From NCBI GenBank assembly GCA_965248695.1, contig CBDFKD010000002.1, forward strand, positions 4,416,001 to 4,480,000: DNA of 64,000 nucleotides, in the 5' to 3' direction. How positions within the stretch are numbered: position 1 is the stretch's first letter; the number at the start of each line of letters is the position of its first letter. Source of the stretch: Acidobacteriota bacterium. GTDB lineage: Bacteria; Acidobacteriota; UBA890; WLXD01. A program made the translations under genes and the position numbers. The notes under the pieces are model-generated. The model did no database searches. It saw only the letters and a list, made by a program, of their open reading frames with translations, and was not told the DNA's origin. Positions 1 through 64,000 of the stretch are shown here, one piece after another.

Positions 1-270
1 GGCGCGGAGAACGGCTCTCGGAGGTAGGCGGTGCCGAGCCGTGCGCCAGTCGAGCTCATCGTAGCAGGCTGGTGAAGGGCGGTAAAACGAGCTCAGTGGC
101 CGTTCGAGCGCAGGGCCTCGGTTAACACCGGGTAGAACTGCACGAAGACGTTGTCGACGGCGCCGTGTTCAGCGTGGCACGAGGCGCTCCTACGACCAGG
201 GCCGCGGCTATCGCGCCGACGATGGCAGTCGTGCGCCAGCGTGTGGAACGCATCCGGCGAGGTGCGTCCA

Positions 271-2928
271 TCAGTCCTGCCGCAATGCGATCACCGGATC
301 TACCGCCACCGCCCGGCGCGCCGGGATCACGATAGCCACGAGCGCGGCCGTCGTCAGTGCCACCAGCACGACGACAAACGTCATCGGATCGCTCGGTTGG
401 ATCTCGAACAGCAGTTCCTCGAGCACCCGTCCGAACGCGAACGAGCCCGCGATTCCCACTGCCAGCCCGACGACCACCTGCACCATTCCCTGGCGGACGA
501 CCATGGTGAGAATGCTCTGTCGTTGCGCCCCGAGTGCCATTCGCAGTCCCATCTCGCGTGTTCGCTGGGTTATGGAGAATGCCATGACGCCGGCGATGCC
601 TGTCACCGTGACGATGAGTGCGAGCAGCGCGAAGATGCCCAGGAGCGACGCGGTCAGCCGCGGCGACGCCACCGCGTCGGCACGCAGGATCGCCATCGGT
701 TGCAGATCGCTGATCGGGTTGGCACCCAGCGCGTAAGCCGCATCCTTGACACCCTGGGCCGCGCTCGCGGGGTCGCCCACCGTACGGATCATCAGCCAGG
801 TCGGCATCCCCGCTTGGCCGAAGGGCCGGTAGAACTCCGCCGTGACCGGTGTTTCCGGACCATAGAGTCGCGTATCGCCGACGACGCCGACGATCGTGGT
901 CCAGCTCTCGCCCTCATCGAACGAGACGCGGGCCCCGACAGGGTCTTGGTCGCGCCAGTACTGTCGGGAGAGAGTCTGGTTGATGACCGCGACGGGGGCG
1001 GCATCAGGCTCGTCTCGACTGTCGAGGAGGCGCCCGCTCAGGAGCGGGATGTCGAGAACATCGAAGTACTCCGGCGTGACGACGTTGCGGTCCAGCTGTG
1101 GACGGGTCTTGGTTTCCTCCAGCGCGCGTCCTTCGATGATGAACTCGGCAAGATTCGGGTTCGTCTGCCGGTACGGGGGCTTCTGCGTCAGCGCCGCCGA
1201 GCGCGCTACCGGGCTCTCGCCGACCGCAATGATTAGCGCGCGCAGGTACTCGTGCCTGTCGTCCATGCCGTTGAACGCCGTCCAGTCGAGCGACACCCGG
1301 GCGGTCAAGACTTGCTCGGTTTCGAAGCCCGGATCGATCGCCTGCAAGCGCGTCAGGCTACGCAACGTCAGACCGGCGCCGACCAACAGGATGAACGACA
1401 GTGCCACTTGGGCTACGATCAGCGCCCGGCGCAGCTGCAATCCACCGGCGACCGTGGAGCGGGCGCCGTCCTTGATGGCACCGCCGAGGTCGCGAGTTCC
1501 CGGCAGCGCCGGGAAGGTGCCGAAGACAATGCCGGTGGCGAAGGAGATTGCCAGCGTGAACGCTAGCACCCAGCCGTCGATGGTCACCGTCGCGGCACGC
1601 GGCGTATAGCGGCCGGCGAATTCGATCAGCATGTCGAGCCCGACGTAGGCGAACAGCAGGCCGAGGGCGCCGCCGATCAACGCCAGCACCGTGCTCTCGG
1701 TAAGCAACTGCCGCATCAACCGACCACGGCTGGCGCCGATTGCCGCTCGCACCGCCACCTCCTGCTGGCGGCGCATGACGCGCGCCAGGCTCAAGTTGGC
1801 GACGTTGGCGCAAGCGATCAGCAACACCAGGCCGGCGGTGGCCAGCAACATGAGCAGCACCGGCCGCGCGTTCTGGGTCAGCTCTTGCTTGAGCTCGGCA
1901 ACCCCCGCGGTGAGGTCCATCTCGGCCGGATAAGCCTCTGGGAAATCCTCCTCGAAGCGCGCCGCCACGTTGGCGATCTCGGCGCCGGCTCCGTCGACGG
2001 TGGCGTCGTCGCCGAGTCTCCCGAAGACGAACAGGTTGCGGAAGGCGTTGCGGTTGCCGGCCATGTTGCGCTCGGCGTTGGCCCGGAACGGGCACGCCGA
2101 GGTCGGCATGTAGACGTCGACTTTGTTGGGGAACTGCGGAATCGGCGGCAGCACGCCGACCACCGTGTGCGGCCGCGTGTTGATCTCGTAGACCTGTCCA
2201 ACCACGTCCGGGTCGGCTCCCAGCGCGTTCTGCCAGTAGTCGTGGCTGAGGACCAGCACCGCTTCGGAATCGAGGTCATCCTCGCCGTCCAGAAACGTCC
2301 TCCCCAGCAGCGGCGTCACCCCGAGCGTGTCGAAGAAGTTGTCCGACACCACCCCCGTCTGGATTCGCTGCGGCTCACCGCGGCCGAGCAAGACGAAGAA
2401 CATCGTGTGGTACTCCACCAGCTCGTCGAAGCTGCTGGCCTGCTCACGGTAGTCGTAGAGCTCGGGAATCGATGCCTGGGTGTTGGCCACCCGGATTCCC
2501 GGCGCCGCCTGCTTCAGCAACACCAGTCGGTCACCGTGCTGGTAGGGCAGGGGACGGAGCATGACGCCATAGATGACGCTGAAGATGGCGGTGTTGGCGC
2601 CGATGCCGAGAGCCAGGGTCAGCACCGCGATGGTGGCAAAGCCCCAGTTCTTGCTCAGCGTCCGAAGGGCGTAGCGGATGTCCTGTATCAGCATGTCGAG
2701 GTGATTCCCCTTGCGCTCGTCGCGGCATTCTTCCGTGAAGCGCTGCCTAGCGCCGAAGTTGAGGCGCGCTTGCCGCCAGGCTTCGGCCTCGCTGAGCCCC
2801 TGGCGCCGGTACATGTCAGCTTCCATCTCGAGGTGGAAGGCGAGCTCGTCGTCGAGCTCGCGATCGTCGGCCGGGCGGCCGTTGCCGCGCAGCCGCTGCA
2901 ACCAGCTGTGCCGTCGTCCAGTGTCCAT
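271..2928 (-). CDS. ABC transporter permease, ADOP family (duplicated MacB/FtsX-type)
   Basis: 885 aa; '[33 protein letters not shown]', '[11 protein letters not shown]', '[11 protein letters not shown]', C-terminal 'VDPVIALR'; sits directly after padR. Confidence 0.95.
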
Positions 2929-2936
2929 CGCCGGCT

Positions 2937-3269
2937 CTATACCGTTTGCAGGATGGCGCTCACAGCACGCGAGAGCCGGTCCCAGTTACGAGCCTCGTCC
3001 GCCAGCTGCTCCCGCCCCATCGCGGTCAGGCGGTAGAACTTGGCGCGCCGATTGTTCTCCGACGTACCCCACTCAGAGCCGATGAACCCCTGTCTCCGCA
3101 ATCGATGTAGCGCGGGATACAGGGATCCCTGATTGACTTGCAGAACGTCCTTGGACATCTGCTGAATGCGTTGCGAGATGCCCCAGCCGTGCTGTGGCTC
3201 CAGCTGAAGAGTCTTCAGGATGAGCATATCGAGCGTGCCCTGGAGCAGGTCGACGTTTGCTTTCGTCAT
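2937..3269 (-). CDS. padR: PadR family regulator, acidobacterial type
   Basis: '[14 protein letters not shown]...HGWGI...[10 protein letters not shown]...[13 protein letters not shown]'; ATG at 3269 preferred over the longer ORF. Confidence 0.95.
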
Positions 3270-3277
3270 CGGTAGGT

Positions 3278-3395
3278 CTCGGGAAGATTCTCGAGGGGAT
3301 CCGTGTCGTCGCGCGGCGGGTGGCAGGTACGGCGTGTCCGTTCCTCTAGACGCTCGACAAGAGTGTCGCAAGCTCCTGTAGATTGTCAAGGGGAG
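3278..3395. promoter_or_regulatory. Three candidate PadR operators (core TAGA-N3-TC(G/A)A) overlapping the padR promoter
   Basis: Imperfect palindromes at 3278-3300, 3341-3363 and 3373-3395; minus-strand TTGACA at 3389-3384 lies inside the third. Confidence 0.6.
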
Positions 3396-3579
3396 CCGCC
3401 GCCGAGCAGGCGCCTCCCGCTGGCACCGCGCCACAACCCCGCGGGCCCCAGGCCGTGTATTGGGGGCGCGTTCGGCCTCTGCTACGATTCAGCGCGGTTC
3501 GTGGTGTCCGGCGCCGGTGTGAAACTTGATCGTCGCCGCTGTATCTGACGACGGTGTCCGTCGACCACGTGTGCTCTGG

Positions 3580-4053
3580 TCAGCTCTCCAGCATCGACTC
3601 GAGCTTGCGTGCCAGCTTCATGCCGCCGGTCGCGGACCGGGTCACGATCAACAGGGTGTCGTCGCCGGCGATGGCGCCCAGAGCCTCGGGGAGGCGACCG
3701 AGAGCCCGGGCGTCGTCGAGTGCCGCGGCGACGGGCTGGGCGCTGCCGGGAGGTGTGCGCACGACGACCAGATTGGCGGAGCTGCTGATCTCGGAGACGA
3801 ACTGTCGAAATCGATTCTGGAGCTCGTCGGGCTGCTCCGCTACGGCGGCGAGCCGGTAGACAACGCGGGTGTCGTCGAGCGATTCCCGGTGCGCACCGAT
3901 GGCGACAAGGTCGCGCGAAACGGTTGTTTGGCTGACGACGTGTCCCTGGCCCGCCAGGCGGCGCAGTATCTCCGCCTGCGATGAGATCCCGCCACCCTCG
4001 ATGAGGCGGCGCAAGAGAAGACGACGATGCGCGGCGCTTGTGCGGGTCGGCAT
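3580..4053 (-). CDS. argR: Arginine repressor
   Basis: 'SQTTVSRDL' winged-HTH motif; C-terminal 'VVRTPPGSAQPVA...GAIAGDDTLL'. Confidence 0.93.
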   Translation of the reverse strand: MPTRTSAAHRRLLLRRLIEGGGISSQAEILRRLAGQGHVVSQTTVSRDLVAIGAHRESLDDTRVVYRLAAVAEQPDELQNRFRQFVSEISSSANLVVVRTPPGSAQPVAAALDDARALGRLPEALGAIAGDDTLLIVTRSATGGMKLARKLESMLES

Positions 4054-4081
4054 GGCGAAGCTCTTCTTTGCAGAAAGGGTC

Positions 4082-4120
4082 GTCGATAATCTATGCGCAT
4101 ATGCGCATAACACTATATAG
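4082..4120. promoter_or_regulatory. AT-rich palindromic site upstream of argR (possible ARG boxes)
   Basis: Perfect 18-bp palindrome TATGCGCATATGCGCATA at 4092-4109 in the divergent argR / kinase intergenic region. Confidence 0.4.
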
Positions 4121-4319
4121 TCACGGGGCCATTTCAGTAGGTGCGGCGCGGATCGGGCCGAGCATCGGATCGCGAGGCTCCTTACTTGCACCACCGCGAG
4201 CCCGATCTGCTGCCGCACCCGTAGTGCCGCGCTGGACGTCGCGTTGATTCTGATGCAGTGGCTTGTCCGCCGGGCGCGACACCGTTCGTCTCTTCGCCAG
4301 CATCGACTATATTGCCGCC

Positions 4320-6488
4320 ATGCTTCCAGGTTGGACGGTCCTTGCCGGTGTGGCGCTGTTTGGCAGCAGCCTCTACATAGGGGCGGTAGCGGCTCGTGTC
4401 TGGAGGTTCGTTCCCAACTGGCTGGGTGTTTCGTTCGGTGCGCTAGCGGGCGGGATCTGTATCTGGAATGTCGGATATGGCTTCGAGATTCTGAGCCCTG
4501 ACCTCGGCGGCAAGATTTTCTGGGCGAAGTTCCAGTACGTCGGCATCCTCAGTACACCCGTCGCGTGGCTTTTTGTGGCGCTATCGTACACCCGCCGCGA
4601 ACGCTGGCTCGGCAGCAGAGTAGTGATGGGTCTGAGCGCGGTACCGGTGCTCATGTTGCTGCTGGTTTGGACCAACGAGCTGCATGGCTTGATTTGGTCG
4701 CGGGTGGCTCTGCTGGCCACAACCTCGTATCCGATGCTCGACGTCGACTACGGTCCTGTCTTCTGGATTAGCACCGCGTACGCCTACGTGCTGATGGCGA
4801 TCGCTGCCGCCGTCGTGGCCGAGGAGATCGCCACAACGGCGAGGTTGTTCCGCGCCCAGCGGTTCGTCTTGCTCATTGCAGCGATCTGCCCGTGGTTTGG
4901 GAACATGCTGCACTTGGCCGGTCTCGCCTGGTTGCGCGGGGTCGATCCGACACCGTTCGGTTTTTGCGTCAGCGCTGTTGCCGTGGGCTATGGGCTCCAA
5001 CGAAGGCGCCTCGTAGAGCTCGCCCCGATGGCACGCCGCGCTATGTTCGAGTTCATCGACGCCGGTGCCATCATTCTCGATCTGGAGGGGAGAGTTCTCG
5101 ACCTCAATCCTGCCGCGGAGAAGATCCTGGGTGTGCACGAGTCTGTGTTCGGCAGACCGATCGAAACCTGGTTTTGCAATTCGCGCCCGCTGCTCGAAGA
5201 GCCGCACGGGGTCCTGCGGGCAAGCCAACGGAACTTCACCAATGCAGCCGGCAGGACAGGCCACTACGAGTTGGCTCTCTATCCGATCCGTGGTCTCGAT
5301 GGCGACGTCTTCGCGCGACTGCTGGTTATCGACGAGGCAACTCGGCGCGTCGAGGCACTCGATGCTCTCGATGAATCCCAGCGGCGGTTCGAGGCCCTCA
5401 TCGAGTCGATTCCGGGAATCGTCTGGGAGGCGCGCCTTGAGCCATTGGAGTTCACCTTCGTGAGCAGCAAGACCGAGGCGCTGCTCGGCTATCCAGCCAC
5501 GCGCTGGACCGACGACGCGAACTTCTGGATAGAGCGCATGCACCCTGAGGACCGAGACTGGGTGCTTGATTTCGTTGAAGAGATGGAGCGTGCCGGGCGG
5601 GCTCACGAGTTCGAGTACCGCATGATCCATGCGGATGGGACGCCGGTTTGGTTTCGCGACGTCGTGGGTGCCCCGGGGCCGGATACCATGCTGCTAAGTG
5701 GAATCATGGTCGACATTACCGAGCGCAAACGGCTGGAGCAGCACGTACAGCAAGTTGATCGTCTCGAGACGATCGATCGTTTTGCCGCTGGCATGGCGCA
5801 TGACTTCAACAACCTCGTCACGGCGATTACGGTGTATGGGGAGCTGGCCAAGGACTCTCTTGATCCGGGGCATCCGGCGTGCGCCGAGGTGGACGGGATC
5901 ATCGCTGCGTGCGATCGGGCCGCCGAGTTGACTGGAACCCTCCTGACCGCCAGCCGAGCTGCCGGTGGGGAGCCTCGGCCAATGGAGCTCAACGACATTC
6001 TCGTCAAGCTCGAGCCAATGCTGCAGCGTCTCGTAGGCGACGACATTGCCCTCGACATGAACCTGACGCGAGATCTGCGTCGCGTGACGGCCGACCCGGC
6101 AGACGTTGAACAGCTCATCATGAACCTGGCAACCAACGCTCGCGACGCCATGCCTTTCGGGGGCCAACTCACGATCGCGACTACGACCGCGACTCTCCCG
6201 GGGGCCGCTGACGAGAGGGGGCCCCCAGAGGATGCCGCCTCCTACACCGTGTTGGTAGTCGGTGATACCGGGGTGGGCATGAGCCAGGACGACCAGGCGC
6301 GAATCTTCGACCCGTTCTTTACGACCAAGACCGGTGTAGCCGGGACCGGTCTTGGACTCACCAGCGTCGGTCGCGTCGTTCGTCAGATCGGTGGCACTAT
6401 CGAGGTTGCCAGCGCGGTCGGCGACGGGTCAGTGTTCAAAATCTATTTCCCGGGAAGGAGCCGGATCGCGGAGAGCCCGGATCTCTAG
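4320..6488 (+). CDS. Sensor histidine kinase: HisKA_7TM membrane domain, PAS domains, HisKA, HATPase
   Basis: About 7 hydrophobic segments with 'WTNELHGL' and 'DPTPFGF'; 'MAHDFNN' H-box; 'NARDAM', 'DTGVGM', 'FFTTK', 'GTGLGL'. Confidence 0.92.
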   Translation: MLPGWTVLAGVALFGSSLYIGAVAARVWRFVPNWLGVSFGALAGGICIWNVGYGFEILSPDLGGKIFWAKFQYVGILSTPVAWLFVALSYTRRERWLGSRVVMGLSAVPVLMLLLVWTNELHGLIWSRVALLATTSYPMLDVDYGPVFWISTAYAYVLMAIAAAVVAEEIATTARLFRAQRFVLLIAAICPWFGNMLHLAGLAWLRGVDPTPFGFCVSAVAVGYGLQRRRLVELAPMARRAMFEFIDAGAIILDLEGRVLDLNPAAEKILGVHESVFGRPIETWFCNSRPLLEEPHGVLRASQRNFTNAAGRTGHYELALYPIRGLDGDVFARLLVIDEATRRVEALDALDESQRRFEALIESIPGIVWEARLEPLEFTFVSSKTEALLGYPATRWTDDANFWIERMHPEDRDWVLDFVEEMERAGRAHEFEYRMIHADGTPVWFRDVVGAPGPDTMLLSGIMVDITERKRLEQHVQQVDRLETIDRFAAGMAHDFNNLVTAITVYGELAKDSLDPGHPACAEVDGIIAACDRAAELTGTLLTASRAAGGEPRPMELNDILVKLEPMLQRLVGDDIALDMNLTRDLRRVTADPADVEQLIMNLATNARDAMPFGGQLTIATTTATLPGAADERGPPEDAASYTVLVVGDTGVGMSQDDQARIFDPFFTTKTGVAGTGLGLTSVGRVVRQIGGTIEVASAVGDGSVFKIYFPGRSRIAESPDL

Positions 6489-6551
6489 GCCGTCGGTGGT
6501 ACCGGCGGACACTTCCAGATGCGTCGATTCAGCTACGCGCTGCCATCAGCG

Positions 6552-7892
6552 CTACCATCGATGGTCGGCAGGGTCGATTCGGAGCGCGCGGAACTTCTCA
6601 TAAAGAGTGCTGCGTGCAACGCCCAGACGGCTCGCAGTTCGAACAACGTTGCCGCGCTCCTGCCGCAGCGCCTCCCGAATGTGCTCACCCTCCAGCTCCG
6701 ACAGCGTCGGAGCGCGGCCAGGAACCGGCACTGGAGGTCCTTGTGGAGTGAGGGTGTGCTCAAAGCGCAGATGGTGGCGGCGGATAGGCTCCCCATCGGC
6801 GGCCAGGGCGGCGCGTTCGAGGACATTGCGCAGTTCACGGAAGTTCCCCGGCCACGGGTGCTCGGCCAGCGCGGCCGCGGCCTCGTCGGTCAGCTGCGTG
6901 GCATCGGCGGTGGGCGAGATCACCTGCCCGAGCATGCGGCGGGCGAGAATCGGGAGATCCTCTAGGCGCTCCCGAAGGGGTGGAATCCTCAATACGATGG
7001 TGCTGGGCCGAAAGTAGAGATCGGCACGGAAGCCACCCTGTGTCACCAACTCGCTGAGGTCCTGGTTGGCTGCGGCGATCAGGCGCATATCGACGCTGCG
7101 CTCGCGCAGCCCGCCCAAGCGGCGAAAGGTCTTGTCTTCCAGCACCGTAAGCAGCCTCGGCTGGAGCTGACGTTCGACGTCTCCGATCTCGTCGAGAAAC
7201 AGCGTCCCCCCGTCAGCGAGCTCCAGTAACCCCTTCTTGTCCTCCGACGCGCCAGTGAACGAGCCGCGCTTGTGGCCGAAGAGCTCGCTGTGCAGGAGCT
7301 CCGCAGCGAGGCCGCTGCAGTTCAGGGCGACGAAGGGTCCCTTGGCGCGGGGACCGCCGCCATGGAGCCACCGGGCCAGGACGCCTTTGCCGCTGCCGGT
7401 CTCGCCCTGTACGAGCACCGGACCCCGAGTGCGCAGCGCGAGGCCGGCATCGGCCGTCAAGTTGGCGACCGCCGGGCTGGTGCCGAAGAAGGGATCGACA
7501 GGTGGGGCTGCGTCGGGGCTCGGGCCCTCGCGTTCGCGGAGCCGTTGCCGAAGTAGTCCCACCAGTTCGGCGGGCTGCATCGGTTTTGTCAGAAAGTCGA
7601 CAGCACCATGCTTTATCGCGCGAACTGCCAGGTCGATGGATCCGTACCCCGTCAGGATCAGGATCGGGATGTCCCGGCCGAGGACTTGCATTCGCGGCAG
7701 GAGCCGCAGCGCGTCGCCGTCTGGCAGCGAGTAGTCCAGCACCGCCGCGTCTGGTCGTTCGGCACGAAAGGCGTGCTCGCCACTACTTGCTGTCGCCGCC
7801 GAGCAGACGTCGAAACCGGATCGCAGCAGGTACCGGCACGTGGCTTGCCGGACGTCCTGGTCGTCTTCGACGACCAGTATCTTGTGAGCCAT
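6552..7892 (-). CDS. Sigma-54-dependent response regulator (NtrC family)
   Basis: Receiver 'ILVVEDD'; Walker A 'GETGSGK'; 'GSFTGA' loop; 'LFLDEIG'; 'WPGNFREL'; Fis-type HTH. Confidence 0.93.
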   Translation of the reverse strand: MAHKILVVEDDQDVRQATCRYLLRSGFDVCSAATASSGEHAFRAERPDAAVLDYSLPDGDALRLLPRMQVLGRDIPILILTGYGSIDLAVRAIKHGAVDFLTKPMQPAELVGLLRQRLREREGPSPDAAPPVDPFFGTSPAVANLTADAGLALRTRGPVLVQGETGSGKGVLARWLHGGGPRAKGPFVALNCSGLAAELLHSELFGHKRGSFTGASEDKKGLLELADGGTLFLDEIGDVERQLQPRLLTVLEDKTFRRLGGLRERSVDMRLIAAANQDLSELVTQGGFRADLYFRPSTIVLRIPPLRERLEDLPILARRMLGQVISPTADATQLTDEAAAALAEHPWPGNFRELRNVLERAALAADGEPIRRHHLRFEHTLTPQGPPVPVPGRAPTLSELEGEHIREALRQERGNVVRTASRLGVARSTLYEKFRALRIDPADHRW

Positions 7893-8086
7893 TCTGCCCC
7901 CTGTGCCTATCATACCAAGGGGCTCCGTTGGATGAACGGCGTCGGACCCCAGAATTAGTGGTCCCGAATTGATGCCGCCACGGTGCTCTCGCCGTGCACA
8001 CTCCACTCGTGCTACAGCGTCGGTTCCGGCCGGTGCTGTCGGGTCGGGCCATGAAGCGCCTTGACGGCCTCGTCTCGACCAAGCAG

Positions 8087-8124
8087 TGACCGAATTTCGT
8101 ACATCCATGTCGGTTTTCCGAACA
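8087..8124. promoter_or_regulatory. Tandem enhancer-binding-protein UAS sites
   Basis: TGACCGAATTTCGTACA (8087-8103) and TGTCGGTTTTCCGAACA (8108-8124), 21 bp apart, about 100 bp upstream of a -24/-12 promoter. Confidence 0.55.
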
Positions 8125-8198
8125 TGTCAGGGGTCGGTGAGCTCGCGCAGCTCGAGCGGCATATCGACTCTGCTTGCCTTCGAGGGGAAACGCCGGCT

Positions 8199-8215
8199 TT
8201 GGCCTGCTTCTTGCA
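8199..8215 (+). promoter_or_regulatory. Sigma-54 (-24/-12) promoter
   Basis: TTGGCCTGCTTCTTGCA has exact GG-N10-GC spacing; divergent from the NtrC-family gene. Confidence 0.65.
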
Positions 8216-8305
8216 GTCCAACTCATGGGGAGGTGGGCGTGGCGGGTTGCGGCAAGTGCCGGCTGGCCGCGTGTGGGTAGGTTCCAGATCCCATGAGGTG
8301 CTCTA

Positions 8306-8635
8306 GTGAGCCGAATCAGTTGCGTTGTTCTGGGTGTTGCCGTTCACGCGCTGGCTGTCGGGGGGCTGGCGTTGGTCTTGTTCGCACCGACCGTGCAGCA
8401 GCCGGATATCGCCCGAGCGGCGGGCGCCGTCCTGATCGGATTGTTGACCGTCGCGGCGGTGGGCCCCGTTGCCGTCGTGGCCGGATACCGGTATGGAGCG
8501 CGGCGGGCGTTCCAGGATGCTCTGCCGTTGCGCCGCGCGGACGACCTCCTGCGCGCGGTTGCCCAGGGCTGGGGACCGTTCAAACGGCTCCGCGGGCGTG
8601 GGAGTGCACGTCTGAAGATACTCCGAGCGACCTAG
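8306..8635 (+). CDS. Small membrane protein, two predicted TM helices
   Basis: GTG start after GAGGT; two hydrophobic segments; first ORF after the sigma-54 promoter. Confidence 0.5.
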   Translation: MSRISCVVLGVAVHALAVGGLALVLFAPTVQQPDIARAAGAVLIGLLTVAAVGPVAVVAGYRYGARRAFQDALPLRRADDLLRAVAQGWGPFKRLRGRGSARLKILRAT

Positions 8636-8638
8636 ACC

Positions 8639-9052
8639 GTGAGCGCGCGCGCGAGCCCGTCACTGCGGCGGGCAGACCCACGGATGGATGTGCGCATTTC
8701 TGTGCGCCTGCAGCGCGCCCACGATAATCCGACCATCTCTGGGGTGACTCTGAATCTGTCTCGTCGCGGGGCGCTGGTCCGACTCGAACAACAAATCGTA
8801 GTCGGCTCCCGCTATCTCATCCAAGTCCTGGCGCCAGACGGTTTCAACTTCTCGGACGGCACGGCGTGCGCGAGGTGTGGGGCAGTCCCACTGCCAGAAT
8901 TCGTGCTTCAGCAGACTGTCTGGGCTCGGACACTCCGACAGGGACAGGGGGTGAACGTGTAGGCCGCGACCTTCGAGTTCGAGAGCCTTCTCGAGATCCT
9001 CGAATCCGTGCGCTTCGGCGACGAGGAGGCCGCCACTCAGCACTTGGCGTGA
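8639..9052 (+). pseudogene. PilZ-domain protein interrupted by in-frame TAG at 8960-8962
   Basis: 'RRADPR' (RxxxR) and 'NLSRRGA' (N/DxSxxG); the frame continues after TAG as 'AATFEFESLLE...' to TGA at 9050-9052. Confidence 0.65.
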
Positions 9053-9085
9053 CGTCGACCATACAGCTCCCCGTCGGGCGGACTC

Positions 9086-9409
9086 ATGAACGGTTCTGGT
9101 CAAGCGCAACGACGCGGATGCCTTCAAATCGTGGGCATCCTGGCACAGCCTCCCCTGCGCACGCTGCGCCTGTTATGGCAGCGTGAGCGTTTGTTGCGCG
9201 GGTTCGCCGACCATGGCCTCGAGTCGGGCGGCTGGCGCGCATCGCTCACGCTGGAACGGATAGACACGATTGATCGCGCCGTTCACCGCGCCTCTGAGCG
9301 GACGGTTGCGGAGCTCGGCCGACAGCGCGACGACGACGAGTGGCTGGTCGCCTTTCTGCGCAATCTGGGGGCACTTCGAGAGCTCGAGGAAGTTGAAGCG
9401 CCGCTATAG
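9086..9409 (+). CDS. Hypothetical protein
   Basis: 107-aa ORF filling the gap before comM on the same strand as the upstream genes; no motif recognised. Confidence 0.35.
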   Translation: MNGSGQAQRRGCLQIVGILAQPPLRTLRLLWQRERLLRGFADHGLESGGWRASLTLERIDTIDRAVHRASERTVAELGRQRDDDEWLVAFLRNLGALRELEEVEAPL

Positions 9410-9511
9410 AGAGATTTACTGAGGAGTTATTGATCGAGGCAGGGTTATGGCGCCTATGGCCACGAGGAACTACGTAACTACGCGGGCGCGGGGTCGCCGT
9501 CCGAGCATCGC

Positions 9512-11041
9512 CTAGGGACGGTAGCGCAGCGCCTCGAGCGCATGCTGCTCCTGTACCCGGCCAGCGCCGTCGAGGTCGGCGATCGTCCTCGCCACCCGCA
9601 GCATGCGATGCCAGGCGCGGGCGCTCAAACGTAGGTCGTCGGCGAATCGACGTACCTGCCTCAGCAGCGCCGGTCCCAGGCCGCAGGCGACGTCCAGACG
9701 GCGCGCCGGGAGCGCCGCGTTGAGCCCTGTTGGGGTGGCCTCGAGATGGCGATTGCGCTGGCGCTGCAGCTGGCGTGCGGCGATCACGCGCTTGCGCACC
9801 TCGGCAGTCGGCTCGCCGGGGTCAGCGTGGACAAGCTCGCGCAGGCAGGTACGCTCGACGGGGACGAAGATGTCGATGCGGTCGAGCAGGGCGCCCGAGA
9901 TGCGCCGGCGGTAGCGGGAGATCTCCAGCTCGCCGCAGGTGCAACCGTCGTCGCCCGGCCCGCGACCACACGGACACTCGTTCATGGCGCCGATGAGCTG
10001 AAAGCGGGCAGGGAATCGACAGGTCTCGTTGGCGCGCACGATGAGTGCCTCGCCGTGCTCCAACGGCTGGCGAAGCGACTCCAGAGCATGCCGCTGGAAC
10101 TCGGGAAGCTCGTCGAGGAACAGCACTCCGTGGGTCGCCAGGCTGATCTCGCCGGGGCGCAGCGGGGCGCCTCCGCCCATCAGGCCGGCAGGGGTGATGC
10201 CGTGGTGGGGGGCTCGAAACGGGCGCTCGTGCAGGAGCCCGCGTCCGTGAAGTCCGCCCACCACCGAATGCACCGCGCTGACCTCGAGGGCCTCATCGAA
10301 TTCCAACGCCGGCAACACCCCCGGGAGCGCGCGTGCGAGCAGCGTCTTGCCAGCGCCCGGTGGTCCGCTCATGAGCAGGTGGTGCCCACCCGCCGCCGCC
10401 AGCTCCAGCGCCCGTCGGGCCGTCTCCTGCCCCTTCACCTCGGCGAGGTCCACGGCGCAGGTCTGCCACCGCTCTTGCGGTGCAGAAGGCTCGGTGGCAG
10501 CGATCTCGCGCTCGCCGCGTCCCCAGGCGACCGCGTCGGCGAGCGAGTCGATCCCCAGCGCTTCGACGTCAGGAACCGCGCCGGCCTCGTCGACGTTGGC
10601 GGTTGGTACCAGGATCCGCCGCACGCCGGCGGCTCGCGCCGCCATGGTGGCGGGAAGGACGCCCGGAACCGGCTGTGTGCGGCCGTCCAGCGACAGCTCG
10701 CCCATGCATAGCGCCGTTTCGAATCGTTTCACCGGCACAGCGCCGTCGGCCACCAGTATCGCGACCGCGATCGGCAGGTCGAGTGCAGAGCCGCTCTTGC
10801 GGGTACCGGCGGGCGCCAGGTTGATGGTCGTGCGCCGCGGCGGCAACGCCAATCCACAGTGACTGCAGGCGGCGTGGATGCGGTCGAGGCTCTCCCGGAC
10901 AGCGCTCCCGGGGAGGCCGACGATCGTCTGCCGGGGGAGGCCTCGGCCACGGTGTGCCTCGACCGTCAGCAGCGTTGCGTGCACGCCGCTGATCATCGCG
11001 GACTGGATGCGCGCCAAGACGGCCGGTCCGGTGTCCTGCAC
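9512..11041 (-). CDS. comM: ComM/YifB Mg-chelatase-like AAA+ ATPase
   Basis: 'TINLAPA..RKSGSALDLPIA', 'GPPGAGKT', 'PFRAPHH', 'GVLFLDELPEF', 'LRVARTIADL'; AGGAG before GTG. Confidence 0.95.
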   Translation of the reverse strand: MQDTGPAVLARIQSAMISGVHATLLTVEAHRGRGLPRQTIVGLPGSAVRESLDRIHAACSHCGLALPPRRTTINLAPAGTRKSGSALDLPIAVAILVADGAVPVKRFETALCMGELSLDGRTQPVPGVLPATMAARAAGVRRILVPTANVDEAGAVPDVEALGIDSLADAVAWGRGEREIAATEPSAPQERWQTCAVDLAEVKGQETARRALELAAAGGHHLLMSGPPGAGKTLLARALPGVLPALEFDEALEVSAVHSVVGGLHGRGLLHERPFRAPHHGITPAGLMGGGAPLRPGEISLATHGVLFLDELPEFQRHALESLRQPLEHGEALIVRANETCRFPARFQLIGAMNECPCGRGPGDDGCTCGELEISRYRRRISGALLDRIDIFVPVERTCLRELVHADPGEPTAEVRKRVIAARQLQRQRNRHLEATPTGLNAALPARRLDVACGLGPALLRQVRRFADDLRLSARAWHRMLRVARTIADLDGAGRVQEQHALEALRYRP

Positions 11042-11162
11042 AGGTCTCCTCTGGATAGCGCCTGGCGCCTCTTACGGTTCGGATGCACGCGTCCCTCGCC
11101 AGGAGACGGACGAGAAGCGCCCGTTTCTCGCCCGGCGGGCCGATTTCGTGTATGACGTTGTC

Positions 11163-11603
11163 ATGGGCAAGCACGGCAAGGTCATCGCGGCGGGCGGCAT
11201 CCTCGAGCGCCCGGGTCCGGAGGGTACCGAGATTGCTCTCGTTCACCGCACCCGCTACCGGCACGTCGACGGCTCGATCGGAGACTGGGTGTTGCCGAAG
11301 GGCAAAATCGAGCCCGGTGAGAGCGTCGAGGACGCCGCGCTCCGTGAGGTGACCGAGGAGACCGGCTACGCCGCCAGCATCGTGGGCCCGTCGTTCACTG
11401 TCCAGTACCCGGTAGGGGACGAGCTCAAGAGAGTCCGCTTCATTCGTATGCTGGCGCTGGCCGCCGCCGGGCCGATCGATGAGTCAGAGGTCGACGCCGT
11501 CTGCTGGCTGCGGCCGGCTGGCGCCATAGCGCGGCTCACGTACGCGAACGAGCGCCAGATCGTGGCACGAGCGTTCGGACTCGAGCAGCCGCCGGAAGCT
11601 TGA
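11163..11603 (+). CDS. NUDIX hydrolase
   Basis: Nudix box 'GKIEPGESVEDAALREVTEETG'. Confidence 0.92.
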   Translation: MGKHGKVIAAGGILERPGPEGTEIALVHRTRYRHVDGSIGDWVLPKGKIEPGESVEDAALREVTEETGYAASIVGPSFTVQYPVGDELKRVRFIRMLALAAAGPIDESEVDAVCWLRPAGAIARLTYANERQIVARAFGLEQPPEA

Positions 11604-11647
11604 CCGCGGTTTTCGTCCCGGTGCTGTTGCGGCCCGCCGCCGCGAGC

Positions 11648-13714
11648 CTACTGACCAGTGCCGATCGTGTCGCGGATGACCAGCCGGTTGCCAGGGAACA
11701 GCGTTGTGCGGGTATTGATGCCGTTCCAGGAGCAGAGCTTCGCCACCGTGACGCCGAACCGTCGGGCGATGCGACCGAGCGTATCGCCGCGGCGCACGGT
11801 ATACGTGGTCGCAATGGAGCTGCCGTCCGTATGTAACTTCAGCTTGTTGCCCGGATAGATGCGGCTCGACGAAAGCTCGTTCCAGGCGCGGATGTCGCCC
11901 ACCGAAACACCATGCATTCGGGCGATGCCGTCGAGCGTGTCACCACGCCGCACGGTGTAGGTGAGCTCCTGGTCGCCGCCGGCGGCGCCCGGCGGCGAAG
12001 GTAGCTCCGGCGTTGCGCTGGTGCCGGCCGGCTTGGCAGCTACGGTCGAGGCGGTCGTGGTCGTGCCGCCGTAATAGACATCGAGCCTGTCGCCCTGATT
12101 GAGTCGATCAGAACGGAGGCCGTTCCATCGTTTTACGTTGGCCACGGTCGTGTCGTAGGCCCGTGCGATCAACCACAGGCTCTCACCGCGTCGCACCGTG
12201 TGGACGACCTTGTCGCCCTGACCGACCCCCGTGCGTTGGACCGTCTCGGGACGCACCGTGCTCGGCACGCTGGCACCGCCTGCGCCCTGCGCAACAGGGA
12301 TCAGAAGCTTGGTGCCAGCACGAACGCGCCGGGGATTGCGGATGCCGTTGTAGTCGGCGATGGCGCGCCACGACAATCCGTAGTCGTCGCCTATCCGCGA
12401 CAACGTCTCGCCCTGGCTGACAACGTGCTCGGCGACACGCACTCGGTCCTCGACCGGGATCGCGGCGTAGGCGACCCGAAAGTGGCGGGCGCGTCCGACG
12501 GGGACCCGGAGGGTGTACTCCGCGATCCGGGGCGTCGTACGACGCAGCAACTGCGGGTTGAGCTCCTGGATTGTCTCCAGGGTCGTGCCGGCTGCCTCGG
12601 CGATGACCTGCAGGTCAGTCATCGAGTCGATCGTGACCTCGTCATACTCGAACGGCGGTTGCTCGTTGATAATGAAGTCGTAGCGTTCCGGATCCGACCC
12701 GATGAGTATGGCGGCGAGAATCTTGGGAACGAACTCGCGCGTCTCGCGCGGCAGCGCCGGCGTCGTGGCCAGGCTCCAAAAGTCGGTCGCGCCGGTCCGT
12801 CGCATCGCCCGGCCGACGCGGCCCTTGCCACCGTTGTAGGCCGCGATAGCCAGGTGCCAGTCGTCGAACTCCGAGTAGTAGTCGAGAATGAAACGCGCGA
12901 TCGCCCGCGTCGACTTGACCGGATCGCGGCGCTCATCGACGAAGTAGTCGACCCGCAGGCCGTAGAGGCGGGCGGTGGGCGCCATCAGTTGCCACAGGCC
13001 CACCGCACTGGCCCGTGAGCGGACGACAGGCTTGAAGAGGCTCTCGATCAGCGGGATCCACGCCAGCTCAGCGGGCACGCCGGCTTCAGCGAAAGTCTCG
13101 AGGATCAGTGGCAGGTACCGCTGGGCGCGTTCCAGGCCACCTTGAACGTACTCGTGACGTTGGGTGGAAAGGAACTTCACCGCTTCGATAACGCGGGGGT
13201 TGTCGGCGGGCACCGGGATGGTGAAACGCGGTAGCGCCGGAAGGGTGTCGGCGAGGCGGGCGCGGAGCATGTCGATCTCGGCGCTGCTGAGTACCGGAAT
13301 CTCCTCGCTGGGCAGATCGGGTGCTGACGCTTCTACCGGAATCAGGTAGATGTCGTGTTGCTGGGAGTCGACACGGTTGACGACGGTGTTGAAGGCACCG
13401 CGGAACTCGGCCTCGTCGCCCACCGGAATGTCGGCTTCCATGAACACGCTGATCGCGGCGTCAAAATGCTGCTGCGCCTCGATCTCATCGCCGTCGCGCA
13501 GGGCTTCGACTCCGAGGCCGTAGTGACGGTCCGCCTCCACGCGGAGCTCCTCGACCGTGGGTTGGGGCTCCTCGATGGCCAACGGCGGCACCAGCTCCGG
13601 TGGTGGCGCGGTTGCCTTGGAGCAACCTACCGTGACGGTAACCACAGCGAGCAGGGCAACGGCCGCAGAACGGCCCGATGGATTAGCGTCGAAGGAACAG
13701 ATCGTGGTCTTCAC
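11648..13714 (-). CDS. mltD: MltD-type lytic transglycosylase lipoprotein with LysM repeats
   Basis: Lipobox 'VTVGC'; SLT motifs 'IES', 'AVGLWQLM', 'AAYNGG', 'ETREFVPK'; four clear LysM repeats; GTG start is inferred and overlaps the upstream gene by 32 nt. Confidence 0.9.
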   Translation of the reverse strand: MKTTICSFDANPSGRSAAVALLAVVTVTVGCSKATAPPPELVPPLAIEEPQPTVEELRVEADRHYGLGVEALRDGDEIEAQQHFDAAISVFMEADIPVGDEAEFRGAFNTVVNRVDSQQHDIYLIPVEASAPDLPSEEIPVLSSAEIDMLRARLADTLPALPRFTIPVPADNPRVIEAVKFLSTQRHEYVQGGLERAQRYLPLILETFAEAGVPAELAWIPLIESLFKPVVRSRASAVGLWQLMAPTARLYGLRVDYFVDERRDPVKSTRAIARFILDYYSEFDDWHLAIAAYNGGKGRVGRAMRRTGATDFWSLATTPALPRETREFVPKILAAILIGSDPERYDFIINEQPPFEYDEVTIDSMTDLQVIAEAAGTTLETIQELNPQLLRRTTPRIAEYTLRVPVGRARHFRVAYAAIPVEDRVRVAEHVVSQGETLSRIGDDYGLSWRAIADYNGIRNPRRVRAGTKLLIPVAQGAGGASVPSTVRPETVQRTGVGQGDKVVHTVRRGESLWLIARAYDTTVANVKRWNGLRSDRLNQGDRLDVYYGGTTTTASTVAAKPAGTSATPELPSPPGAAGGDQELTYTVRRGDTLDGIARMHGVSVGDIRAWNELSSSRIYPGNKLKLHTDGSSIATTYTVRRGDTLGRIARRFGVTVAKLCSWNGINTRTTLFPGNRLVIRDTIGTGQ

Positions 13715-15509
13715 CAAACTCGTACGCCAGGGGAGTGATGATCGTTTGTGGGCCGATGCGTATCGTCTCGCCGCGATCCAGCGCACGTCGAACGTCCGCC
13801 TCCGCAACGAAGTCAACAGGTGTGGCAACCGTTGCGCTTCCCGCCTCCCGCTCCATCGATCGGTCCGTCGGAGCCGCCGCGTACGCCCCGCGCGGTGGCT
13901 CTGGCTTCGTCTTGCCCACGGCTCCAGAGTTACCGTGCCGGCATGTCGCGCAACCGCAACCATCCTCGTGTGCTGCCAGACCGGCAGCCGCAGGGACACT
14001 GCGTGCAGGAGCGATTATACCTCTGCCGCGCAGAAACTCACCGACCCGACTCTCCAGGTCGTCGCCTGGTGGCGTTGCGGCCTCCTGCCCGCTAGTGGCT
14101 CTGGGTACGGACGCGACCGGCGCCGCCGTCGCGGTGGAGGCACTCCGGAACGCTCGCTGCCCATATGCCAGTCGCTTGACGTTGATCAGGTGCTGGGGGC
14201 CGACGTTGTCGGAGGTGTTGTTGTTTCCCCACGAGCCACAGCCCAGCGTCATCGACGGGAACAACCCGGTCGTCAGTCCCACTGCCCCGACCGCGGCCAC
14301 GGTGTTGACCAGCACCCGATGTGCGGGCTTGTGCAGACCGAATTCCAGCACCACGCTGTCGTCCTGCGAGTGGATCACCATCGTGTGTCCGAGGCCGCCG
14401 AACTTCAGCAGCTGCTTGCAGCGCTGGCAGGCCTCCTGCCAGTCCTCGACCTCGTAGAAGGCCAACACGGGCGAGAGCTTCTCGTGCGACAGCGGGTAGT
14501 CCCGCCCGACGCCCTCCTGCGGGCACACGAGCACCTGCGTGCCCGCCGGCACGTCGATTCCCGCCGCGTCGGCGATGGTCGTTGCCGGCTGACCCACCAA
14601 CGCGGTGTTGACCAGCAGCTTGTCGGTAATGAGCGTTCTCGCCAGGCGCTCGCACTCCGAAGATGACAGGAAATGCCCACCGTTGATCTCCGCCGCCGAT
14701 CGGACCCGTTCGCTGATGACTCGGTCACAGACGATCGCCTGCTCCGAGGAACACAACGTGCCGTTGTCGAACGTGGTGCCGGATATGACGTCTGCGACCG
14801 CCTGCTCGACATTGGCGCTTCGTTCAATGTAGGCCGGCACGTTGCCTGGCCCGACGCCGTATGCCGGCTTGCCGGCGGAGTAGGCCGAGCGCACCATCGC
14901 CATGCCCCCGGTTGCCAGGATCACATCGACGTCGCGTGCATGCATGAGCTCCCGCGTGCCTTCGATTGTTACTACCGTCATGCACCCGATGATCTCGCGC
15001 GGTGCGCCGGCGGCGACAGCGGCCTCATGCATTACGTCGGCGGCGGACTTGATGCAGGCCTTGGCGTTGGGGTGCGGTGAGAGCACTACGCCGCAGCGCG
15101 CTTTGATCGCAATGAGACACTTGAACATGGCTGTGGATGTGGGGTTGGTAGTAGGGATGATCCCCGCCACCACACCGACTGGCTCGGCGATCTCGCGCAC
15201 GCCAGCCTCGGCGTCCTCGCTGATCACACCGACCGTGCGCATACCGCGCATCGCCTCGACAACTCGTTGGAGCACGAAGTCGTTCTTGGCGATCTTGTCA
15301 TCGACGTTGCCGTAGCCGGTCTCCTCGACCGCCATCGCCGCCAGGCGAGCGCTCTCGCGCAGACCTGCAGCGGCCATCGACTCGACGATCGTGTCAACCT
15401 GCTCTTGGGAGGCTTTCTCCAGCTGCGCCTGCGCGGCTGCTGCGCTGCGGGTCAGCGTTCGCGCCTCGTGCACCGAGCGCAGATCACGATCCAGGTCCGG
15501 CAGGCTCAT
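13683..15509 (-). CDS. CoA-acylating aldehyde dehydrogenase, microcompartment-associated (EutE/PduP-like)
   Basis: 'PTTNPTST', 'ILATGG', 'GVGPGN', catalytic 'CSSEQ', 'EKLSP', 'LGCGSWG'; N-terminal 'DRDLRSVHEAR'; long C-terminal extension. Confidence 0.92.
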   Translation of the reverse strand: MSLPDLDRDLRSVHEARTLTRSAAAAQAQLEKASQEQVDTIVESMAAAGLRESARLAAMAVEETGYGNVDDKIAKNDFVLQRVVEAMRGMRTVGVISEDAEAGVREIAEPVGVVAGIIPTTNPTSTAMFKCLIAIKARCGVVLSPHPNAKACIKSAADVMHEAAVAAGAPREIIGCMTVVTIEGTRELMHARDVDVILATGGMAMVRSAYSAGKPAYGVGPGNVPAYIERSANVEQAVADVISGTTFDNGTLCSSEQAIVCDRVISERVRSAAEINGGHFLSSSECERLARTLITDKLLVNTALVGQPATTIADAAGIDVPAGTQVLVCPQEGVGRDYPLSHEKLSPVLAFYEVEDWQEACQRCKQLLKFGGLGHTMVIHSQDDSVVLEFGLHKPAHRVLVNTVAAVGAVGLTTGLFPSMTLGCGSWGNNNTSDNVGPQHLINVKRLAYGQRAFRSASTATAAPVASVPRATSGQEAATPPGDDLESRVGEFLRGRGIIAPARSVPAAAGLAAHEDGCGCATCRHGNSGAVGKTKPEPPRGAYAAAPTDRSMEREAGSATVATPVDFVAEADVRRALDRGETIRIGPQTIITPLAYEFGEDHDLFLRR

Positions 15510-15578
15510 CGCCGAGCCTCACGCGCCAGCGATCGTTTCGGGCGCCCCCGTATCACTCGAGGCCTGCCTCCGGGTCGG

Positions 15579-15887
15579 CTACTTCTTCTTCGAGGCCGGT
15601 TCCAGATCGGTTTCCGGTAGGATCTTCTCGACTTCATCGTGTGGGCGCGGGATGACGTGAACGGCCACCAACTCGCCGACGCGTCGCGCCGCCGCGGCTC
15701 CGGCATCCGTGGCCGCTTTGACCGCGCCAACGTCGCCGCGCACGAGCACAGTGACGAACGCCGCGCCGATCTGCTCTCGCCCGATCAGCTTCACGTTCGC
15801 AGCCTTTACCATCGCGTCGGCTGCTTCGATCGAGGCGATCAGGCCCCGAGTTTCCACCATGCCCAGTGCTTCGTAGGAAATCGACAT
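15579..15887 (-). CDS. Microcompartment hexameric shell protein (BMC-H, EutM/PduA-like)
   Basis: 'ALGMVETRG...[12 protein letters not shown]...GDVGAVKAA...HVIPRPH'. Confidence 0.97.
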
Positions 15888-16104
15888 GCATCACTCCGTG
15901 CAAGGGCGGCGACCCGTGACCTCGCAGCCTGCCAGGACCGCGAATCCGGCCTTCCGGAACGGGCGGAAGGTAGCATGGGAATGCCCCTAGCGGTAGACTA
16001 GGCGATCACGGCCTGTGGGGATGGGAGGCCGTAACCGCGCGGGATCCGGCTGGCCGCCGCCGCCCTTGCTTCCCCGCGACCGCGATACTTTTCGGAGGAG
16101 TTTC

Positions 16105-17001
16105 ATGCCCACATCGTCGTTCCGTGAGCGCCCGCGGTCAGCGCGGACCGTCTGCGCCCTCGCTCTAGCTGTCGCGCTCGTATCTACTGCCTGTGCGGAT
16201 GCCGGGACACCGCAGCTGGACGTGCGGGTGCAGCTCGACCTGCCCGACAGCGTGCCGCTGGGCGAACCGCTGGACATCGGGTTCGCCTGGGAGACGGCCA
16301 GCGAGTTCGAGGCCCCCGCCGACGACTACAAGATCTTCGTTCACATGATCGATCCGGACGGCAACATCCTGTTGCAGGACGACCACTACCCACCGCAGCC
16401 GACCAGCCAGTGGCGCGCCGGCCAGACAGAGGGGTACAGGCGGTGGTATTACCCGCCCAACTCGCTCGAGGCGGAGTATCTGGATTTTGTCGTCGGGCTG
16501 TACTCGCCGGACTCCCGCGCCCGCGTGCGGGACGCCAACGGCGCCTGGGCCGAGGGCGTGCAGGTACATCGGATGACGGTGCGCTCCGACGACGTCTCGG
16601 GCATACCGCTCTACATGGAAGGCTGGCACCCACCGGAGCAGGTGGCGGAGCCGGAAGCACGTGAGTGGCGCTGGAGTCAAGAAAATGCACGTGCTGTGTT
16701 CACGAATCCGCGCAAGGAAGCAGTGTTGCATCTGCATGCTCATGGGCCGTTTGACGAGGTCGGGGCGCAGGCCGTCGTTCTGCGCATCGGCGAGGACGAG
16801 GTGGCGAGTGTCGCGGTCAGCAGTGCCGATGAGTTTCTCGAGCGCATCGTGATCCCTGCCTCGAGCATGGGCGACAACGAGTGGGTCGAGCTGAATCTCC
16901 AGGTGACGCCGGCGCTGGTGCCGCAAGAGATGGACCCGAGCTCCCAGGACGTTCGGCAACTGGGGCTACAAGTGTTCTCGATGTACCTGTCATCCTCCTG
17001 A
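16105..17001 (+). CDS. Hypothetical lipoprotein, probably two beta-sandwich domains
   Basis: GGAGGAG before ATG; lipobox 'VSTAC'; 'YKIFVHM.D..G....DDH.P..PTSQW' and 'GWH..E....WRWS' modules. Confidence 0.75.
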   Translation: MPTSSFRERPRSARTVCALALAVALVSTACADAGTPQLDVRVQLDLPDSVPLGEPLDIGFAWETASEFEAPADDYKIFVHMIDPDGNILLQDDHYPPQPTSQWRAGQTEGYRRWYYPPNSLEAEYLDFVVGLYSPDSRARVRDANGAWAEGVQVHRMTVRSDDVSGIPLYMEGWHPPEQVAEPEAREWRWSQENARAVFTNPRKEAVLHLHAHGPFDEVGAQAVVLRIGEDEVASVAVSSADEFLERIVIPASSMGDNEWVELNLQVTPALVPQEMDPSSQDVRQLGLQVFSMYLSSS

Positions 17002-17052
17002 AACGGCGGTGGGGCTGTCGTCTCAGTAGGGCAGGAGAGCAAGGAGTGGGAC

Positions 17053-18144
<1,092 letters not shown>

Positions 18145-18174
18145 GCCGCCCGAACCGAGCGACCTGATCGCGGC

Positions 18175-18333
18175 CTACGCGCCTGGCGCGCTACCGGGTC
18201 CCTGCGTCTTCTCTGGATGCTCGAACGTGGTGTCGCCGGTCGACATCACCTTGCGGAAGCAGAAGATCACCAGCCCGAAGATGAAGACCCAGGCGAGGAT
18301 CAAGAACGTCCAGCCTGCTGCGGTCATGCCCAT
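18175..18333 (-). CDS. 52-aa single-TM protein, MetS-like small subunit of the NSS transporter (missing from the ORF track)
   Basis: MGMTAAGWTFLILAWVFIFGLVIFCFRKVM...; GGAGGA 7 nt upstream; starts 15 nt after the transporter stop. Confidence 0.7.
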   Translation of the reverse strand: MGMTAAGWTFLILAWVFIFGLVIFCFRKVMSTGDTTFEHPEKTQGPGSAPGA

Positions 18334-18348
18334 GAGCGAGTCCTCCGG

Positions 18349-19929
18349 TTAGGCCGCATCGGTAGTCGAGTGGTTGCGCCAGGCGTAGGAAACGGCGAGG
18401 CAGAAGGCAAGGAAGATCCCGATCATCGTCAGCCGCGCGGCACGCACGTAGGGCACGAAGTCCGGGTTGACGCCCTGATAGCTCAGTACCGGCGGCAGGA
18501 TCTGGAAGATCCAGCTGCCGAGGATCACCAGCAGCATCGCCGGTGTGACGTACTTGATGATGAAGCGGAAGATCACCGGTACCTGCAGGTCGGCGCCGGT
18601 GGTGAGCTCGTTCCAGCCGCGGTCGATGCCGAACACCCAGGCGAACAGGATGATCTCGATGGTGGCGAACACAACCAGCCCGAACGTACCGGCCCAGAAG
18701 TCGAACTCGCTCAGGAACCCCTGCTGGTTGAAGAAGATCACCGGCTGGCAGCCGACGAACACCATCGCGCCGAGCACCATCGCGGCCTTCTGCCGCGTCA
18801 TGCGGTACTCCTCCTGCAGGAACGCCATGATCGGCTGGCCCATGGCCAGCGACGACGTGATGCCGGCGAAGAACAGCAAAGCGAACCACATGGTCCCGAA
18901 GAACTGTCCCGCCGGAATCTGTTGGAACAGCGTTGGCATGAGCGCGAACGGCAAGTCGAAGCCGCTGCTGGCAAGCTCCAACGTTCGATCAAGACCGAAG
19001 AAGGCGACGGCGGCGGGAATCGCCAATGTCCCACCGAGCACGACCTCGGCGAACTCGTTTGTCGCCGCTGTCGCCAGGCCCGTCAGCGCAACATCGTCTT
19101 TCTCGCGCAGGTAGCTGGCGTAACAGTGAATCGATCCCAGCCCGAGGCTGAGCGTGAAGAAGACTTGCCCGGCCGCCGCCAGCCATACGCTGGGGCTGGT
19201 GAACATGTCCGGTACCGGGTTCCACACGAACCCCATGCCGGCGCTGACGCTGTAGTCAGGGAGCGCCGGGTCCGGCGTCCCCAGCGTCAGCACCCGGATC
19301 ACCAGCACGATGGCGAACACGAACAGGGTCGGCAGGGCGATCTTGGCGATCGCTTCGATCCCACCGGACACGCCCTTGGAGAGAATCCAGACGTTGGCGC
19401 ACAACGTCACCAGGAACAGCACCCAGGCCCACGACACCGAGCTGAAATAGGTGAGTCCGGCACCGGACACAGCCGGATCACTCATGTCGATCGGGATGCC
19501 GTGGTAGCTGCGCAGGAACGCCAGCATGGGCTCGTATTCGGCGGCGCCCCAGTAGGATCCGGTGGCGGTGAAGATCGTGTAGCCGAGCGACCACGACTCG
19601 ATATAGGTGTAGTAGATCATCACCACGAGCGGCATGAACAGGCCAAGCACGCCGACGTACTTGGCCGCCGGGTGGTCCCAGATCCGCGCCATCATGCCGG
19701 GCGTAGAGGAGTGTCCGTAGCGGCCGCCGTAGCGCCCGATCGACCACTCCACCCACATCAACGGGATTCCCAGCAGCAGGAAGCAGATGAAGTAGGGGAT
19801 CATGAAGGCGCCGCCGCCGTTGGAGGCCGCCTGAACCGGGAAGCGCAGGAAGTTGCCCAGCCCCACGGCGTTTCCGGCCATCGCGAGGATCAACCCGACC
19901 CTCGTGCCCCAGCGTTCTCTGTCAGTCAT
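18349..19929 (-). CDS. Sodium-dependent transporter, NSS/SLC6 family (LeuT-like)
   Basis: 'RERW....GLILAMAGNAVGLGNFLRFP', 'GQVFFTLSLGLG', 'FFAGITSS'. Confidence 0.96.
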   Translation of the reverse strand: MTDRERWGTRVGLILAMAGNAVGLGNFLRFPVQAASNGGGAFMIPYFICFLLLGIPLMWVEWSIGRYGGRYGHSSTPGMMARIWDHPAAKYVGVLGLFMPLVVMIYYTYIESWSLGYTIFTATGSYWGAAEYEPMLAFLRSYHGIPIDMSDPAVSGAGLTYFSSVSWAWVLFLVTLCANVWILSKGVSGGIEAIAKIALPTLFVFAIVLVIRVLTLGTPDPALPDYSVSAGMGFVWNPVPDMFTSPSVWLAAAGQVFFTLSLGLGSIHCYASYLREKDDVALTGLATAATNEFAEVVLGGTLAIPAAVAFFGLDRTLELASSGFDLPFALMPTLFQQIPAGQFFGTMWFALLFFAGITSSLAMGQPIMAFLQEEYRMTRQKAAMVLGAMVFVGCQPVIFFNQQGFLSEFDFWAGTFGLVVFATIEIILFAWVFGIDRGWNELTTGADLQVPVIFRFIIKYVTPAMLLVILGSWIFQILPPVLSYQGVNPDFVPYVRAARLTMIGIFLAFCLAVSYAWRNHSTTDAA

Positions 19930-20027
19930 CCTCAGGCTCCCGAACTGGGAAAAACCACCGACATCTCATGCCCCGAACGGGGCTTCGTCGACCCAGAACC
20001 GCGGGCTACTATAGCAAATATGCTCGT

Positions 20028-20056
20028 TTGACTGGTCAGTAGGCACGGGCTATAAG
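20028..20056 (+). promoter_or_regulatory. Sigma-70 promoter for tRNA-Phe
   Basis: TTGACT-N17-TATAAG; a divergent extended -10 (TGCTATAGT, minus strand, about 20008-20016) may serve the NSS gene. Confidence 0.65.
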
Positions 20057-20134
20057 GTTTCGGTCCGCGGGTCAGCTCGCGCCGCATCGATTCCGATGCG
20101 CCCGACCCTCAGACTCCCGCCAAAGTCTTCTGGT

Positions 20135-20207
20135 GGGCTCGTAGCTCAGTCGGTAGAGCGAGGGCCTGAAAAGCCCTGCGTCGGTGGTTCAATTCCGCCC
20201 GAGCCCA
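20135..20207 (+). tRNA. tRNA-Phe (GAA)
   Basis: Acceptor stem GGGCTCG/CGAGCCC; anticodon arm AGGGC-CTGAAAA-GCCCT; T-loop TTCAATT; followed by CCT, so CCA is not encoded. Confidence 0.97.
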
Positions 20208-20312
20208 CCTTGTAACACCAGGCTAGATCACCTGTTTTTAGCGTTTGAGCGAATCCGCTCGCGCGACACCAATTTCACTGTTTCTCACTCAAACGCATTG
20301 GTTTGCCCCCAA

Positions 20313-20335
20313 ATGTGGACACCTATGTGGACACC
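20313..20335. repeat. Direct repeat ATGTGGACACC x2 (candidate integrase arm-type sites)
   Basis: Copies at 20313-20323 and 20325-20335, about 105 bp past the tRNA 3' end. Confidence 0.55.
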
Positions 20336-20470
20336 ACACCTGGTTAGGGGTTTGGGCCGTCTGAGTGGCAACGGCGATCCCAGAGCAGCAGCTAGCGTTG
20401 CTCCTGGAGGCGGCTGAGGTAGCCGGAGTAGAGCCAAGGGAGATGTAGCGCGGCAGCGGCGCCGCACGCT

Positions 20471-20845
20471 TCATCGTTGGCGGTCGCGGCGCCAAATCCA
20501 GCCGTAGATCACTGCGTTGAGCGCGATCACCGCCAGCCCCAGACCGATTTGGATTTCTCGCGTCAGGCCAGCGGGGTAGAGCACAGGTATCAGGTAGTGC
20601 TCGATGAAGCTTCCTTCGTATCCGTGCAGGCCGGCTTGCTGGCGCCAGTGATTCTCCAGCGGCGTGAGGGGACAGATCTAGCCGCCGAGCGAGATGAGCG
20701 CCCCCCACACGGCACACGGGACATGTACCCACGCGAAGCGGCGCCACCGCAGTACCAGGATTCCTCCAGCCACGACGACCGTCACGAAGCCGAGGTGGAT
20801 CAGAACGGTCAGGTTGGCCAGAAGACCGTAGAAAGAGGCGTCCAT
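20471..20845 (-). pseudogene. DUF2784 membrane protein with in-frame TAG at codon 56
   Basis: 'IHLGFV...RFAWVHVP...WGALISLGG*ICPLTPLEN.WR..AG..GY.GSFIEHYLIPVLYP'; the stop (20678-20680) falls where the family has W. Confidence 0.8.
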
Positions 20846-20858
20846 GCAGTTGCCCGCG

Positions 20859-21000
20859 CTACGGGTCCGTCGGCACGAGCCGCTTCAGCTCGTCGAACCA
20901 GTTGGTGATGAGCGTGACGTGGCCTCTGCGAGTCTGGCTCTCGTTGTCCTCAGGGAACATCACGAAACTCTGACCGTCGGTGCTATACGTCGTAGCTGCC
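20859..21000 (-). pseudogene. C-terminal remnant of an acidobacterial-type Ser/Thr kinase-PD40 propeller gene
   Basis: 'DGQSFVM...HVTLITNWFDELKRLVP' resembles the typical terminus of these proteins; no start codon or upstream domains. Confidence 0.55.
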
Positions 21001-21323
21001 CAACCTGGAACTGGCTAATTGATCACGACGCCGGGGATGTAATTGAGCTCGCCGGTCGCCGGCACCGTCTCCACCAAGTAGGTGTAGACGGGCCCGCGCT
21101 TCTTGAAGACCTTCGTCTCCAGCCAAACGTCAGCCCCTTGGGCCTTGGCGGGAAACGACCCCAGTTGTCCCCTCCTGGCCGCCGTTGGCCGCTCCTGGCC
21201 GTTACCCCTGATCTTCCTGCAGAGAGCCTGCTACGGTCCGCGGTGCCCTTCCAGATCCAATCAATGACGAGCGTGACAGTGCGATAGGCTTCGCCATGAT
21301 GTTCGAGAAGGAGCAGCAAATCT

Positions 21324-22019
21324 ATGCGGCGTATCGGATTTCTCTGCACCCTCTTTTGCGCGTTCACCAGTTTCGCTCTGGCGCTGCAGAGCCCTGAGCT
21401 GCGGCAGAAGGTCGCCGCGGCCAAAGAGGCGGCGGCGCGAAACCAGCAGGCGCTGCGCGGTTATTCGTGGATCAGCAAGACCGACGTCCTTGTCAAGGGC
21501 GAGGTCAAGAACACGAAGATCGAGTCCTGCCAGTACGGCCCGGACGGCACGGTACAGAAAACCGAGATTTCCGAGCCCGCCGCGCCTGCGCGGAGGAGGC
21601 GTGGCCTTCGCGGGAGGGTTGCTGCGAAGCAGACCGCCGAAATGCAGCAGGAGATGCAAAGCGCGGCTGCCCTCGTGCGCAGCTACGTTCCGCCGGCACC
21701 GGACAAGCTCCAGGCGGTTATGGCCGCCGGCGGTGTTTCGCTCACCCGAGCGGGCGACGGTAGCGTGGGGCTCCGTTTCGCGGACTACGAGAAATCCGGT
21801 GACTCGCTGGCATTGACGCTCGACTCCACGGCGAACACCTTGCAGCGGGTGAGCGTCGACACGTGGACGGGGGAGCCGACGAACCAGGTCACGCTCGAAG
21901 TGGGATTCCAGTCGCTATCGGACGGGACCAGCTACGCCGCCAGCACGGTGTTGAAGATTCCGGGCGAAGAGATCGAGGTTCACATCAATAACAGCGACTT
22001 CGCGAAGCCGGCGCAGTAG
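21324..22019 (+). CDS. Hypothetical secreted protein
   Basis: AGGAG RBS; Sec-type signal peptide; 231 aa. Confidence 0.8.
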   Translation: MRRIGFLCTLFCAFTSFALALQSPELRQKVAAAKEAAARNQQALRGYSWISKTDVLVKGEVKNTKIESCQYGPDGTVQKTEISEPAAPARRRRGLRGRVAAKQTAEMQQEMQSAAALVRSYVPPAPDKLQAVMAAGGVSLTRAGDGSVGLRFADYEKSGDSLALTLDSTANTLQRVSVDTWTGEPTNQVTLEVGFQSLSDGTSYAASTVLKIPGEEIEVHINNSDFAKPAQ

Positions 22020-22041
22020 GTGGATGCATACTGGAGGAAAT

Positions 22042-22478
22042 ATGCAGAGATCAGACGTCACACCCTTCGTGCTGATAGTTCTGGCGCTGGCGGTCGTATC
22101 TGGCGCCGTGGCAGTAGTACCTGGGTACGCTGGAGTTTCGGGGCTCTTTGGCTACACGTCAGCAGACGACCAGGTGCCCCCCGTGGATTGGGGTGAGATC
22201 TCCGACACGTGCCTCACCGGAAAGCGGCAGTCGCCGATAGCGATCAGTACCTCTGACGCCAATCGGAGGGGCGAGTCGGCTCCCGAGATGGACTACGGCA
22301 CCTCCGACCTGACCGTATTCAACAACGGGCACACCATCGAGGCGGAAGTCCACGACGGTGCAGGGGGGATCGTTGTCAACGGCAAGTCCTACGATCTCCT
22401 GCAGTTCCACATCCACTACGGCAGCGAGCACATGATCAACGGCAACATCTACTTTGCCGAGATCCACTTGGTGCACTC
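22042..22478 (+). pseudogene. Alpha-carbonic anhydrase, 3'-truncated by an IS end
   Basis: 'QSPI', 'NNGHTI', 'QFHIH..SEH...AEIHLVH'; similarity stops exactly at the IS3-like terminus at 22479. Confidence 0.85.
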
Positions 22479-22700
22479 TGGAGTTACCCCGTTTCGGTGG
22501 ACAGTTGAACGCTTGGATTTGAGGCCGTAGTCGTAGTGCTGTGGGAACTCGTGGGAGCCGCAGAGCGGCTTCCAAGTGGCGGTGCGGATCGCGGCGCGAT
22601 CTGCATGGGTACGGCAGTTTCCACAGCCGGTGACGGGGTCTCGGAGTAGCTCCTCTCGTAGGCGATTGGGGATTGGTTTCCGAGCGCAGAGTGGCCACCC
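22479..22700 (-). mobile_element. IS3-family remnant (right end plus transposase C-terminus)
   Basis: Terminus TGGAGTTACCCCGTTTCGGTGGACA; minus frame reads 'HSALGNQSPIAYE...QLSTETG*' and ends inside that repeat. Confidence 0.7.
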
Positions 22701-22729
22701 AGCCCGTAGCTTGAACCAGGAGGTGAGCC

Positions 22730-24055
22730 ATGAAGCGTCGTTGGCAACTCGCTGGGATCGTCTTGGGGATCTCGGTGGCGAGCGCCGCGTTGGTTGCATC
22801 TGGCGGGGAAGCCAAATCGAGCCCCGCGCCTCTGCCGGCCGCTGCGATCTGGACGCAAGATCATTGGACGGAGTTCAGCCAAGAAAGGCCGGGGATCCTG
22901 CGTTACCGGCAGCCGGATTGGTCCGGTGATTGGAACCCCTGGGGCTTGGCCGCCGGCGCATGCCTCGAGTACGTTCACCCCGGGGATTTCGGCTTCGTCA
23001 GCTGCGCGACGGCCACACCCAACTGGTTGTTCGAGTTTCATCAACCGTGGAACAACTACCGGCTGCGCTACCGCGACAACCGGTGGGGCTTCCCGCAGGG
23101 TGCATGTCTGCTCGAGGGTCGCTACCAACACTCCAACGTCGGAGGCGGGCCGAGCTCGGATTGGAGAGATTGCAACAGCCACGGAGCCGGATGGTGGCAA
23201 ATGGGACGCAACGATGATGCAGCTGGATCCGGGTTCGTGATCTACACCAGTTGGAGCGGTGGCTTCAGCCCAACGGACAGGTGCTTCGACTACGAGAGCT
23301 ACTCCATTCAGATCACCACGTGCGGCAACCGATGGAACGCCTGGACACTCGAGGGGGCGCCGTCCACCCGCTTCTCCTCGAGAATCGCTGATGAGGACAG
23401 GTTCCGAAACGAGCCTCGCTACGTAAGCGACCCGTCGAAGCTCCAGGCCGGAGATCGGCTGGCGATCCGGTCGAGGTTCATCGCTGGGCAGGCGCTGTAC
23501 GTGGCGGATGCGCTGCTCGAAGGCTCGAGCCACGACGGTGGCTATCGGGTCGGCGAGACCCCAAGGAGCCCAGCACCCGCGACGATCAACCGGCCGGGTG
23601 AGCGAAGCACATTCATCGTCCGCGAGATCCTCGATCCCGATCGGTACGGTGATCTGTGGCGGAGCAACGGCTTCGCCGAAACACCATCCTTCACAGCTCT
23701 CCGACTCGGATGCTGGCAAGGCAGTGTCATCCGGAACGGTAGCGTGCTGACCTGTAGCGCGGGCGCAGAGTCGCTCGAGCTATTGCTGTTGGCTTCGCGA
23801 CCCGCCCATCCGACCTACGCGGACCGGCTGACGGAGCTGCGGTCCAACTCCAACACGACAGGATTTGCCCTGTTGGGGCGACGTCCCGGCGAGACTATCT
23901 GGTCCACCTTCGGAATGGTCGGGCAAGTGGACACCAAGGGCGACGTCGTCACGCGGATCTTCGGGCAGATGACCGGAGTGCGGGGTATTCAAGACCGCCT
24001 GCCAAACCATCAGTTCGAGGTATGGCTGCTGCCCGACGAGTCGTCCCCGCAGTAG
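22730..24055 (+). CDS. Secreted protein with a ricin-B-like beta-trefoil region
   Basis: AGGAGG RBS; signal peptide; three C-(L/F)...C...W repeats. Confidence 0.7.
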   Translation: MKRRWQLAGIVLGISVASAALVASGGEAKSSPAPLPAAAIWTQDHWTEFSQERPGILRYRQPDWSGDWNPWGLAAGACLEYVHPGDFGFVSCATATPNWLFEFHQPWNNYRLRYRDNRWGFPQGACLLEGRYQHSNVGGGPSSDWRDCNSHGAGWWQMGRNDDAAGSGFVIYTSWSGGFSPTDRCFDYESYSIQITTCGNRWNAWTLEGAPSTRFSSRIADEDRFRNEPRYVSDPSKLQAGDRLAIRSRFIAGQALYVADALLEGSSHDGGYRVGETPRSPAPATINRPGERSTFIVREILDPDRYGDLWRSNGFAETPSFTALRLGCWQGSVIRNGSVLTCSAGAESLELLLLASRPAHPTYADRLTELRSNSNTTGFALLGRRPGETIWSTFGMVGQVDTKGDVVTRIFGQMTGVRGIQDRLPNHQFEVWLLPDESSPQ

Positions 24056-24420
24056 GACTGGTAGCCTCCGGGGCTGGTCACGGGGCGTTCTGGGCGAGCG
24101 ATAAGATCCGATATGGAAACTAGCTAGGCGCAGCTAAACTGACTGTATTGGCAATCAATTACGCCGGATTCGACGCAGAATCGAGCGTCGGCGCGCGGCA
24201 TTTTCTTTGGGCTCGGGCCATACATCCGCGCCCTTGCGCACGGGGCGATCCTGTAAGGCTCGTGACGCGACGCAACGCGGTTCAAGCACTCTCGCGAGCA
24301 TCCGACTGAAAGCCCATTCCAGTCTGGCGATTCACCGTCGCCAATATATGCTGTGCGCCGAAGATATGTACTGCCGCCGGGGTGTACCGGTCGCCGCAGC
24401 CAGCCCAGAGGAGTGACTCC

Positions 24421-25455
24421 ATGCGCAGAGTCGGGTCCGCACTGCCATTCGTCGGCCTTTCGGCGGTCGCCATCGCGTTCGCACTGGTTTTCGGCGCTTC
24501 GATGAGTCCGGCAGCGGCGCAGGCTGACTCCGTGTGGTTGTTTGCCACGCTGCCCGCGGAGGATCTGGTGGCGCAGATCGATTTCGAGACCGGGGCCACG
24601 AACGAGTACCAGGTTGCGGCGGCCGGACGGGCGCGTGGGCAGCACAAGCCGATGGGTATCGTCGGTGCGGAGGCCGGGGCGGCGATTGCATTTCTGCGAG
24701 GTACGAACGCGGCCGCCGTAATGGTTCCCAATGTCGGGCAGTTGCTGTCCCTACCGTTGGGCGCTGGCCCCACGGATGGAGCGCTCGACCCCACCGACCT
24801 GAACGTCGGCTTCGTAGCCCTGCAGGGAGAGAACGCAGCGCAGTTTGCCGGTGCTCTCGGTGCCGGGCCGAAGGTCAGCACGCAGGTGACCAGGCCCTGG
24901 GACCTGGCGCTCGCCGGCGACTTCATCGCTGTCGCTGGCAAGGGCGGAATCGACATCGTCGAGCGCGGAGATTTCCGCGCCGGTCGTCGCGGTGCGCCGG
25001 AGATCTCGGCCCGAGAATCGCGGTCGGTGGCGTGCAACAGTGCCGGAACCGAGTGTGCGGCGACGGATTTCAAGGGCAACAAGACAATCGTGTTCGACCC
25101 CGACGGCGGAGCCGTGATCGCCGAGATCAACTTCAAGAAAATCGGCAAGCGGCCATGGGGAGTGGAGTACTTCAACGACGACGTCTTGCTGGTTGCTTCC
25201 AACAAGAAGAACAGGCTTGTCTGCGTCGACCTGACCAGCGCGCGGGCTCGGGGCGCTGTCGAGACGAACGCGGTGCCGACCGGCAAGAAGCCGACCAACG
25301 TGGTGAAGGTCAACGACCAGTACGTCGCCGTGACCAACTACTCGGGCGCTTCGATCACGGTTGTCGAGGTCACCGCGTCGGGGGCCTGCTCGACTGGCTT
25401 CACGATTCCGCTGAGCGGCAATCCGTTCGACGTCGGCGTCGTTCCCAAGCTCTAG
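24421..25455 (+). CDS. Secreted beta-propeller protein (YVTN/YncE-like)
   Basis: GAGGAG RBS; signal ending 'AAAQA'; blade repeats 'GKRPWGV', 'TGKKPTNV', 'AVTNYSGASITVV', 'GNPFDV'. Confidence 0.8.
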   Translation: MRRVGSALPFVGLSAVAIAFALVFGASMSPAAAQADSVWLFATLPAEDLVAQIDFETGATNEYQVAAAGRARGQHKPMGIVGAEAGAAIAFLRGTNAAAVMVPNVGQLLSLPLGAGPTDGALDPTDLNVGFVALQGENAAQFAGALGAGPKVSTQVTRPWDLALAGDFIAVAGKGGIDIVERGDFRAGRRGAPEISARESRSVACNSAGTECAATDFKGNKTIVFDPDGGAVIAEINFKKIGKRPWGVEYFNDDVLLVASNKKNRLVCVDLTSARARGAVETNAVPTGKKPTNVVKVNDQYVAVTNYSGASITVVEVTASGACSTGFTIPLSGNPFDVGVVPKL

Positions 25456-25471
25456 CGGCCGCGCGTCGCGC

Positions 25472-26668
25472 TCACGTAGTCGGGATCTCCAACGCCACGA
25501 CCGACATGTCGTCGTCCCGACCGCCGTCGCCACACCAATCCTGGACCTCGCATAGCAGGCGATCGATGCTGGCGTCGAGGTCGAGGTCGCGCGCCGCTAT
25601 CAGGCAGTCAGTGATGCGGTCGTAGCCGAACATCTCGTCGTCTGCACCCATTGCCTCGTTGAATCCATCCGAGCAGATGTAGACGCGGTCGCCCGGCTCG
25701 AGGTGGATCGTGGCGTCGCTCCACCTGGCCTTCGGAAACCAGCCAATGGCGGTGCCGGTGGGCGGGTGTACATCGCACACGCCGTTGGCCTTCAGGTGAA
25801 CGGGGCCCGGGTGAGCTGCGGCCACGAAGCGGAGCTCCATGCGCTCGGCGTCGAGCACCGCGTAGGTGATGGTGAAGTACTGGCGGGTCTCAGGATTCAT
25901 CGGGAATCGGATGTTGAGCCGCTCCGCCACGCGAGCCGGCGACAGCAGCACGTTCTCATCCGGCCGCGACGCCTCGTCGATCAGGAGCGATGCCTCCTCC
26001 AGGTGGGGAAGGATGCGGTTGAGCGTTACCGACAGCAACGCCGCTGGCACACCGTGTCCGCTGACATCGAGCAGATACAGGCCCACCCGATGCTCGCCAA
26101 GCCAGAACACGTCGAGGATGTCGCCGGCCAACTCGTCGCACGGCAGGAAACGCCACGCGAAGCGCGCTCTGCTGAGCTCCGGCAGGGTTTGCGGCATCAG
26201 GGCGTTCTGCACCCTGGCCGCGGCCAGCAGGTCGGACTTCATGCGCTGATGGGTCGCCTCGAGCTCGCGCCGCGCCCGCTTCAGTTCCAGCTGGGTCCGG
26301 ACTCGCGCCTGTACCACCGGGAAATCGAGCGGTTTGGTGACGTAGTCGTTGGCGCCGAGCTTGAGCGCGTGGACGATATCCTCGGACTCGTCCTTGGCGG
26401 TCGCCATGATGATCGGCAGGTCTCCCATGTCCTGCGTCCGGCGTACTTCCTCCAGGACCTGCAGGCCATCGATGCCGGGCATCATCACGTCGAGCAGGAC
26501 GAGGTCGAACTGTCGTTCGGCGATCTTCTCGAGCGCCTCGGCGCCGTCGCACGCCACCTCAACCTCGTGGCCTCGGCGACGCAGACGGCGCGACAGCATG
26601 TCGCGGTTCATCTCGTCGTCGTCAACGACTAGTAACGGGCCTTCTTCGAGGGCGATCGTGTCGCTCAC
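25472..26668 (-). CDS. Receiver domain plus PP2C (SpoIIE/RsbU-type) phosphatase
   Basis: 'LLVVDDD', 'LLDVMMP'; 'AGDILD', 'DVSGHGVPAAL', 'SDG..E', 'DDMS'; GTGA overlap with the upstream stop. Confidence 0.93.
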   Translation of the reverse strand: MSDTIALEEGPLLVVDDDEMNRDMLSRRLRRRGHEVEVACDGAEALEKIAERQFDLVLLDVMMPGIDGLQVLEEVRRTQDMGDLPIIMATAKDESEDIVHALKLGANDYVTKPLDFPVVQARVRTQLELKRARRELEATHQRMKSDLLAAARVQNALMPQTLPELSRARFAWRFLPCDELAGDILDVFWLGEHRVGLYLLDVSGHGVPAALLSVTLNRILPHLEEASLLIDEASRPDENVLLSPARVAERLNIRFPMNPETRQYFTITYAVLDAERMELRFVAAAHPGPVHLKANGVCDVHPPTGTAIGWFPKARWSDATIHLEPGDRVYICSDGFNEAMGADDEMFGYDRITDCLIAARDLDLDASIDRLLCEVQDWCGDGGRDDDMSVVALEIPTT

Positions 26669-27054
26669 GGCGCTGCGGTCTGACCTAGCAACGCTTCGAT
26701 TTTGCCGATCAAGCGGGCGAGGTCGATCGGTTTGGTGTCGTAGTCGTCGCATCCCGCCTCGAGCGCTTTCTCTCGGTCGCCGGCCATCGCGTGGGCGGTG
26801 AGCGCGATGACCGGAATGCCGGCCGTTCCTGGTTTGGCCTTGATGCGGCGAGTGGCCTCCCAGCCGTCGATGATCGGTAGGCTCATGTCCATCAGCACGA
26901 TGTCCGGCAACTCCGCCACCGCCATTGCCACGGCCTGCTCACCATCGATGGCGAGGGTGACCGCATAGCCCTTGCGTCCCAGCCGGCGCGACAGCATGTC
27001 GCGGTTCATCTCGTTGTCCTCCACCAGCAGGACTGTGGCGGTTGCGCTCGTCAT
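26665..27054 (-). CDS. Single-domain response regulator (DivK-like)
   Basis: 'LLVEDNEMN', 'LMDMSLP..DG', 'ALTAHAM.GD', 'TKPID'. Confidence 0.95.
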   Translation of the reverse strand: MTSATATVLLVEDNEMNRDMLSRRLGRKGYAVTLAIDGEQAVAMAVAELPDIVLMDMSLPIIDGWEATRRIKAKPGTAGIPVIALTAHAMAGDREKALEAGCDDYDTKPIDLARLIGKIEALLGQTAAP

Positions 27055-27064
27055 CAGGTCCCTC

Positions 27065-29419
27065 TCATGGCGTCGCCGTCGGTCCGGCGGAGCTCTCCTG
27101 TACGAGCCTCCGGATCTCGTTTAACACTTCGTCGGTGGTTCTCGAGCTCTTCTGAATTACCCGCTGCACGCGGTTTGTCAGCCGGGCGTGTTCGTCCTTG
27201 CTGAGCTCCTTGGCGGTGATTACCACGATCGGAACATCGTTGCGGGACTCGTCGGCCTGGAGCTTTTCTACGAATTCGAAGCCGTCCATTTCCGGCATCA
27301 TCAGGTCGAGCAGAATCACGTCGGGTCGCGACTCTGCGACGCGTTCCAGTGCGACGCGTCCGTTCTCCGCCGCCGACCACGTCCACCCCGCCTTCTCCAT
27401 GATCCGGGCGAGCATCTCGCGGGTGCTGGCATCGTCTTCCACGACCAGCGCGTAGCCGGTGCCGGCGTTGCCGCGATATCGGTTGAGCACCGCCACGAGC
27501 CGCTCGCGGTCGATGGGCTTGCTCAGGTAGTCGGATGCGCCGAGTGTGTATCCGAGGTTGTGTTTGTCGACCATCGACAGCATCACCACCGGGATATCCG
27601 CCAGCTCAGGATCAGACTTCAAGTCGCCGAGCACCTCCCATCCGTCACGGCCCGGCATAACCACGTCGAGAGTGATCGCCATCGGCTTGAGCTCCGATGC
27701 CAGTCGAAGCCCTTCACTGGCGTCCGCCGCCGCCACGACATCGAATCCCTCCCGGGCCAGGAACTGCTTGATCAGGTCGCGCGCCGCGGGATCGTCGTCG
27801 ATCGCCAGCACGACATCTCCCGTAGCTCCACGAACGCGGACGGCGGAAGGGGGTGACGCACTCGCCTCTGACGGCGTCTCGCCAGCAGGGTCGCTCTTGA
27901 CCTGCCCGGCATCCATCGGCAGTCGCGCCATGAACTGGCTGCCCTCGCCGACCTCGGAGGTAACCGTGATATCGCCGCCGAGCATGTTGGCGAACTTGCG
28001 TGAGATCGCCAGGCCGAGCCCGGTGCCACCGTACTTGCGGCTGACGCTGGCATCGGCTTGTTGGAAGGCCTCGAAGATCTTCGCCGCTTGCTCGTCGGTC
28101 ATCCCGACACCGGTGTCCGCTACGCGGAAGACGATCTCGTCGGTGTCGTCGGTGACCTCCCTGTCGGCGGCGAACGTGATGGTGCCGTTCTCGGTGAACT
28201 TCGAGGCGTTCGACAGAAGGTTCAGCAGGATCTGACGCACACGTGTCTCGTCGGATCGCATCGTTGCAACGTCGTCGGCAATCTCGACGGCGAGTTTGTT
28301 GCCGTTCTTCTGTACCAGGGGACGCACCGTCGTCGCCAGGTACTCGAACAGATCCGGCACGTTGAAGTCACGGATCTCCACCTCGATCTTGCCGGCTTCG
28401 ACCTTCGACAGATCGAGAATGTCGTTGATGAGGGTCAGTAGGTGCTTGCCGGCCTTGCGGATCTTCTCCAGATCGGGAACGAAGTCTTCCTGGTCGAGGT
28501 CCTCCGCCTCTTCTCCGAGCAACTCGCTGTACCCGATGATGGCGTTCAACGGGGTCCGTAGCTCGTGGCTCATGTTGGCGAGAAAGTAGCTCTTGGCGCG
28601 GTTGGCGTCCTCGGCCCGGTCGCGGGCCACGCGCAACTCGTCGTCCCGGGTCTCGATCTCCTGCAGCATGTGGTTGATGCTGTCGATGAGTTGTCCGACC
28701 TCGTCGTCGCTGTGCTTGTCGGCGCGTACTGAGTAGTCGCGCTCACCAGAAACGCTGGTCGTCAGGCGCACCAGCTTGAGGATTGGCGCCGAGATCACCC
28801 GCCGGAACTGAGCCGAGATCAGGAATGCGATCAGCGAGGATCCCAACAACACGACCCCCGTCAAGCCGCCGTAGTTGCGCAGGCGCGCGTTGATCGCCGT
28901 CAAGTCGGACTGGATGCAGATCGTACCGATGATCTCGCCGCCGCTTTCCATGGTACGGAACAGGAGCAGGTAGCCGTCCTCGAAGTAGGCTCCGGAATCT
29001 CGAACGCGCGGTGGCACGACGGCGGCGCCGCTGTCGCGGAAGTACGACGCGAACAGGCTGTTGTCGGGTCGGAAGATATACGCCGCGACGATGGTCTCCT
29101 GGGCCCGGAGGGCGGCCAGCGTCTCGTCGGCGGACGCTTGCGCGTCGAAATCGACCGCCGCCGTCGTGTTCGAACGCATGATCTCGGTGAGCACACCCAC
29201 GTCTTCAACCAGCGACTGGCGGAAGGTGTAGATGTCGTACACGGCCCAGGTCGAGCTTGCCAGCAGCAGGGCGACGATGGCGGTGAGCATCATGCCCACC
29301 GTCAGCTTGCGCGTGATGGGCGCGTCGATGAACCAGCGTCGCATATGGCCTCGTTGCCGTTCGGAATCCTGGGCGCTCATGATCATATGCGTCCGCTTGC
29401 CGATTGTCGGCGTCAACAT
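27065..29419 (-). CDS. Hybrid sensor kinase: CHASE8-like sensor, HAMP, HisKA, HATPase, two receivers
   Basis: Two TM helices around a periplasmic domain; '[16 protein letters not shown]'; 'GGTGLGL'; two REC domains; exact start uncertain. Confidence 0.92.
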
Positions 29420-29444
29420 GCGTTTGAGACGCTGACCCTCGCCG

Positions 29445-30062
29445 CTAGCGGACCACGGTCGCTATGCGCAGGAGGCTGGCATCGAACTCGCTGCCCTCCT
29501 GCCGAGACGCCGGCAGGTTGATCAGCACCTGCGGCTTGTCACGGTTTACTCCGACGCCGATGGCAACGCCCTGCTCCACTAGGGCAGGCACTCCCGTCGC
29601 CGATACGATGCGGCTGGATCGCGCTACCCGCAGGACCATGGGCACGTCAACCGCGCCGGGAGCCACGTACAGCACGCTGACCGCGTCGATCTGGATGGCG
29701 GCGATCAGCTCGTCCTCGGTGCCGATGGGGATGCGCGTGAAGCGGATCGGCAACCCCTTCACGCTCTTGCCCGTCAGGGCGTCGAGAACGGCAGCTACCT
29801 CGCCGGCCGCCCGTTCTGATTCGGCGTCGCCGGCACGGAAGACGATACCGACGGTGAGCGCGTCGCCGGGGCGGCTCGCCAGGTTTCGGTCGTACGTCAG
29901 GATCTTCAGGAGGAGCGGGACCTGCAGGTTGGCGGGTACCGCCATCTGCTGCGCGACCACGCTCGTCGGCGCCCCGATCACGAGGGCACAGGCGAGCAAG
30001 ACCGCGGCGCACAGACGCCGCCATCGGCCGGCGTGATCGAGGTGTCGGCGACGCGTCGGCAT
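29445..30062 (-). CDS. YfiR family (DUF4154-like) periplasmic protein
   Basis: Signal peptide; 'LLKILTYDR'; C-terminal 'INL......G..F.ASLLRIA'; lies between a TonB receptor and a CHASE8-type kinase. Confidence 0.8.
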
Positions 30063-30064
30063 GG

Positions 30065-32389
30065 TCAGAACAGGTAGGAGAGCTCGGAGAAGACGTGACG
30101 GCCGGGTCGCGGATAGTGCTCCGGCAGGAAACCCCGCAGGGCCGGGTCGGCGTAGCGAACGTCGAACAGGTTGCGGCCCGCGATCGACAGCTCTACGCCG
30201 CGGATCAGATTGCGCAGGCGCAGCGTCGCGTTGGCGAGGGCGTAGCTGCCGACCGGGTCGCGGGCATCGTCGCGGGCGCGCGAGCGCGTGCTGCGGAGCT
30301 GTAGCGTTGACGTGAGGCTCAAGTGGGTACTGAGGTCGAGCGTGCCGCCCAGATTGACCAGATGACGCGGGACGCCGGGCAGGCGCTCGCCGGTCACCCG
30401 GTTGGTGGGATTCTGCAGCGTATAGTTCAGCCACACGGAGTGCTGGAACCCCCAATCGCGTCGGGCTTCGAGCTCGAAGCCGTCGATGTTGACGCCGGGA
30501 ACGTTCTGGAAGCTGCCGCTGATCGGCTCGCTGGCGGTCAGGCGCGTGTTCTCCTGCAGGATCAGGTTGTCGATGCGGCTCACGAAGGCGTTGATGCTGA
30601 GACGCACGGGCCCGTCGCGGTAGATCAGCGCCGCGTCGAACGTGTTCGTGATGGCCGGCTCCAGGTCGGGGTTACCGACCAGTCCAGGCGCCTCCACGAA
30701 CAGCTCGTAAATGCTCGGGGCTCGGAAGGCGCGACCGTACAGGAGCTTGAAGCTCAAGTTGGCGGGCAGGCGCCAGACCAGTGCGGCGCGTGGGTTCACC
30801 GTGCTGCCGAAGTCACTGTAACGGTCCCAGCGGACGCCGGCGGTGAGCGTCACGCGGCTCGCGACATCCCAGGTGTCCTGGGTGTAGAGGCTGAAGATCC
30901 TGCGCGGCTCCTCGGGAATGAAGGACGGTAGATCGGTGAAGGCAAGCGTCGGAGCGATCACCAGATTGGGGTTACCGAACAGCGGCTCGTCGAGGAATCG
31001 GACGTTGCCGAAGATGCGTATGTCGTAGGGCCTCTCGACCGCGTAGCCGGCGCCCACCACCAGCTGGTTGGTGTCGCTGGCCGTGATGGTCCCCCGCACC
31101 TCGCCTCCGTAGCGGCGCATCTTCACGTGTGTGTCGATGCGCACGCCTCGGCTCAGCGGGAACACGATCGGGGCCGGGCTCGCGGGGATGGTTACCGGCG
31201 TGGCGAATCCCGGCGGGAGGATGTCCAGGTCCTGGAGCTGGCGGGTTTGGGTATAGAAGGCGTCGGCCTGGATGGCTACGCTCCGCCCGAGCGATCCGCG
31301 GTACGTCAGGTTCCCCAGCAGGTGGCCGGCGTCGATGTCGGTTCCCGGCCGCAACACGTCGATCTGCCCGACGAAACCGCCGCTGTTCTCGCGCTTGTAG
31401 CGCCCCTGGAAGGAGAACCCCTTGAAGCCGAGCTGGATGTTGGCGTCGAGCGATCTGCGGTGCGAGAATGTCGTTCCGGGCGCCAGCGAGAGCGGCTCGA
31501 TGCCGAACGGCGCGATCGCGGCGTCATAAAAGGTCTGGTTGTCGGCGACCACTCGCGTCGGGGCGCCGTCGGTACTTGCCCACTGTACGAAGCCGGAGAC
31601 ACCCAGGGCGCCGAGGTATCGGCCGAAGAGCGCCTTCAGCTCCGTGGTACCCCAGGGGCCGGCGCCGGTCGACAGCTCCACGCCCGTGAACGTGTCGTGG
31701 CTCTGTGTGACGACGTTGATCACGGCCAGGAAGGCGTTGGCACCGAACAGGGCCGATCCCGGGCCACGGATGATCTCGACCTTCTCGATGTTGTCCACCG
31801 GGATGTCCAGGTTCGTCGCCGTGGCGCCGCCCTGGTAGTCGGTATTGAGTCGCTGGCCGTTGAACAGCATCAGTACGTTCTCGGAGCTGGCGCCTGTGCC
31901 CAGCCCCCGAACGACGATGCGGCCACGTCCGAGTCCGTCCAGTAGCACCTCGAAGCCCGGCACCAGCTCGAGGATGTCCTCGAGGGTGCGTGCGCCCAGC
32001 CGTCGGATTTCCTCCTTGGAGATGACGGAGACGATCCCGGGGGCCTCTTCGAGTGAGTCGATGCGTCCGGCGGCCGCGATCGAGACGGTGGCCGAGAGCA
32101 GGTCGCCGAGGCTCAGATCGTCGAAGTCCTCGAAATCGCCGAGTGCCTCGAGGACATCTGTCTGTTCCTGCTCCTGCGTGCTCTGGCCCGGCGGGGTGGG
32201 GCCCGATCCAGCAGCGTCGCCGGGCGCCGCCCAGCTCAGGATGAGCGTCAGCAGACCGGCGTGCACGCAGGCGCGCATCAGACCGGTGCGAGCGTGGAAC
32301 AAGGCATCTCCGTTGGGGTCGACGCGTCCGTTGGGATCGACGCGGGCATGTTTCTGTCTGCGAGGAGCCACTGTCAAGACTCGTGACAT
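30065..32389 (-). CDS. TonB-dependent receptor
   Basis: Plug '[14 protein letters not shown]', '[20 protein letters not shown]'; 'RNLFD..Y'; C-terminal Phe; start may instead be ATG at 32278. Confidence 0.93.
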
Positions 32390-32576
32390 GGCGACGCCCT
32401 GCCATGTAGCAGTCTATCGCGCCCGGTCGGCCGGGCATTCGTCGCGGGCAGGATTCCTGCCTTCAAGTCCGGCTGGCCCATCACCGGTGTCACCGTGTTC
32501 CCGGCTGAGCTTGGATGAGGACCGGTGTCGACCTGGGCGTGGCGGCGTCCTGCCCGCATCCGATAGGGTTTGGCAG

Positions 32577-33377
32577 ATGACTCACGAGGATGAATATCAC
32601 GACGGTCTGGTGGCCCTGCTGGAGCTGATCTGGGGCGACGGGTTCATGGCTCCCGGCGGTACCGGGAACGTGGCGAACCTCGTCGGCGAGCTCGACCTCC
32701 GCGACCTACGTGTCCTCGACTATGGCTGCGGCATCGGCGGTCCGGCGATGCATCTGGCCGATGCCTACGGGGCGCGGGTCGTCGGCATCGATATCGAGCC
32801 GGCGCTGCTGGAACGGGCGTGCCGCAGAGCTGCCGAGCGCGGCCTGAACGAGCAGGTCGATTTCATCCTCGTGGAGCCGGGCCCGCTGGAGTTTGCCGAC
32901 GGATCGTTCGACTTCGTCATGAGCTCGGGGGCGTTCACTCAGATCGAAGACAAACGAACGCTGTTCGCCGAGTGCCTGAGGGTGCTTCGGCCGGGTGGAG
33001 TGTTTGCTTGCTACGACTGGATGAAACCAGCAGGCGAGCACAGCGAAGACATGCTGTACTGGATCAAGCTCGAGGGGCTCACGTATGCGATGCGGACGCC
33101 GGAGTACCATGCCGAGATCCTCGGAGAGGTGGGGTTCATCGATGTGTCGGTCGACGATCGCTCGGCGTGGTACCGACGCGAAGCACACATCGAGTACTCG
33201 AGGATGCGCAATGACCTGTACCCGAAGATGGTGGAGTCGCTCGGGCCCGAAGAGGCCGATCACTTTGTCGAGAACTGGCGCATGCTGACGGTGGTATGCG
33301 ACCAGGGCGAGATGCTTCAGGTGTATTGCCGGGGGACGAAGCCCGCGGCCCGCGATACCTCTGTTACAGGCCGCTAG
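32577..33377 (+). CDS. SAM-dependent methyltransferase (phosphoethanolamine N-methyltransferase-like)
   Basis: 'IWGDGFMAPGG', 'VLDYGCGIGG', 'RVLRPGG'. Confidence 0.85.
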   Translation: MTHEDEYHDGLVALLELIWGDGFMAPGGTGNVANLVGELDLRDLRVLDYGCGIGGPAMHLADAYGARVVGIDIEPALLERACRRAAERGLNEQVDFILVEPGPLEFADGSFDFVMSSGAFTQIEDKRTLFAECLRVLRPGGVFACYDWMKPAGEHSEDMLYWIKLEGLTYAMRTPEYHAEILGEVGFIDVSVDDRSAWYRREAHIEYSRMRNDLYPKMVESLGPEEADHFVENWRMLTVVCDQGEMLQVYCRGTKPAARDTSVTGR

Positions 33378-33386
33378 GATCCGGGG

Positions 33387-33968
33387 ATGGTAGCTGGAGG
33401 GGAGGAGTCGGAGCAGGCCCTGGATGCGGCCCCAGTCGTCACCCAGGCCGACGGCACCGAGGCCTTCGACACAGTCGCCGACGGCCACGAGTACCCGCTG
33501 GATCCCAAGTCGGTGGTCGCGGCCCAGCTCACCGCAGCTGTCTGGGTGGCGTCAATCGGCGGCATCTTGCTCATAGCAGCCTTCGTCATCGCGCTGGGAA
33601 CCTCGCTGGATGTGCCTTTGAAGCTGACGATTCTCGCCGGTTGGACATTTCTAGCCGGGCTCGCCGCGACGCTGGCGTATCGCTGGCCGCACATCCGCTA
33701 CCAGCACATCCGGTATCGGGTCGACGGTAACGGCTTCACCGTTCGCCGTGGCGTGCTATGGCGGTCGATCACGTCGGTGCCCAAGGCCCGGGTACAGCAC
33801 ACCGATGTCTCGCAGGGACCGTTGCAGCGCAACTACGGTCTCGCCAGCCTGGTCATCCATACGGCCGGTACGCAGGACTCGTCGGTAACTGTGCGAGGTC
33901 TGCCACACGCGACCGCGACGCGCATCCGCGACTACCTGATCGAAGGCGGCGATCGAATTGGCGTTTGA
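33387..33968 (+). CDS. Membrane protein with bacterial PH domain (YdbS-like)
   Basis: Two TM helices, then 'RRGVLWR...VP..RVQH..VSQGPLQR.YGLA.L...TAG'. Confidence 0.88.
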   Translation: MVAGGEESEQALDAAPVVTQADGTEAFDTVADGHEYPLDPKSVVAAQLTAAVWVASIGGILLIAAFVIALGTSLDVPLKLTILAGWTFLAGLAATLAYRWPHIRYQHIRYRVDGNGFTVRRGVLWRSITSVPKARVQHTDVSQGPLQRNYGLASLVIHTAGTQDSSVTVRGLPHATATRIRDYLIEGGDRIGV

Positions 33969-35550
33969 GGATCCTGCCGACGGTACGGCTCTCGGCGCCG
34001 CTGGTGGAAACGACTCGACAGCCGTTGAACGGCGTCTGCACCCGTTGTCTTGGCTGTTCGCCACGGCCAGCTTCGCCAAGGGCCTTATCGTGCCGGCGAT
34101 CCTGGTCCTGTTCGCCTCCGGAGGTCTGAACTACGAGCTCTGGGCGGCGGTGTTCATCGTCCCGATGGCGATTCGGTCGGTGGTGCACTGCATCGTGTTC
34201 CGCTACGGATTCGCGGACGACGAGATGGTGGTGCGGGAGGGCGTGCTGATCCGCAAGGAGCGCCACATCCCCTACGAGCGCATCCAGAACATCGACCTGG
34301 TGCAGAACCCGTTCCACCGAGCCTTCGATGTGGCGCTGGTGCGGGTGGAGACCGCCAGCGGCGGTAAGCCCGAGGCGGTGATCCGTGTGCTCTCCCTCGA
34401 TGCAGTCGAGGAGATGCGCGCCCGAGTGCTGACGCGATCTGACGGCGTGCAGGCGACGGCGGTGGAGCCGCAGCGCGCCCCGACGGCAGCGAGCCGGCCG
34501 ACGATCGCTGAGCGGCGCACGTTGCTCGAGACTCCCGCGGTCGAGCTGGTCAAGCTCGGCGTTATCTCCAACAAGGGCCTGGTGGTCTTGGGGGCGGCGG
34601 TCGGCCTGTTATGGCAGCAGGGCAGCTGGTGGGAACGGAACTGGGCCGATGGCGTGGAGCCGTGGATCGCGCCGGGGCGCGAATGGCTCCAGAGCGTGGC
34701 GGACAGCGCCGTGCTGGTGGTGACCATCGCCGGCCTCATCGTCTTCGTGGTGGCTGCGATTCTCTTGCGCGTGTTCTCGATCGGCTGGTTCCTGGTGCAG
34801 CTACATGGATTCACGCTGACGCGGCAGGGCGATGACATGCGGGTGGAGTACGGGATGTTGAACCGTGTGTCGCGGACCATTCCCAGACCGCGAATCCAGC
34901 TGTTGAAGACGGTGGAGTCGCCGTTGCATCGCTGGTTCGCGCGCCAGTCAGTGGAGCTGCAAACCGTCGGTGGGGGCAGGGAAGACATGGATCTGGAAAG
35001 CGGCGGTTCGCAGAGGTCAGACCGCTGGTTGGCTCCCATGATCGAGGCGTCGCGGGTGCCGGCGCTGCTGCGCGAGGTGCTACCCGACGTCGAGCTCGAG
35101 GACGTGCGGTGGAAGCCGATCTCACCTCGGGCATGGCGACGGGTGTTCAAGCGCTGGCTGGTGCTGGTGGCCACCCTGACGCTGGTCGGTGTGACGCTCG
35201 TCGATGCTTGGGCGTTGGCGCTCGGCGCATTCGCCACCCTGATCGTCTACCTGCACGCTCGCCTTTACGTGAAGCATATGGGCTACGCGCTGACCCGGTG
35301 GGGCCTCCTGCTCAGGAGCGGCTGGTGGGAACGGACAACGAAGATCGTGCGCTACAGCAAGATCCAGACGGTAGGGCAGGAGGAGTCGCCATTCGATCGT
35401 CGCAGCGGAATGGCCTCGGTCCTGGTAGACACCGCCGGGGCAGAGATGATCGGCCATACGATCGCCATTCCGTACCTCGAGGTCGCCGTGGCCGGCGATC
35501 TGAGCCGACTCCTGTACGAGGAGTCGAGCTGCCGGGCGTTCCGACTCTGA
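33958..35550 (+). CDS. Membrane protein with three bacterial PH domains (YdbT-like)
   Basis: 'RLHPLS'; three 'IP..RIQ/KIQ' repeats; overlaps the YdbS-like gene. Confidence 0.88.
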   Translation: MAFEDPADGTALGAAGGNDSTAVERRLHPLSWLFATASFAKGLIVPAILVLFASGGLNYELWAAVFIVPMAIRSVVHCIVFRYGFADDEMVVREGVLIRKERHIPYERIQNIDLVQNPFHRAFDVALVRVETASGGKPEAVIRVLSLDAVEEMRARVLTRSDGVQATAVEPQRAPTAASRPTIAERRTLLETPAVELVKLGVISNKGLVVLGAAVGLLWQQGSWWERNWADGVEPWIAPGREWLQSVADSAVLVVTIAGLIVFVVAAILLRVFSIGWFLVQLHGFTLTRQGDDMRVEYGMLNRVSRTIPRPRIQLLKTVESPLHRWFARQSVELQTVGGGREDMDLESGGSQRSDRWLAPMIEASRVPALLREVLPDVELEDVRWKPISPRAWRRVFKRWLVLVATLTLVGVTLVDAWALALGAFATLIVYLHARLYVKHMGYALTRWGLLLRSGWWERTTKIVRYSKIQTVGQEESPFDRRSGMASVLVDTAGAEMIGHTIAIPYLEVAVAGDLSRLLYEESSCRAFRL

Positions 35551-35638
35551 TCCGCCGCCTGCGCATGGCCTGCTAGGATGCAACCGGCGGCCAGAAGGGG
35601 CGTCAGGGGAACCCTTGACGCGACGACAAGGCGGACGA

Positions 35639-37780
35639 ATGAGACACGCGTTCATTGGGCTGATGGCGATTCTGACCACGGGTCTGGTCGTCGCTGGCCT
35701 GGCAGCGCAGGCCGGCGGCGAGGACGATCTGGAGTACCGCTGGGAAGGCAGCGTCAACGTCACGCAGCACGGTCCGGTGCTCGGCGGCGAAGGCCAGATC
35801 ACGACGCAATGGAATCTCACCGTGCGGTGGCGCGAGGCGGCACGCTTTGATGTCCGTGACGAGCAAGATCGTGTTGTCGGCCAGATCGTGCTGCTCGAGG
35901 ATGACGACTCGAGCTGGACGGGTAGCCGCGGTGGCAGCGTGGAGAACGTCGGCAGCTGCAACCGCTGCACGGCGACGTACACCGGATCGGGATCGGGGAC
36001 CAGCACGTTAGGCACCGGGTGGATCTACTTCAGCCTCGTCGACGCCAACCCTCTGGAGGCTGATCTGCCGAGCGGTGCCTACCACCTACAGGCTCCGCGC
36101 CAGCAGATGCTGGAGGGCGTGATGGACTACCAATCGGTCGACTGCGACGGCCGCGTCTTCGCCCACTCGTCCGAGTATCCCGGGCTGTCGTTGGCGTACA
36201 TGATTGGCCGCCACAACGTCACCACCTTCCAGGTGCCGGCGCGAGGCTACGCCACGCTCGCTGACGTGCGCTTCCTGATCGACGCGCACAAGCGCGTGGA
36301 TTTTCAGGGACGGCCGGTGCGCATTTGGGATCCCGAGCCACGTGTCGTCGAGGGCAGTGTCATGCAGGGCAGCTATCGTTCCGCCGGCGGAGACGTCGCT
36401 GAAAGCCGGCTGTACTGGGAGGCCACCTGGGACGTCCACCGCCGTCTGGTAGTCGACGCACGAATAAAGGTGGCCGACGACGACTGGCGTCCGCTTGGCG
36501 GCGACCGCGCCGAGGAAGCGATCGTCGAGGGGCGAATCGACAGCCCGCCCGGCATCGAGGGACGCTTTCGCTTCTTCCTCGAGGAGGTCAGTCGCGAGCC
36601 CGGCATCGCCATCAACAAGGAGGACCCGGAGGGCGACGGCCGGCTGGACCTCGAGTTCGTCGACGGGCAGGAAGGGTTCGACGCCCCCGAGGCTAACGGA
36701 GCCGACGGCTGGAAGCTCGAGGGGACGGCGTCGGAGTCGGAGGTCAGCGTCGAGATCCTGCCGAATGACTATGGCGCCTGGGCGAAAGTGCGCTGCGTGG
36801 TGGTGATCGAGGGCGAGGAGTACGACTGTCGATCCGAGAACGACGCGGCCTATGTGACATTGCCGGTCGACGATGACGAGAACCACGTCGCCGATGCATG
36901 GGAAGACGAGATGGAAGTAGGCGGTGCGGCGGAGGCCGATGAAGACTCGGAGCCCGAAGGTCGTGAGGCTGGCGATGGTCTGTCGATGTACGAGGAATAC
37001 CGCGGCGCGTTTTCCGAAGGCCAGTGGCTCGATTTCGATCCCAAGGAGAAGGATCTGTTCGTACACAATGCGATCGGCAGCAACGCCGGCGTGCTCGATG
37101 GCTTGACGCTGTTCGAGGAGGCATCGGGGCTCCTGGTTCACTGGATCGATGAGGACGAATACGAGGGGCCGGACACGCGCGTACTGAATTTCAAGCGCGG
37201 CTCGTACGCGGCGCGCCCCGACGGTCAGAAGGGGCTGCGTCTGATCGACGGGGCACTGGAGGGCGCCTTCGGCGAGATGTTCCCGACCGGAGCCGGCTGG
37301 ATGCCTTCACCTCCGAACCGAGTGCTCGAGGTGGTGATCGATGTTGTCAGCGCTGATGGAAACGCCGGCCTGCTGGCCTCGACGGTGGCGCACGAGCTAG
37401 GGCACGCGGTCAATCTCTGGCACCCGGGCCGGTTTGACCAGATCGATTGCTTCAACGATGGGTACTACAAAGACGTTGCTCCTCAGAGCGGAGTTGCGTC
37501 CGGTCCGATGGCCAACATCATGCGGTACTCGTACTGGAACGTCGGCTGGTATCAGGCCCGAGACGGGGTCTGCCACGGTTATCCGTCGTACGACAACGGC
37601 TTCGGCAGCACCTTTGCTGCCAGCCTCGCGGGCGACGGGCTCAACGGCGGTGCTGCTCGGACCGACGAGGACGGCGATCCGCTGCCGCTGACTGGCGACG
37701 CCGGCTGTGCTGGCACCCAGCGCTCCAACCTTAGCGTCGCCGGCGATAGTGCCGCCTTGCCCGGGTCGCTGTGCTGGTAG
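35639..37780 (+). CDS. Secreted acidic protein with C-terminal zincin motif
   Basis: Signal peptide; 'DDDENHVADAWE', 'GDGLSMYEEYRG', 'DPKEKDLFV'; 'HELGHAVNLWH'; Met-turn-like 'NIMRY'. Confidence 0.8.
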   Translation: MRHAFIGLMAILTTGLVVAGLAAQAGGEDDLEYRWEGSVNVTQHGPVLGGEGQITTQWNLTVRWREAARFDVRDEQDRVVGQIVLLEDDDSSWTGSRGGSVENVGSCNRCTATYTGSGSGTSTLGTGWIYFSLVDANPLEADLPSGAYHLQAPRQQMLEGVMDYQSVDCDGRVFAHSSEYPGLSLAYMIGRHNVTTFQVPARGYATLADVRFLIDAHKRVDFQGRPVRIWDPEPRVVEGSVMQGSYRSAGGDVAESRLYWEATWDVHRRLVVDARIKVADDDWRPLGGDRAEEAIVEGRIDSPPGIEGRFRFFLEEVSREPGIAINKEDPEGDGRLDLEFVDGQEGFDAPEANGADGWKLEGTASESEVSVEILPNDYGAWAKVRCVVVIEGEEYDCRSENDAAYVTLPVDDDENHVADAWEDEMEVGGAAEADEDSEPEGREAGDGLSMYEEYRGAFSEGQWLDFDPKEKDLFVHNAIGSNAGVLDGLTLFEEASGLLVHWIDEDEYEGPDTRVLNFKRGSYAARPDGQKGLRLIDGALEGAFGEMFPTGAGWMPSPPNRVLEVVIDVVSADGNAGLLASTVAHELGHAVNLWHPGRFDQIDCFNDGYYKDVAPQSGVASGPMANIMRYSYWNVGWYQARDGVCHGYPSYDNGFGSTFAASLAGDGLNGGAARTDEDGDPLPLTGDAGCAGTQRSNLSVAGDSAALPGSLCW

Positions 37781-38574
37781 CCGGCGATCGATGTGTCGGA
37801 GCTGCGATCCTGGCGGTCGTCCTGGGCGTCGGCTGTGGCGGGGCCGAGGACCGCGAAGCGGACGAATCAGAGATGCAGCCGGAGCCGGCTGCTGTCGAGC
37901 TTCTGCTGGAGGTACGGTTGGCCGACGTCGATAGTGACCTGTTGCTCAACGTGAGCCTGGTCCCGCGGCGACCCCGTTCGGTGGAGCGTCGCCGTGGCGA
38001 CACGGCCGAGGCGGCGATCGTCGAGCCCCGATGGCTGGAACAGGTTCGACTCCTGGCAACGACCACATCGAGTGAGCGCGAGCTGGACGGGACCACCTCG
38101 TTGGGCGCTGCGCGGGGCGTCGACGGACCCCGAGGACGCTGGGCACAGGTCGGCCTACGCCTACCGCGCGCTAGGCTCGAGACCGGTGAATCGGTGCAGG
38201 CGACCCTACTGCTCGATGACCTCGGCGGAATCGAGGTGCGCTCGGCAGCGGTCCAGATTCCGGCCCCGGATGCTCGCCGGGCGCTTGCCATCCGCGCTGC
38301 GGTGGCCATCGCGGCGGCAGACGCCGCCGGCCTGCGAAGTGTCGCCCTGCTGCAGGAGGACGCCGACGCGGGGTCGGCCCTGGGCCCCTACTGGCGTGGC
38401 CTGGCGCTGGAGATCGAAGACGACCTGCCTGCCTCACGGGACGAGCTACGCCGAGCGCGACAGTTGTACGAAGCGCGCTTCCCGAGCAGCGACGGCGAGC
38501 AGCGTGCGCGCGGCGAGCTGCCTTCGCGCATCGTCACCGCGCTGGCGCGCGTCGAGCAGCAACTGAGGCAGTAG
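37771..38574 (+). CDS. Hypothetical lipoprotein with C-terminal TPR-like helices
   Basis: Lipobox 'LGVGC'; 'PYWRGLALE...ASRDELRRA'; overlaps the zincin gene end. Confidence 0.65.
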   Translation: MLVAGDRCVGAAILAVVLGVGCGGAEDREADESEMQPEPAAVELLLEVRLADVDSDLLLNVSLVPRRPRSVERRRGDTAEAAIVEPRWLEQVRLLATTTSSERELDGTTSLGAARGVDGPRGRWAQVGLRLPRARLETGESVQATLLLDDLGGIEVRSAAVQIPAPDARRALAIRAAVAIAAADAAGLRSVALLQEDADAGSALGPYWRGLALEIEDDLPASRDELRRARQLYEARFPSSDGEQRARGELPSRIVTALARVEQQLRQ

Positions 38575-38582
38575 ACCCGTCC

Positions 38583-38861
38583 CTAGCAGGCCGTGATGAA
38601 AGTGTGGCGGGCCTGGCGACAGGGTCTTGCGAGGTGGAGGCAAGGAGAGAGGAGGAGGCGATGGTTACCCCATCGTTGACGACGAACGACGCAGTATACG
38701 CGCGCAACCCCCTGTCGCCCAAAGGATTGCGGCGATTTGGGGCCATCTGCGGCGTTGGCCCTCCTCGACGATGGCTAGTGCATCGCCTCCGTCAGGCCGC
38801 CTTGCGTCTGGCCCCAACTCGTCGCAACCAGGCCCGCCACACTTTCACCACGGCCTGCTAG
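38583..38861. mobile_element. MITE-like element with long terminal inverted repeats and CTAG at both ends
   Basis: 38582-38616 and 38828-38862 are reverse complements at 34/35 positions; no transposase ORF inside. Confidence 0.8.
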
Positions 38862-40249
38862 GTGATGCCGAGGTCCTTGCCAACGGCGCTCATCGCTTCT
38901 GCGAGCGTATCGACGCAGAAGTCGATCTCGTCTCGAGTGATGATGAGGGACGGCGAGAGCACGTTCAGGTGGGCGATCGGCCGTACGATGAGTCCGGCCT
39001 TCTGGCACTTGCTCGACACTCGCTTACCGATGTCGATGTCGGCCGGGAAAGGCTCCTTCGTTGCCTTGTCTGCGACGCTCTCGATGCAGGCCATCAGTTG
39101 GTGGCCGCGAACGTCGCCCACCGTCGGCAGCTCCAGCAGCTCCCGCAAGCGCTGTTGCAGATACGGACCGGTCTCGCGCACGCCTTCCAGGATGTGCTCG
39201 TCCTCCATGATGCGGATGTTCTCCAGCGCCGCCGCGCAGCACACTGGGTGCCCCGAGTAGGTGAACCCATGAGCGAACACCCGGTCGGGATCCGGGCCGC
39301 TGATTGACTCGTGGATCTCGTCGGAGTACAGGAGCGCCCCCAGCGGCAGGTACCCGGACGTGATGCCCTTGGCGCAGGTGATCAGGTCGGGCTCGATGCC
39401 GAACACGTCTTTGGCGGAGAACCATTCGCCCAGGCGGCCGAAGCCGGTCACCACCTCGTCGCTGACGTAGAGTACGTCGTGCTCGGCGCACAGCTCACGC
39501 GTCCGGCGGTGGTAGTCGGCCGGCGGCACGATGACGCCGCCGGCGCCCATGATGGGCTCGGCGAAGAACGCCGCGACGTTCTCCGGACCCAGCTCCCGGA
39601 TCTTGTCGGAGAGCTCGTCGACCAGGTGATCGCAGAACTCGCCCGGCGCGAGATTGCCTGGCGCCCGGTAGCAATTGGGCGCCGAGACGTGATGGATGGT
39701 CTCCGTTTCGTAGTCGAATTGCGGGATGCGATCGGATTTCTTGCCGCCGATCGACATCGCCATGTAGGTGGAGCCGTGGTACGCGCCGTCGTGCGAGATG
39801 ATGTGCCGCTTCTCGGCCTTTCCCCGCGTGCGTTGGTAGAACTGAATCATCCTGTACGCGGTGTCGACCGCTTGAGATCCGCCGGTCGTGAAGAAGACGT
39901 GGTTCAGGCTTCCCGGGGCGATCTCGGCCAGCTTGGCGGCAAGCTCGGCGGCGGTGACGCTGGTCATGTCGGAGAAGGTATTGGAGTAGGCCAGCCGCTC
40001 GACCTGTTCGGCGATAGCGGCGGCCATGTCCTTGCGGCCGAGCCCGATGTTGTTGCACCACAGACCGCCGTTGGCGTCCAGATAGCGCCGTCCCTCGGTG
40101 TCGACGATGTAGCAGCCCTCACCGCTGGCGACCGCCAGCGAGCCCTCGTCGCGAAACGAGTCGAAGTGGGTCCAGGGGTGTAGTAGGTGGTCGCGATCCT
40201 TACGCCAAATGTCCTTGGCGCTGAGTACGTCCTTGTCCATTGTCGCCAT
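38858..40249 (-). CDS. Class III aminotransferase (SpuC-like polyamine/omega-amino acid transaminase)
   Basis: 'GLWC..IG', 'AYHGST', 'EPIMGAGG', 'DEVVTGFGR', PLP lysine in 'CAKGITSGY.P', 'HGFTYSGHP'. Confidence 0.93.
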   Translation of the reverse strand: MATMDKDVLSAKDIWRKDRDHLLHPWTHFDSFRDEGSLAVASGEGCYIVDTEGRRYLDANGGLWCNNIGLGRKDMAAAIAEQVERLAYSNTFSDMTSVTAAELAAKLAEIAPGSLNHVFFTTGGSQAVDTAYRMIQFYQRTRGKAEKRHIISHDGAYHGSTYMAMSIGGKKSDRIPQFDYETETIHHVSAPNCYRAPGNLAPGEFCDHLVDELSDKIRELGPENVAAFFAEPIMGAGGVIVPPADYHRRTRELCAEHDVLYVSDEVVTGFGRLGEWFSAKDVFGIEPDLITCAKGITSGYLPLGALLYSDEIHESISGPDPDRVFAHGFTYSGHPVCCAAALENIRIMEDEHILEGVRETGPYLQQRLRELLELPTVGDVRGHQLMACIESVADKATKEPFPADIDIGKRVSSKCQKAGLIVRPIAHLNVLSPSLIITRDEIDFCVDTLAEAMSAVGKDLGIT

Positions 40250-40252
40250 CGT

Positions 40253-41200
40253 TCACCTTCTCTCTACACCGGGAAGCACACAGAGCATCTCGAACAGGAT
40301 GTTGGCCCCGGTCAGCGCCGTCGTACCAGAAGTGTCATAGGGCGGCGAGACCTCCACCAGATCTCCGCCGATGATGTTCAGGCCGTGGCAGCCCCGGACG
40401 ATCTCCAGGCCCTGGATCGTGGTCAACCCGCCGATCTCCGGCGTCCCGGTACCGGGCGCGTACGCCGGATCGAGGCTGTCGATATCGAAGCTCAGATACA
40501 CGGGTCCGGCGCCGAGTTGTTCGCGGACCTCGTCCATCAACGGGGTCAGTGGCCGGTGCCAGCACGCCTCCGCCTCGACAACCCTGATGCCCTGTTGCCT
40601 GGACCAGTCGAAGTCATCGGGCGCGTAGCCGCTTCCGCGGACGCCGATTTGCACACTGCGGCTCGTGTCGATGAGACCTTCTTCGACCGCGCGTCGAATC
40701 GGGGTTCCGTGCGCGATGTCCTCACCGAACATCTTGTCGTTTATGTCGGTATGTGCGTCGACGTGGATCAGGCCTACCGGACCGTGCTTGGCGCGCATGG
40801 CGCGCAGAATCGGCAACACGATCGTGTGATCGCCACCCAGCGTGAGGGGTACGCAATCGTGCGCCAGGATCTCGTCGTAGGACGCCGTGATGATGTCGAC
40901 CGAGGCTCTCAGGTTGAAAGTGTTGATCGCCACGTCGCCGACGTCGGCGACGGTCAGCGAATCGAACGGCGCGGCGCGCGTGGCCATCTGGTAGGGGCGG
41001 ATCAGCGCGGACTCGAGCCGAATGTGGCGCGGCCCGTGGCGCGTACCGGCCCGGTTGGAGGCGCCGATGTCCATCGGCACGCCAACGAAGCAAGCGTCCA
41101 GGCCGGCAGCGTCCGGTCTGGCCGGCAGCCGCATCATGGTGCCGGGGCCGCCGAAGCGGGGCATCTCGTTGCCCCCGAGAGGCTGGTTGCGCTCGGGCAT
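40253..41200 (-). CDS. speB: Agmatinase / guanidinobutyrase (GbuA-like ureohydrolase)
   Basis: 'QPLGGNEMPRFGG', 'GGDH', 'DAHTD', 'SFDIDSLDP..APGTGTP', 'VEVSP'; true substrate not determinable from sequence alone. Confidence 0.88.
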   Translation of the reverse strand: MPERNQPLGGNEMPRFGGPGTMMRLPARPDAAGLDACFVGVPMDIGASNRAGTRHGPRHIRLESALIRPYQMATRAAPFDSLTVADVGDVAINTFNLRASVDIITASYDEILAHDCVPLTLGGDHTIVLPILRAMRAKHGPVGLIHVDAHTDINDKMFGEDIAHGTPIRRAVEEGLIDTSRSVQIGVRGSGYAPDDFDWSRQQGIRVVEAEACWHRPLTPLMDEVREQLGAGPVYLSFDIDSLDPAYAPGTGTPEIGGLTTIQGLEIVRGCHGLNIIGGDLVEVSPPYDTSGTTALTGANILFEMLCVLPGVERR

Positions 41201-41487
41201 CGAATCGTCCTTCGAGACAGAGAGAGCGCCATGACGATACCAGCCCCGCCTCAGCGGAGTTGCTTGATCCACGGATACCGCAGGTACGCCAGCTGGAAGC
41301 CCTGGCGGCAGAGGTTGCGGTACGACGTCAGGGGCATCCGGGCGCGGTAGAGCCGATCTAGGTGATGAACTGCGGGGGTGTTTGAAGGGGGGTACAGAAT
41401 TGACCTAACGGTTCGCGCCGCCGGTTGCTAGTCTGGTGACGGATCCAACCATCGGCCGCTCCCGCTTCGGACCAGGAGGGTTCCACG

Positions 41488-41733
41488 GTGGCGGCGGTGT
41501 TTGAAGTCGGACAAGGCGATCGGTTCTGGGAAGTCCACGCCCACGATGGCATCTACCGCGTTTACGCTCAGAGCGCGAAGATCATCGGCAATCGGGGCAC
41601 TCTGCTGCTGCACACTGGCGGCAACGCCGTGGCGTTGTTCTCCTGCGAGGCATGGTCGTTCGTGTACGAAGGTGGACGTACCCGGCCACTCGGGGAGCAG
41701 CCGGAGTCACCCGCCGCGCCGCCGGCCGACTGA
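41488..41733 (+). CDS. Small hypothetical protein
   Basis: AGGAGG before GTG; 81 aa. Confidence 0.5.
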   Translation: MAAVFEVGQGDRFWEVHAHDGIYRVYAQSAKIIGNRGTLLLHTGGNAVALFSCEAWSFVYEGGRTRPLGEQPESPAAPPAD

Positions 41734-41824
41734 TCCAGGCGCCACGCCCCTTCACATTCGGTCGCCCTTCGCTGAGAATCGCCGGCATAAGATCGCCCAC
41801 GGTGGATTTCGCGAAGGGGGTTGG

Positions 41825-43726
41825 ATGAGATCGGAAGCGCGCCGCGCCCGCTCGTCGTGCGCGTTGGTCGCGGGGCTCGCGACGCTTGCCGCCCTCGTGC
41901 CGGCATCGCAGGAGATCGTGGTCAGATACCCCGACCCAGACATTGGTGAGCAGACGTTGGACGCCCGTGGCGCCGCGCAGCTCGCTGCCGCCGATGAACT
42001 GGGGGTCGTGCACGGATTCCGTTTCGTCGACCAGCTTCCGAACAGTGGCATCACGTTTCGCAATCGCGTAGTCGACGACGCGGCACGGACCTACAAGGCG
42101 GCGCACTACGACCACGGGACCGGGCTGGCGATCGCCGACGTCGACGGTGACGGGTTGCTCGACCTCTACTTCGTCAATCAGATCGGCGCCAACGAGCTGT
42201 GGCGAAACCTCGGATCCGGTCGGTTCGAGGACGCTACCGAGCGTGCCGGTGTGGGACGGGCCGACGTCGTCAGCGTCGGCGCTTCGTTCGCGGACATCGA
42301 CAACGACGGCGACGCCGATCTGTTCGTGACCAGCGTGCGGGGAGGTAATGCGTTGTACGAGAACCTCGGAGGTGGTGAGTTCCGCGATATCTCCGCGTCT
42401 GCCGGCGTCGACTACGTCGGCCATTCCTCCGGCGCCGTCTTCCTCGACTACGACGGCGATGGCCTGCTTGATCTGTTCGTGACCAACGTTGGCACCTATA
42501 CGAGCGACGATCGTGGCGACGGCTTCTACCGCGCGCTTGAAGATGCCTTCCAGGGACATCTATTCCCCGAGCGCAACGAGCGCAGCATCCTCTACCGCAA
42601 CCTGGGTGGCAACGTCTTCGATGACGCGTCGGCCAGGGCCGGGCTGATCGACGAGTCGTGGAGCGGCGACGCCAGCATCGTCGACTTCGACGCCGACGGT
42701 GATCCCGATGTCTACGTGCTCAACATGCAGGGCAGCGATCACTACTACGAGAACGACGGTGGCGTGTTCGCAGACCGTACCGCGGGCAGCTTTCCACGGA
42801 CTCCGTGGGGCGCCATGGGCATCAAGACGTTCGACTACGACAACGACGGTGATCTCGATCTGTTCCTGACCGACATGCATTCGGACATGAACGATGAGGT
42901 AGGGCCGGGAGGAGAGTCGGACAAACAGCGCTTCCGTTACTTCTATCAGGAGGCGTTCGCCCACATCATGGGGAACGCCGTCTATCGCAACGACGGCGGG
43001 GGAGCCTTCACGGAGGTATCGGATGCTGTCGGTCTGGAGAATTTTTGGCCGTGGGGTACCAGCGTTGGCGACGTCAACGCCGATAGCTGGGAGGACGTCT
43101 TCATCGCCACGAGCATGAACTACCCGTTCCGCTATCAGATCAACTCCCTGCGGCTCAACCGGCGGGGGGAGGATTTCGCTGCCGCGGAATTCGTGCTCGG
43201 GATCGAGCCTCGCCGTGACGGTCGGCTGCGGGCACCCTGGTTCGAGGTGGACTGTGGCGCCGCCGACCTTCCGGACACCGACCTGATCGCCGCTCACTGC
43301 ACCGACCAGGATGGGCCTGTCGGCGTTTTGGGCACGATGGGAACGCGGACGTCGGCGATCGCTGATTTGGACCAAGACGGCGATCTGGATATCGTCACTG
43401 GCGAGTTCAACTCGGAGCCACAGCTGCTCATCAGCGATCTCGCCGCGCGGTTGGAGATCAACTGGTTGCAGGTGGCGCTCGAAGGGGCAACGTCGAACCG
43501 CGACGGGCTCGGGGCCCGGGTCGCCGTTGACACGGCCGCCGGCCGCCAGACTCGCCTGCATGACGGCAAGTCGGGATACCTCTCGCAGAGCTCGATGCCG
43601 CTGTACTTTGGGCTCGGCGAATCCACGTCGGTCGATCGCGTGGTGGTCACCTGGCCGGGCGGGACGAGCCAGGTGGTCGACGGGCCGATCGCGGCCAATC
43701 AGTTGTTGCGAATCCGGCAGCGGTAG
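41825..43726 (+). CDS. CRTAC1/ASPIC-UnbV family protein with FG-GAP repeats
   Basis: Many 'DxDxDGxxDL' repeats; C-terminal 'NRDGLGARV...GYLSQS...FGLG...VTWPGG'. Confidence 0.92.
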   Translation: MRSEARRARSSCALVAGLATLAALVPASQEIVVRYPDPDIGEQTLDARGAAQLAAADELGVVHGFRFVDQLPNSGITFRNRVVDDAARTYKAAHYDHGTGLAIADVDGDGLLDLYFVNQIGANELWRNLGSGRFEDATERAGVGRADVVSVGASFADIDNDGDADLFVTSVRGGNALYENLGGGEFRDISASAGVDYVGHSSGAVFLDYDGDGLLDLFVTNVGTYTSDDRGDGFYRALEDAFQGHLFPERNERSILYRNLGGNVFDDASARAGLIDESWSGDASIVDFDADGDPDVYVLNMQGSDHYYENDGGVFADRTAGSFPRTPWGAMGIKTFDYDNDGDLDLFLTDMHSDMNDEVGPGGESDKQRFRYFYQEAFAHIMGNAVYRNDGGGAFTEVSDAVGLENFWPWGTSVGDVNADSWEDVFIATSMNYPFRYQINSLRLNRRGEDFAAAEFVLGIEPRRDGRLRAPWFEVDCGAADLPDTDLIAAHCTDQDGPVGVLGTMGTRTSAIADLDQDGDLDIVTGEFNSEPQLLISDLAARLEINWLQVALEGATSNRDGLGARVAVDTAAGRQTRLHDGKSGYLSQSSMPLYFGLGESTSVDRVVVTWPGGTSQVVDGPIAANQLLRIRQR

Positions 43727-43733
43727 GGATCGA

Positions 43734-45137
43734 ATGTTCCGATACGCGCGTCTGACGTACCTGCGCCGCTCCGGTAATCCGCACGCCGAGGCAGGGGTCG
43801 TCGCCTGCGCGCTGAGCAGCGTGGCTGCCGTGCTCCTGACGTCGGTGGTGGCCGCTGGCTCACCAACGTTGACACAGCAGACCGAGGCGCTCGATCGAAT
43901 CCTTCGCGAGTGGGATACCAAGCTCGAGAAGATGGAGCTGCACCTGCAGAAAGCAATGCGGCGCAACGACATCGATATGTGGCTCATCATGAGCCGCGAG
44001 TTCAACCTCGACCCGATGCTCGACCTGTTCGGCGCGTACGGTGTCTCCGGTTGGTACGGGCACCGCAACGCCTACATCTTTCGCGATCCTGGCGGCGACG
44101 CGCCGCTGGAGCGCGTACTGATAGGCACTCATCAAAGCGGGCGCATGCGCGAGTTCTTCCCGCGCATCGTGCCGTACGGTGAGGAGGGACTGGAGCCCCA
44201 TCTGCGCGCCTATGTTGCCGGCGTCGACCCACAGCGAATCGCCGTCAATCGGTCGCGCACAGTGGCGATGGCCGACGGCTTGACGGCGGAGATGCTGAGT
44301 TACCTCGAGCGCTCGATCGGGTCGCCGTATGTCTCGCGTCTGGTGTCGTCACAGAATCTGATCTTCGACTACATCAGCCACCGGACCCCGGCCGAGCTGG
44401 CGATCGAGACCGAGGCGAGCTGGCGTACCTGGCACATCCTGCGGCGCGCGTTTTCCAACGAGGTGATCGTGCCGGGCACGACGCGGCTGATGGACGTGTA
44501 TGGCTGGATCGTCCAGGAATGGCAGCGGCAGGATCTGGAGTTCAACTTTCCGCCCGGGATCACCATCTACCGACATGGTGTGGAAAGTGGCATCGACGAC
44601 ACCGACAACCCGGTGATCGAACCCGGAGACCTGCTGCATGTGGACTTCGGCGTGCGCCTCATGGGGCTGGTGACCGATCAGCAGCACCTGGCGTATGTCC
44701 TGCGCTCACAGGAGACGGCGCCGCCAGCTGGTCTGCAGGAGCTGTTCCGACAGTCCGTCGTGGTGGCCGAGATCTACGCTGACGAGCTCACGCCCGGGCG
44801 ACTGGGGCACCGCGTCAAGGCGGTGGTCGAAGAGCGTGCCGAGCACGAGGGTATCGAAGCATCGGTCTACGGGCACACACAGGGCAACTGGGTACATGGT
44901 GCTGGCGCGCGCACGGTGTTCGACTGGCCCGATCGCTACGGTGACTTCGCGCGCGAGCCCGTTCGTCCGACCGAGTTCTGGTCGATCGAGTTCAGCGTCA
45001 GCGGGACGGTCCCCGAGTGGGGCGGGCAGAGGGTGCGGATCCCCCGCGAGGAGGATGCGGTGGTGCAGGCCGACAACGGCGGGGTGCGCTTCCTGGTCGG
45101 TCCGCAGACCGAGCTTTGGCTGATCAAGAGCCAGTAG
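43734..45137 (+). CDS. M24 family metallopeptidase (secreted)
   Basis: 'GDLLHVDFG', 'TDQQH', 'GH..G..VHG', 'SIE', 'EED' metal-ligand pattern. Confidence 0.85.
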   Translation: MFRYARLTYLRRSGNPHAEAGVVACALSSVAAVLLTSVVAAGSPTLTQQTEALDRILREWDTKLEKMELHLQKAMRRNDIDMWLIMSREFNLDPMLDLFGAYGVSGWYGHRNAYIFRDPGGDAPLERVLIGTHQSGRMREFFPRIVPYGEEGLEPHLRAYVAGVDPQRIAVNRSRTVAMADGLTAEMLSYLERSIGSPYVSRLVSSQNLIFDYISHRTPAELAIETEASWRTWHILRRAFSNEVIVPGTTRLMDVYGWIVQEWQRQDLEFNFPPGITIYRHGVESGIDDTDNPVIEPGDLLHVDFGVRLMGLVTDQQHLAYVLRSQETAPPAGLQELFRQSVVVAEIYADELTPGRLGHRVKAVVEERAEHEGIEASVYGHTQGNWVHGAGARTVFDWPDRYGDFAREPVRPTEFWSIEFSVSGTVPEWGGQRVRIPREEDAVVQADNGGVRFLVGPQTELWLIKSQ

Positions 45138-45250
45138 CGGGGCGCTGCGCGGCTTCTCAGGCGCCGTGCCCGGTCATCGGCTCCGGCACGTCGCGCTCGG
45201 CTCGAGTGCTCGAGGGTATGCTCTTCGGCGTTGGCGCTATCCGTTCGTTC

Positions 45251-46807
45251 CTAGCCGGCTACCAGATAACCTCGCGCTCGCTCCGCATAATCGGCTACCT
45301 GCTGTCGTTCCCAGCGCTCGTCATGCCCCAGCTCGCGCGCCAGAATTGCGGCTACTTTCGGCGCTGCGTCGATGCTGGCGCGCGCGTCCAACAGCAACAT
45401 GCGGGTACGTCGCGAGAGCACGTCGGAGACCGTCCGTGCCATCTCTTCGCGTGCTGCCCACACCACCTCGCAGGCGCGATGCTCGAAGCTCGGGTGCAGC
45501 AGCGCGGCGCACTCCGGATCGGCTGCGGCGAGTTGCTCGATCGACGTGGCGTCCGAACCGTAGGGCGCCAGCCTGCCGAACCGTTCGGCATGGGCGTGGT
45601 AGCCGTGCGCGTTGATCTCGCTGGTGACACACGGACGCGTGGCCAGCCCGCCCACTAGCGCCGCCTGGTCGATGGTGTCCTGTGCCATCTTCCGGTAGGT
45701 CGTCCATTTGCCTCCGGCGATCGTAACCAGGCCGGAACGCGACACGCTGACGCTATGGTCGCGCGAGATCTCGGCGGTCGATTCATCGCTGCCGGACCGC
45801 ACCAGCGGACGCAGGCCCGCGAAGACGCTGAGCACGTCGTCCGCTTGCGGATCACGCGTCAGGTAGCGGGCGCAATGGCGCAGGAGGAAGTCCACTTCCT
45901 CGGGCAACGGGCGCGGCTCGGCTTCGATCGACTCGACCGGAGTGTCGGTCGTGCCTACCAGCACGCGCCCATGCCAGGGGATGGCGAAGAGCACGCGGCC
46001 ATCGTCGGTGTGCGGCACCATGATGGCGCTCTCACCGGGCAAGAAGTCGCTATGGAGCACGATGTGGATGCCCTGGCTGGCGCGGATCATCGGCGTGACG
46101 GCGGTGTCGTCGAGCCGGCGGATCGAGTCGGAGAAGACCCCCGTAGCGTTGATCACGGCACGCGCCCGGACCTTGTACTGGGCGCCGCTCTCGAGGTCGT
46201 CGCCGATCACGCCGTCGATCAGATCGTCGCGATGCAGTAGGCCGCTGACGCGGAAGTAATTCAGCACGGTGGCGCCCTGCTCGGCGGCGGTCTGCGCCAG
46301 GTTGATGGCCAGCCTGGCGTCGTCGAACTGCCCGTCGAAGTAGAGAACGCCGCCCCGCAGCCCGTTGGTCTCGATGGTCGGGATGCGTTCGATCGTCTGC
46401 TCCCTGGATAGAAGTCGCGATGCTCCGAAACCGAGCTTGCCCGCGAGTAGGTCGTAGACCTTGAGGCCGATGCCGTAGAACGGCGCCTCCCACCAGTCGT
46501 AGTTGGGCACCACGAATTGCAGGTCGTGGACCAGGTGCGGAGCGTTGCGACGCAACAGCCCGCGCTCGTGAAGCGCTTCCGTTACCAGGGCGATGTCGCC
46601 GCGCTGCAGGTAGCGCACGCCACCGTGGGCGAGCTTGGTGCTACGGCTCGACGTTCCCTGGGCGAAGTCAGCGCGCTCCAGGAGCAACGTACGGTAGCCG
46701 CGCGCCGCTGCGTCCAGGGCACATCCCAGGCCGGTGGCGCCGCCCCCGACTACGATGATGTCCCAGCGTGGCTCGTCGAGCCGATCCAGCATCGCGTCTC
46801 GATTCAC
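45251..46807 (-). CDS. glpD: FAD-dependent glycerol-3-phosphate dehydrogenase
   Basis: 'GGGATG', '[17 protein letters not shown]', 'GGKWTTYR', 'RRTR'; GTGA overlap with glpK. Confidence 0.95.
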
Positions 46808-48300
46808 GACCTCGGTCGCGCCCAGCCACGCGATCGCTGGACAGCCTCGACCCACCCGGCGCGCATGGCGGCGACGTCGTCGCGCAACGCACGCGGCTCG
46901 AACCGGGCATCGATGCCCCAGCGGCGGGCGAGCTCTTCCGTGTCGGTCCAGACGCCGGTGGCCAGGCCTGCGAGGTAGGCGGCGCCGAGCGCCGTGCACT
47001 CGAGCTGTGTGGGTCGTACCACCTGAGCGCCGATCAGGTCCGCCTGTATCTGGAGAAGCAGCGCGTTGGCCGCAGCGCCGCCGTCAACTCGGAGCTCGGG
47101 AATCTCCACTCCCGAGTCGGCGACCATCGCCTCCAACACGTCGGCAACCTGGTGGGCAATGCCTTCGAGCGTGGCCCGCGCCAGGTGGGCGGCGCTGGTG
47201 CCACGGGTGATGCCGAGCACGGCGCCACGCGCGTACGCGTCCCAGTGTGGGGCTCCCAGACCGGTAAACGCCGGGACACAGAAGACGCCACCGCTGTCAT
47301 CCACCCGGGCCGCCAGCTCCTCCACGTCGGCGGTCGAATCGATTATCCCCAGCCCGTCGCGCAGCCACTGCACTGCGGCGCCCCCGACGAACACCGCGCC
47401 CTCCAGGGCGTACGTCGGCTGACCGTCGAGGCGCCAAGCCACCGTCGTCAGCAGGCCGTTGTCGGACGCCACCGGCTTGCTCCCCGTGTTCATCAGCAGG
47501 AAGCAACCGGTACCGTACGTGTTCTTGGACATGCCCGGGCGCACGCACATCTGCCCGAAGAGGGCGGCCTGTTGATCCCCGGCGATTCCGGCCACCAGGA
47601 TGGCACCTCCGAGCAGCGCGGGCTCGGTTTCACCGTACACCTCGCTGGAGTCATGCACACTCGGCAGCACGGCGGCAGGGACTTCGAGAGCTTCGAGCAG
47701 CTCCGGGCTCCAGCATTGCTCGTGGATGTCGAACAAGAGCGTGCGCGAAGCGTTGCTGGCATCGGTGGCGTGGACCCGACCCGCGGTCAAGTTCCACAGC
47801 AACCAGGAGTCGATCGTTCCGAATGCCAGATCTCCCGATTCGGCCCGCTCACGCGCCCCTTCGACGTGGTCCAGCAACCAGGCGATCTTCGTTCCGGAGA
47901 AATACGGATCGATCTGCAGACCCGTGCGCTGGCGAAACAACTTCGCCGCCGGGCCGGCGCGGAGCTCGTCGCAGCGTTCAGCGGTACGGCGATCCTGCCA
48001 GACGATGGCGTTGTGGATGGGCTCACCGGTGCTCCGATCCCACACGACGGTGGTCTCCCGCTGATTGGTGATGCCGATCGCGGCGATGTCCTTGGCTTCC
48101 AGACCGGCCGCCATGAGGGCTTGGCGTGCCACATCCAGCTGCGTTCGCCAGATCTCGACTGCATCGTGCTCGACCCAACCCGGACACGGGAAGATCTGCT
48201 CGAATTCCTGCTGCGCCATGCCGAGGGTGGTGCCACCGCTGTCGAAGACGATCGCTCGGCTGCTCGTAGTTCCCTGATCGAGAGCGAGAACGTTGCCCAC
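46804..48300 (-). CDS. glpK: Glycerol kinase
   Basis: 'DQGTTSSR', 'TNQRET', 'WQDRRT', 'GDQQAALFG', 'KNTYGTG', 'VDGG'. Confidence 0.97.
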
Positions 48301-48352
48301 CGACACCTCCGGTTCAAGGAGCGTTATTGAGGAAGTCCGTTCACGCTCGTGG

Positions 48353-50305
48353 CTACAGGCTACCGGCGAGGATCTCCTCGGACGGGTCGAGCCGATCCCA
48401 GAGACTACCGCCAACTCCGGCCAGCGCAACGACGACGGCGACGACCGGTGCCGCACCTGCGATCCCGAGCAGGGGAAACTCCCAGGCGCTCAGGGGGATC
48501 TCCCAGAACCACAGTTGGGCTAGCAGCGTGCCACCGACCACCAACACCCCCGGAAGAAGGCCGAAGAACAGGGCGATGGACAACGCCATGAACAACAGGA
48601 GGTTGTGACCGAGCTGTGATGCCGCCTGTTTCTTGTTGCGGCCGAGCGGAACCCACCCGGGGAACGTCAGTGCGGCGAGATTCTCGAGCCCGAGCGACAG
48701 CAAAGCCACCGCCAGGCTCAGAGGAAGCACGCCGAGCACGGCAAGCGGGGTCAGCAGCAATGGTGAGACGCCGAGTGATGACGCCAGCTCCGCCTTGCCG
48801 CGTAGGTTCGATATCTCGAGCGCCTCCGCCAGCTCCCTGCTGGCGCTGAAGTCGATCAGGCCTAGCTCGAGGGCGGAATCGACCCCGATCAGGAGGAGCC
48901 CCCCGAAGGCCACCCGGAGTGCGACCAGAACGAACGGCGCAGTGACCTGGGCCAGAAACATGCGCGCGCCGCGTAGCGGCCACGGACGGATCATCTCCAG
49001 TTTGAGGAGGTCGCTGCGCAGATCGTTGCGCAGGCTACGGGTCGAGAACAAAGGCGGGAAGAGCATCAGTGCCGCGCCACCGATCTGCAGCACCCCGGCC
49101 CACCGTGCCGGCAGGATCCCGCTGGGAACAGTCGCGATCAAGAGGGCGATCACCAGCGCACCGGCGGCGACGAGGAACTTGAACGGTAGGCGCTGTGCAA
49201 GCATCAGGTTCTTCCACACGATCGCGCGCTCAGGGCTGCCACGAGAGGCCAGCTTGAAGGGGCGCCATCGTCGCCGGAGCTGAGAGCTGCGCCACAGACT
49301 GGCGGATGGGTCGGCCTCGCGGCTGCGTTGTCGAGCATGCGCAAGGGCGGCCTCCTCGAAGGTCGTTTGCCCGCGCACGACCCACTCGTTGTGGGCCACC
49401 AAGAGCAACAGCGGAACGACCCACGCGGCCGCCAACTGCGCCACGCTCGATGATCCGAAACCGGCGAACACCGGAACGATAAGCAGTAGGAACGGGGTAA
49501 GCGCCCAACCCAGGAGACCGGTCCAGGCCCGGGTGGCGTGCAGAGAGACCAACTCCACCAAGCGGTCCCGGAAGTCATCGTCGACCGCCGCCGCGAAGTC
49601 CTGCGGTGGATCGATCGACCCGCCGGGGGGCGGTGACAGTACGTCGATAGCGACCGCGTTCAGGCCGGCGATCACCGAAACCCAGAGTATGAGCAGCGCC
49701 GCCCATAGCAGCAGCCGCCGACGCCAGGCGGCGGCGGGAGGCAGCTCGGAGAGGCGCGCCAGCCAGAGTCCGCGTCCCTTCGAGTGCAGATCCCAGATGG
49801 TCATGAAAATCCAGACACCGGCGAACATTCCCAGGGCCGGGGCGAGGCCACGTGGTCGCGAGAAAAAGGTGACGATCGAAACCCCGAGCAGTACGCCGGG
49901 CTGGCTCCGGAGGATCCCGTACTGGATCAGTCGTCGGCGCGGCACAGGGGCAGGGAGCAAGAGGTGGAGCTCTGATTCGCTGAACTCCAGCGCGCTCTTG
50001 CCGAAGGGAAGCAGCCACCAAACAGTGATACCCGCTGCAAGCAACAGCGCGATGCCGAGCTGTACGGCCTGACCCAGGGGTCCGGCGAGCGCCTCGAACA
50101 CCTCCGGCGGTGGTCCGAACTGAACCTCCCCGAAGAAGTCAAAGCCGACCAGAGACCCACCGAACAGACTCGAGATCCAAAACGCAGCCCACCCGCCGCC
50201 AATCAGGAATCCGATCAGGTAGCGTGGCTGACGCAGGCGGCGCAGCGCCTGAACGAGTCGGCCGCGCACAGATCGCACCAACAAGAACGCCAGCGCGCGC
50301 GTCAA
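48353..50305 (-). CDS. Putative ABC exporter permease
   Basis: Multi-TM protein; 'F...E...L..APV.RR.L..Y', 'A..WKN', 'DLR.DL'; coupled to an ABC ATPase. Confidence 0.85.
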
Positions 50306-51045
50306 GGCTGCTCATCCAACCCGGTTGCACGCAGAAAGATCTCTTCCAGGTCGGCATCCCCCGACAGATCCGGGATGGCGTCGCGAATCTCCTCGAGGGT
50401 GCCGGAGACCGCCAGGCGACCGTTGCTGATGATCAGGATGCGTCCACAGATCTCTTCCACGAGGTGCAACATGTGCGATGAGACCACCACCGCTCCGCCG
50501 CCCTCCGCCGTAGCGGTGATGGTTCGTTTCGTGCGGCGCATGGCGGCAGGGTCGAGGCCGGTGAGGGGCTCATCGAGGATCAGGACCTTCGGGCTATGTA
50601 GCAGCGCGCATGACAGCAGCAGCTTTTGTTTCATGCCGCGCGACAGCTCCCCGGGGAAGGCGTAGCGGCGTTCCCACAATGCGTTGTCGCGCAGCAGCGC
50701 CTCGGCACGCTCGGCGCCGTCGGCAACTTCGTACAGCCGGGCGAACAAATCGAGGTGGTCGGCGACCGTCAGATAGTCGAACAGATGGGGCTCGTCGGGA
50801 ACGAAGGCCAGGTCACGGCGTGCATCGACAGGCGCCTCAGCCAGGTCGTGGCCGCAGATACGAATGCGCCCGGAGGTGGCGGGTACAATCCCGGCCAGGC
50901 AGCGCAACGTCGTTGTCTTGCCGGCACCGTTTGGCCCCACGAGGCCGAGGATCTCACCGCCGGTAACGGCGATCGAGAGGCCATCGACGGCACGATGTCC
51001 CTCGTAGTCCTTTACCAGCTCGTCGATTTGAATCAGAGCGTCCAC
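50302..51045 (-). CDS. ABC transporter ATP-binding protein
   Basis: 'GPNGAGKTT', 'LSRGMKQK', 'LILDEP', 'SSH'. Confidence 0.95.
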   Translation of the reverse strand: MDALIQIDELVKDYEGHRAVDGLSIAVTGGEILGLVGPNGAGKTTTLRCLAGIVPATSGRIRICGHDLAEAPVDARRDLAFVPDEPHLFDYLTVADHLDLFARLYEVADGAERAEALLRDNALWERRYAFPGELSRGMKQKLLLSCALLHSPKVLILDEPLTGLDPAAMRRTKRTITATAEGGGAVVVSSHMLHLVEEICGRILIISNGRLAVSGTLEEIRDAIPDLSGDADLEEIFLRATGLDEQP

Positions 51046-51224
51046 TGGGCCATGGTACCCGCTCGGGCAGCCACATCCGACACGTTGCCCGTGGCCGGTG
51101 CCAGCCGGCGGACGAGCGGTCGTCCGCGGCGGTCGGTTGGCCGCGAACAGCGGCGGCGAGCGTGTGAATCGGCGTATCATCAGGGCTGCAACTCAGCCGT
51201 GAAGCCCACCAGGAGATCAACCGC

Positions 51225-52511
51225 ATGCCCCGAATGGTGCTGAAACGAACACCCACCGTTGCCGTTGCCCTCTGCATCAGCATGATGGCGGCGCCGGCGC
51301 TGAGTGCCGGCCCGATCCCGACACCTGCCAAGCAGGAGACCACGGCGCGTCGCATCGTGGCGATCGGCGATATCCATGGCGCCTATGACGATCTCGTTTC
51401 GGTGCTCGGTGCCAGCGGCATTATCGACGGTGACCTGAAGTGGAGCGGCGGTGACACCGTCCTGGTACAGACCGGCGACTTCATGGACCGTGGCGCTGGG
51501 GTGCGCCAGGTCATGGATTTGCTGATGCGACTGCAACACGAGGCACCGGCTGACGGAGGTGAGGTCGTCGTACTACTTGGCAATCACGAGATCATGAACC
51601 TGATCGGTGAGTTTCGGGATGCGAGCCCCGAGCAGATAGCCGAGTTCCTCGATGAAGAAGAGGACGCGGATGACGTCCTCGACAGCGCATGGGACGAGCT
51701 GCAGCGGGTCATCGAGGCGACGTCGACCGGAAGGATGTCTTCGCGCCGCCGCCGCGAGCTACGCAACAGCTGGCTGGAGAGCACGCCCGCCGATCGCATC
51801 GCCTACATCCGGGCTGTCGGACCGGACGGCTCGTACGGCGCCTGGTTGAGGACGCTGCCGCTGGCTGCGGATATTGACGGGATCGTCTTCATGCATGCGG
51901 GGGTGGCGCCGGAGATGGCTCCACGCGGCCTCGAGGCCCTCAACCAGCGGGTCGCTGCCGAGGTCGTCGCCATCGATGCCTATCGGGCCAGGCTGTTGGA
52001 GGATCGCCTGACGACGACCTTCAGTGAGCTGAGGGAGGTCCTTCGCGCCGCTGCTCAGGCCACGGGAGGCTTGGAGTGGTTCGACAACTCGAAGGCCGGC
52101 CTGCCCGAGCTGGCGCCCGCCGGCGGGAATTCACAGGATGAGCGACGAGCCTGGTACGAGGCCCTTTTTCGCATCCAGAAATGGTATGCCCTGGCCGAGC
52201 GCGGACCGTTGTGGTTTCGCGGGCTGGGGGAGTTGGCGGATCCGGACAACGCCGCGGTGCTCGAAGCGCTTCTCGGTGGGCTCGGGTCGCGCGCGATCGT
52301 CGTCGGCCACACACCTCAGATCGAAGGTATTAGCGCCCGGTTCGATGGTCGGCTATTCATGATCGACACTGGCATGCTCGCCTCGGTCTACGACGGTCGG
52401 GCGGCAGCGCTGGAGATCGATGGTGAAGCGGCGACAGCGATCTATGCGGACGGGTCCCGGGTAGAGCTCCCTGCACTGGCTGCCGCCGTCGGAAGTCCCG
52501 GCGAGCGCTGA
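51225..52511 (+). CDS. Secreted metallophosphoesterase (Shewanella-like phosphatase type)
   Basis: 'GDIHG', 'GDFMDRG', 'GNHE', 'HAG', 'GPLW.R', 'GHT', 'IDTG'; signal peptide. Confidence 0.88.
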   Translation: MPRMVLKRTPTVAVALCISMMAAPALSAGPIPTPAKQETTARRIVAIGDIHGAYDDLVSVLGASGIIDGDLKWSGGDTVLVQTGDFMDRGAGVRQVMDLLMRLQHEAPADGGEVVVLLGNHEIMNLIGEFRDASPEQIAEFLDEEEDADDVLDSAWDELQRVIEATSTGRMSSRRRRELRNSWLESTPADRIAYIRAVGPDGSYGAWLRTLPLAADIDGIVFMHAGVAPEMAPRGLEALNQRVAAEVVAIDAYRARLLEDRLTTTFSELREVLRAAAQATGGLEWFDNSKAGLPELAPAGGNSQDERRAWYEALFRIQKWYALAERGPLWFRGLGELADPDNAAVLEALLGGLGSRAIVVGHTPQIEGISARFDGRLFMIDTGMLASVYDGRAAALEIDGEAATAIYADGSRVELPALAAAVGSPGER

Positions 52512-52531
52512 TCTCGACGAGACTCGCTGCA

Positions 52532-53272
52532 ATGGACGTGAGCTGGCGGCGCCTGCTCGACGCACGGATGGATCGTGAGCTGGTCGTCTGCGCTGTCTCC
52601 GAAGGTGTGGGCACGTTCGTGCTGACGTTCTTCGGCGCGGCGGTTATCTGCACCGACGCGTACAGCGGCGGGCAGGTCGGGCTCGTGGGCATCGCGCTGG
52701 CGCACGGGCTGGTTCTGGCGGCCATCGTTAGCGCGCTCGGCCACGTGTCCGGCGGGCACGTCAACCCCGCGGTGACGATCGGGGCGCTGCTCGTACGGGC
52801 GATCGACCCACCACGGGCGCTGGTATACATCGGTGCTCAGCTAGCGGGAGCGATGGTTGCTGCGCTGATGCTGGCGGCCACCTTCGGGGCCGATGTTTGG
52901 CAGCCGGTGCACCTGGGCGCGCCAGCGCTGGGCCCTGGTGTGGAAGCCGGGACGGGTGTGTTCATCGAGATGGTGCTGACATTCGTTCTGGTACTTGTGA
53001 TCTTGCAGATGGCGGCCGATCCGCGCGCCCCTCGGTATGTGCATGGGCTGGTGATCGGGGCCACGCTAGCCGCTGCGATCCTGGTCGGGGGGCCGCTGAC
53101 CGGCGCGGCGCTCAACCCCGCGCGCGCGTTCGGGCCCGCCCTCGCGGCCGGATACTGGACCGCGCACTACGTTTACTGGGTTGGACCGATACTTGGCGGT
53201 GTCGTCGCGGCGGTGCTGTACGGCTATCTCAGCGCCGCCCGATCAACCGATGTCGGCGAGGAAAGCGATTGA
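52532..53272 (+). CDS. Aquaporin (MIP family)
   Basis: 'SGGHVNPAVT' and 'LNPARAFGP'; about six TM helices. Confidence 0.95.
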   Translation: MDVSWRRLLDARMDRELVVCAVSEGVGTFVLTFFGAAVICTDAYSGGQVGLVGIALAHGLVLAAIVSALGHVSGGHVNPAVTIGALLVRAIDPPRALVYIGAQLAGAMVAALMLAATFGADVWQPVHLGAPALGPGVEAGTGVFIEMVLTFVLVLVILQMAADPRAPRYVHGLVIGATLAAAILVGGPLTGAALNPARAFGPALAAGYWTAHYVYWVGPILGGVVAAVLYGYLSAARSTDVGEESD

Positions 53273-54693
53273 AGAGAGCGGCGGTAGGGGCGCTTGCGGG
53301 GGTCGTGAGCCTGACCATGGCGGCAACGGCGTGCGCACCGACTGCCCCCGAGGTGCCCGTTCCGCAGCGGCTGGTACTCATCACGGTGGACACGTTGCGT
53401 GCCGATCACATGTCGAGCTTCGACTACCCGATCGCGACGACACCGTTCCTCGATCGACTCGCCGCCGAGGGGACGCTGTTCACCCGCGCCTACGCCCACT
53501 CTGCCACGACCAAGCCGTCGCACGCTTCGATGTTCACGTCGCTGTACCCGGTGCAGCATCGAGTGCAGAACAACGGCTTGGTGCTCGACGAAGAATTCGA
53601 AACCATGGCAGAGCTGATGGCTGCCGCCGGCTACGAGACCGCCGCCTTCGTCAGCATCGATGCGCCCTTGGGTGGGAACGTTCGGCAGGGTTTCGAGGTG
53701 TGGGATCAGCACCGCGTAAACCGCGATCAGGAAGAAGGTCGGAAGATGTACCGCGCTGCCGGAGACACCGTCGACCGCGCACTAGCGTGGATTGACGAGG
53801 TCACCGCAGAAGGCCGCGATCACTTTTTCCTATGGCTGCATGTCTACGATCCCCACAAGCCGCTTCAGCCGCCGGCCGATGTTCTGGAAGAGGTCGAAGG
53901 GATGATCGCGGCCCATGGCGAGCAGGCCTATCGAGATCTTCTGATCAGCCGTGGTATTCCGGTCGGTGACGATCAAGACGCTGCCCGCAACGCTGTAGCC
54001 GCCTACGATGCCGAGATTCTCTACGCCGACCGTCAACTGGCGCGATTGTTCTCCCACCTGGACGCGAGTGGGCTCAACGACGAGGCACTCTGGATCGTTA
54101 CCTCCGATCACGGGCAGGGACTCGGGGCACACGAATGGTTCGGTCACTCCAAGCAGATCTACAACGCTCAGCTCTGGGTGCCGTTGTTGTTCTGGCAGTC
54201 AGAAAGCCCGGTGGGAATTCGAATCAGCGAGCGTGTAGTCCAGCACGTCGACCTGCTGCCGACGATCAGCGGCGTGTTCGGACTCACACCCAACCAGATC
54301 ATGCCCATGCAGGGGCGCTCGCTGGAGCGATATCTCGTTGGTGGGCGTCCGCGCCAAGCCGGGTGGTTCGCGTTCTCCGAGCGGAGCCTCTACGAGAATG
54401 CGTCGAGCAGGAGGCAGCAGCGTGGCAACTACGAGTCCGGCGAGCGATACGCGCTCCAGGACATCGAGTACAAGTACATGCTCTATTCCGACGGTGACGA
54501 CGAGTTCTACGATCTGCGGACAGATCCCTACGAGCTCGTCAACATGATCGACTCCCCCGAGCTCGCCGAACGGCGCGACCAGATGCGCGACGTGCTCGCC
54601 GGGCTGCTGGAGAACATGCCGAGCGAACGCCAAGCGCAGACCGTATCGCCGGAGGATATCGACCGCCTGCGGGACCTCGGCTACATCCAGTAG
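53269..54693 (+). CDS. Sulfatase-like hydrolase/transferase, lipoprotein
   Basis: 'ITVDTLRADH', 'TKPSHASMFT', 'DPH', 'SDHG'; C-terminal 'RLRDLGYIQ'; TTG start overlaps the aquaporin stop. Confidence 0.88.
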   Translation: MKRAAVGALAGVVSLTMAATACAPTAPEVPVPQRLVLITVDTLRADHMSSFDYPIATTPFLDRLAAEGTLFTRAYAHSATTKPSHASMFTSLYPVQHRVQNNGLVLDEEFETMAELMAAAGYETAAFVSIDAPLGGNVRQGFEVWDQHRVNRDQEEGRKMYRAAGDTVDRALAWIDEVTAEGRDHFFLWLHVYDPHKPLQPPADVLEEVEGMIAAHGEQAYRDLLISRGIPVGDDQDAARNAVAAYDAEILYADRQLARLFSHLDASGLNDEALWIVTSDHGQGLGAHEWFGHSKQIYNAQLWVPLLFWQSESPVGIRISERVVQHVDLLPTISGVFGLTPNQIMPMQGRSLERYLVGGRPRQAGWFAFSERSLYENASSRRQQRGNYESGERYALQDIEYKYMLYSDGDDEFYDLRTDPYELVNMIDSPELAERRDQMRDVLAGLLENMPSERQAQTVSPEDIDRLRDLGYIQ

Positions 54694-54859
54694 CGCGGGC
54701 CCCGCAAATACGGCCTGTTTTCGGGGGTCAAGGGGCGTGAAAGTGGGGTCTGAACCCATACTTTTGGCACGAAGTTGGCACTACGATCTTTTGGCGACAC
54801 GAGAGTTCGCGATGGGCGAGTGTGGGTTCTACGGTTTCTGCTGAGCGCCGCTACGGATT

Positions 54860-55029
54860 CGGCTCGCAAGACGCGGGTGATGACGGATCGCTATGTGCAC
54901 ATGACGGAGATGCATGCGGCTGAGGCGTTGGAGGTTCGCGAGACAGTGCGAGAGTTCCCCGGAGCGCGTGCAAGAGAAGCCCTAGCTCAGGGTCTCGGGA
55001 CGACTCCTAGCCGGGCCCAGGCTGCATGA
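54860..55029 (+). pseudogene. C-terminal fragment of a tyrosine recombinase
   Basis: 'KTRVMTDRYVH' resembles the box II GH...T..Y.H motif; the rest of the gene is absent. Confidence 0.45.
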
Positions 55030-55325
55030 CCGCTTTCTCCTTGGTGAATACGAAGACGTTGCTCACGTATGTCATCTGATCTCGCAAGCTGCGAAAGAAG
55101 TCTTGCCTGGGGTTGGGTGCCAAGGCGCGCGCAGCGACATAGCCGTGGACGTCAGCCACCTGGAGTAGCGGGTGCTTATGCCACTGAGCCGAAGGAACGA
55201 CATGCGGCTCAACGCGATAGTTGTGGCCCTTCGGCGCTCCAACCGCGGAGAATCCGGAGTAGCCTTTGTGGGCCTGGTAGCGTTTCTTCCCGTGCAGGAA
55301 TCTGATCTTCGTTGGGTCGGCCGAT

Positions 55326-56729
55326 GAGTTATTTGCAAATGTTGTGGATCGGTGGATTTGTTCAGGCGGCGTCTTCGCTAGCGATCAGGTGAACTCCATC
55401 GACGAATGTGGCGCCCTCGAGTACGAGGGCAGTGAGGTGAGGAGCGTTGATGCGGCGCCATCGTTGCTGTGCCATCTCCAGGAGCTTGAATGCCATCGTC
55501 AGCGCCTTGGTGCGTGAGCCGGCGCCCTTGGTGACGCGTTGTCTCAGGCGTACGGTGGCGAACGCCGACTCGATCGGGTTGGCCGTGCGCAGATGAACCC
55601 AGTGGTCGGCGGGGAAGTCGTAGAACGTCAGCAGCTTGTCGGAGTCGCGTTGCAACGACGCCACGGCCTTGGAGTACTTGGCGCCGTAGTCGGCTGCGAA
55701 CCGCGCCATGCCCTCCTGAGCATCCTCGCGCGTTGGCGCACCGATGATCTCGTGCAGCGCGCGCTTGGCTTTGGCCTGCAGCCGCCTCGGTAGCTTGTCG
55801 AGCACGTTGCCAAGCCGATGCACCCAGCATCGTTGCTCTCGAGTCTGGGGCCATACATCCCGCACCGCCGCCCAGAACCCCAGCGCCCCATCACCCACTG
55901 CCACGAGCGGCGCCCGCATGCCTCGACGCTTCAGCTCCCGGAGCACGAACGCCCAGCTCTCGGTGCTCTCTCGATACCCGTCCTCGACCGCGATGAGCTC
56001 CTTGGTTCCGTCCGGCAAAACGCCCAGGATCACCAGCGTGCACAGCCGATCATCCTCGAGTCGAATGTTGAAGTGCACACCGTCCGCCCACACGTATACG
56101 TACTGCTTGGTGGACAGATCCAGCTTCCGGAATGCCTCGTACTCCGTGCTCCAGGCGTTCGTCAGCCGGCAGATCGCCGATGCCGACAGCCCGCTGGCTT
56201 CCTGTCCCAGTAAGATCGGCAGCGCCTCCTTGAAGTCGCCCGTCGACAGGCCCCGCAGGTACAGCACCGGCAGCACCTCCGCCACCTTCGGCGAGCGCCG
56301 CATGTAGGGCGGCAGGATCCGACTGCTGAACCGCTGCCTCAGTCCCTGCTCGTCGAGCCGCTTGTCGTTGACCCGTGGCGCGGCTACTTGCACCGTCCCG
56401 CACCCCAACGTGATCTTGCGTGCGCGAGCCCGACCGTTGCGTACCACTTGCCGACGGCCGGCTTCATCCAGTTGCCCGGCGTGGCTCTGGATATACTCCT
56501 GAACCTCCCACTCCAGTGCTGTTGCCAGCATCTGCAGCGCGCCCTGCCGGGCGAGCTCATCGACGTCCAGTGTCAGCTGTCCTTCCTCCGCGTCCGATCC
56601 ACCGATAATCTTGAGCACGGGTGGCGTCTCCTTCCCGGCCTCCACAGCCGGCTGCTGGTTGTTGATGATCCCAGCGAAGGTTACGCCGCCTTTCTTTTTC
56701 CTCCCATCCACAACTTCCGGTTATATCTC
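55326..56729 (-). mobile_element. IS256-family insertion sequence
   Basis: Imperfect terminal repeats GAGTTATTTGCAAATGTTGTGGATCGG / GAGATATAACCGGAAGTTGTGGATGGG (19/27); no target duplication visible. Confidence 0.88.
55362..56618 (-). CDS. IS256 family transposase
   Basis: 'RNG', 'LYLRGLSTGD', 'WADG', 'GDGALG', 'QRCWVH', 'TANPIES'; AGGAG before GTG at 56618. Confidence 0.95.
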   Translation of the reverse strand: MLKIIGGSDAEEGQLTLDVDELARQGALQMLATALEWEVQEYIQSHAGQLDEAGRRQVVRNGRARARKITLGCGTVQVAAPRVNDKRLDEQGLRQRFSSRILPPYMRRSPKVAEVLPVLYLRGLSTGDFKEALPILLGQEASGLSASAICRLTNAWSTEYEAFRKLDLSTKQYVYVWADGVHFNIRLEDDRLCTLVILGVLPDGTKELIAVEDGYRESTESWAFVLRELKRRGMRAPLVAVGDGALGFWAAVRDVWPQTREQRCWVHRLGNVLDKLPRRLQAKAKRALHEIIGAPTREDAQEGMARFAADYGAKYSKAVASLQRDSDKLLTFYDFPADHWVHLRTANPIESAFATVRLRQRVTKGAGSRTKALTMAFKLLEMAQQRWRRINAPHLTALVLEGATFVDGVHLIASEDAA

Positions 56730-57397
56730 TGACCCACGCCAAAGGGGCGTTTGGGTGGGGCGTGAAGTTGAAGATGTTTGACTCCAACCCCGGTGCCGGC
56801 TTGGTGCCGCAATACGAGAAATCAGATCGCCGCGCACTGACCGAAGACGAGCGTAGCAAGGTCATCAACAACGCGGAGCATCGAGACTACTGGCTAGCCT
56901 ACCTATTCGCGGGTCTGAGGACATCGGAGTTTGCAGAGCTCCCGGTGGAGCACGTACACATCGACACACCGGGTCCGTATCTGTTCGTCATCGGCAAGGG
57001 CAACAAGGAACGCATCGTCCCTCTACAGGGTGCGCTCGCCGTCGGTCACTTCCGCAAACTCAGGGATGCTGCTGTGGTTCGCGGGGATTCGATGGTGTCG
57101 CCGGTTCGAGCAGCCACGTTGCAGAAATACTGGAAGAAGGATCGCGAGGCGCTAGGGCTTCCAAACGAGATCAAAATACACAACTTCCGGCACACCTACG
57201 GAACGTTCATGGCGCAGGAGGATGTGATTGGAACGCAGGCCGCGATGGGTCACGAGGACATCAAGACGACAATGGAATACGTGCATCAAGACGACCGGAA
57301 GATCCGCGAAGCATCGGCACAGTGGAGCGCAGTATTGAGTAGCGATACGCAGACTGATGTCACGAACTTGGCACTGGAGTCAGAAAAAGCCATATAG
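56730..57397 (+). pseudogene. Tyrosine integrase, 5'-truncated by IS256
   Basis: 'GLRTSE', 'GKG', 'HNFRH', 'GH', 'EYVH' all intact; the frame stays open back to the IS end ('THAKGAFGWGVKLKMFDSNP'). Confidence 0.85.
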
Positions 57398-57452
57398 GAC
57401 GGTTGGTCTGCGGCTACTTCTATAAACCGGTGTCAGCCGGGTCGCTGGATGG

Positions 57453-58292
57453 CTAGATGGTGACGCCGAAGCGCCCCTTGAGCGCGAACGCGATGGCGAT
57501 GGTCAGCAAGAAGAAGACGATCAGCCAGTCCGTCTCGTAGCCGAAGAGGCCAACCGTACGGGTCGGGTAGATGACCTCGATCTCACTCACCGCGCCGTCG
57601 GCGGGTAGGGAAGACTCGGCCGGGTAGAGCAGCAGATTCACGAAGCCCGGCTGCAACCGGTAGGGCGCTCGGCGCACCACGGCGTCGGAAACCACCACCC
57701 GCTTGCTGACCTGCTGGCCGGCTATGTCGAACTCGACCTCGTAGTCGCCCGGGGCGTCGGCCACGATGCGCCAGGCCAGTTGATTGCGCGTCTGGATCCA
57801 CACCCGGGGGCTGTCGAGGCGCAGCCCGGCGGGCAACGTCAAGGTGGCCGCCGGCGGCTCGGCGCCCGGCGCATCGCCGGCGAGGGTCACCTGCAGGATG
57901 GTGCGCTCACCCGTCTCCAGGCCGCGGTACCCGTAGTGGAACTGCAGCTGCGCGATGACGAGCACAAACGGCACCATCATGAACACCATCGGCACGAGGT
58001 TGAGGCCGAGGTAGGTCATGTTGTTGCGCAGAATGCCGCCCTGAGCGCGCAATATCGCCACGATGTCGTCGTTGAACAGACGGATCTCGAACAACCCGGC
58101 GGCGATCTTGCGCTTCACGGCCTCGATGGCGGGCTGATTCGAGGTGGTGCGGTACCCGAGCAGCATGAGCACGGCGCATCCGACGGACACGAGAGTCAAC
58201 CCGATCATCGGGTGCAGCTGCTGGAAAGGCCGCAACACGACGTCGAATAGGAGACGCAAGACGCCGTTCACGGCGCCGAAGATGGCGTTCAT
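57453..58292 (-). CDS. Membrane protein resembling DUF106/EMC3/TMCO1 (Oxa1 superfamily) with an inserted beta-rich domain
   Basis: Amphipathic N-terminus, TM1, helical hairpin, 'NLVPMVFMMVPFVLV' TM2, about 130-aa beta-rich loop, 'WLIVFF' TM3. Confidence 0.6.
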   Translation of the reverse strand: MNAIFGAVNGVLRLLFDVVLRPFQQLHPMIGLTLVSVGCAVLMLLGYRTTSNQPAIEAVKRKIAAGLFEIRLFNDDIVAILRAQGGILRNNMTYLGLNLVPMVFMMVPFVLVIAQLQFHYGYRGLETGERTILQVTLAGDAPGAEPPAATLTLPAGLRLDSPRVWIQTRNQLAWRIVADAPGDYEVEFDIAGQQVSKRVVVSDAVVRRAPYRLQPGFVNLLLYPAESSLPADGAVSEIEVIYPTRTVGLFGYETDWLIVFFLLTIAIAFALKGRFGVTI

Positions 58293-58312
58293 GGCGGTCG
58301 GTGGTTATCCGG

Positions 58313-58507
58313 TCAGGAGATGTAGCCGAGGCCCTGGAGCTTCTTGCGGATCTCTTCCTCGGAGTCGGCCTCCTCGAGAACCGCGAGCTCCTTTTCGAGC
58401 GCGTAGGTGATGAACTCCTCGACCGATGAGTAGCCGGCGATGTCGGCATACTTCCTCACGCGATCGAGCAGCCCTGTATCGAGCTGGATCTTCCCGCCTC
58501 CGAACAT
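58313..58507 (-). CDS. Small ribbon-helix-helix-like protein with C-terminal LxxLGY tail
   Basis: 'KIQLDTGLLDRVRKYA...GYSSVEEFITYALEKEL' plus 'EEEIRKKLQGLGYIS'. Confidence 0.8.
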   Translation of the reverse strand: MFGGGKIQLDTGLLDRVRKYADIAGYSSVEEFITYALEKELAVLEEADSEEEIRKKLQGLGYIS

Positions 58508-58536
58508 CGTGGTTCTCCCGCCTAGAGCCCGCTGGG

Positions 58537-60555
58537 CTAGTTGGATTCAACCGTCACCGGAGCGCTGCCGTCCGGAAATCCGTCGATGCCGTATTCGGCC
58601 AGTAGCGCCGCCGCCAAGTTCTGCAACGACGAGGCCGAGCGCGTCAGCGCCCGGTTGGTCGCCAGAACGCCGGGTACGTCCGTCGGATCCCAGATGTGGG
58701 AGCCAGACCAGTCGTCAGTGTTGTAGGTGATGGATTCCGCTGCCAGCCCGCCGAGAGCGCCGTTGCCGGAACCGCGGAAACCTGGCGCATAGCCGACGAT
58801 CAGGTCGGGCCCGACCTCGAGGTGGCCGCGGTCGTGGAAGTCGCGGTCGCGTAGGAAGACCTTGGTGACTGCATGCTCGCCGGTCGCCGGATCGACGGTG
58901 GCGAGCAGGTCGCGCTCGAGCTGGAGGAGCAACTCCTCGCGATCGCCCGGTGCGACCGCCCCCTGCGGCTCTCGACCGCGAATGTTGAGATAAAGCGCGC
59001 TGATGCCGACGCTGTATGCCTGCGTCTCACGCCAGTCGACGCCGGTGAAGAACTCGCGCACGGGCAGGCGCGTGCGGCGTTGCAGCGCCATGTAGCCGTT
59101 CTCGTGCAGCCACGTATTCAGATGGAACGTTCGCCGCCAGCTGCCGAACCCGTGGTCCGACATGATCACCAGCAGCGTGTCGTCCGAGATCCGATCGAGC
59201 GTTTCACCGACAAGGGCATCGAACTCTGCGTAGACCTGCGGAAGGACGTCCTGATAGGGGTCATGGAGGTCGCTCACGTAGGCGGGGTGCTCGGGGTCCC
59301 GTGTCAGGCCCCACATGACGTGTGAGAGCTGGTCGACGCTGCCGAAGTACGAGAACAGGAAGCCACCGTCCCAGTCGTCTAGCAGGAGCTTGAATTGCGT
59401 CGTCGTTTCGGCGCGCGTCAATGCCACCTGCTCCAAGAACTCATCGATGTCGAAGACACCCCACTGGATTGCCTTGGTGTCCTGCGGCATCTCCTGGGTG
59501 TAGTAGCGGCCGGTGGCGTCTACGAGGTCACTCGCGAACGACTCCGGATGCGAGATCGGCGACGCCGGGTTGGCAGGGTCGATCTGTATCGGCGTCACGT
59601 AGAGGCCGAAGTCCGGGCGCAATGACTTCAAGTAGAAGCGCACGGCGCCGGAGATCGACATCACGTAGGGCACCAGGTCGAAGTCGACGCCGACCCACGG
59701 GCTCCATTCTCCGACCTGGAGGATGAGCTCCTGATCGTCGATGACGATCTTGGCGACCGCGCTGTCCGGATCGACGAACACTTCGAAGTCGGCGCCGACG
59801 GCGTCGGATTCCTCCAGCGTGAAGGGATTGTCGGGGAGGGCATAGAGGGTGCCGTTGAACTCCCCATCGATGAGGTCGGCGGGGTAAATGTTGCCGCCGG
59901 AAACGTCCGACTTCATGAACTGGCGCCTATCCGTCGAGAAGAACGTGAACTCACCGGGCGTGCCGCCGAGATCGGGGGTGCCCATGCCGGATAGCTCTCG
60001 GGTACCGACGCCTACCGGCGGGAAATTGGCCGGCATTCGCACCAGCGTCGTGTCGATGCCGGCGTCGCTCAGCAGCTGCCAGAAAGGGGTGCCGTAACGC
60101 GCCAGCCGGATCTCGCCGCCGCTAAGTGGGAAAACCCATCCCCCGAGGCTGATGGAACGACCCACGGGTGCTTCCTTGGTCATCGATTGATATGGCCAGC
60201 CGAAGGGCAGCGGCGGTTCTCGCTCCAAGTCGCGATGCAGGAAGTCGAAGATGCCGTGGCCGCCCGAGTCCAGGCCGGTGATGAAGTTGGACCAGGCGAC
60301 CGGGCTCTGAGGTGTGACCGACGTCTCCAGGGGACCGAACGACCCCGATTCCTCGAGGCGTTTGAAATTCGGTAAACGCCCGGCGTCGATGAGCTCCCGA
60401 GTGAGGGCGTAGTCGAGGCCGTCGATGCCTAGCACGATCATGTCGGGCCCAGCCGACGACGTGCCGCTGCTGCAGCTGGCGATCGTCGTCGCTGTCAGCA
60501 CGACGATCGAGGCGAAGATCATCGGCGACGAGATGCGCCGGCGGCCGAGGCTCAT
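58537..60555 (-). CDS. AlkP-superfamily (NPP/COG3379-like) enzyme, predicted lipoprotein
   Basis: Lipobox 'IASC'; 'GIDG', 'PQSPVAWSNFITG', 'SDHGF', 'WSGSH'; ATGA overlap. Confidence 0.88.
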   Translation of the reverse strand: MSLGRRRISSPMIFASIVVLTATTIASCSSGTSSAGPDMIVLGIDGLDYALTRELIDAGRLPNFKRLEESGSFGPLETSVTPQSPVAWSNFITGLDSGGHGIFDFLHRDLEREPPLPFGWPYQSMTKEAPVGRSISLGGWVFPLSGGEIRLARYGTPFWQLLSDAGIDTTLVRMPANFPPVGVGTRELSGMGTPDLGGTPGEFTFFSTDRRQFMKSDVSGGNIYPADLIDGEFNGTLYALPDNPFTLEESDAVGADFEVFVDPDSAVAKIVIDDQELILQVGEWSPWVGVDFDLVPYVMSISGAVRFYLKSLRPDFGLYVTPIQIDPANPASPISHPESFASDLVDATGRYYTQEMPQDTKAIQWGVFDIDEFLEQVALTRAETTTQFKLLLDDWDGGFLFSYFGSVDQLSHVMWGLTRDPEHPAYVSDLHDPYQDVLPQVYAEFDALVGETLDRISDDTLLVIMSDHGFGSWRRTFHLNTWLHENGYMALQRRTRLPVREFFTGVDWRETQAYSVGISALYLNIRGREPQGAVAPGDREELLLQLERDLLATVDPATGEHAVTKVFLRDRDFHDRGHLEVGPDLIVGYAPGFRGSGNGALGGLAAESITYNTDDWSGSHIWDPTDVPGVLATNRALTRSASSLQNLAAALLAEYGIDGFPDGSAPVTVESN

Positions 60556-62672
60556 GATCCGGACCCCTCGGCTGGGACGCTTTCGTTGAACAGCGGCCGT
60601 CCGTCCATGTACTTGGGGGTCGGGACGCCGAATTGCTGCAGTGCCGTAGGGGCAATGTCGATCAGCGACGGATCGTCCACGTCGATATCGCGATTGCAGA
60701 ACAACACGCCGGGGACCAGCCTCGGGTCGACGCAATGGTCGCCGCTCCAGGCCTTGACGTTGTCCTCGAACTGCGGCGCGTCGACCACACCGGTGGCACA
60801 GTCCCAAGACGTCCGATAGCCGCGGTTGTAGCCGATGACGAACTCGGGGGCGTTCTCGAGATAGGGGCCTTGATACAGCTTGGCAGTATCGAACGCCTGC
60901 ACGATGGCGATCTCGTCACGCTCCTCGTCGCGTAGTCCTCGAAGCTTGGCGCCAATCTCCGTCTTCAGCTCTTCGACGTCGGCGCGCTCGACGATGCCCT
61001 GCGATTCGCGTCCCTTGATGTTGAAGAACATCCCGGACAATCCGAGACAGTAGGCACGGGTGCGTGACCAGTCGACATCGCGAAGCCATTCGGCGGTACC
61101 GTCGGCGCCCTCTTTGAGAGCAAGGTACCCGTTGTCCATCAGCCAGCGGTTGAGGTTCACACCGCGGCGGAACGAGGTGAAGCCGTGGTCCGAAAGGACC
61201 ATCAGCAAGTCGTCCTCGGTGATCTTCTCCAGTACCTCTCCGACGAGCGCGTCGTTGCGCACGTAGAGCTCCTCGATGGTGTCGCGACAGTCGCTCTCGC
61301 TACCGTCGTCGGCAGGATGCCCCTTTTCGATATAGCGCCAGAACATGTGCTGGATGCGGTCGGTGGCGTCGAACACGCATACCAGGCAACCGCGTCGGAG
61401 ACGCTCCAGAGCCGAGAAGAACATGTCCTTGCGCTCGACATCGATGTCGAAGGTCAGCTGCTTGAAGTGATGATCGTCGATCACCTTCTCGTTCAGCGCC
61501 CAGGTGTCCTCGGCGAGCCCCAGCGTCGAGTACTTGCCCTGCATCTTTGACAGATACACGGCGTAATAATCCGGGTGGGAGATCGGCATTGCCGGGCGTT
61601 CGGGATCGAGAGCGATTGGCGTCATGTACATGGAAAAGTCGCCGTTCATCTCGGTCATCATGACGCGCGCGATGCCGCGCACCTTGACCCCGGGGGCGGC
61701 GGGGAACGTCAGCGACACCCAGTCGGAAATCTCTCCGATGGTCAGGTCGACGCTTTCGGTGCCGAAGGCGACCCGTGCCCGGTTCTCGGTGCGGTCGAGC
61801 TCGGCGATGATCGGCATCTCCAGCGGTGGGCTGTCTTTGCGGAGTATGTTCTCGGGGCCCCGCAGCGTGCCGGTGACTCGATCGCCATCCATGGTGACGG
61901 GAACTCGAAGTCCGCCCTCCTTGAACTTGCTGCTTTCCGGCCGCGTCGTGAAAAGCAAGAAGGTGCCTTGGGTGCCGAGCAGGTCCGGGACGCACATCGC
62001 CGACAGCTGGGCGCCGTAGAAACGGTCTGGCGGAAAGGTGATCGGCACGCGCAGGACGGTGCTCCAGATGTTGTGTTCGCCGAGCACGCTCCAGAACGGC
62101 TTGGACTTTCGCAACAGTCGCAGTTCGGGCTTCTCGAGCGGGATGCGGAACGGACCCAGGCTCAGGAAACGATCTACGGAGCCGATCTTGGTCGACGAAA
62201 GCACCGGCAGGTAGGTTCGGCGGTCCCGATCCAGGAAGTCATAGATGTTGTGGCGCGCCGGGTGGGAGCCGGTGGAGAACGACGACCAGGCAACGGGAGA
62301 GATCGACGGGAACGTCGTCTGGAGCGGCTTGTAGCAGCCCATGTCGGCGAGCTTCTTGAAGTTCGGCAGCTTGCCTTCGGCCATGAAACGGTCTGTGAGC
62401 TCGGGATCCTGTCCGTCGAATCCGACGACGATGAACCGCCGAATCTTCGGTGCCACTTTGGTGCGGCGGGTGACCGCGCGCCACAGCGTGCGGAATGGCC
62501 AGATCAGCAGCGACGCGAACACCGCCAGGATGGTGGTGAACAGCACCAGAAAACTGCTGATGAACGCGAATCCGGCGCCAGGACCGACGTAGGCGTGGGC
62601 AGTCAGTGGGATCAGGAAGACCATCAGTGTGGTCAGGATGAGGCACGATGCGAGCCGCAAGCGCACGTTCAC
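60552..62672 (-). CDS. AlkP-superfamily (NPP/COG3379-like) enzyme, membrane-anchored
   Basis: Signal peptide, 'AYVGPGAG', TM helix, basic stretch; 'GFDG', 'SISPVAWSSFSTG', 'DRIQH', 'SDHGF', 'WSGDH'. Confidence 0.9.
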   Translation of the reverse strand: MNVRLRLASCLILTTLMVFLIPLTAHAYVGPGAGFAFISSFLVLFTTILAVFASLLIWPFRTLWRAVTRRTKVAPKIRRFIVVGFDGQDPELTDRFMAEGKLPNFKKLADMGCYKPLQTTFPSISPVAWSSFSTGSHPARHNIYDFLDRDRRTYLPVLSSTKIGSVDRFLSLGPFRIPLEKPELRLLRKSKPFWSVLGEHNIWSTVLRVPITFPPDRFYGAQLSAMCVPDLLGTQGTFLLFTTRPESSKFKEGGLRVPVTMDGDRVTGTLRGPENILRKDSPPLEMPIIAELDRTENRARVAFGTESVDLTIGEISDWVSLTFPAAPGVKVRGIARVMMTEMNGDFSMYMTPIALDPERPAMPISHPDYYAVYLSKMQGKYSTLGLAEDTWALNEKVIDDHHFKQLTFDIDVERKDMFFSALERLRRGCLVCVFDATDRIQHMFWRYIEKGHPADDGSESDCRDTIEELYVRNDALVGEVLEKITEDDLLMVLSDHGFTSFRRGVNLNRWLMDNGYLALKEGADGTAEWLRDVDWSRTRAYCLGLSGMFFNIKGRESQGIVERADVEELKTEIGAKLRGLRDEERDEIAIVQAFDTAKLYQGPYLENAPEFVIGYNRGYRTSWDCATGVVDAPQFEDNVKAWSGDHCVDPRLVPGVLFCNRDIDVDDPSLIDIAPTALQQFGVPTPKYMDGRPLFNESVPAEGSGS

Positions 62673-63961
62673 TGGTCGTACTCCCGCTCCAGGTGGGCGG
62701 CGATATCCCCGATCCACAGGTCACCCTCGATGGGTCGAGGCGTCAACAGAAAGGCGTCGTCGTACGTGTGCATCCCCACGAGGTCGCTGCGTCCGAACAC
62801 CTCACCCGCCGCCGGAGACGCCTTGAGATCGAATCCGGGGAAAGCAAGGGCGACAAGGTCGGGACCGCCCGCTCTGCAGGGCCCCCGTTCGTAGACGTCC
62901 GCGGTGTCGAAAACGTCGCGGACGACCCGGTGCCCATCATACCGCAGCTGTTTGAGCGCGTCGGCGATCTCGGCTTTCAGCGCCGGCGCTTGCTCATCGC
63001 TGACGCTGCCGCGTCCGAACCGTGCAGTCCGATTCAGATAGATGCGGCTGGGATCGAGCGCGAAAGCTCGGCTGGTAGGCTCGATCGAGGTCAGGTCAGT
63101 GGGCGAATCTGCCGTCAGCGACAGATAACCGAGCTGTTTCAATGCGGCGTTCAGCTGCACTTCCTGACGGATGGCGCAGAAGCCGTGGTCCGACAGCATC
63201 CAGAAACGCGCCGCCGGCTCGGACTCCTCGGCAGCGAACCGGTCCCAGATGTCGCCGACGAACGTATCAACGGCGCGGTGGTAGTCGAGCGCCTGTGCAT
63301 GTCGCGGATGGTCGCTGTTCTGCAGCGCGTCCCAGAGATAGTGGTAGAGCCGATCGGTTCCGGTGACCACCACTTGAAGAAAACCCCAGTCGACCTCGTC
63401 CCACAGGCGCATGACGGCTTCGCGCCTTGTCTGCAGCGTCTGCCTGAGGTCCCGCATTAGCCAGTCGTGGTCCTTGCGGCTTCTCGCGGTATCGATATCG
63501 ATGCGGTAGTTCATGCGGCGCAAAGGACCCAGCCATCGCAACGGCTTGACGGAGCGGCTCAGGTCCACAGCGACGAAGCCAGAGACCATCACCCCTGGAA
63601 TCGCGCGCGCCGGGTAGGTCGCGGGTTGATTGAGGACGACAGAGGTGACGCCACGGCTGCCGAGCCGGTCCCATAGCGTCGGCACGCGAACGTCCGCAAA
63701 GCTGGGGAAGGTCAGGCGATAGGTCTGCGGCTCGATGTCCGTGAACCCGAAAATCCCGTGCGTACCTGGATCCACACCGGTCATGAAGCTCGACCAGCTC
63801 ACCGACGAGATTTCCGGCAACGAGGCCTTCATCGAGCGTAGGTGACCTTCGGCGATGCGCTCCGCCACGCGCGGCATGACGCCCTCGTGGGCCAGTCGGC
63901 GCAGCAGCTCCTCCGGGACTCCGTCGAGGCCGATCAAACAGAGCCGCTTATGTTCCGACAT
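62669..63961 (-). CDS. AlkP-superfamily (NPP/COG3379-like) enzyme, cytoplasmic
   Basis: No signal peptide; 'IGLDG', 'EISSVSWSSFMTG', 'DRLYH', 'SDHGF', 'GMH'. Confidence 0.9.
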   Translation of the reverse strand: MSEHKRLCLIGLDGVPEELLRRLAHEGVMPRVAERIAEGHLRSMKASLPEISSVSWSSFMTGVDPGTHGIFGFTDIEPQTYRLTFPSFADVRVPTLWDRLGSRGVTSVVLNQPATYPARAIPGVMVSGFVAVDLSRSVKPLRWLGPLRRMNYRIDIDTARSRKDHDWLMRDLRQTLQTRREAVMRLWDEVDWGFLQVVVTGTDRLYHYLWDALQNSDHPRHAQALDYHRAVDTFVGDIWDRFAAEESEPAARFWMLSDHGFCAIRQEVQLNAALKQLGYLSLTADSPTDLTSIEPTSRAFALDPSRIYLNRTARFGRGSVSDEQAPALKAEIADALKQLRYDGHRVVRDVFDTADVYERGPCRAGGPDLVALAFPGFDLKASPAAGEVFGRSDLVGMHTYDDAFLLTPRPIEGDLWIGDIAAHLEREYDQ

Positions 63962-63980
63962 TGGCGCCCCTTACGCTGGA

Positions 63981-64000
63981 TCAGAGATAGCCGAGTGACT
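63981..64000 (-). CDS. 3' end of an upstream gene ending '...SLGYL*' (partial)
   Basis: Minus strand reads (n)AG TCA CTC GGC TAT CTC TGA, 19 nt before the next start codon. Confidence 0.5.

Follow-up and report, generated by a model that had tools for sequence, protein, structure and literature searches.

What makes neighbouring genes for unrelated proteins end in the same short peptide? The question is posed by a locus with a sulfate-activation operon in a 64,000-nt window (the whole stretch of Acidobacteriota DNA analysed here), for which the initial annotation had proposed that a C-terminal tail is shared by three neighbouring genes and missing from three AlkP paralogues. Both observations hold. 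The sulfatase-like protein SULF, the 64-residue protein RHH1 and CysC, the gene at the window edge, have the common C-terminal end R-L-x-x-L-G-Y-[IL], called here the LGY tail, and the three AlkP paralogues end without it in HLEREYDQ, VPAEGSGS and PVTVESN. As argued below, the LGY tail appears to be an undescribed portable docking helix that is native to Thr-type sulfatase-like enzymes and whose predicted function at this locus is probably exerted in trans. A literature search for the motif returned only noise and no description of the tail, and among the papers listed by a search on COG3379 and sulfotransferases none mentions COG3379. The features of the locus are listed in Table 1.

Table 1. 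Features of the locus, in coordinates of the window
Feature	Coordinates	Strand	Description
SULF	53269..54693	+	Thr-type sulfatase-like lipoprotein with built-in LGY tail; PF00884 4.8e-48
SULF tail EDIDRLRDLGYIQ	54652..54690	+	C-terminal end of SULF
MEM279	57453..58292	-	Membrane protein; fourth member of the conserved AP721-AP675-RHH1-MEM279 module
RHH1	58313..58507	-	64-aa RHH-like protein, C-terminal end EEIRKKLQGLGYIS
RHH1 tail IRKKLQGLGYIS	58316..58351	-	Residues 53-64
RHH1 loop A24-G25-Y26-S27-S28	58424..58438	-	Invariant in 51 orthologues
AP675	58537..60564	-	Tail-less NPP/COG3379-type paralogue; PF01663 6.2e-29
AP721	60552..62717	-	Tail-less NPP/COG3379-type enzyme, PF01663 7.8e-29; predicted RHH1 receptor
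AP721 loop P244-D-L-L-G-T-Q-G-T-F253	61959..61988	-	Predicted contact of RHH1 tail residues 55-59
AP430	62669..63961	-	Tail-less NPP/COG3379-type paralogue, cytoplasmic, the next gene downstream of CysC; PF01663 2.7e-30
CysC, last codons and stop, extended tail	63981..64000	-	Gene runs on past the window (L001:981-1580)

The pattern L..LGY[ILVMF] occurs 39 times in six-frame ORFs of at least 50 residues over the whole 5.9-Mb genome, and 12 of these occurrences end no more than one residue from a stop, where uniform placement predicts 0.27 (Poisson P = 2e-16) and composition 0.14. The 12 carriers comprise nine PF00884 proteins, CysC and two small RHH-like proteins. Across the three unrelated families the core reads R-L-x-x-L-G-Y-[ILV] with its Gly and Tyr 100% conserved, and the chain stops 0-1 residues after GY[ILV]. 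Using hhalign, the tail profile of each family finds the tails of the other families as its best local match (P = 7e-8 to 2e-5), which together with the identical core bears out the portability suggested at the outset. Against the AP721 or MEM279 alignments the tail profiles gave no match (P 0.02-0.38). The motif is also found internally in this genome, in six PF00884-LGY-TPR fusions that have some 350 residues of TPR after it.

SULF shows the tail as a built-in element. The protein, which carries an apparent AATAC lipobox, has the PF00884 fold; as a formylglycine-dependent type I sulfatase it was rejected, the nucleophile position reading T-K-P-S-H instead of C/S-x-P-x-R, with T81, P83 and H85 invariant in 104 homologues. 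Its AF2 model (mean pLDDT 93.5) predicts the tail as a helix at residues 461-470 (pLDDT ~88), beyond residue ~452-455, up to which solved sulfatases mostly align. In phmmer alignments to 4uph and 2w8s, SULF is covered no further than residues 427-438, and none of the matches listed covers the LGY core. Within the tail, L467, G471 and Y472 are invariant in the 104 homologues. The initial annotation stated that many sulfatase-like and COG3379 proteins possess such a terminus themselves, and the counts agree: GY[ILVMF] ends 114 of the 120 nearest SULF homologues, and in the tail-rich genome G042, which has no RHH1 and where no AP721 orthologue was found, all 38 real tails are on AlkP-superfamily enzymes (33 sulfatase-type, 5 NPP-type).

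At the window edge, the minus-strand frame entering at 64000 reads SLGYL followed by a stop. The ORF beyond this position was retrieved and is coding: it specifies a 199-residue APS kinase, CysC, which ends in RTRLESLGYL, matches PF01583 at 4e-59 (residues 2-150 against profile 1-152) and has the P-loop motif GLSGSGKST. Together with Sat and CysQ it makes PAPS at this locus. An acidic linker and the LGY tail are found in 112 of the 120 nearest CysC homologues, and the AF2 monomer model places a tail helix at residues 183-196 (pLDDT 71-78). CysC proteins with the extended tail have a COG3379 gene in their locus in 7 of 9 cases, and those lacking it in 8 of 68 (Fisher P = 8e-5, in a set whose kin are not independent). 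The CysC of five RHH1-less genomes of the G042 kind aligns only over residues 2-173..183 and thus lacks the tail. Many other APS kinases (L087, L134, L135, L141) have a native last helix that already ends in ..L..LGYL.

The distribution of the tail over loci sets carriers apart from non-carriers. RHH1 lies between AP675 and MEM279 at each of 80 loci sampled from at least five phyla. Tails are present on RHH1 (80/80), SULF-like proteins (23/24), CysC (7/7) and RHH2, a second small RHH-like protein (5/5), and on none of AP721 (0/61), AP675 (0/62), AP430 (0/7) or the 73 complete copies of MEM279, the gene that follows RHH1 in the 80 loci and finds no match in Pfam. AP430, AP721 and AP675 match PF01663 above the Pfam cut-off. 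By the positive-inside rule AP721 has two TM helices at its N-terminus and its catalytic domain in the cytoplasm; AP675 carries a TIASC lipobox and is thus probably periplasmic, while CysC, RHH1 and RHH2 have no signal peptides by inspection and are assigned to the cytoplasm. The non-AlkP carriers (RHH1 and extended CysC) mostly adjoin COG3379-type enzymes, and the COG3379 enzymes of the module are tail-less. Of 151 Acidobacteriota genomes, with the unpublished G049 and G024 counted in, 41 contain an AP721 match at E <= 1e-250, and every one of these belongs to the 43 RHH1-positive genomes; in the remaining two (G112, G074) the AP721 matches are split or truncated, and the best match in any RHH1-negative genome reaches 8e-187.

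The co-occurrence has clear bounds. An excess of at least four tail-pattern matches is seen in 20 of 105 RHH1-negative genomes, and where the module is absent, exported enzymes carry most of the tails. Since tails are abundant there, the module cannot be their general receptor. The initial annotation had further predicted an anticorrelation between built-in and stand-alone tails, which is contradicted by the loci L083, L080 and L216, where tailed and tail-less COG3379 genes adjoin, and by RHH1-negative genomes, where 6 of 7 loci with a tail-less AP721-like enzyme have no tail-bearing ORF within ~5 kb. Tail-less COG3379 enzymes are thus often without a tail-bearing neighbour.

The explanation that we favour overall, with about even confidence, is that LGY tails dock grafted carriers in trans onto tail-less COG3379 enzymes. 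The tail would be a short amphipathic helix (R-L-x-x-L) with a Gly cap, followed by Tyr and a hydrophobic residue, and would serve as a protein-docking element. It would be native, as a built-in last helix, to Thr-type sulfatase-like and some NPP-type AlkP-superfamily enzymes, and the same peptide would have been grafted through acidic flexible linkers onto the other folds of a sulfation-linked module, i.e. RHH1, RHH2 and CysC. The RHH1 tail is predicted to sit on the invariant PDLLGTQGTF loop of AP721, and the RHH1 AGYSS loop on a conserved AP721 surface including residues that flank the SGDH metal-ligand motif. RHH1 may then serve AP721 as a cap or regulatory subunit and possibly titrate a DNA-binding dimer, and CysC may be tethered to AP430 or AP721, allowing the delivery of PAPS to AlkP-type sulfotransferases or other PAPS-using transferases.

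In a three-chain model, RHH1 contacts the cytoplasmic catalytic domain of AP721 with its tail and its AGYSS loop, AP721 (chain 1) being the only chain listed in the interface. The complex scores 0.62 (runs 0.62, 0.62 and 0.63) while the best of three controls gives 0.00; of 80 solved complexes 58 come up to this mark, as do 2 of 110 mismatched pairs, the score being the model's own confidence, obtained with our own alignments in a three-chain job unlike the calibration. The runs share at least 95% of their contacts, with a partner pLDDT of at least 77. On the RHH1 side the predicted interface comprises all of residues 55-64 and residues 24-28, with the lowest-error pairs joining RHH1 55-59 to AP721 248-252. 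RHH folds are obligate dimers, and RHH1 was given as a monomer, so that contacts of residues 24-35 may arise from an exposed dimer face. On either side of the invariant SGDH motif of AP721, W657 and C662 also belong to the predicted interface; active-site capping by RHH1 is only hinted at, closeness to the active site being judged from adjacency in sequence.

Conservation can be read against this model. Invariant residues make up 23 of 41 positions in the AP721 interface compared to 160 of 593 elsewhere in the domain (Mann-Whitney P = 8e-5), an enrichment confounded by nearness to the catalytic centre. The PDLLGTQGTF-loop motif is present in 61 of 62 AP721 orthologues from RHH1 loci, and Q250, predicted to contact RHH1 G59, is Gln in all 61 motif-bearing orthologues and Trp, Asn or Met in the six motif-bearing AP721-like enzymes of RHH1-negative genomes. 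A PD.xG.xGxF loop as such is found in 6 of 7 AP721-like enzymes from RHH1-negative genomes and is thus not a tail-specific receptor feature. At E <= 0.01 no solved structure is related in sequence to the AP721 catalytic domain or to AP430, and for RHH1 the best PDB match is weak, 1y9b (E = 1.2), which makes it unlikely that the score reflects memory. The model supports RHH1-AP721 docking, short of proof, and suggests AP721 as a first candidate partner for the LGY tail. The initial claim that the tail is supplied in trans to a tail-less AlkP enzyme thus draws support from the association and from this one model.

The alternative that fares best, although we consider it fairly unlikely, is that the tail serves each family by itself, as a self-contained structural cap or as a helix for homo-oligomerisation, contacting its own chain or an identical subunit with no hetero-docking, as in dimeric and tetrameric AP-type sulfatases with their C-terminal extensions. 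CysC and the RHH proteins would then carry it as the same means of forming dimers or tetramers. In the monomer models the SULF tail is placed confidently and the CysC tail moderately so, and since the SULF tail is predicted to pack in cis and the CysC tail has a pLDDT of 71-78, they may not be free for docking in trans. Because many APS kinases natively end their last helix in this way, an LGYL helix end seems a common structural solution, tails are plentiful without the module, and tail-mediated homo-oligomers have precedents in SmCS, PMH and AS (PMC5870055). A cap would leave unexplained why the non-AlkP carriers mostly stand beside tail-less COG3379 genes, why the G-Y core is the same across three unrelated folds and why the tails are tethered by long acidic linkers; nor does it account for the complex model, which puts the RHH1 tail on AP721 while the controls remain at 0.00.

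A different origin of the RHH tails would follow if RHH1 and RHH2 were ordinary RHH operon repressors, with Mnt-like tetramerisation or cooperativity helices as tails and a convergent likeness to the enzyme tails. The order of strand, helix, G-x-S-S loop and helix in RHH1, as read from its sequence, fits RHH proteins, and some sources name its homologues CopG/Arc/MetJ family regulators. Furthermore, in G000 and L002-L004 the region upstream of RHH2 contains a conserved palindrome, GATTGGGT-N10-ACCCAATC, and direct repeats of its word are present in L005 and L012. RHH1 itself finds no Pfam or NCBIfam family at E <= 0.01. Its family is large (932 homologues at E <= 0.01; 1081 clusters of 50% identity at E <= 0.001), and 115 of 150 representatives end in GY[ILVMF]. 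Among 78 distant relatives the AGYSS loop (0.72) and the tail (0.70) are the most conserved parts of the protein, and the putative DNA-reading strand (0.47) is the least conserved, which speaks against a plain repressor. At 80 of 80 loci the gene is internal to the operon, flanked by genes for an enzyme and a membrane protein, and it is unlikely that three families converged on an identical 8-residue core. We regard repression as the sole role of these proteins as improbable; a repressor function can coexist with docking.

It is very unlikely that the tail Tyr is a modification site, i.e. that the neighbouring AlkP-type enzymes use the tail as a substrate or pseudo-substrate for sulfation or for phosphoryl or nucleotidyl transfer. 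The invariance of the Tyr, the synthesis of PAPS at the locus, the existence of sulfatase-like AlkP-superfamily sulfotransferases (VNG1056C and VNG1057C, PMC11980604) and the predicted interface near conserved AP721 catalytic motifs are compatible with such a role. However, the lowest-error contacts bring S27 and S28 of RHH1, not Y62, near these motifs, and most tails in genomes without the module are on exported enzymes. An acidic context is usual for Tyr sulfation, and the residues adjoining the tail Tyr are basic or hydrophobic. Finally, a sorting, secretion or degradation tag, which the extreme C-terminal position on many exported lipoproteins might bring to mind, is hardly credible given carriers that are both cytoplasmic (CysC, RHH1, RHH2) and lipoprotein or membrane-anchored enzymes, internal copies ahead of TPR in six proteins of this genome, and a tail predicted as a packed helix with no hydrophobic anchor after it. 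In PEP-CTERM, LPXTG and GlyGly-CTERM signals, which are confined to exported proteins, a hydrophobic helix and basic residues come after the motif; the LGY tail was rejected as a signal of this type, as its chain ends at once and CysC and the RHH carriers are cytoplasmic.

Docking in trans by an RHH-like protein has parallels. Type II antitoxins (ParD, RelB, CcdA) and Mnt with its tetramerisation helix are RHH-fold proteins with C-terminal partner-binding or oligomerisation tails, and RHH1 resembles them in its small N-terminal RHH-like domain, flexible linker and short C-terminal helix. By analogy, partner occupancy of RHH1 could be coupled to DNA binding. RHH1 differs in matching no RHH family model at E <= 0.01, in its poorly conserved strand, in its predicted partner, which is a metalloenzyme domain and not a toxin, and in sharing its tail with enzymes. 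Encapsulation peptides of microcompartments, cargo-loading peptides of encapsulins and the EEVD ends of Hsp70/Hsp90 recognised by TPR domains are likewise short, transferable and linker-tethered, and bring unrelated proteins to a common receptor. The LGY tail differs from these portable targeting peptides in having a catalytic domain as its predicted receptor and internal copies that precede TPR domains; neither a shell nor an encapsulin nor a dedicated receptor gene was identified for it.

[quoted passage not shown] Like the SULF tail, those of SmCS choline sulfatase, RlPMH and SpAS1 are helical extensions beyond the common AP/sulfatase fold. In the available text of that report their sequences are subgroup-specific and they act between identical subunits only, whereas LGY tails are predicted to act between different proteins and have one 8-residue core across PF00884, PF01663, APS kinase and an RHH-like protein. 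We found no sequence likeness between the LGY core and tails of the SmCS, PMH and AS type, PDB matches to SULF ending at ~440-455. A precedent for AlkP-type enzymes with PAPS-synthesis genes but without a canonical sulfotransferase is provided by Agl30/Agl31 (VNG1056C/VNG1057C), sulfatase-like sulfotransferases that add sulfate in Halobacterium salinarum (PMC11980604). These differ in being archaeal N-glycan enzymes, for which the text available reports no LGY tail or RHH partner.

A bolder and unlikely extension of docking in trans is a sulfation metabolon. In it, CysC and RHH-type proteins would plug onto tail-less NPP-like enzymes at the cytoplasmic face and tailed sulfatase-like lipoproteins onto the periplasmic AP675, the RHH domains would report occupancy to the genome, and the AlkP-type enzymes would be the missing sulfotransferases. 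If true, this would amount to a bacterial docking code for AlkP-superfamily enzymes. The predicted interface of the RHH1 tail and AGYSS loop with AP721 244-253 and adjoining conserved residues can be tested by mutation. Docking, if real, would account for the coupling of PAPS synthesis to a conserved but unstudied membrane-straddling NPP-like pair without a canonical sulfotransferase, and would provide a transferable tag to recruit proteins to AlkP-type enzymes. Thousands of proteins annotated as 'sulfatase' or 'alkaline phosphatase family' in many phyla carry the LGY tail as their end.

The C-terminal LGY tail, a predicted helix with the core R-L-x-x-L-G-Y-[ILV], closes four neighbouring proteins: the sulfatase-like lipoprotein SULF (RLRDLGYIQ), the RHH-like protein RHH1 (KLQGLGYIS), its relative RHH2 (KLENLGYL) and CysC (RLESLGYL), the APS kinase crossing the window edge. 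The three NPP/COG3379-type paralogues AP430, AP721 and AP675 are without an LGY-type end. The C-terminal placement of the motif is beyond chance: among all six-frame ORFs of the whole genome L..LGY[ILVMF] occurs 39 times, 12 of them within one residue of a stop against 0.27 expected (P = 2e-16), and the twelve tail carriers are nine PF00884 proteins together with CysC, RHH1 and RHH2. The tail is also under strong constraint: among the 120 nearest homologues of each protein it is kept in 114 for SULF (with L467, G471 and Y472 invariant) and 112 for CysC, and 115 of 150 RHH1-family representatives have it, most of the others looking truncated or frameshifted. The R-L-x-x-L-G-Y-[ILV] core is common to the three families, with G and Y at 100%. 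Using profiles of the last 18 columns we find that each family's best local match is to the tails of the other two (P = 7e-8 to 2e-5), while the tail profiles give no significant match to the AP721 and MEM279 alignments. Internal look-alikes in the AP enzymes (LNAALKQLGYL, LNRWLMDNGYL and LNTWLHENGYM, after SDHGF) were dropped as tail equivalents, since the CysC tail profile matches AP721 524-532 at P = 0.087 only, and a role of the tail as sorting or degron tag was rejected.

Some proteins carry the motif in other arrangements. Six paralogous PF00884 proteins of the same contig (L209-L214) have the LGY motif inside the chain (…LxRLAALGY[IV]G); a short acidic linker then leads into TPR repeats of about 330 residues. 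In CysC the native last kinase-domain helix (…SLELMGYV) is itself LGY-like, and the extension therefore looks like a second copy of this helix. An RHH2-type protein, P0219, has two tandem tails with an acidic linker between them.

At its right end the window (genome C2:4416001-4480000) carries a single minus-strand operon that runs past base 64000, with SULF on the opposite strand (table). In the closest relatives (L002-L004) SULF and MEM279 adjoin directly and are convergent, and the transposase and recombinase fragment that separate them here are thus probably a recent insertion. The two genes upstream of SULF look ordinary, and no tail connection was seen for either. A conserved, operator-like palindrome, GATTGGGT-N10-ACCCAATC, precedes the RHH2 start by about 35-60 bases; it lies just outside the window and follows a CTTGCA word. 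It is kept in L002-L004, and L005 and L012 have three direct GATTGGGT-like repeats instead.

Genes and sites at the locus and in a related genome, with the number of tailed proteins among the 80 RHH1 loci
Feature	Location	Strand	Assignment	Tailed (80 loci)
CysQ-type PAP phosphatase	operon gene 1	-	PF00459	
RHH2	operon gene 2	-	71 aa	5/5
ATP sulfurylase	operon gene 3	-	PF01747 + PUA_2	
CysC	operon gene 4, L001:981-1580	-	APS kinase, PF01583, 199 aa	7/7
AP430	operon gene 5	-	PF01663	0/7
AP721	operon gene 6	-	PF01663	0/61
AP675	operon gene 7	-	PF01663	0/62
RHH1	after AP675 in operon	-	64 aa	80/80
MEM279	last in operon	-	membrane protein, no Pfam match	0/73
Tyrosine-recombinase (integrase) fragment	56762-57397	+	PF00589; between MEM279 and SULF	
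IS256/Mutator-family transposase	55362-56711	-	PF00872 (1.3e-58); between MEM279 and SULF	
SULF	53269-54693	+	PF00884	23/24 (SULF-like)
MIP/aquaporin gene	52532-53272			
Calcineurin-like metallophosphoesterase	51225-52511		signal-like N-terminus	
AP721 Q250	61971-61973			
AP721 residues 42-49	62571-62594		A-Y-x-G-P-G-A-G	
Palindrome near RHH2	L001:3349-3374 (genome C2:4482349-4482374)		operator-like	
AP721-like and AP430-like gene pair	L216:658-3959 (G084)			

Homologues of RHH1 with 67-97% identity are found in Acidobacteriota, Gemmatimonadota, Omnitrophota, Schekmanbacteria and others, at 80 loci and always in the arrangement AP721-AP675-RHH1-MEM279, a four-gene unit that we call the module. 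Apparent fusions of RHH1 with AP675 (P0127) or MEM279 (P0230, P0204) were set aside, their garbled junctions suggesting gene-call or frameshift artefacts. Among 151 sampled genomes of the phylum RHH1 is strong in 43 and weak in 3. AP721 matches at E <= 1e-250, a cut-off set after two score tiers were seen, occur in 41 genomes, every one among the 43; in the two remaining strong-RHH1 genomes the AP721 matches are split or contig-truncated, and RHH1-negative genomes give nothing better than 8e-187 (these genome counts include the unpublished G049 and G024).

The initial annotation had proposed that the tail is supplied in trans, with built-in and stand-alone tails anticorrelated. In its strict form this anticorrelation fails, as tailed and tail-less COG3379 genes stand together at three loci: in L083 two tailed AP430-like genes and a tail-less one lie beside a tailed CysC, in L080 a tailed AP-like gene lies 2.5 kb from RHH1, and in L216 a tail-less AP721-like gene adjoins a tailed AP430-like gene. 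Furthermore, at 6 of 7 tail-less AP721-like loci of RHH1-negative genomes no tail-bearing ORF is found within ~5 kb. A narrower rule holds, namely that the module enzymes are never tailed and the small protein always is. The AP430-like protein of L216 (517 residues, directly following the AP721-like gene) has a tail (…DYSPEDEQTIRDRLTGLGYIS) that joins a CysC-type linker to an RHH1-type GLGYIS end.

A search with the DNA pattern L..LGY[ILVM]-x-stop gives 731 matches compared to 272 for the reversed control. The pattern requires exactly one residue past GY[ILVM], and CysC- and RHH2-type tails are therefore undercounted; it also accepts TGG as 'stop', which accounts for 1 false match among 39 in G042. 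An excess of at least 4 is seen in 27 of 43 RHH1-positive and 20 of 105 RHH1-negative genomes, demonstrating that tails occur without the module. In G042, one such genome, the other 38 of the 39 matches are real tails, every one belonging to an AlkP-superfamily enzyme (33 of sulfatase type, 5 of NPP type), and four full-length tailed NPP-type enzymes have lipoprotein or membrane N-termini. The presence of PF01663 was useless as a discriminator of tail-rich genomes, because the model also matches sulfatase-type proteins; 5 genomes gave 16-58 matches apiece. CysC has no extension in five tail-rich genomes without the module, and an acidic linker plus tail is found in 9 of 77 CysC loci from many phyla. 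A COG3379 gene is present in 7 of the 9 loci with extended CysC, the other two being short contigs, compared to 8 of 68 with unextended CysC (Fisher P = 8e-5, overstated since related loci are not independent). We read this distribution as a tail native to exported AlkP-type enzymes that has been passed to CysC and RHH proteins specifically in the presence of COG3379 enzymes without a tail.

The AF2 model of SULF (104-sequence alignment, mean pLDDT 93.5) folds the tail into a helix at residues 461-470 with pLDDT of about 88, and most solved sulfatases align to SULF only up to about residue 452-455. The AF2 prediction of CysC (mean pLDDT 90.6, with five models ranging from 79 to 91) places a tail helix at 183-196 after the linker, with pLDDT 71-78. 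We then modelled AP721 residues 88-721 together with MEM279 as second chain and RHH1 as the scored partner, using for each chain an alignment of 51 rows drawn from the loci. The complex scores 0.62 (runs 0.62, 0.62 and 0.63), while the best of 3 controls gives 0.00. Among solved complexes 58 of 80 attain this mark, and among mismatched pairs 2 of 110; these counts are only rough here, given the custom alignments and a three-chain set-up that differs from the calibration. The runs share at least 95% of contacts, and the partner has a pLDDT of 77 or more. That the model merely reproduces a memorised structure is unlikely, since neither the AP721 catalytic domain nor AP430 has a solved sequence relative at E <= 0.01; for RHH1 the best is 1y9b at E = 1.2. 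The model supports binding of RHH1 to AP721 but does not show it. MEM279 has no residue in the listed interface, and the score falls to 0.00 once AP721 is replaced; the model lends no support to MEM279 as a partner of RHH1, which does not count against such binding.

From the side of RHH1 the predicted interface comprises residues 55-64, i.e. the whole tail, and the invariant loop 24-28 (AGYSS), with further residues at 22, 31-32, 35, 47-48, 50 and 52-53; the model contains a single RHH1 chain, and the contacts made by residues 24-35 may therefore stem from a dimer face left exposed. On AP721 it includes, among others, T149, F161-L162, the loop 244-252 (PDLLGTQGT), 401-409, G617-P618 and, on either side of the invariant S-G-D-H motif, W657 and C662. 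In the model the tail pairs through its residues 55-59 with AP721 248-252, L162 and W406. Across 51 orthologues 23 of the 41 AP721 interface residues are invariant, compared to 160 of 593 in the rest of the domain (P = 8e-5); proximity to the catalytic centre would likewise give such an enrichment. Conservation among 78 distant relatives of RHH1 is highest in the AGYSS loop and the tail and lowest in the putative DNA-reading strand. The AP721 loop pattern PD.xG.xGxF was rejected as a receptor signature of RHH1 genomes alone, since the AP721-like enzymes of RHH1-negative genomes have it too (6 of 7); its strict form occurs in only 28 of 62 AP675. At the middle of the loop, position 250 is Gln in all 61 motif-bearing orthologues among 62 from RHH1 loci. 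Of the 7 AP721-like enzymes representing RHH1-negative genomes (L215-L221), the 6 with the motif have Trp, Asn or Met there. Q250 may be a specificity determinant or a mere clade marker. AP721 also has an A-Y-x-G-P-G-A-G stretch, invariant in 51 orthologues, between its two predicted N-terminal membrane helices.

Taken together, the tail is a conserved portable C-terminal peptide whose carriers cluster around COG3379 enzymes without a tail and genes for PAPS synthesis, and it is predicted to form an amphipathic helix capped by Gly-Tyr. The RHH1 tail and AGYSS loop would dock together on the cytoplasmic domain of AP721, where RHH1 might act as regulatory subunit or cap, possibly also being a DNA-binding dimer titrated by AP721. 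The CysC tail could tether PAPS production to AP430 or AP721, and in tailed periplasmic SULF-type lipoproteins the tail may serve oligomer contacts or reach AP675. [quoted passage not shown] As a second precedent, PMC11980604 describes sulfatase-like AlkP-superfamily proteins of Halobacterium salinarum that work as sulfotransferases. Crude literature searches, in which motif words matched only noise such as surnames and the papers listed for COG3379/sulfotransferase made no mention of COG3379, found no description of the LGY motif, which is weak evidence of absence. While C-terminal docking and oligomerisation extensions are already known in the superfamily, the LGY tail is new as one conserved tag across unrelated folds, as is its predicted hetero-partner. 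The tail is of interest because it is widespread and unannotated, and with a specific interface proposed its docking is now directly testable.

Follow-up and report, generated by a model that had tools for sequence, protein, structure and literature searches.

The window analysed here is a 64,000-nt stretch of DNA from an Acidobacteriota bacterium (contig CBDFKD010000002.1, positions 4,416,001 to 4,480,000). Towards its end, five genes occupy the same (-) strand between positions 57453 and 63961, and their open reading frames and translations are arranged as the initial annotation had described. These genes, together with the gene fragment at the window boundary and a sulfatase-like gene on the opposite strand, are as follows.

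62669-63961, (-) strand: A, a soluble PF01663 (NPP-type AlkP-superfamily) enzyme, 430 aa
60552-62672, (-) strand: B, a membrane-anchored PF01663 paralogue, 706 aa
58537-60555, (-) strand: C, an exported B paralogue, 672 aa
58313-58507, (-) strand: RHH-like protein, 64 aa
57453-58292, (-) strand: Mem, a membrane protein from the Oxa1 superfamily (DUF106/Ylp1 branch), 279 aa
63981-64000, (-) strand: 3′ end of cysC (APS kinase), a gene that extends beyond the window to window-equivalent position 64580
52897-54693, (+) strand: sulfatase-like AlkP-superfamily lipoprotein, with a probable start near 53278

The linkage of A, B and C by overlapping stop and start codons is likewise borne out: the GTG start of B (62672-62670) overlaps the TGA of A (62671-62669) within the sequence GTGA, and the ATG of C (60555-60553) overlaps the TGA of B (60554-60552) within ATGA. 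The open reading frame lists also contain frames that begin further upstream, giving 721 aa for B and 756 aa for C; the overlapping starts were preferred, because the N termini of homologues match the shorter length. The final 20 bases of the window belong to the end of cysC rather than to A, and the cysC product matches PF01583 in a profile search (E 4e-59).

All three enzymes match PF01663 well above its cut-off of 23 bits, in keeping with their earlier description as NPP-like: A scores 106.6 bits (E 2.7e-30, residues 7-401), B 101.8 bits (E 7.8e-29) and C 101.6 bits (E 9.1e-29). The nucleophile motif reads S-S-V-S-W-S in A and S-P-V-A-W-S in both B and C, and the motif SDHGF is common to all three, again as first described. 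In HMMER alignments with the Xanthomonas NPP 2gsn, the A-family segment 'PeissvsW' is matched to 'PSLTFPNH' and SDHGF to SDHGM, placing the first serine of the motif in the region of the nucleophilic threonine. Ser52 of A occupies the nucleophile position, accompanied by the metal-ligand motifs GLDG, GTDRLYH, SDHGF and GMHTYD (invariant columns in A2). Among 13 B sequences, D86, S125, D438, H442, D495, H496 and H646 are invariant, with the codon for Ser125 at 62298-62300; the corresponding Ser84 codon of C is at 60304-60306. A beta-rich insertion of about 230 aa interrupts the catalytic domain of B and is shared by C, the two proteins being 35-36% identical. The AF2 model of B (pLDDT 75) finds PafA/SPAP, PhnA, Xac NPP and ENPP1 as its top Foldseek matches (E 2e-9 to 7e-8), with target-normalised TM scores of at most 0.62. 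The enzymes resemble the NPP, PhnA and PafA hydrolases (2gsn, 3szy, 5tj3) in fold, metal-ligand motifs and nucleophile position, and differ from them in that identity is about 10-13%, in the insertion of B and C, and in the membrane hairpin of B. The source genome is rich in AlkP-superfamily genes, with 36 PF01663-scoring stretches.

The initial annotation had sent the three paralogues to different compartments, describing one as unsignalled, one as TM-anchored with a basic stretch and one as lipobox-bearing, and these descriptions fit A, B and C, respectively. A, a soluble and cytoplasmic enzyme, has no hydrophobic segment at its N terminus. B opens with a membrane hairpin (residues 1-77; 62442-62672) composed of TM1, a loop, TM2 and a basic stretch, in which MNVRLRLASCLILTTLMVFLIPLTAHA / YVGPGAGFAF precedes a hydrophobic helix, after which comes RTLWRAVTRRTKVAPKIRR. 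The loop motif A-Y-[VI]-G-P-G-A-G (62571-62591) is invariant, with Y28, G30, P31, G32, A33 and G34 kept in 13/13 B sequences; its occurrence in 79 of the 80 loci that we collected with a B profile is a circular figure, because these loci were recovered in part through the hairpin motif itself. Eight K/R residues directly follow TM2, and where a sulfotransferase is fused to B, its domain lies N-terminal to TM1. Judging from these fusions and this charge bias, the catalytic domain of B probably resides on the cytoplasmic side. By comparison, C carries a signal peptide ending in TIAS-C28, with Cys28 as the lipobox cysteine, and the 83 C-type sequences comprise 55 with a lipobox, 13 with a Tat motif and 15 with some other hydrophobic, signal-like N terminus. 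The enzymes therefore appear to be directed to different compartments rather than to a single one.

Several AlkP-fold transferases, among them EptA/MCR-1, LtaS, OpgB and BcsG, are tethered to the inner membrane and act on envelope targets with lipid-borne donors, which stand in for the nucleotide donors that are missing extracellularly. B shares with these enzymes the AlkP fold, a Ser/Thr nucleophile and an inner-membrane tether, but they are PF00884 proteins with polytopic anchors and periplasmic domains, whereas B belongs to PF01663, has a two-helix hairpin and is read as cytoplasmic. In searches with Pfam and NCBIfam profiles, B and C matched PF01663 and neither matched an EptA/LtaS model. 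We therefore rejected an identity of this type for B and C, and we know of no EptA/LtaS-type transferase with paired inside and outside paralogues, an RHH partner or an Oxa1-like protein.

The last gene of the series had been called DUF106-like. The family is right, although the Mem protein of the window itself has no Pfam match: a profile of 26 Mem homologues matches PDB 5c8j, 'Protein MJ0480' (E 4.2e-11), over TM1, the coiled coil and TM2, and PF01956 matches 11 of the 26 homologues (best E 3.1e-06). From these alignments we take Mem to be truly related to the archaeal YidC-like MJ0480. Its architecture comprises three TM helices and a cytoplasmic coiled coil, with an Ig-like beta-sandwich (about residues 125-255) on the outer side between TM2 and TM3. 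In the AF2 model (pLDDT 89.9; helices 28-50, 53-72, 77-120 and 256-271), structural matches include an Oxa1-type chain of the multipass translocon, EMC3 and YidC; the top VIA match is 7tut_8 (Z 8.9, rmsd 3.2, 136 aligned), and EMC3 (6ww7_C) and YidC (3wo7_A) reach Z 7.3 each, values that are common for helical models. For the middle domain, all Foldseek matches were Ig-like. Mem shares with Ylp1/MJ0480, EMC3, TMCO1 and GET1 the three TMs, the first two of which flank a cytoplasmic coiled coil, and is distinguished from them by its bacterial origin, by an outer loop that holds the Ig-like domain, and by its place in an enzyme operon rather than as a general insertase. Mem may act as an insertase or through a scramblase-like groove. 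The Ylp1/DUF106 branch is described as archaeal and eukaryotic (PMC5868721).

A conserved five-gene order was central to the initial annotation. What holds is a conserved syntenic system; the unit, though, is not one of five genes, since its core is B-(C)-RHH-Mem. The RHH-like and Mem genes follow B in 66 of the 80 loci, which span several phyla (57 with C and 9 without), and are present in 62 of the 63 loci that have at least 3.6 kb of sequence downstream of B. At 15 of 20 loci from relatives, B, C and Mem occur in this order. Mem is carried by 30 of 61 related genomes, which are not independent samples, and a B orthologue is found in 29 of these 30, the contig of the last one starting inside C. 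Gene A, by contrast with the core, is present in just 8/80 loci and is thus accessory; it travels with cysC/sat. Relatives are numerous: at least 556 for B in one scan of species-representative genomes, 1510 for Mem at E up to 1e-5, and 953 cluster representatives for the RHH-like protein at E up to 0.001.

PAPS-synthesis genes had been suggested as something that might lie upstream of the module, and a cysQ-like gene, a second RHH gene (RHH2), sat and cysC are indeed found directly upstream, just outside the window. Across the 80 loci, CysC or Sat occurs in 19 and a small PAPS-type sulfotransferase (PF13469/PF00685) in 48, with 45 of these hits divergent and no more than 1.5 kb from B; at least one sulfation gene is present in 53 loci, and none was found in the other 27 within the DNA examined around B. 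The L081 sulfotransferase, for example, scores 43.1 bits against PF13469 (cut-off 27) and 28.5 bits against PF00685 (cut-off 22). Fusions strengthen the association: in 22 of the 26 longer relatives, a sulfotransferase and a PF01663 domain are joined into one protein through the B hairpin, and in locus L102 Sat is fused to an A-type PF01663 domain. Among the related genomes, the sulfotransferase is found in 25 of the 30 that carry Mem versus 4 of the other 31, the remaining five Mem-positive genomes giving no match to this sulfotransferase query. CysC is encoded by 26 of the 30 (the four without it are 55-81% complete), but it is also frequent where the module is absent (17/31). The source genome (G000) has a 54% identical sulfotransferase homologue at C2:1499953-1500552, unlinked to the module.

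These upstream genes have a close parallel in Pyrococcus yayanosii, in which PYCH_17520-17560 encode a copG product, ATP sulfurylase, a DHH pApase, a type I phosphodiesterase/NPP and APS kinase, corresponding to cysQ-like, RHH2, sat, cysC and A; as described in PMC8268124, the archaeal cluster uses a DHH-type PAP phosphatase in place of the inositol-monophosphatase (CysQ) type found here, and is without a membrane-anchored B, an exported C or an Oxa1-like protein. Degradation of PPi is a role merely 'speculated' for the PF01663 gene of that cluster (PMC8268124). Given this parallel, its presence in 8/80 loci, its company with sat/cysC and the L102 fusion, A is more likely an enzyme of the PAPS-supply arm than the first station of a relay.

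The same observations can be extended to all three enzymes, which would then be COG3379-type nucleotide/PPi hydrolases that sustain sulfation, A clearing the PPi made by Sat, B the PAP left by the sulfotransferase and C serving clean-up or salvage outside, while Mem could merely insert the B hairpin. The Sat-PF01663 and sulfotransferase-B fusions would each pair an enzyme with the remover of its inhibitory by-product, the archaeal speculation concerns just such a role, and fold and motifs are those of the NPP, PhnA and PafA hydrolases. However, the sulfotransferase domain is read as cytoplasmic, so PAP is not expected outside, yet C is the closest paralogue of B and has the same insertion; the cluster already holds a cysQ-like PAP phosphatase; and a hydrolase needs neither strict coupling of B, RHH and Mem nor a conserved hairpin loop. 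We consider this explanation unlikely.

The RHH-like protein is the most conserved member of the module (52-84% identity among 29 sequences from several phyla), with an invariant G25-Y26-S-S28 turn and a C-terminal tail, K-K-L-Q-G-L-G-Y-I-S. Its strand-helix-helix pattern was read by eye, and searches of Pfam and NCBIfam at E up to 0.1 returned no family match. In structure predictions of the complex, it pairs with B at a score of 0.62, compared with 0.00 for the best control and 0.00 once B is replaced; among 80 solved complexes 58 attain this mark, as do 2 of 110 mismatched pairs, a calibration that holds roughly for the present set-up because of its shallow custom alignments, three chains and monomeric RHH. 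Contacts agree by at least 89% between runs (partner pLDDT 75-77). Invariant residues make up 24 of 40 positions at the predicted interface on B versus 123 of 589 elsewhere in B, an enrichment whose weight is reduced because the surroundings of an active site are conserved anyway. One in-frame B-RHH fusion (P0266) is also present. The RHH-like protein is thus predicted to dock on the conserved, active-site face of B. Type II antitoxins such as ParD, CcdA and RelB combine an N-terminal RHH with a partner-binding C-terminal tail. The RHH-like protein resembles them in its small size and in a C-terminal part predicted to cover the active face of its partner; it differs in that Pfam antitoxin families do not match, B is of AlkP type instead of a toxin, and enzymes such as CysC bear the same tail.

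The C-terminal tail, L-x-x-LGY[IL], recurs in 15 of 56,416 ORFs of the genome and in 98 of 13,827 ORFs of the 80 loci. Its bearers are the RHH-like proteins (67), CysC, PF01507 CysD-like and DUF2061 proteins, and sulfatase-like enzymes near the module; the cysC product of this locus ends in RLESLGYL and the sulfatase-like protein in LRDLGYIQ. The latter matches PF00884 (E 9.4e-48), with every NCBIfam sulfatase match falling below its cut-off. Formylglycine sulfatases carry the motif C/S-x-P-x-R, in place of which this protein has T-K-P-S-H, with threonine at the formylglycine position (HMMER; 4uph, 2w8s), and we rejected it as a formylglycine sulfatase since the required Cys/Ser and P-x-R are absent. 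Similar tailed genes occur in 21/80 loci. The class thus recurs near the module; in this locus an IS element lies between the gene and the module, and membership is only putative. A MIP channel and a metallophosphoesterase are also nearby.

One could read the RHH-like and other tailed proteins as substrates or carriers of the chemistry, with the sulfotransferase and/or B modifying an invariant Tyr or Ser (Y26, S27/S28 or Y62 of RHH), or the tail as a docking tag that brings PAPS makers to B inside the cell and Thr-type AlkP enzymes to C outside. On the RHH side, the predicted interface is formed precisely by the LGY tail and by the G-Y-S-S turn, which is invariant, and it lies beside the catalytic motifs of B; the tail is rare and specific, and no other module member is as conserved. 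A single complex was predicted, however, and a plain autoregulator would equally show an RHH fold with a partner-binding tail; we regard protein-directed chemistry of this kind as improbable. RHH proteins are usually repressors, which together with the abundance of AlkP-superfamily genes in the genome and the proximity of the sulfatase-like gene, MIP channel and metallophosphoesterase would suit ordinary, partly redundant phosphate- or sulfate-scavenging esterases under a local RHH repressor, their proximity to sulfur genes reflecting shared nutrient regulation. Scavenging enzymes are exported, though, whereas the domain of B is read as cytoplasmic and is fused to sulfotransferases in other organisms. 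The four-gene order is maintained across phyla, and the predicted RHH-B binding disappears when B is replaced, making this the account in which we place very little confidence.

Considering the gene content, synteny, fusions, family memberships and signal types observed, the best explanation is that the locus represents one lineage's version of an uncharacterised but widespread membrane module, here linked to a PAPS-supply arm. Phosphatase-like relatives that apparently face either side of the inner membrane, an archaeal-type insertase-like protein and sulfate activation point to an undescribed envelope modification. Our main reading, to which we assign a probability of roughly 0.4, is a PAPS-dependent pathway that acts on a membrane or envelope substrate at both faces of the inner membrane. 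How B lies in the membrane, what Mem does, which substrate is used and how each catalytic step runs are inferred as follows. The supply arm (cysQ-like, RHH2, sat, cysC and A) would make PAPS and clear by-products, with A helping, for example, as a PPi or nucleotide hydrolase. The two-helix hairpin would hold B at the inner face of the membrane, with the RHH-like protein sitting on its active-site face, and the sulfotransferase, followed by B, would work at the cytoplasmic face on a substrate that is membrane-bound and contains phosphate. Mem would give this substrate, or the B hairpin together with the substrate, access to the outer face, where C would act on the same chemical group; the role of Mem could, however, be simply to insert the hairpin.

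The initial annotation had proposed a trans-membrane relay of sulfo or phospho groups through three paralogues. The existence of a system and its two compartments stand, but the sulfo relay through three paralogues finds only partial support, as A is accessory. Because B usually has a conventional PAPS sulfotransferase as its neighbor or fusion partner, sulfate need not be carried by the AlkP enzymes; and since the Ser/Thr-nucleophile bimetallo enzymes of this fold are catalysts of phosphoryl transfer, a covalent sulfo-enzyme relay is less likely. A more elaborate, two-sided sulfation machine of an undescribed kind is quite doubtful: LGY-tailed PAPS makers would dock on cytoplasmic B, which would work with a sulfotransferase, an activated sulfo or phospho-sulfo group would be loaded onto a membrane carrier (a lipid, or a tyrosine of the tailed proteins themselves), Mem would pass it across, and C would deliver it, with C and tail-docked Thr-type AlkP enzymes serving envelope acceptors. 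If true, it would explain how the machine manages although PAPS is not present extracellularly.

The module is frequent among phyla that have received little study, and its analysis may allow the label 'alkaline phosphatase family protein' to be corrected, with A-type proteins as helpers of PAPS synthesis or B as a sulfotransferase partner. New leads are the predicted B-RHH pair and a short motif at the C terminus, shared by functionally related proteins on either side of the membrane. The archaeal and eukaryotic DUF106 branch of Oxa1 insertases also has bacterial members, recruited into an enzyme operon. How envelopes are sulfated outside the cytoplasm, where there is no PAPS, is an open problem, for which this gene set provides a concrete and testable candidate.

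The locus is a head-to-tail array of five minus-strand genes, spanning positions 57453-63961 of the window (itself C2:4416001-4480000), with further genes directly upstream on the same strand:

cysQ-like gene: upstream, same strand as A; inositol-monophosphatase family
RHH2: upstream, same strand as A; second RHH-like gene, 71 aa
sat: upstream of the window, same strand as A; ATP sulfurylase, E 1.9e-99
cysC: last 20 bases inside the window, same strand as A; PF01583, E 4e-59
A: 62669-63961, minus strand; PF01663 paralogue, 430 aa
B: 60552-62672, minus strand; PF01663 paralogue, 706 aa
C: 58537-60555, minus strand; PF01663 paralogue, 672 aa
RHH: 58313-58507, minus strand; RHH-like protein, 64 aa
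Mem: 57453-58292, minus strand; membrane protein, 279 aa

A, B and C all match PF01663 (NPP-type AlkP superfamily) far above the cut-off, and the overlapping stop and start codons recognized in the initial annotation are present as GTGA between A and B and ATGA between B and C. The catalytic motifs that it had described are likewise in place, as a profile of A homologues brings the first serine of the motif into register with the part of Xanthomonas NPP that holds its nucleophile, and SDHGF with the metal-binding DHG of that enzyme. NCBIfam returned only sub-threshold PhnA matches for the three paralogues, the ESM Atlas only generic 'alkaline phosphatase family' clusters, and PDB searches with the single sequences of A and of B gave no match. 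Mem is followed immediately by an IS256-family transposase (281 bits versus a cut-off of 150) and a truncated tyrosine-recombinase gene of 211 aa (window 55362-57397); these stand between the module and a sulfatase-like gene of the window that bears the C-terminal tail discussed below, and they mark the downstream boundary of the locus.

A B-like match at E values up to 1e-20 occurs in 49 of 61 related genomes, a count that includes one genome (G047) with a weak paralogue match only. Among 20 loci taken around such matches, the order B, C, Mem is kept in 15, of which 14 also show an RHH match; A directly precedes B in seven of the 20, with cysC before A in five of those, and the remaining five of the 20 loci contain secreted paralogues standing alone or a string of Sat, A' and CysC. 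Mem is present in 30 of the 61 relatives and is accompanied by a B orthologue in 29, the thirtieth being a case where the contig starts inside C, and the three genomes with B and no Mem match are each 75-83% complete. A B-profile scan of species-representative genomes yielded at least 556 relatives, and 80 loci were kept. By their depositors' own labels for these uncultured genomes, the 80 belong to Acidobacteriota (several classes), Gemmatimonadota, Planctomycetota (Phycisphaerae), Calditrichaceae, Spirochaetia, Aminicenantes, Eisenbacteria and others. RHH and Mem follow B in 66 of the 80 loci (57 with C and nine without), and in 62 of the 63 whose sequence extends 3.6 kb or more past B, whereas A is found in only eight of the 80. 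The conserved unit is thus B-(C)-RHH-Mem, with A as an accessory, rather than the five-gene order put forward in the initial annotation. A GT2 glycosyltransferase (PF00535, E 1.7e-16) is encoded in nine of the 80 loci (L083-L085, L097 and five others), several times directly after Mem. At another locus (L092 12176-13227) the RHH frame continues into Mem, which is split across three frames, an arrangement that reflects decay of this copy or a fault in the assembly.

PAPS synthesis upstream of the array had been raised in the same annotation, and the neighborhood bears it out. On A's strand, the features immediately upstream are cysC, a 278-bp element, sat, RHH2 and the cysQ-like gene, and a complete set for PAPS synthesis and PAP recycling stands in one string with the five genes. 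The 278-bp element, located between sat and cysC (window-equivalent 64596-64873; positions 10596-10873 of L001, the present locus), has perfect 34-bp terminal inverted repeats and looks like a MITE-like insertion within the operon; the corresponding sat-cysC gap in a same-genus relative (L018) is about 60 bp, and the repeat arm recurs at three further sites in this genome, two of which, near position 4669337 of the same contig (C2), are separated by 532 bp.

The upstream half of the locus is the bacterial counterpart of a conserved archaeal cluster comprising copG, ATP sulfurylase, DHH pApase, type I phosphodiesterase/NPP and APS kinase, as set out in the Pyrococcus pApase paper (PMC8268124). 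The paper offers, as speculation, removal of PPi by the NPP gene of that cluster (PMC8268124). This idea fits with a single 878-aa frame at locus L102 (16116-18752), in which a full ATP sulfurylase (584 bits versus a cut-off of 387) is fused to a PF01663 domain (E 3.4e-48). By-product clearance by the locus as a whole, with which such a fusion would be in keeping, is an explanation that we consider unlikely, though worth keeping in view. By analogy between the archaeal and bacterial arrangements, a small CopG-like protein and a PF01663 enzyme may form a recurring couple. At L102, moreover, Mem is followed by a methyltransferase, and the locus also encodes two GT4 glycosyltransferases, a GH39 and a pair of sulfatase-like proteins with the tail.

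The module is real, widespread and genetically tied to PAPS-dependent sulfation. A protein of approximately 205 aa recurs beside B and matches PF13469 and PF00685 above their cut-offs. This sulfotransferase was detected by tblastn in 48 of the 80 loci, in 45 cases divergently oriented and no more than 1.5 kb from the start of B; CysC or Sat occurs in 19 of the 80, a PF01507 gene that we read as CysD-like in five, and at least one sulfation gene lies within the available DNA of 53. Moreover, 22 of 26 longer relatives of A combine a sulfotransferase domain with PF01663, and the fusion layout runs from the sulfotransferase through a hydrophobic helix, A-H-A-Y-V-G-P-G-A-G, a second helix and an Arg-rich stretch to a B-type catalytic domain. 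In the present genome the sulfotransferase homologue (54% identical) is encoded about 3 Mb from the locus. Among the 61 relatives, the sulfotransferase is found in 25 of the 30 Mem-positive genomes versus four of the 31 others. CysC is found in 26 of the 30 (the four misses being 55-81% complete) and discriminates little by itself, because it is also present in 17 of the 31 genomes that have no Mem match. All these counts stand without a statistical test because related genomes are not independent. Beside these associations, the proposal that the paralogues are plain scavenging esterases appears very improbable. A PDB sequence search with the sulfotransferase found no relative, and NCBIfam supplied no name for it, for RHH2 or for the DUF2061 proteins described below. 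Within the stretch C2:1490950-1500552, the end of which is covered by L118, the unlinked homologue adjoins genes that by eye resemble those of the mevalonate pathway (isopentenyl phosphate kinase-like, mevalonate kinase-like and HMG-CoA reductase-like), neighbors that could hint at an isoprenoid acceptor.

The initial annotation had assigned the three paralogues to three compartments, and on sequence grounds only this assignment stands. A has no signal sequence, and the 83 C-type sequences divide into 55 with a lipobox, 13 with a twin-arginine motif and 15 with another hydrophobic signal-like N-terminus. In the fusions of sulfotransferase and B, the sulfotransferase domain lies ahead of the first helix and depends on PAPS from the cytoplasm; both helices of B are therefore likely to form a hairpin that leaves its catalytic domain on the cytoplasmic side, an orientation that fits with the eight Lys/Arg residues by which TM2 is followed in the B of the window. 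A cleaved signal peptide, with an A-x-A site, was considered as the sole reading of B and set aside, as the fusions favor an uncleaved hairpin, at least in the fusions themselves. All 13 B sequences recovered by similarity keep the loop A-Y-[VI]-G-P-G-A-G unchanged; its presence in 79 of the 80 scan loci is a circular figure, because the loop motif was one of the scan patterns. The module appears to be equipped for action at either face of the inner membrane.

Within the module, RHH shows the highest conservation (52-84% identity over 29 sequences), with G25, Y26, S28, E31, E40 and G59-L60-G61-Y62 invariant, and its name derives from a by-eye pattern because no family profile in Pfam or NCBIfam matched it. 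Complex prediction on three chains, namely B (residues 78-706), Mem and the partner RHH, with an alignment supplied for every chain, gave a score of 0.62, compared with 0.00 for the best of three controls. This mark was attained by 58 of 80 solved complexes versus two of 110 mismatched pairs, a calibration that holds only roughly here because custom alignments and three chains were used. The runs showed at least 89% contact agreement and a partner pLDDT of at least 75. When B was swapped for an unrelated protein the score fell to 0.00, and hence the predicted contact of RHH is with B, not Mem. In the predicted interface, the G-Y-S-S turn and the tail of RHH would be placed beside the catalytic motifs of B. 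Invariant residues account for 24 of 40 B positions at this interface versus 123 of 589 elsewhere, and for eight of 22 RHH positions versus two of 42. Of 953 RHH-family representatives, the best 150 included one in-frame B-RHH fusion (P0266); the long RHH matches P0156, P0157 and P0174 seem to be artefacts of a frameshift or of ORF extension, leaving P0266 as the only clean case. A 113-aa protein (P0151) consists of two tandem RHH-like repeats, the second alone bearing the LGY tail.

This tail, defined as a C-terminal L-x-x-L-G-Y-[ILVM] with 0-3 residues after it, is rare: of the 56,416 ORFs in the genome that reach 60 aa or more, 15 terminate in it. About 12 of the 15 are clear tails by eye, belonging to nine AlkP/sulfatase-like proteins, CysC, RHH and RHH2. 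Across the 80 loci, 98 of 13,827 ORFs bear it, namely 67 RHH, four CysC, one PF01507 protein, DUF2061 proteins and numerous proteins of sulfatase-like type. In the product of the window's tailed sulfatase-like gene, Thr occupies the formylglycine position. At other places in the genome, a further nine AlkP/sulfatase-like ORFs end in the form R-x-L-G-Y-[IL]-[QR] (for example C2 210463-213537, 1253900-1255360, 1262328-1264823, 2731097-2732689, 2847948-2852232, 4117054-4118481 and 5271469-5274048), and the tail is therefore a genome-wide mark of this enzyme class. In two distant genomes, small DUF2061 membrane proteins with an LGYL tail lie beside B or cysC (L102 9608-9907, E 1.8e-18; L088 5996-6478, E 1.5e-11). 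Pfam DUF7210 was rejected as the tail family, scoring weakly on two Gemmatimonadota-type sulfatase-like proteins (19.7 and 17.2 bits versus a cut-off of 27) and giving no match on CysC, RHH or the other tails, and an encapsulin-type or sortase-type C-terminal signal was discarded, there being no TM segment after the tail. The presence of tailed proteins on both sides of the membrane could be explained if the tail bound B at the inner side and C, the paralogue of B, at the outer side. That tail docking, or a protein-directed modification, is the main point of the module seems to us decidedly improbable.

The fifth protein had been described initially as a DUF106-like, Oxa1-like membrane protein, and the data agree. 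Some relatives of Mem are labeled 'DUF106 family' in JGI records, and Pfam, which left the window's own Mem unmatched, assigned PF01956 to 11 of 26 homologues (best E 3.1e-06). A profile of 26 Mem sequences matched the solved archaeal MJ0480 (5c8j) at E 4.2e-11 over TM1, the coiled coil and TM2. With an AF2 model of Mem (pLDDT 89.9), the best structural match among 48,161 chains was chain 8 of the multipass-translocon entry 7tut, which we take to be TMCO1 (Z 8.9, rmsd 3.2, 136 residues), and EMC3 and YidC also matched (Z 7.3 each); because such Z values alone are insufficient for a helical model, the Oxa1 likeness is decided by the sequence match. Between TM2 and TM3 is inserted a beta-sandwich of about 130 residues, for which Foldseek gave only weak, generic Ig-like matches (best E 7e-4), and by homology this loop would lie on the outer side. 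A search for longer forms of Mem found none, which is weak evidence. DUF106 proteins are described as archaeal and eukaryotic in an earlier account (PMC5868721), whereas Mem is bacterial. Three-TM members of the DUF106 branch pair with a partner via the exposed face of the last helix, according to a preprint (bioRxiv 10.1101/2020.12.20.422553). By analogy, the B hairpin could be the partner of Mem.

In the AlkP superfamily, two-metal enzymes with a Ser/Thr nucleophile catalyze phosphoryl transfer, and the efficient transfer of sulfuryl groups relies on formylglycine; for this reason, we anticipate that B and C cleave or move P-O bonds of a sulfation-tied compound rather than carry sulfate on serine. 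The module is not described in the literature that we searched (main texts) on AlkP/sulfotransferase/PAPS operons, sulfation in Acidobacteriota, sulfated lipids of the phyla concerned and bacterial EMC3/TMCO1 homologues. Our tentative reading, to which we assign a probability of roughly 0.4, is that the module serves a sulfation-linked pathway acting on a membrane or envelope substrate, in which the sulfotransferase would work with the B-RHH complex at the cytoplasmic face, Mem would act within the membrane and C outside, and A would belong to the supply arm.
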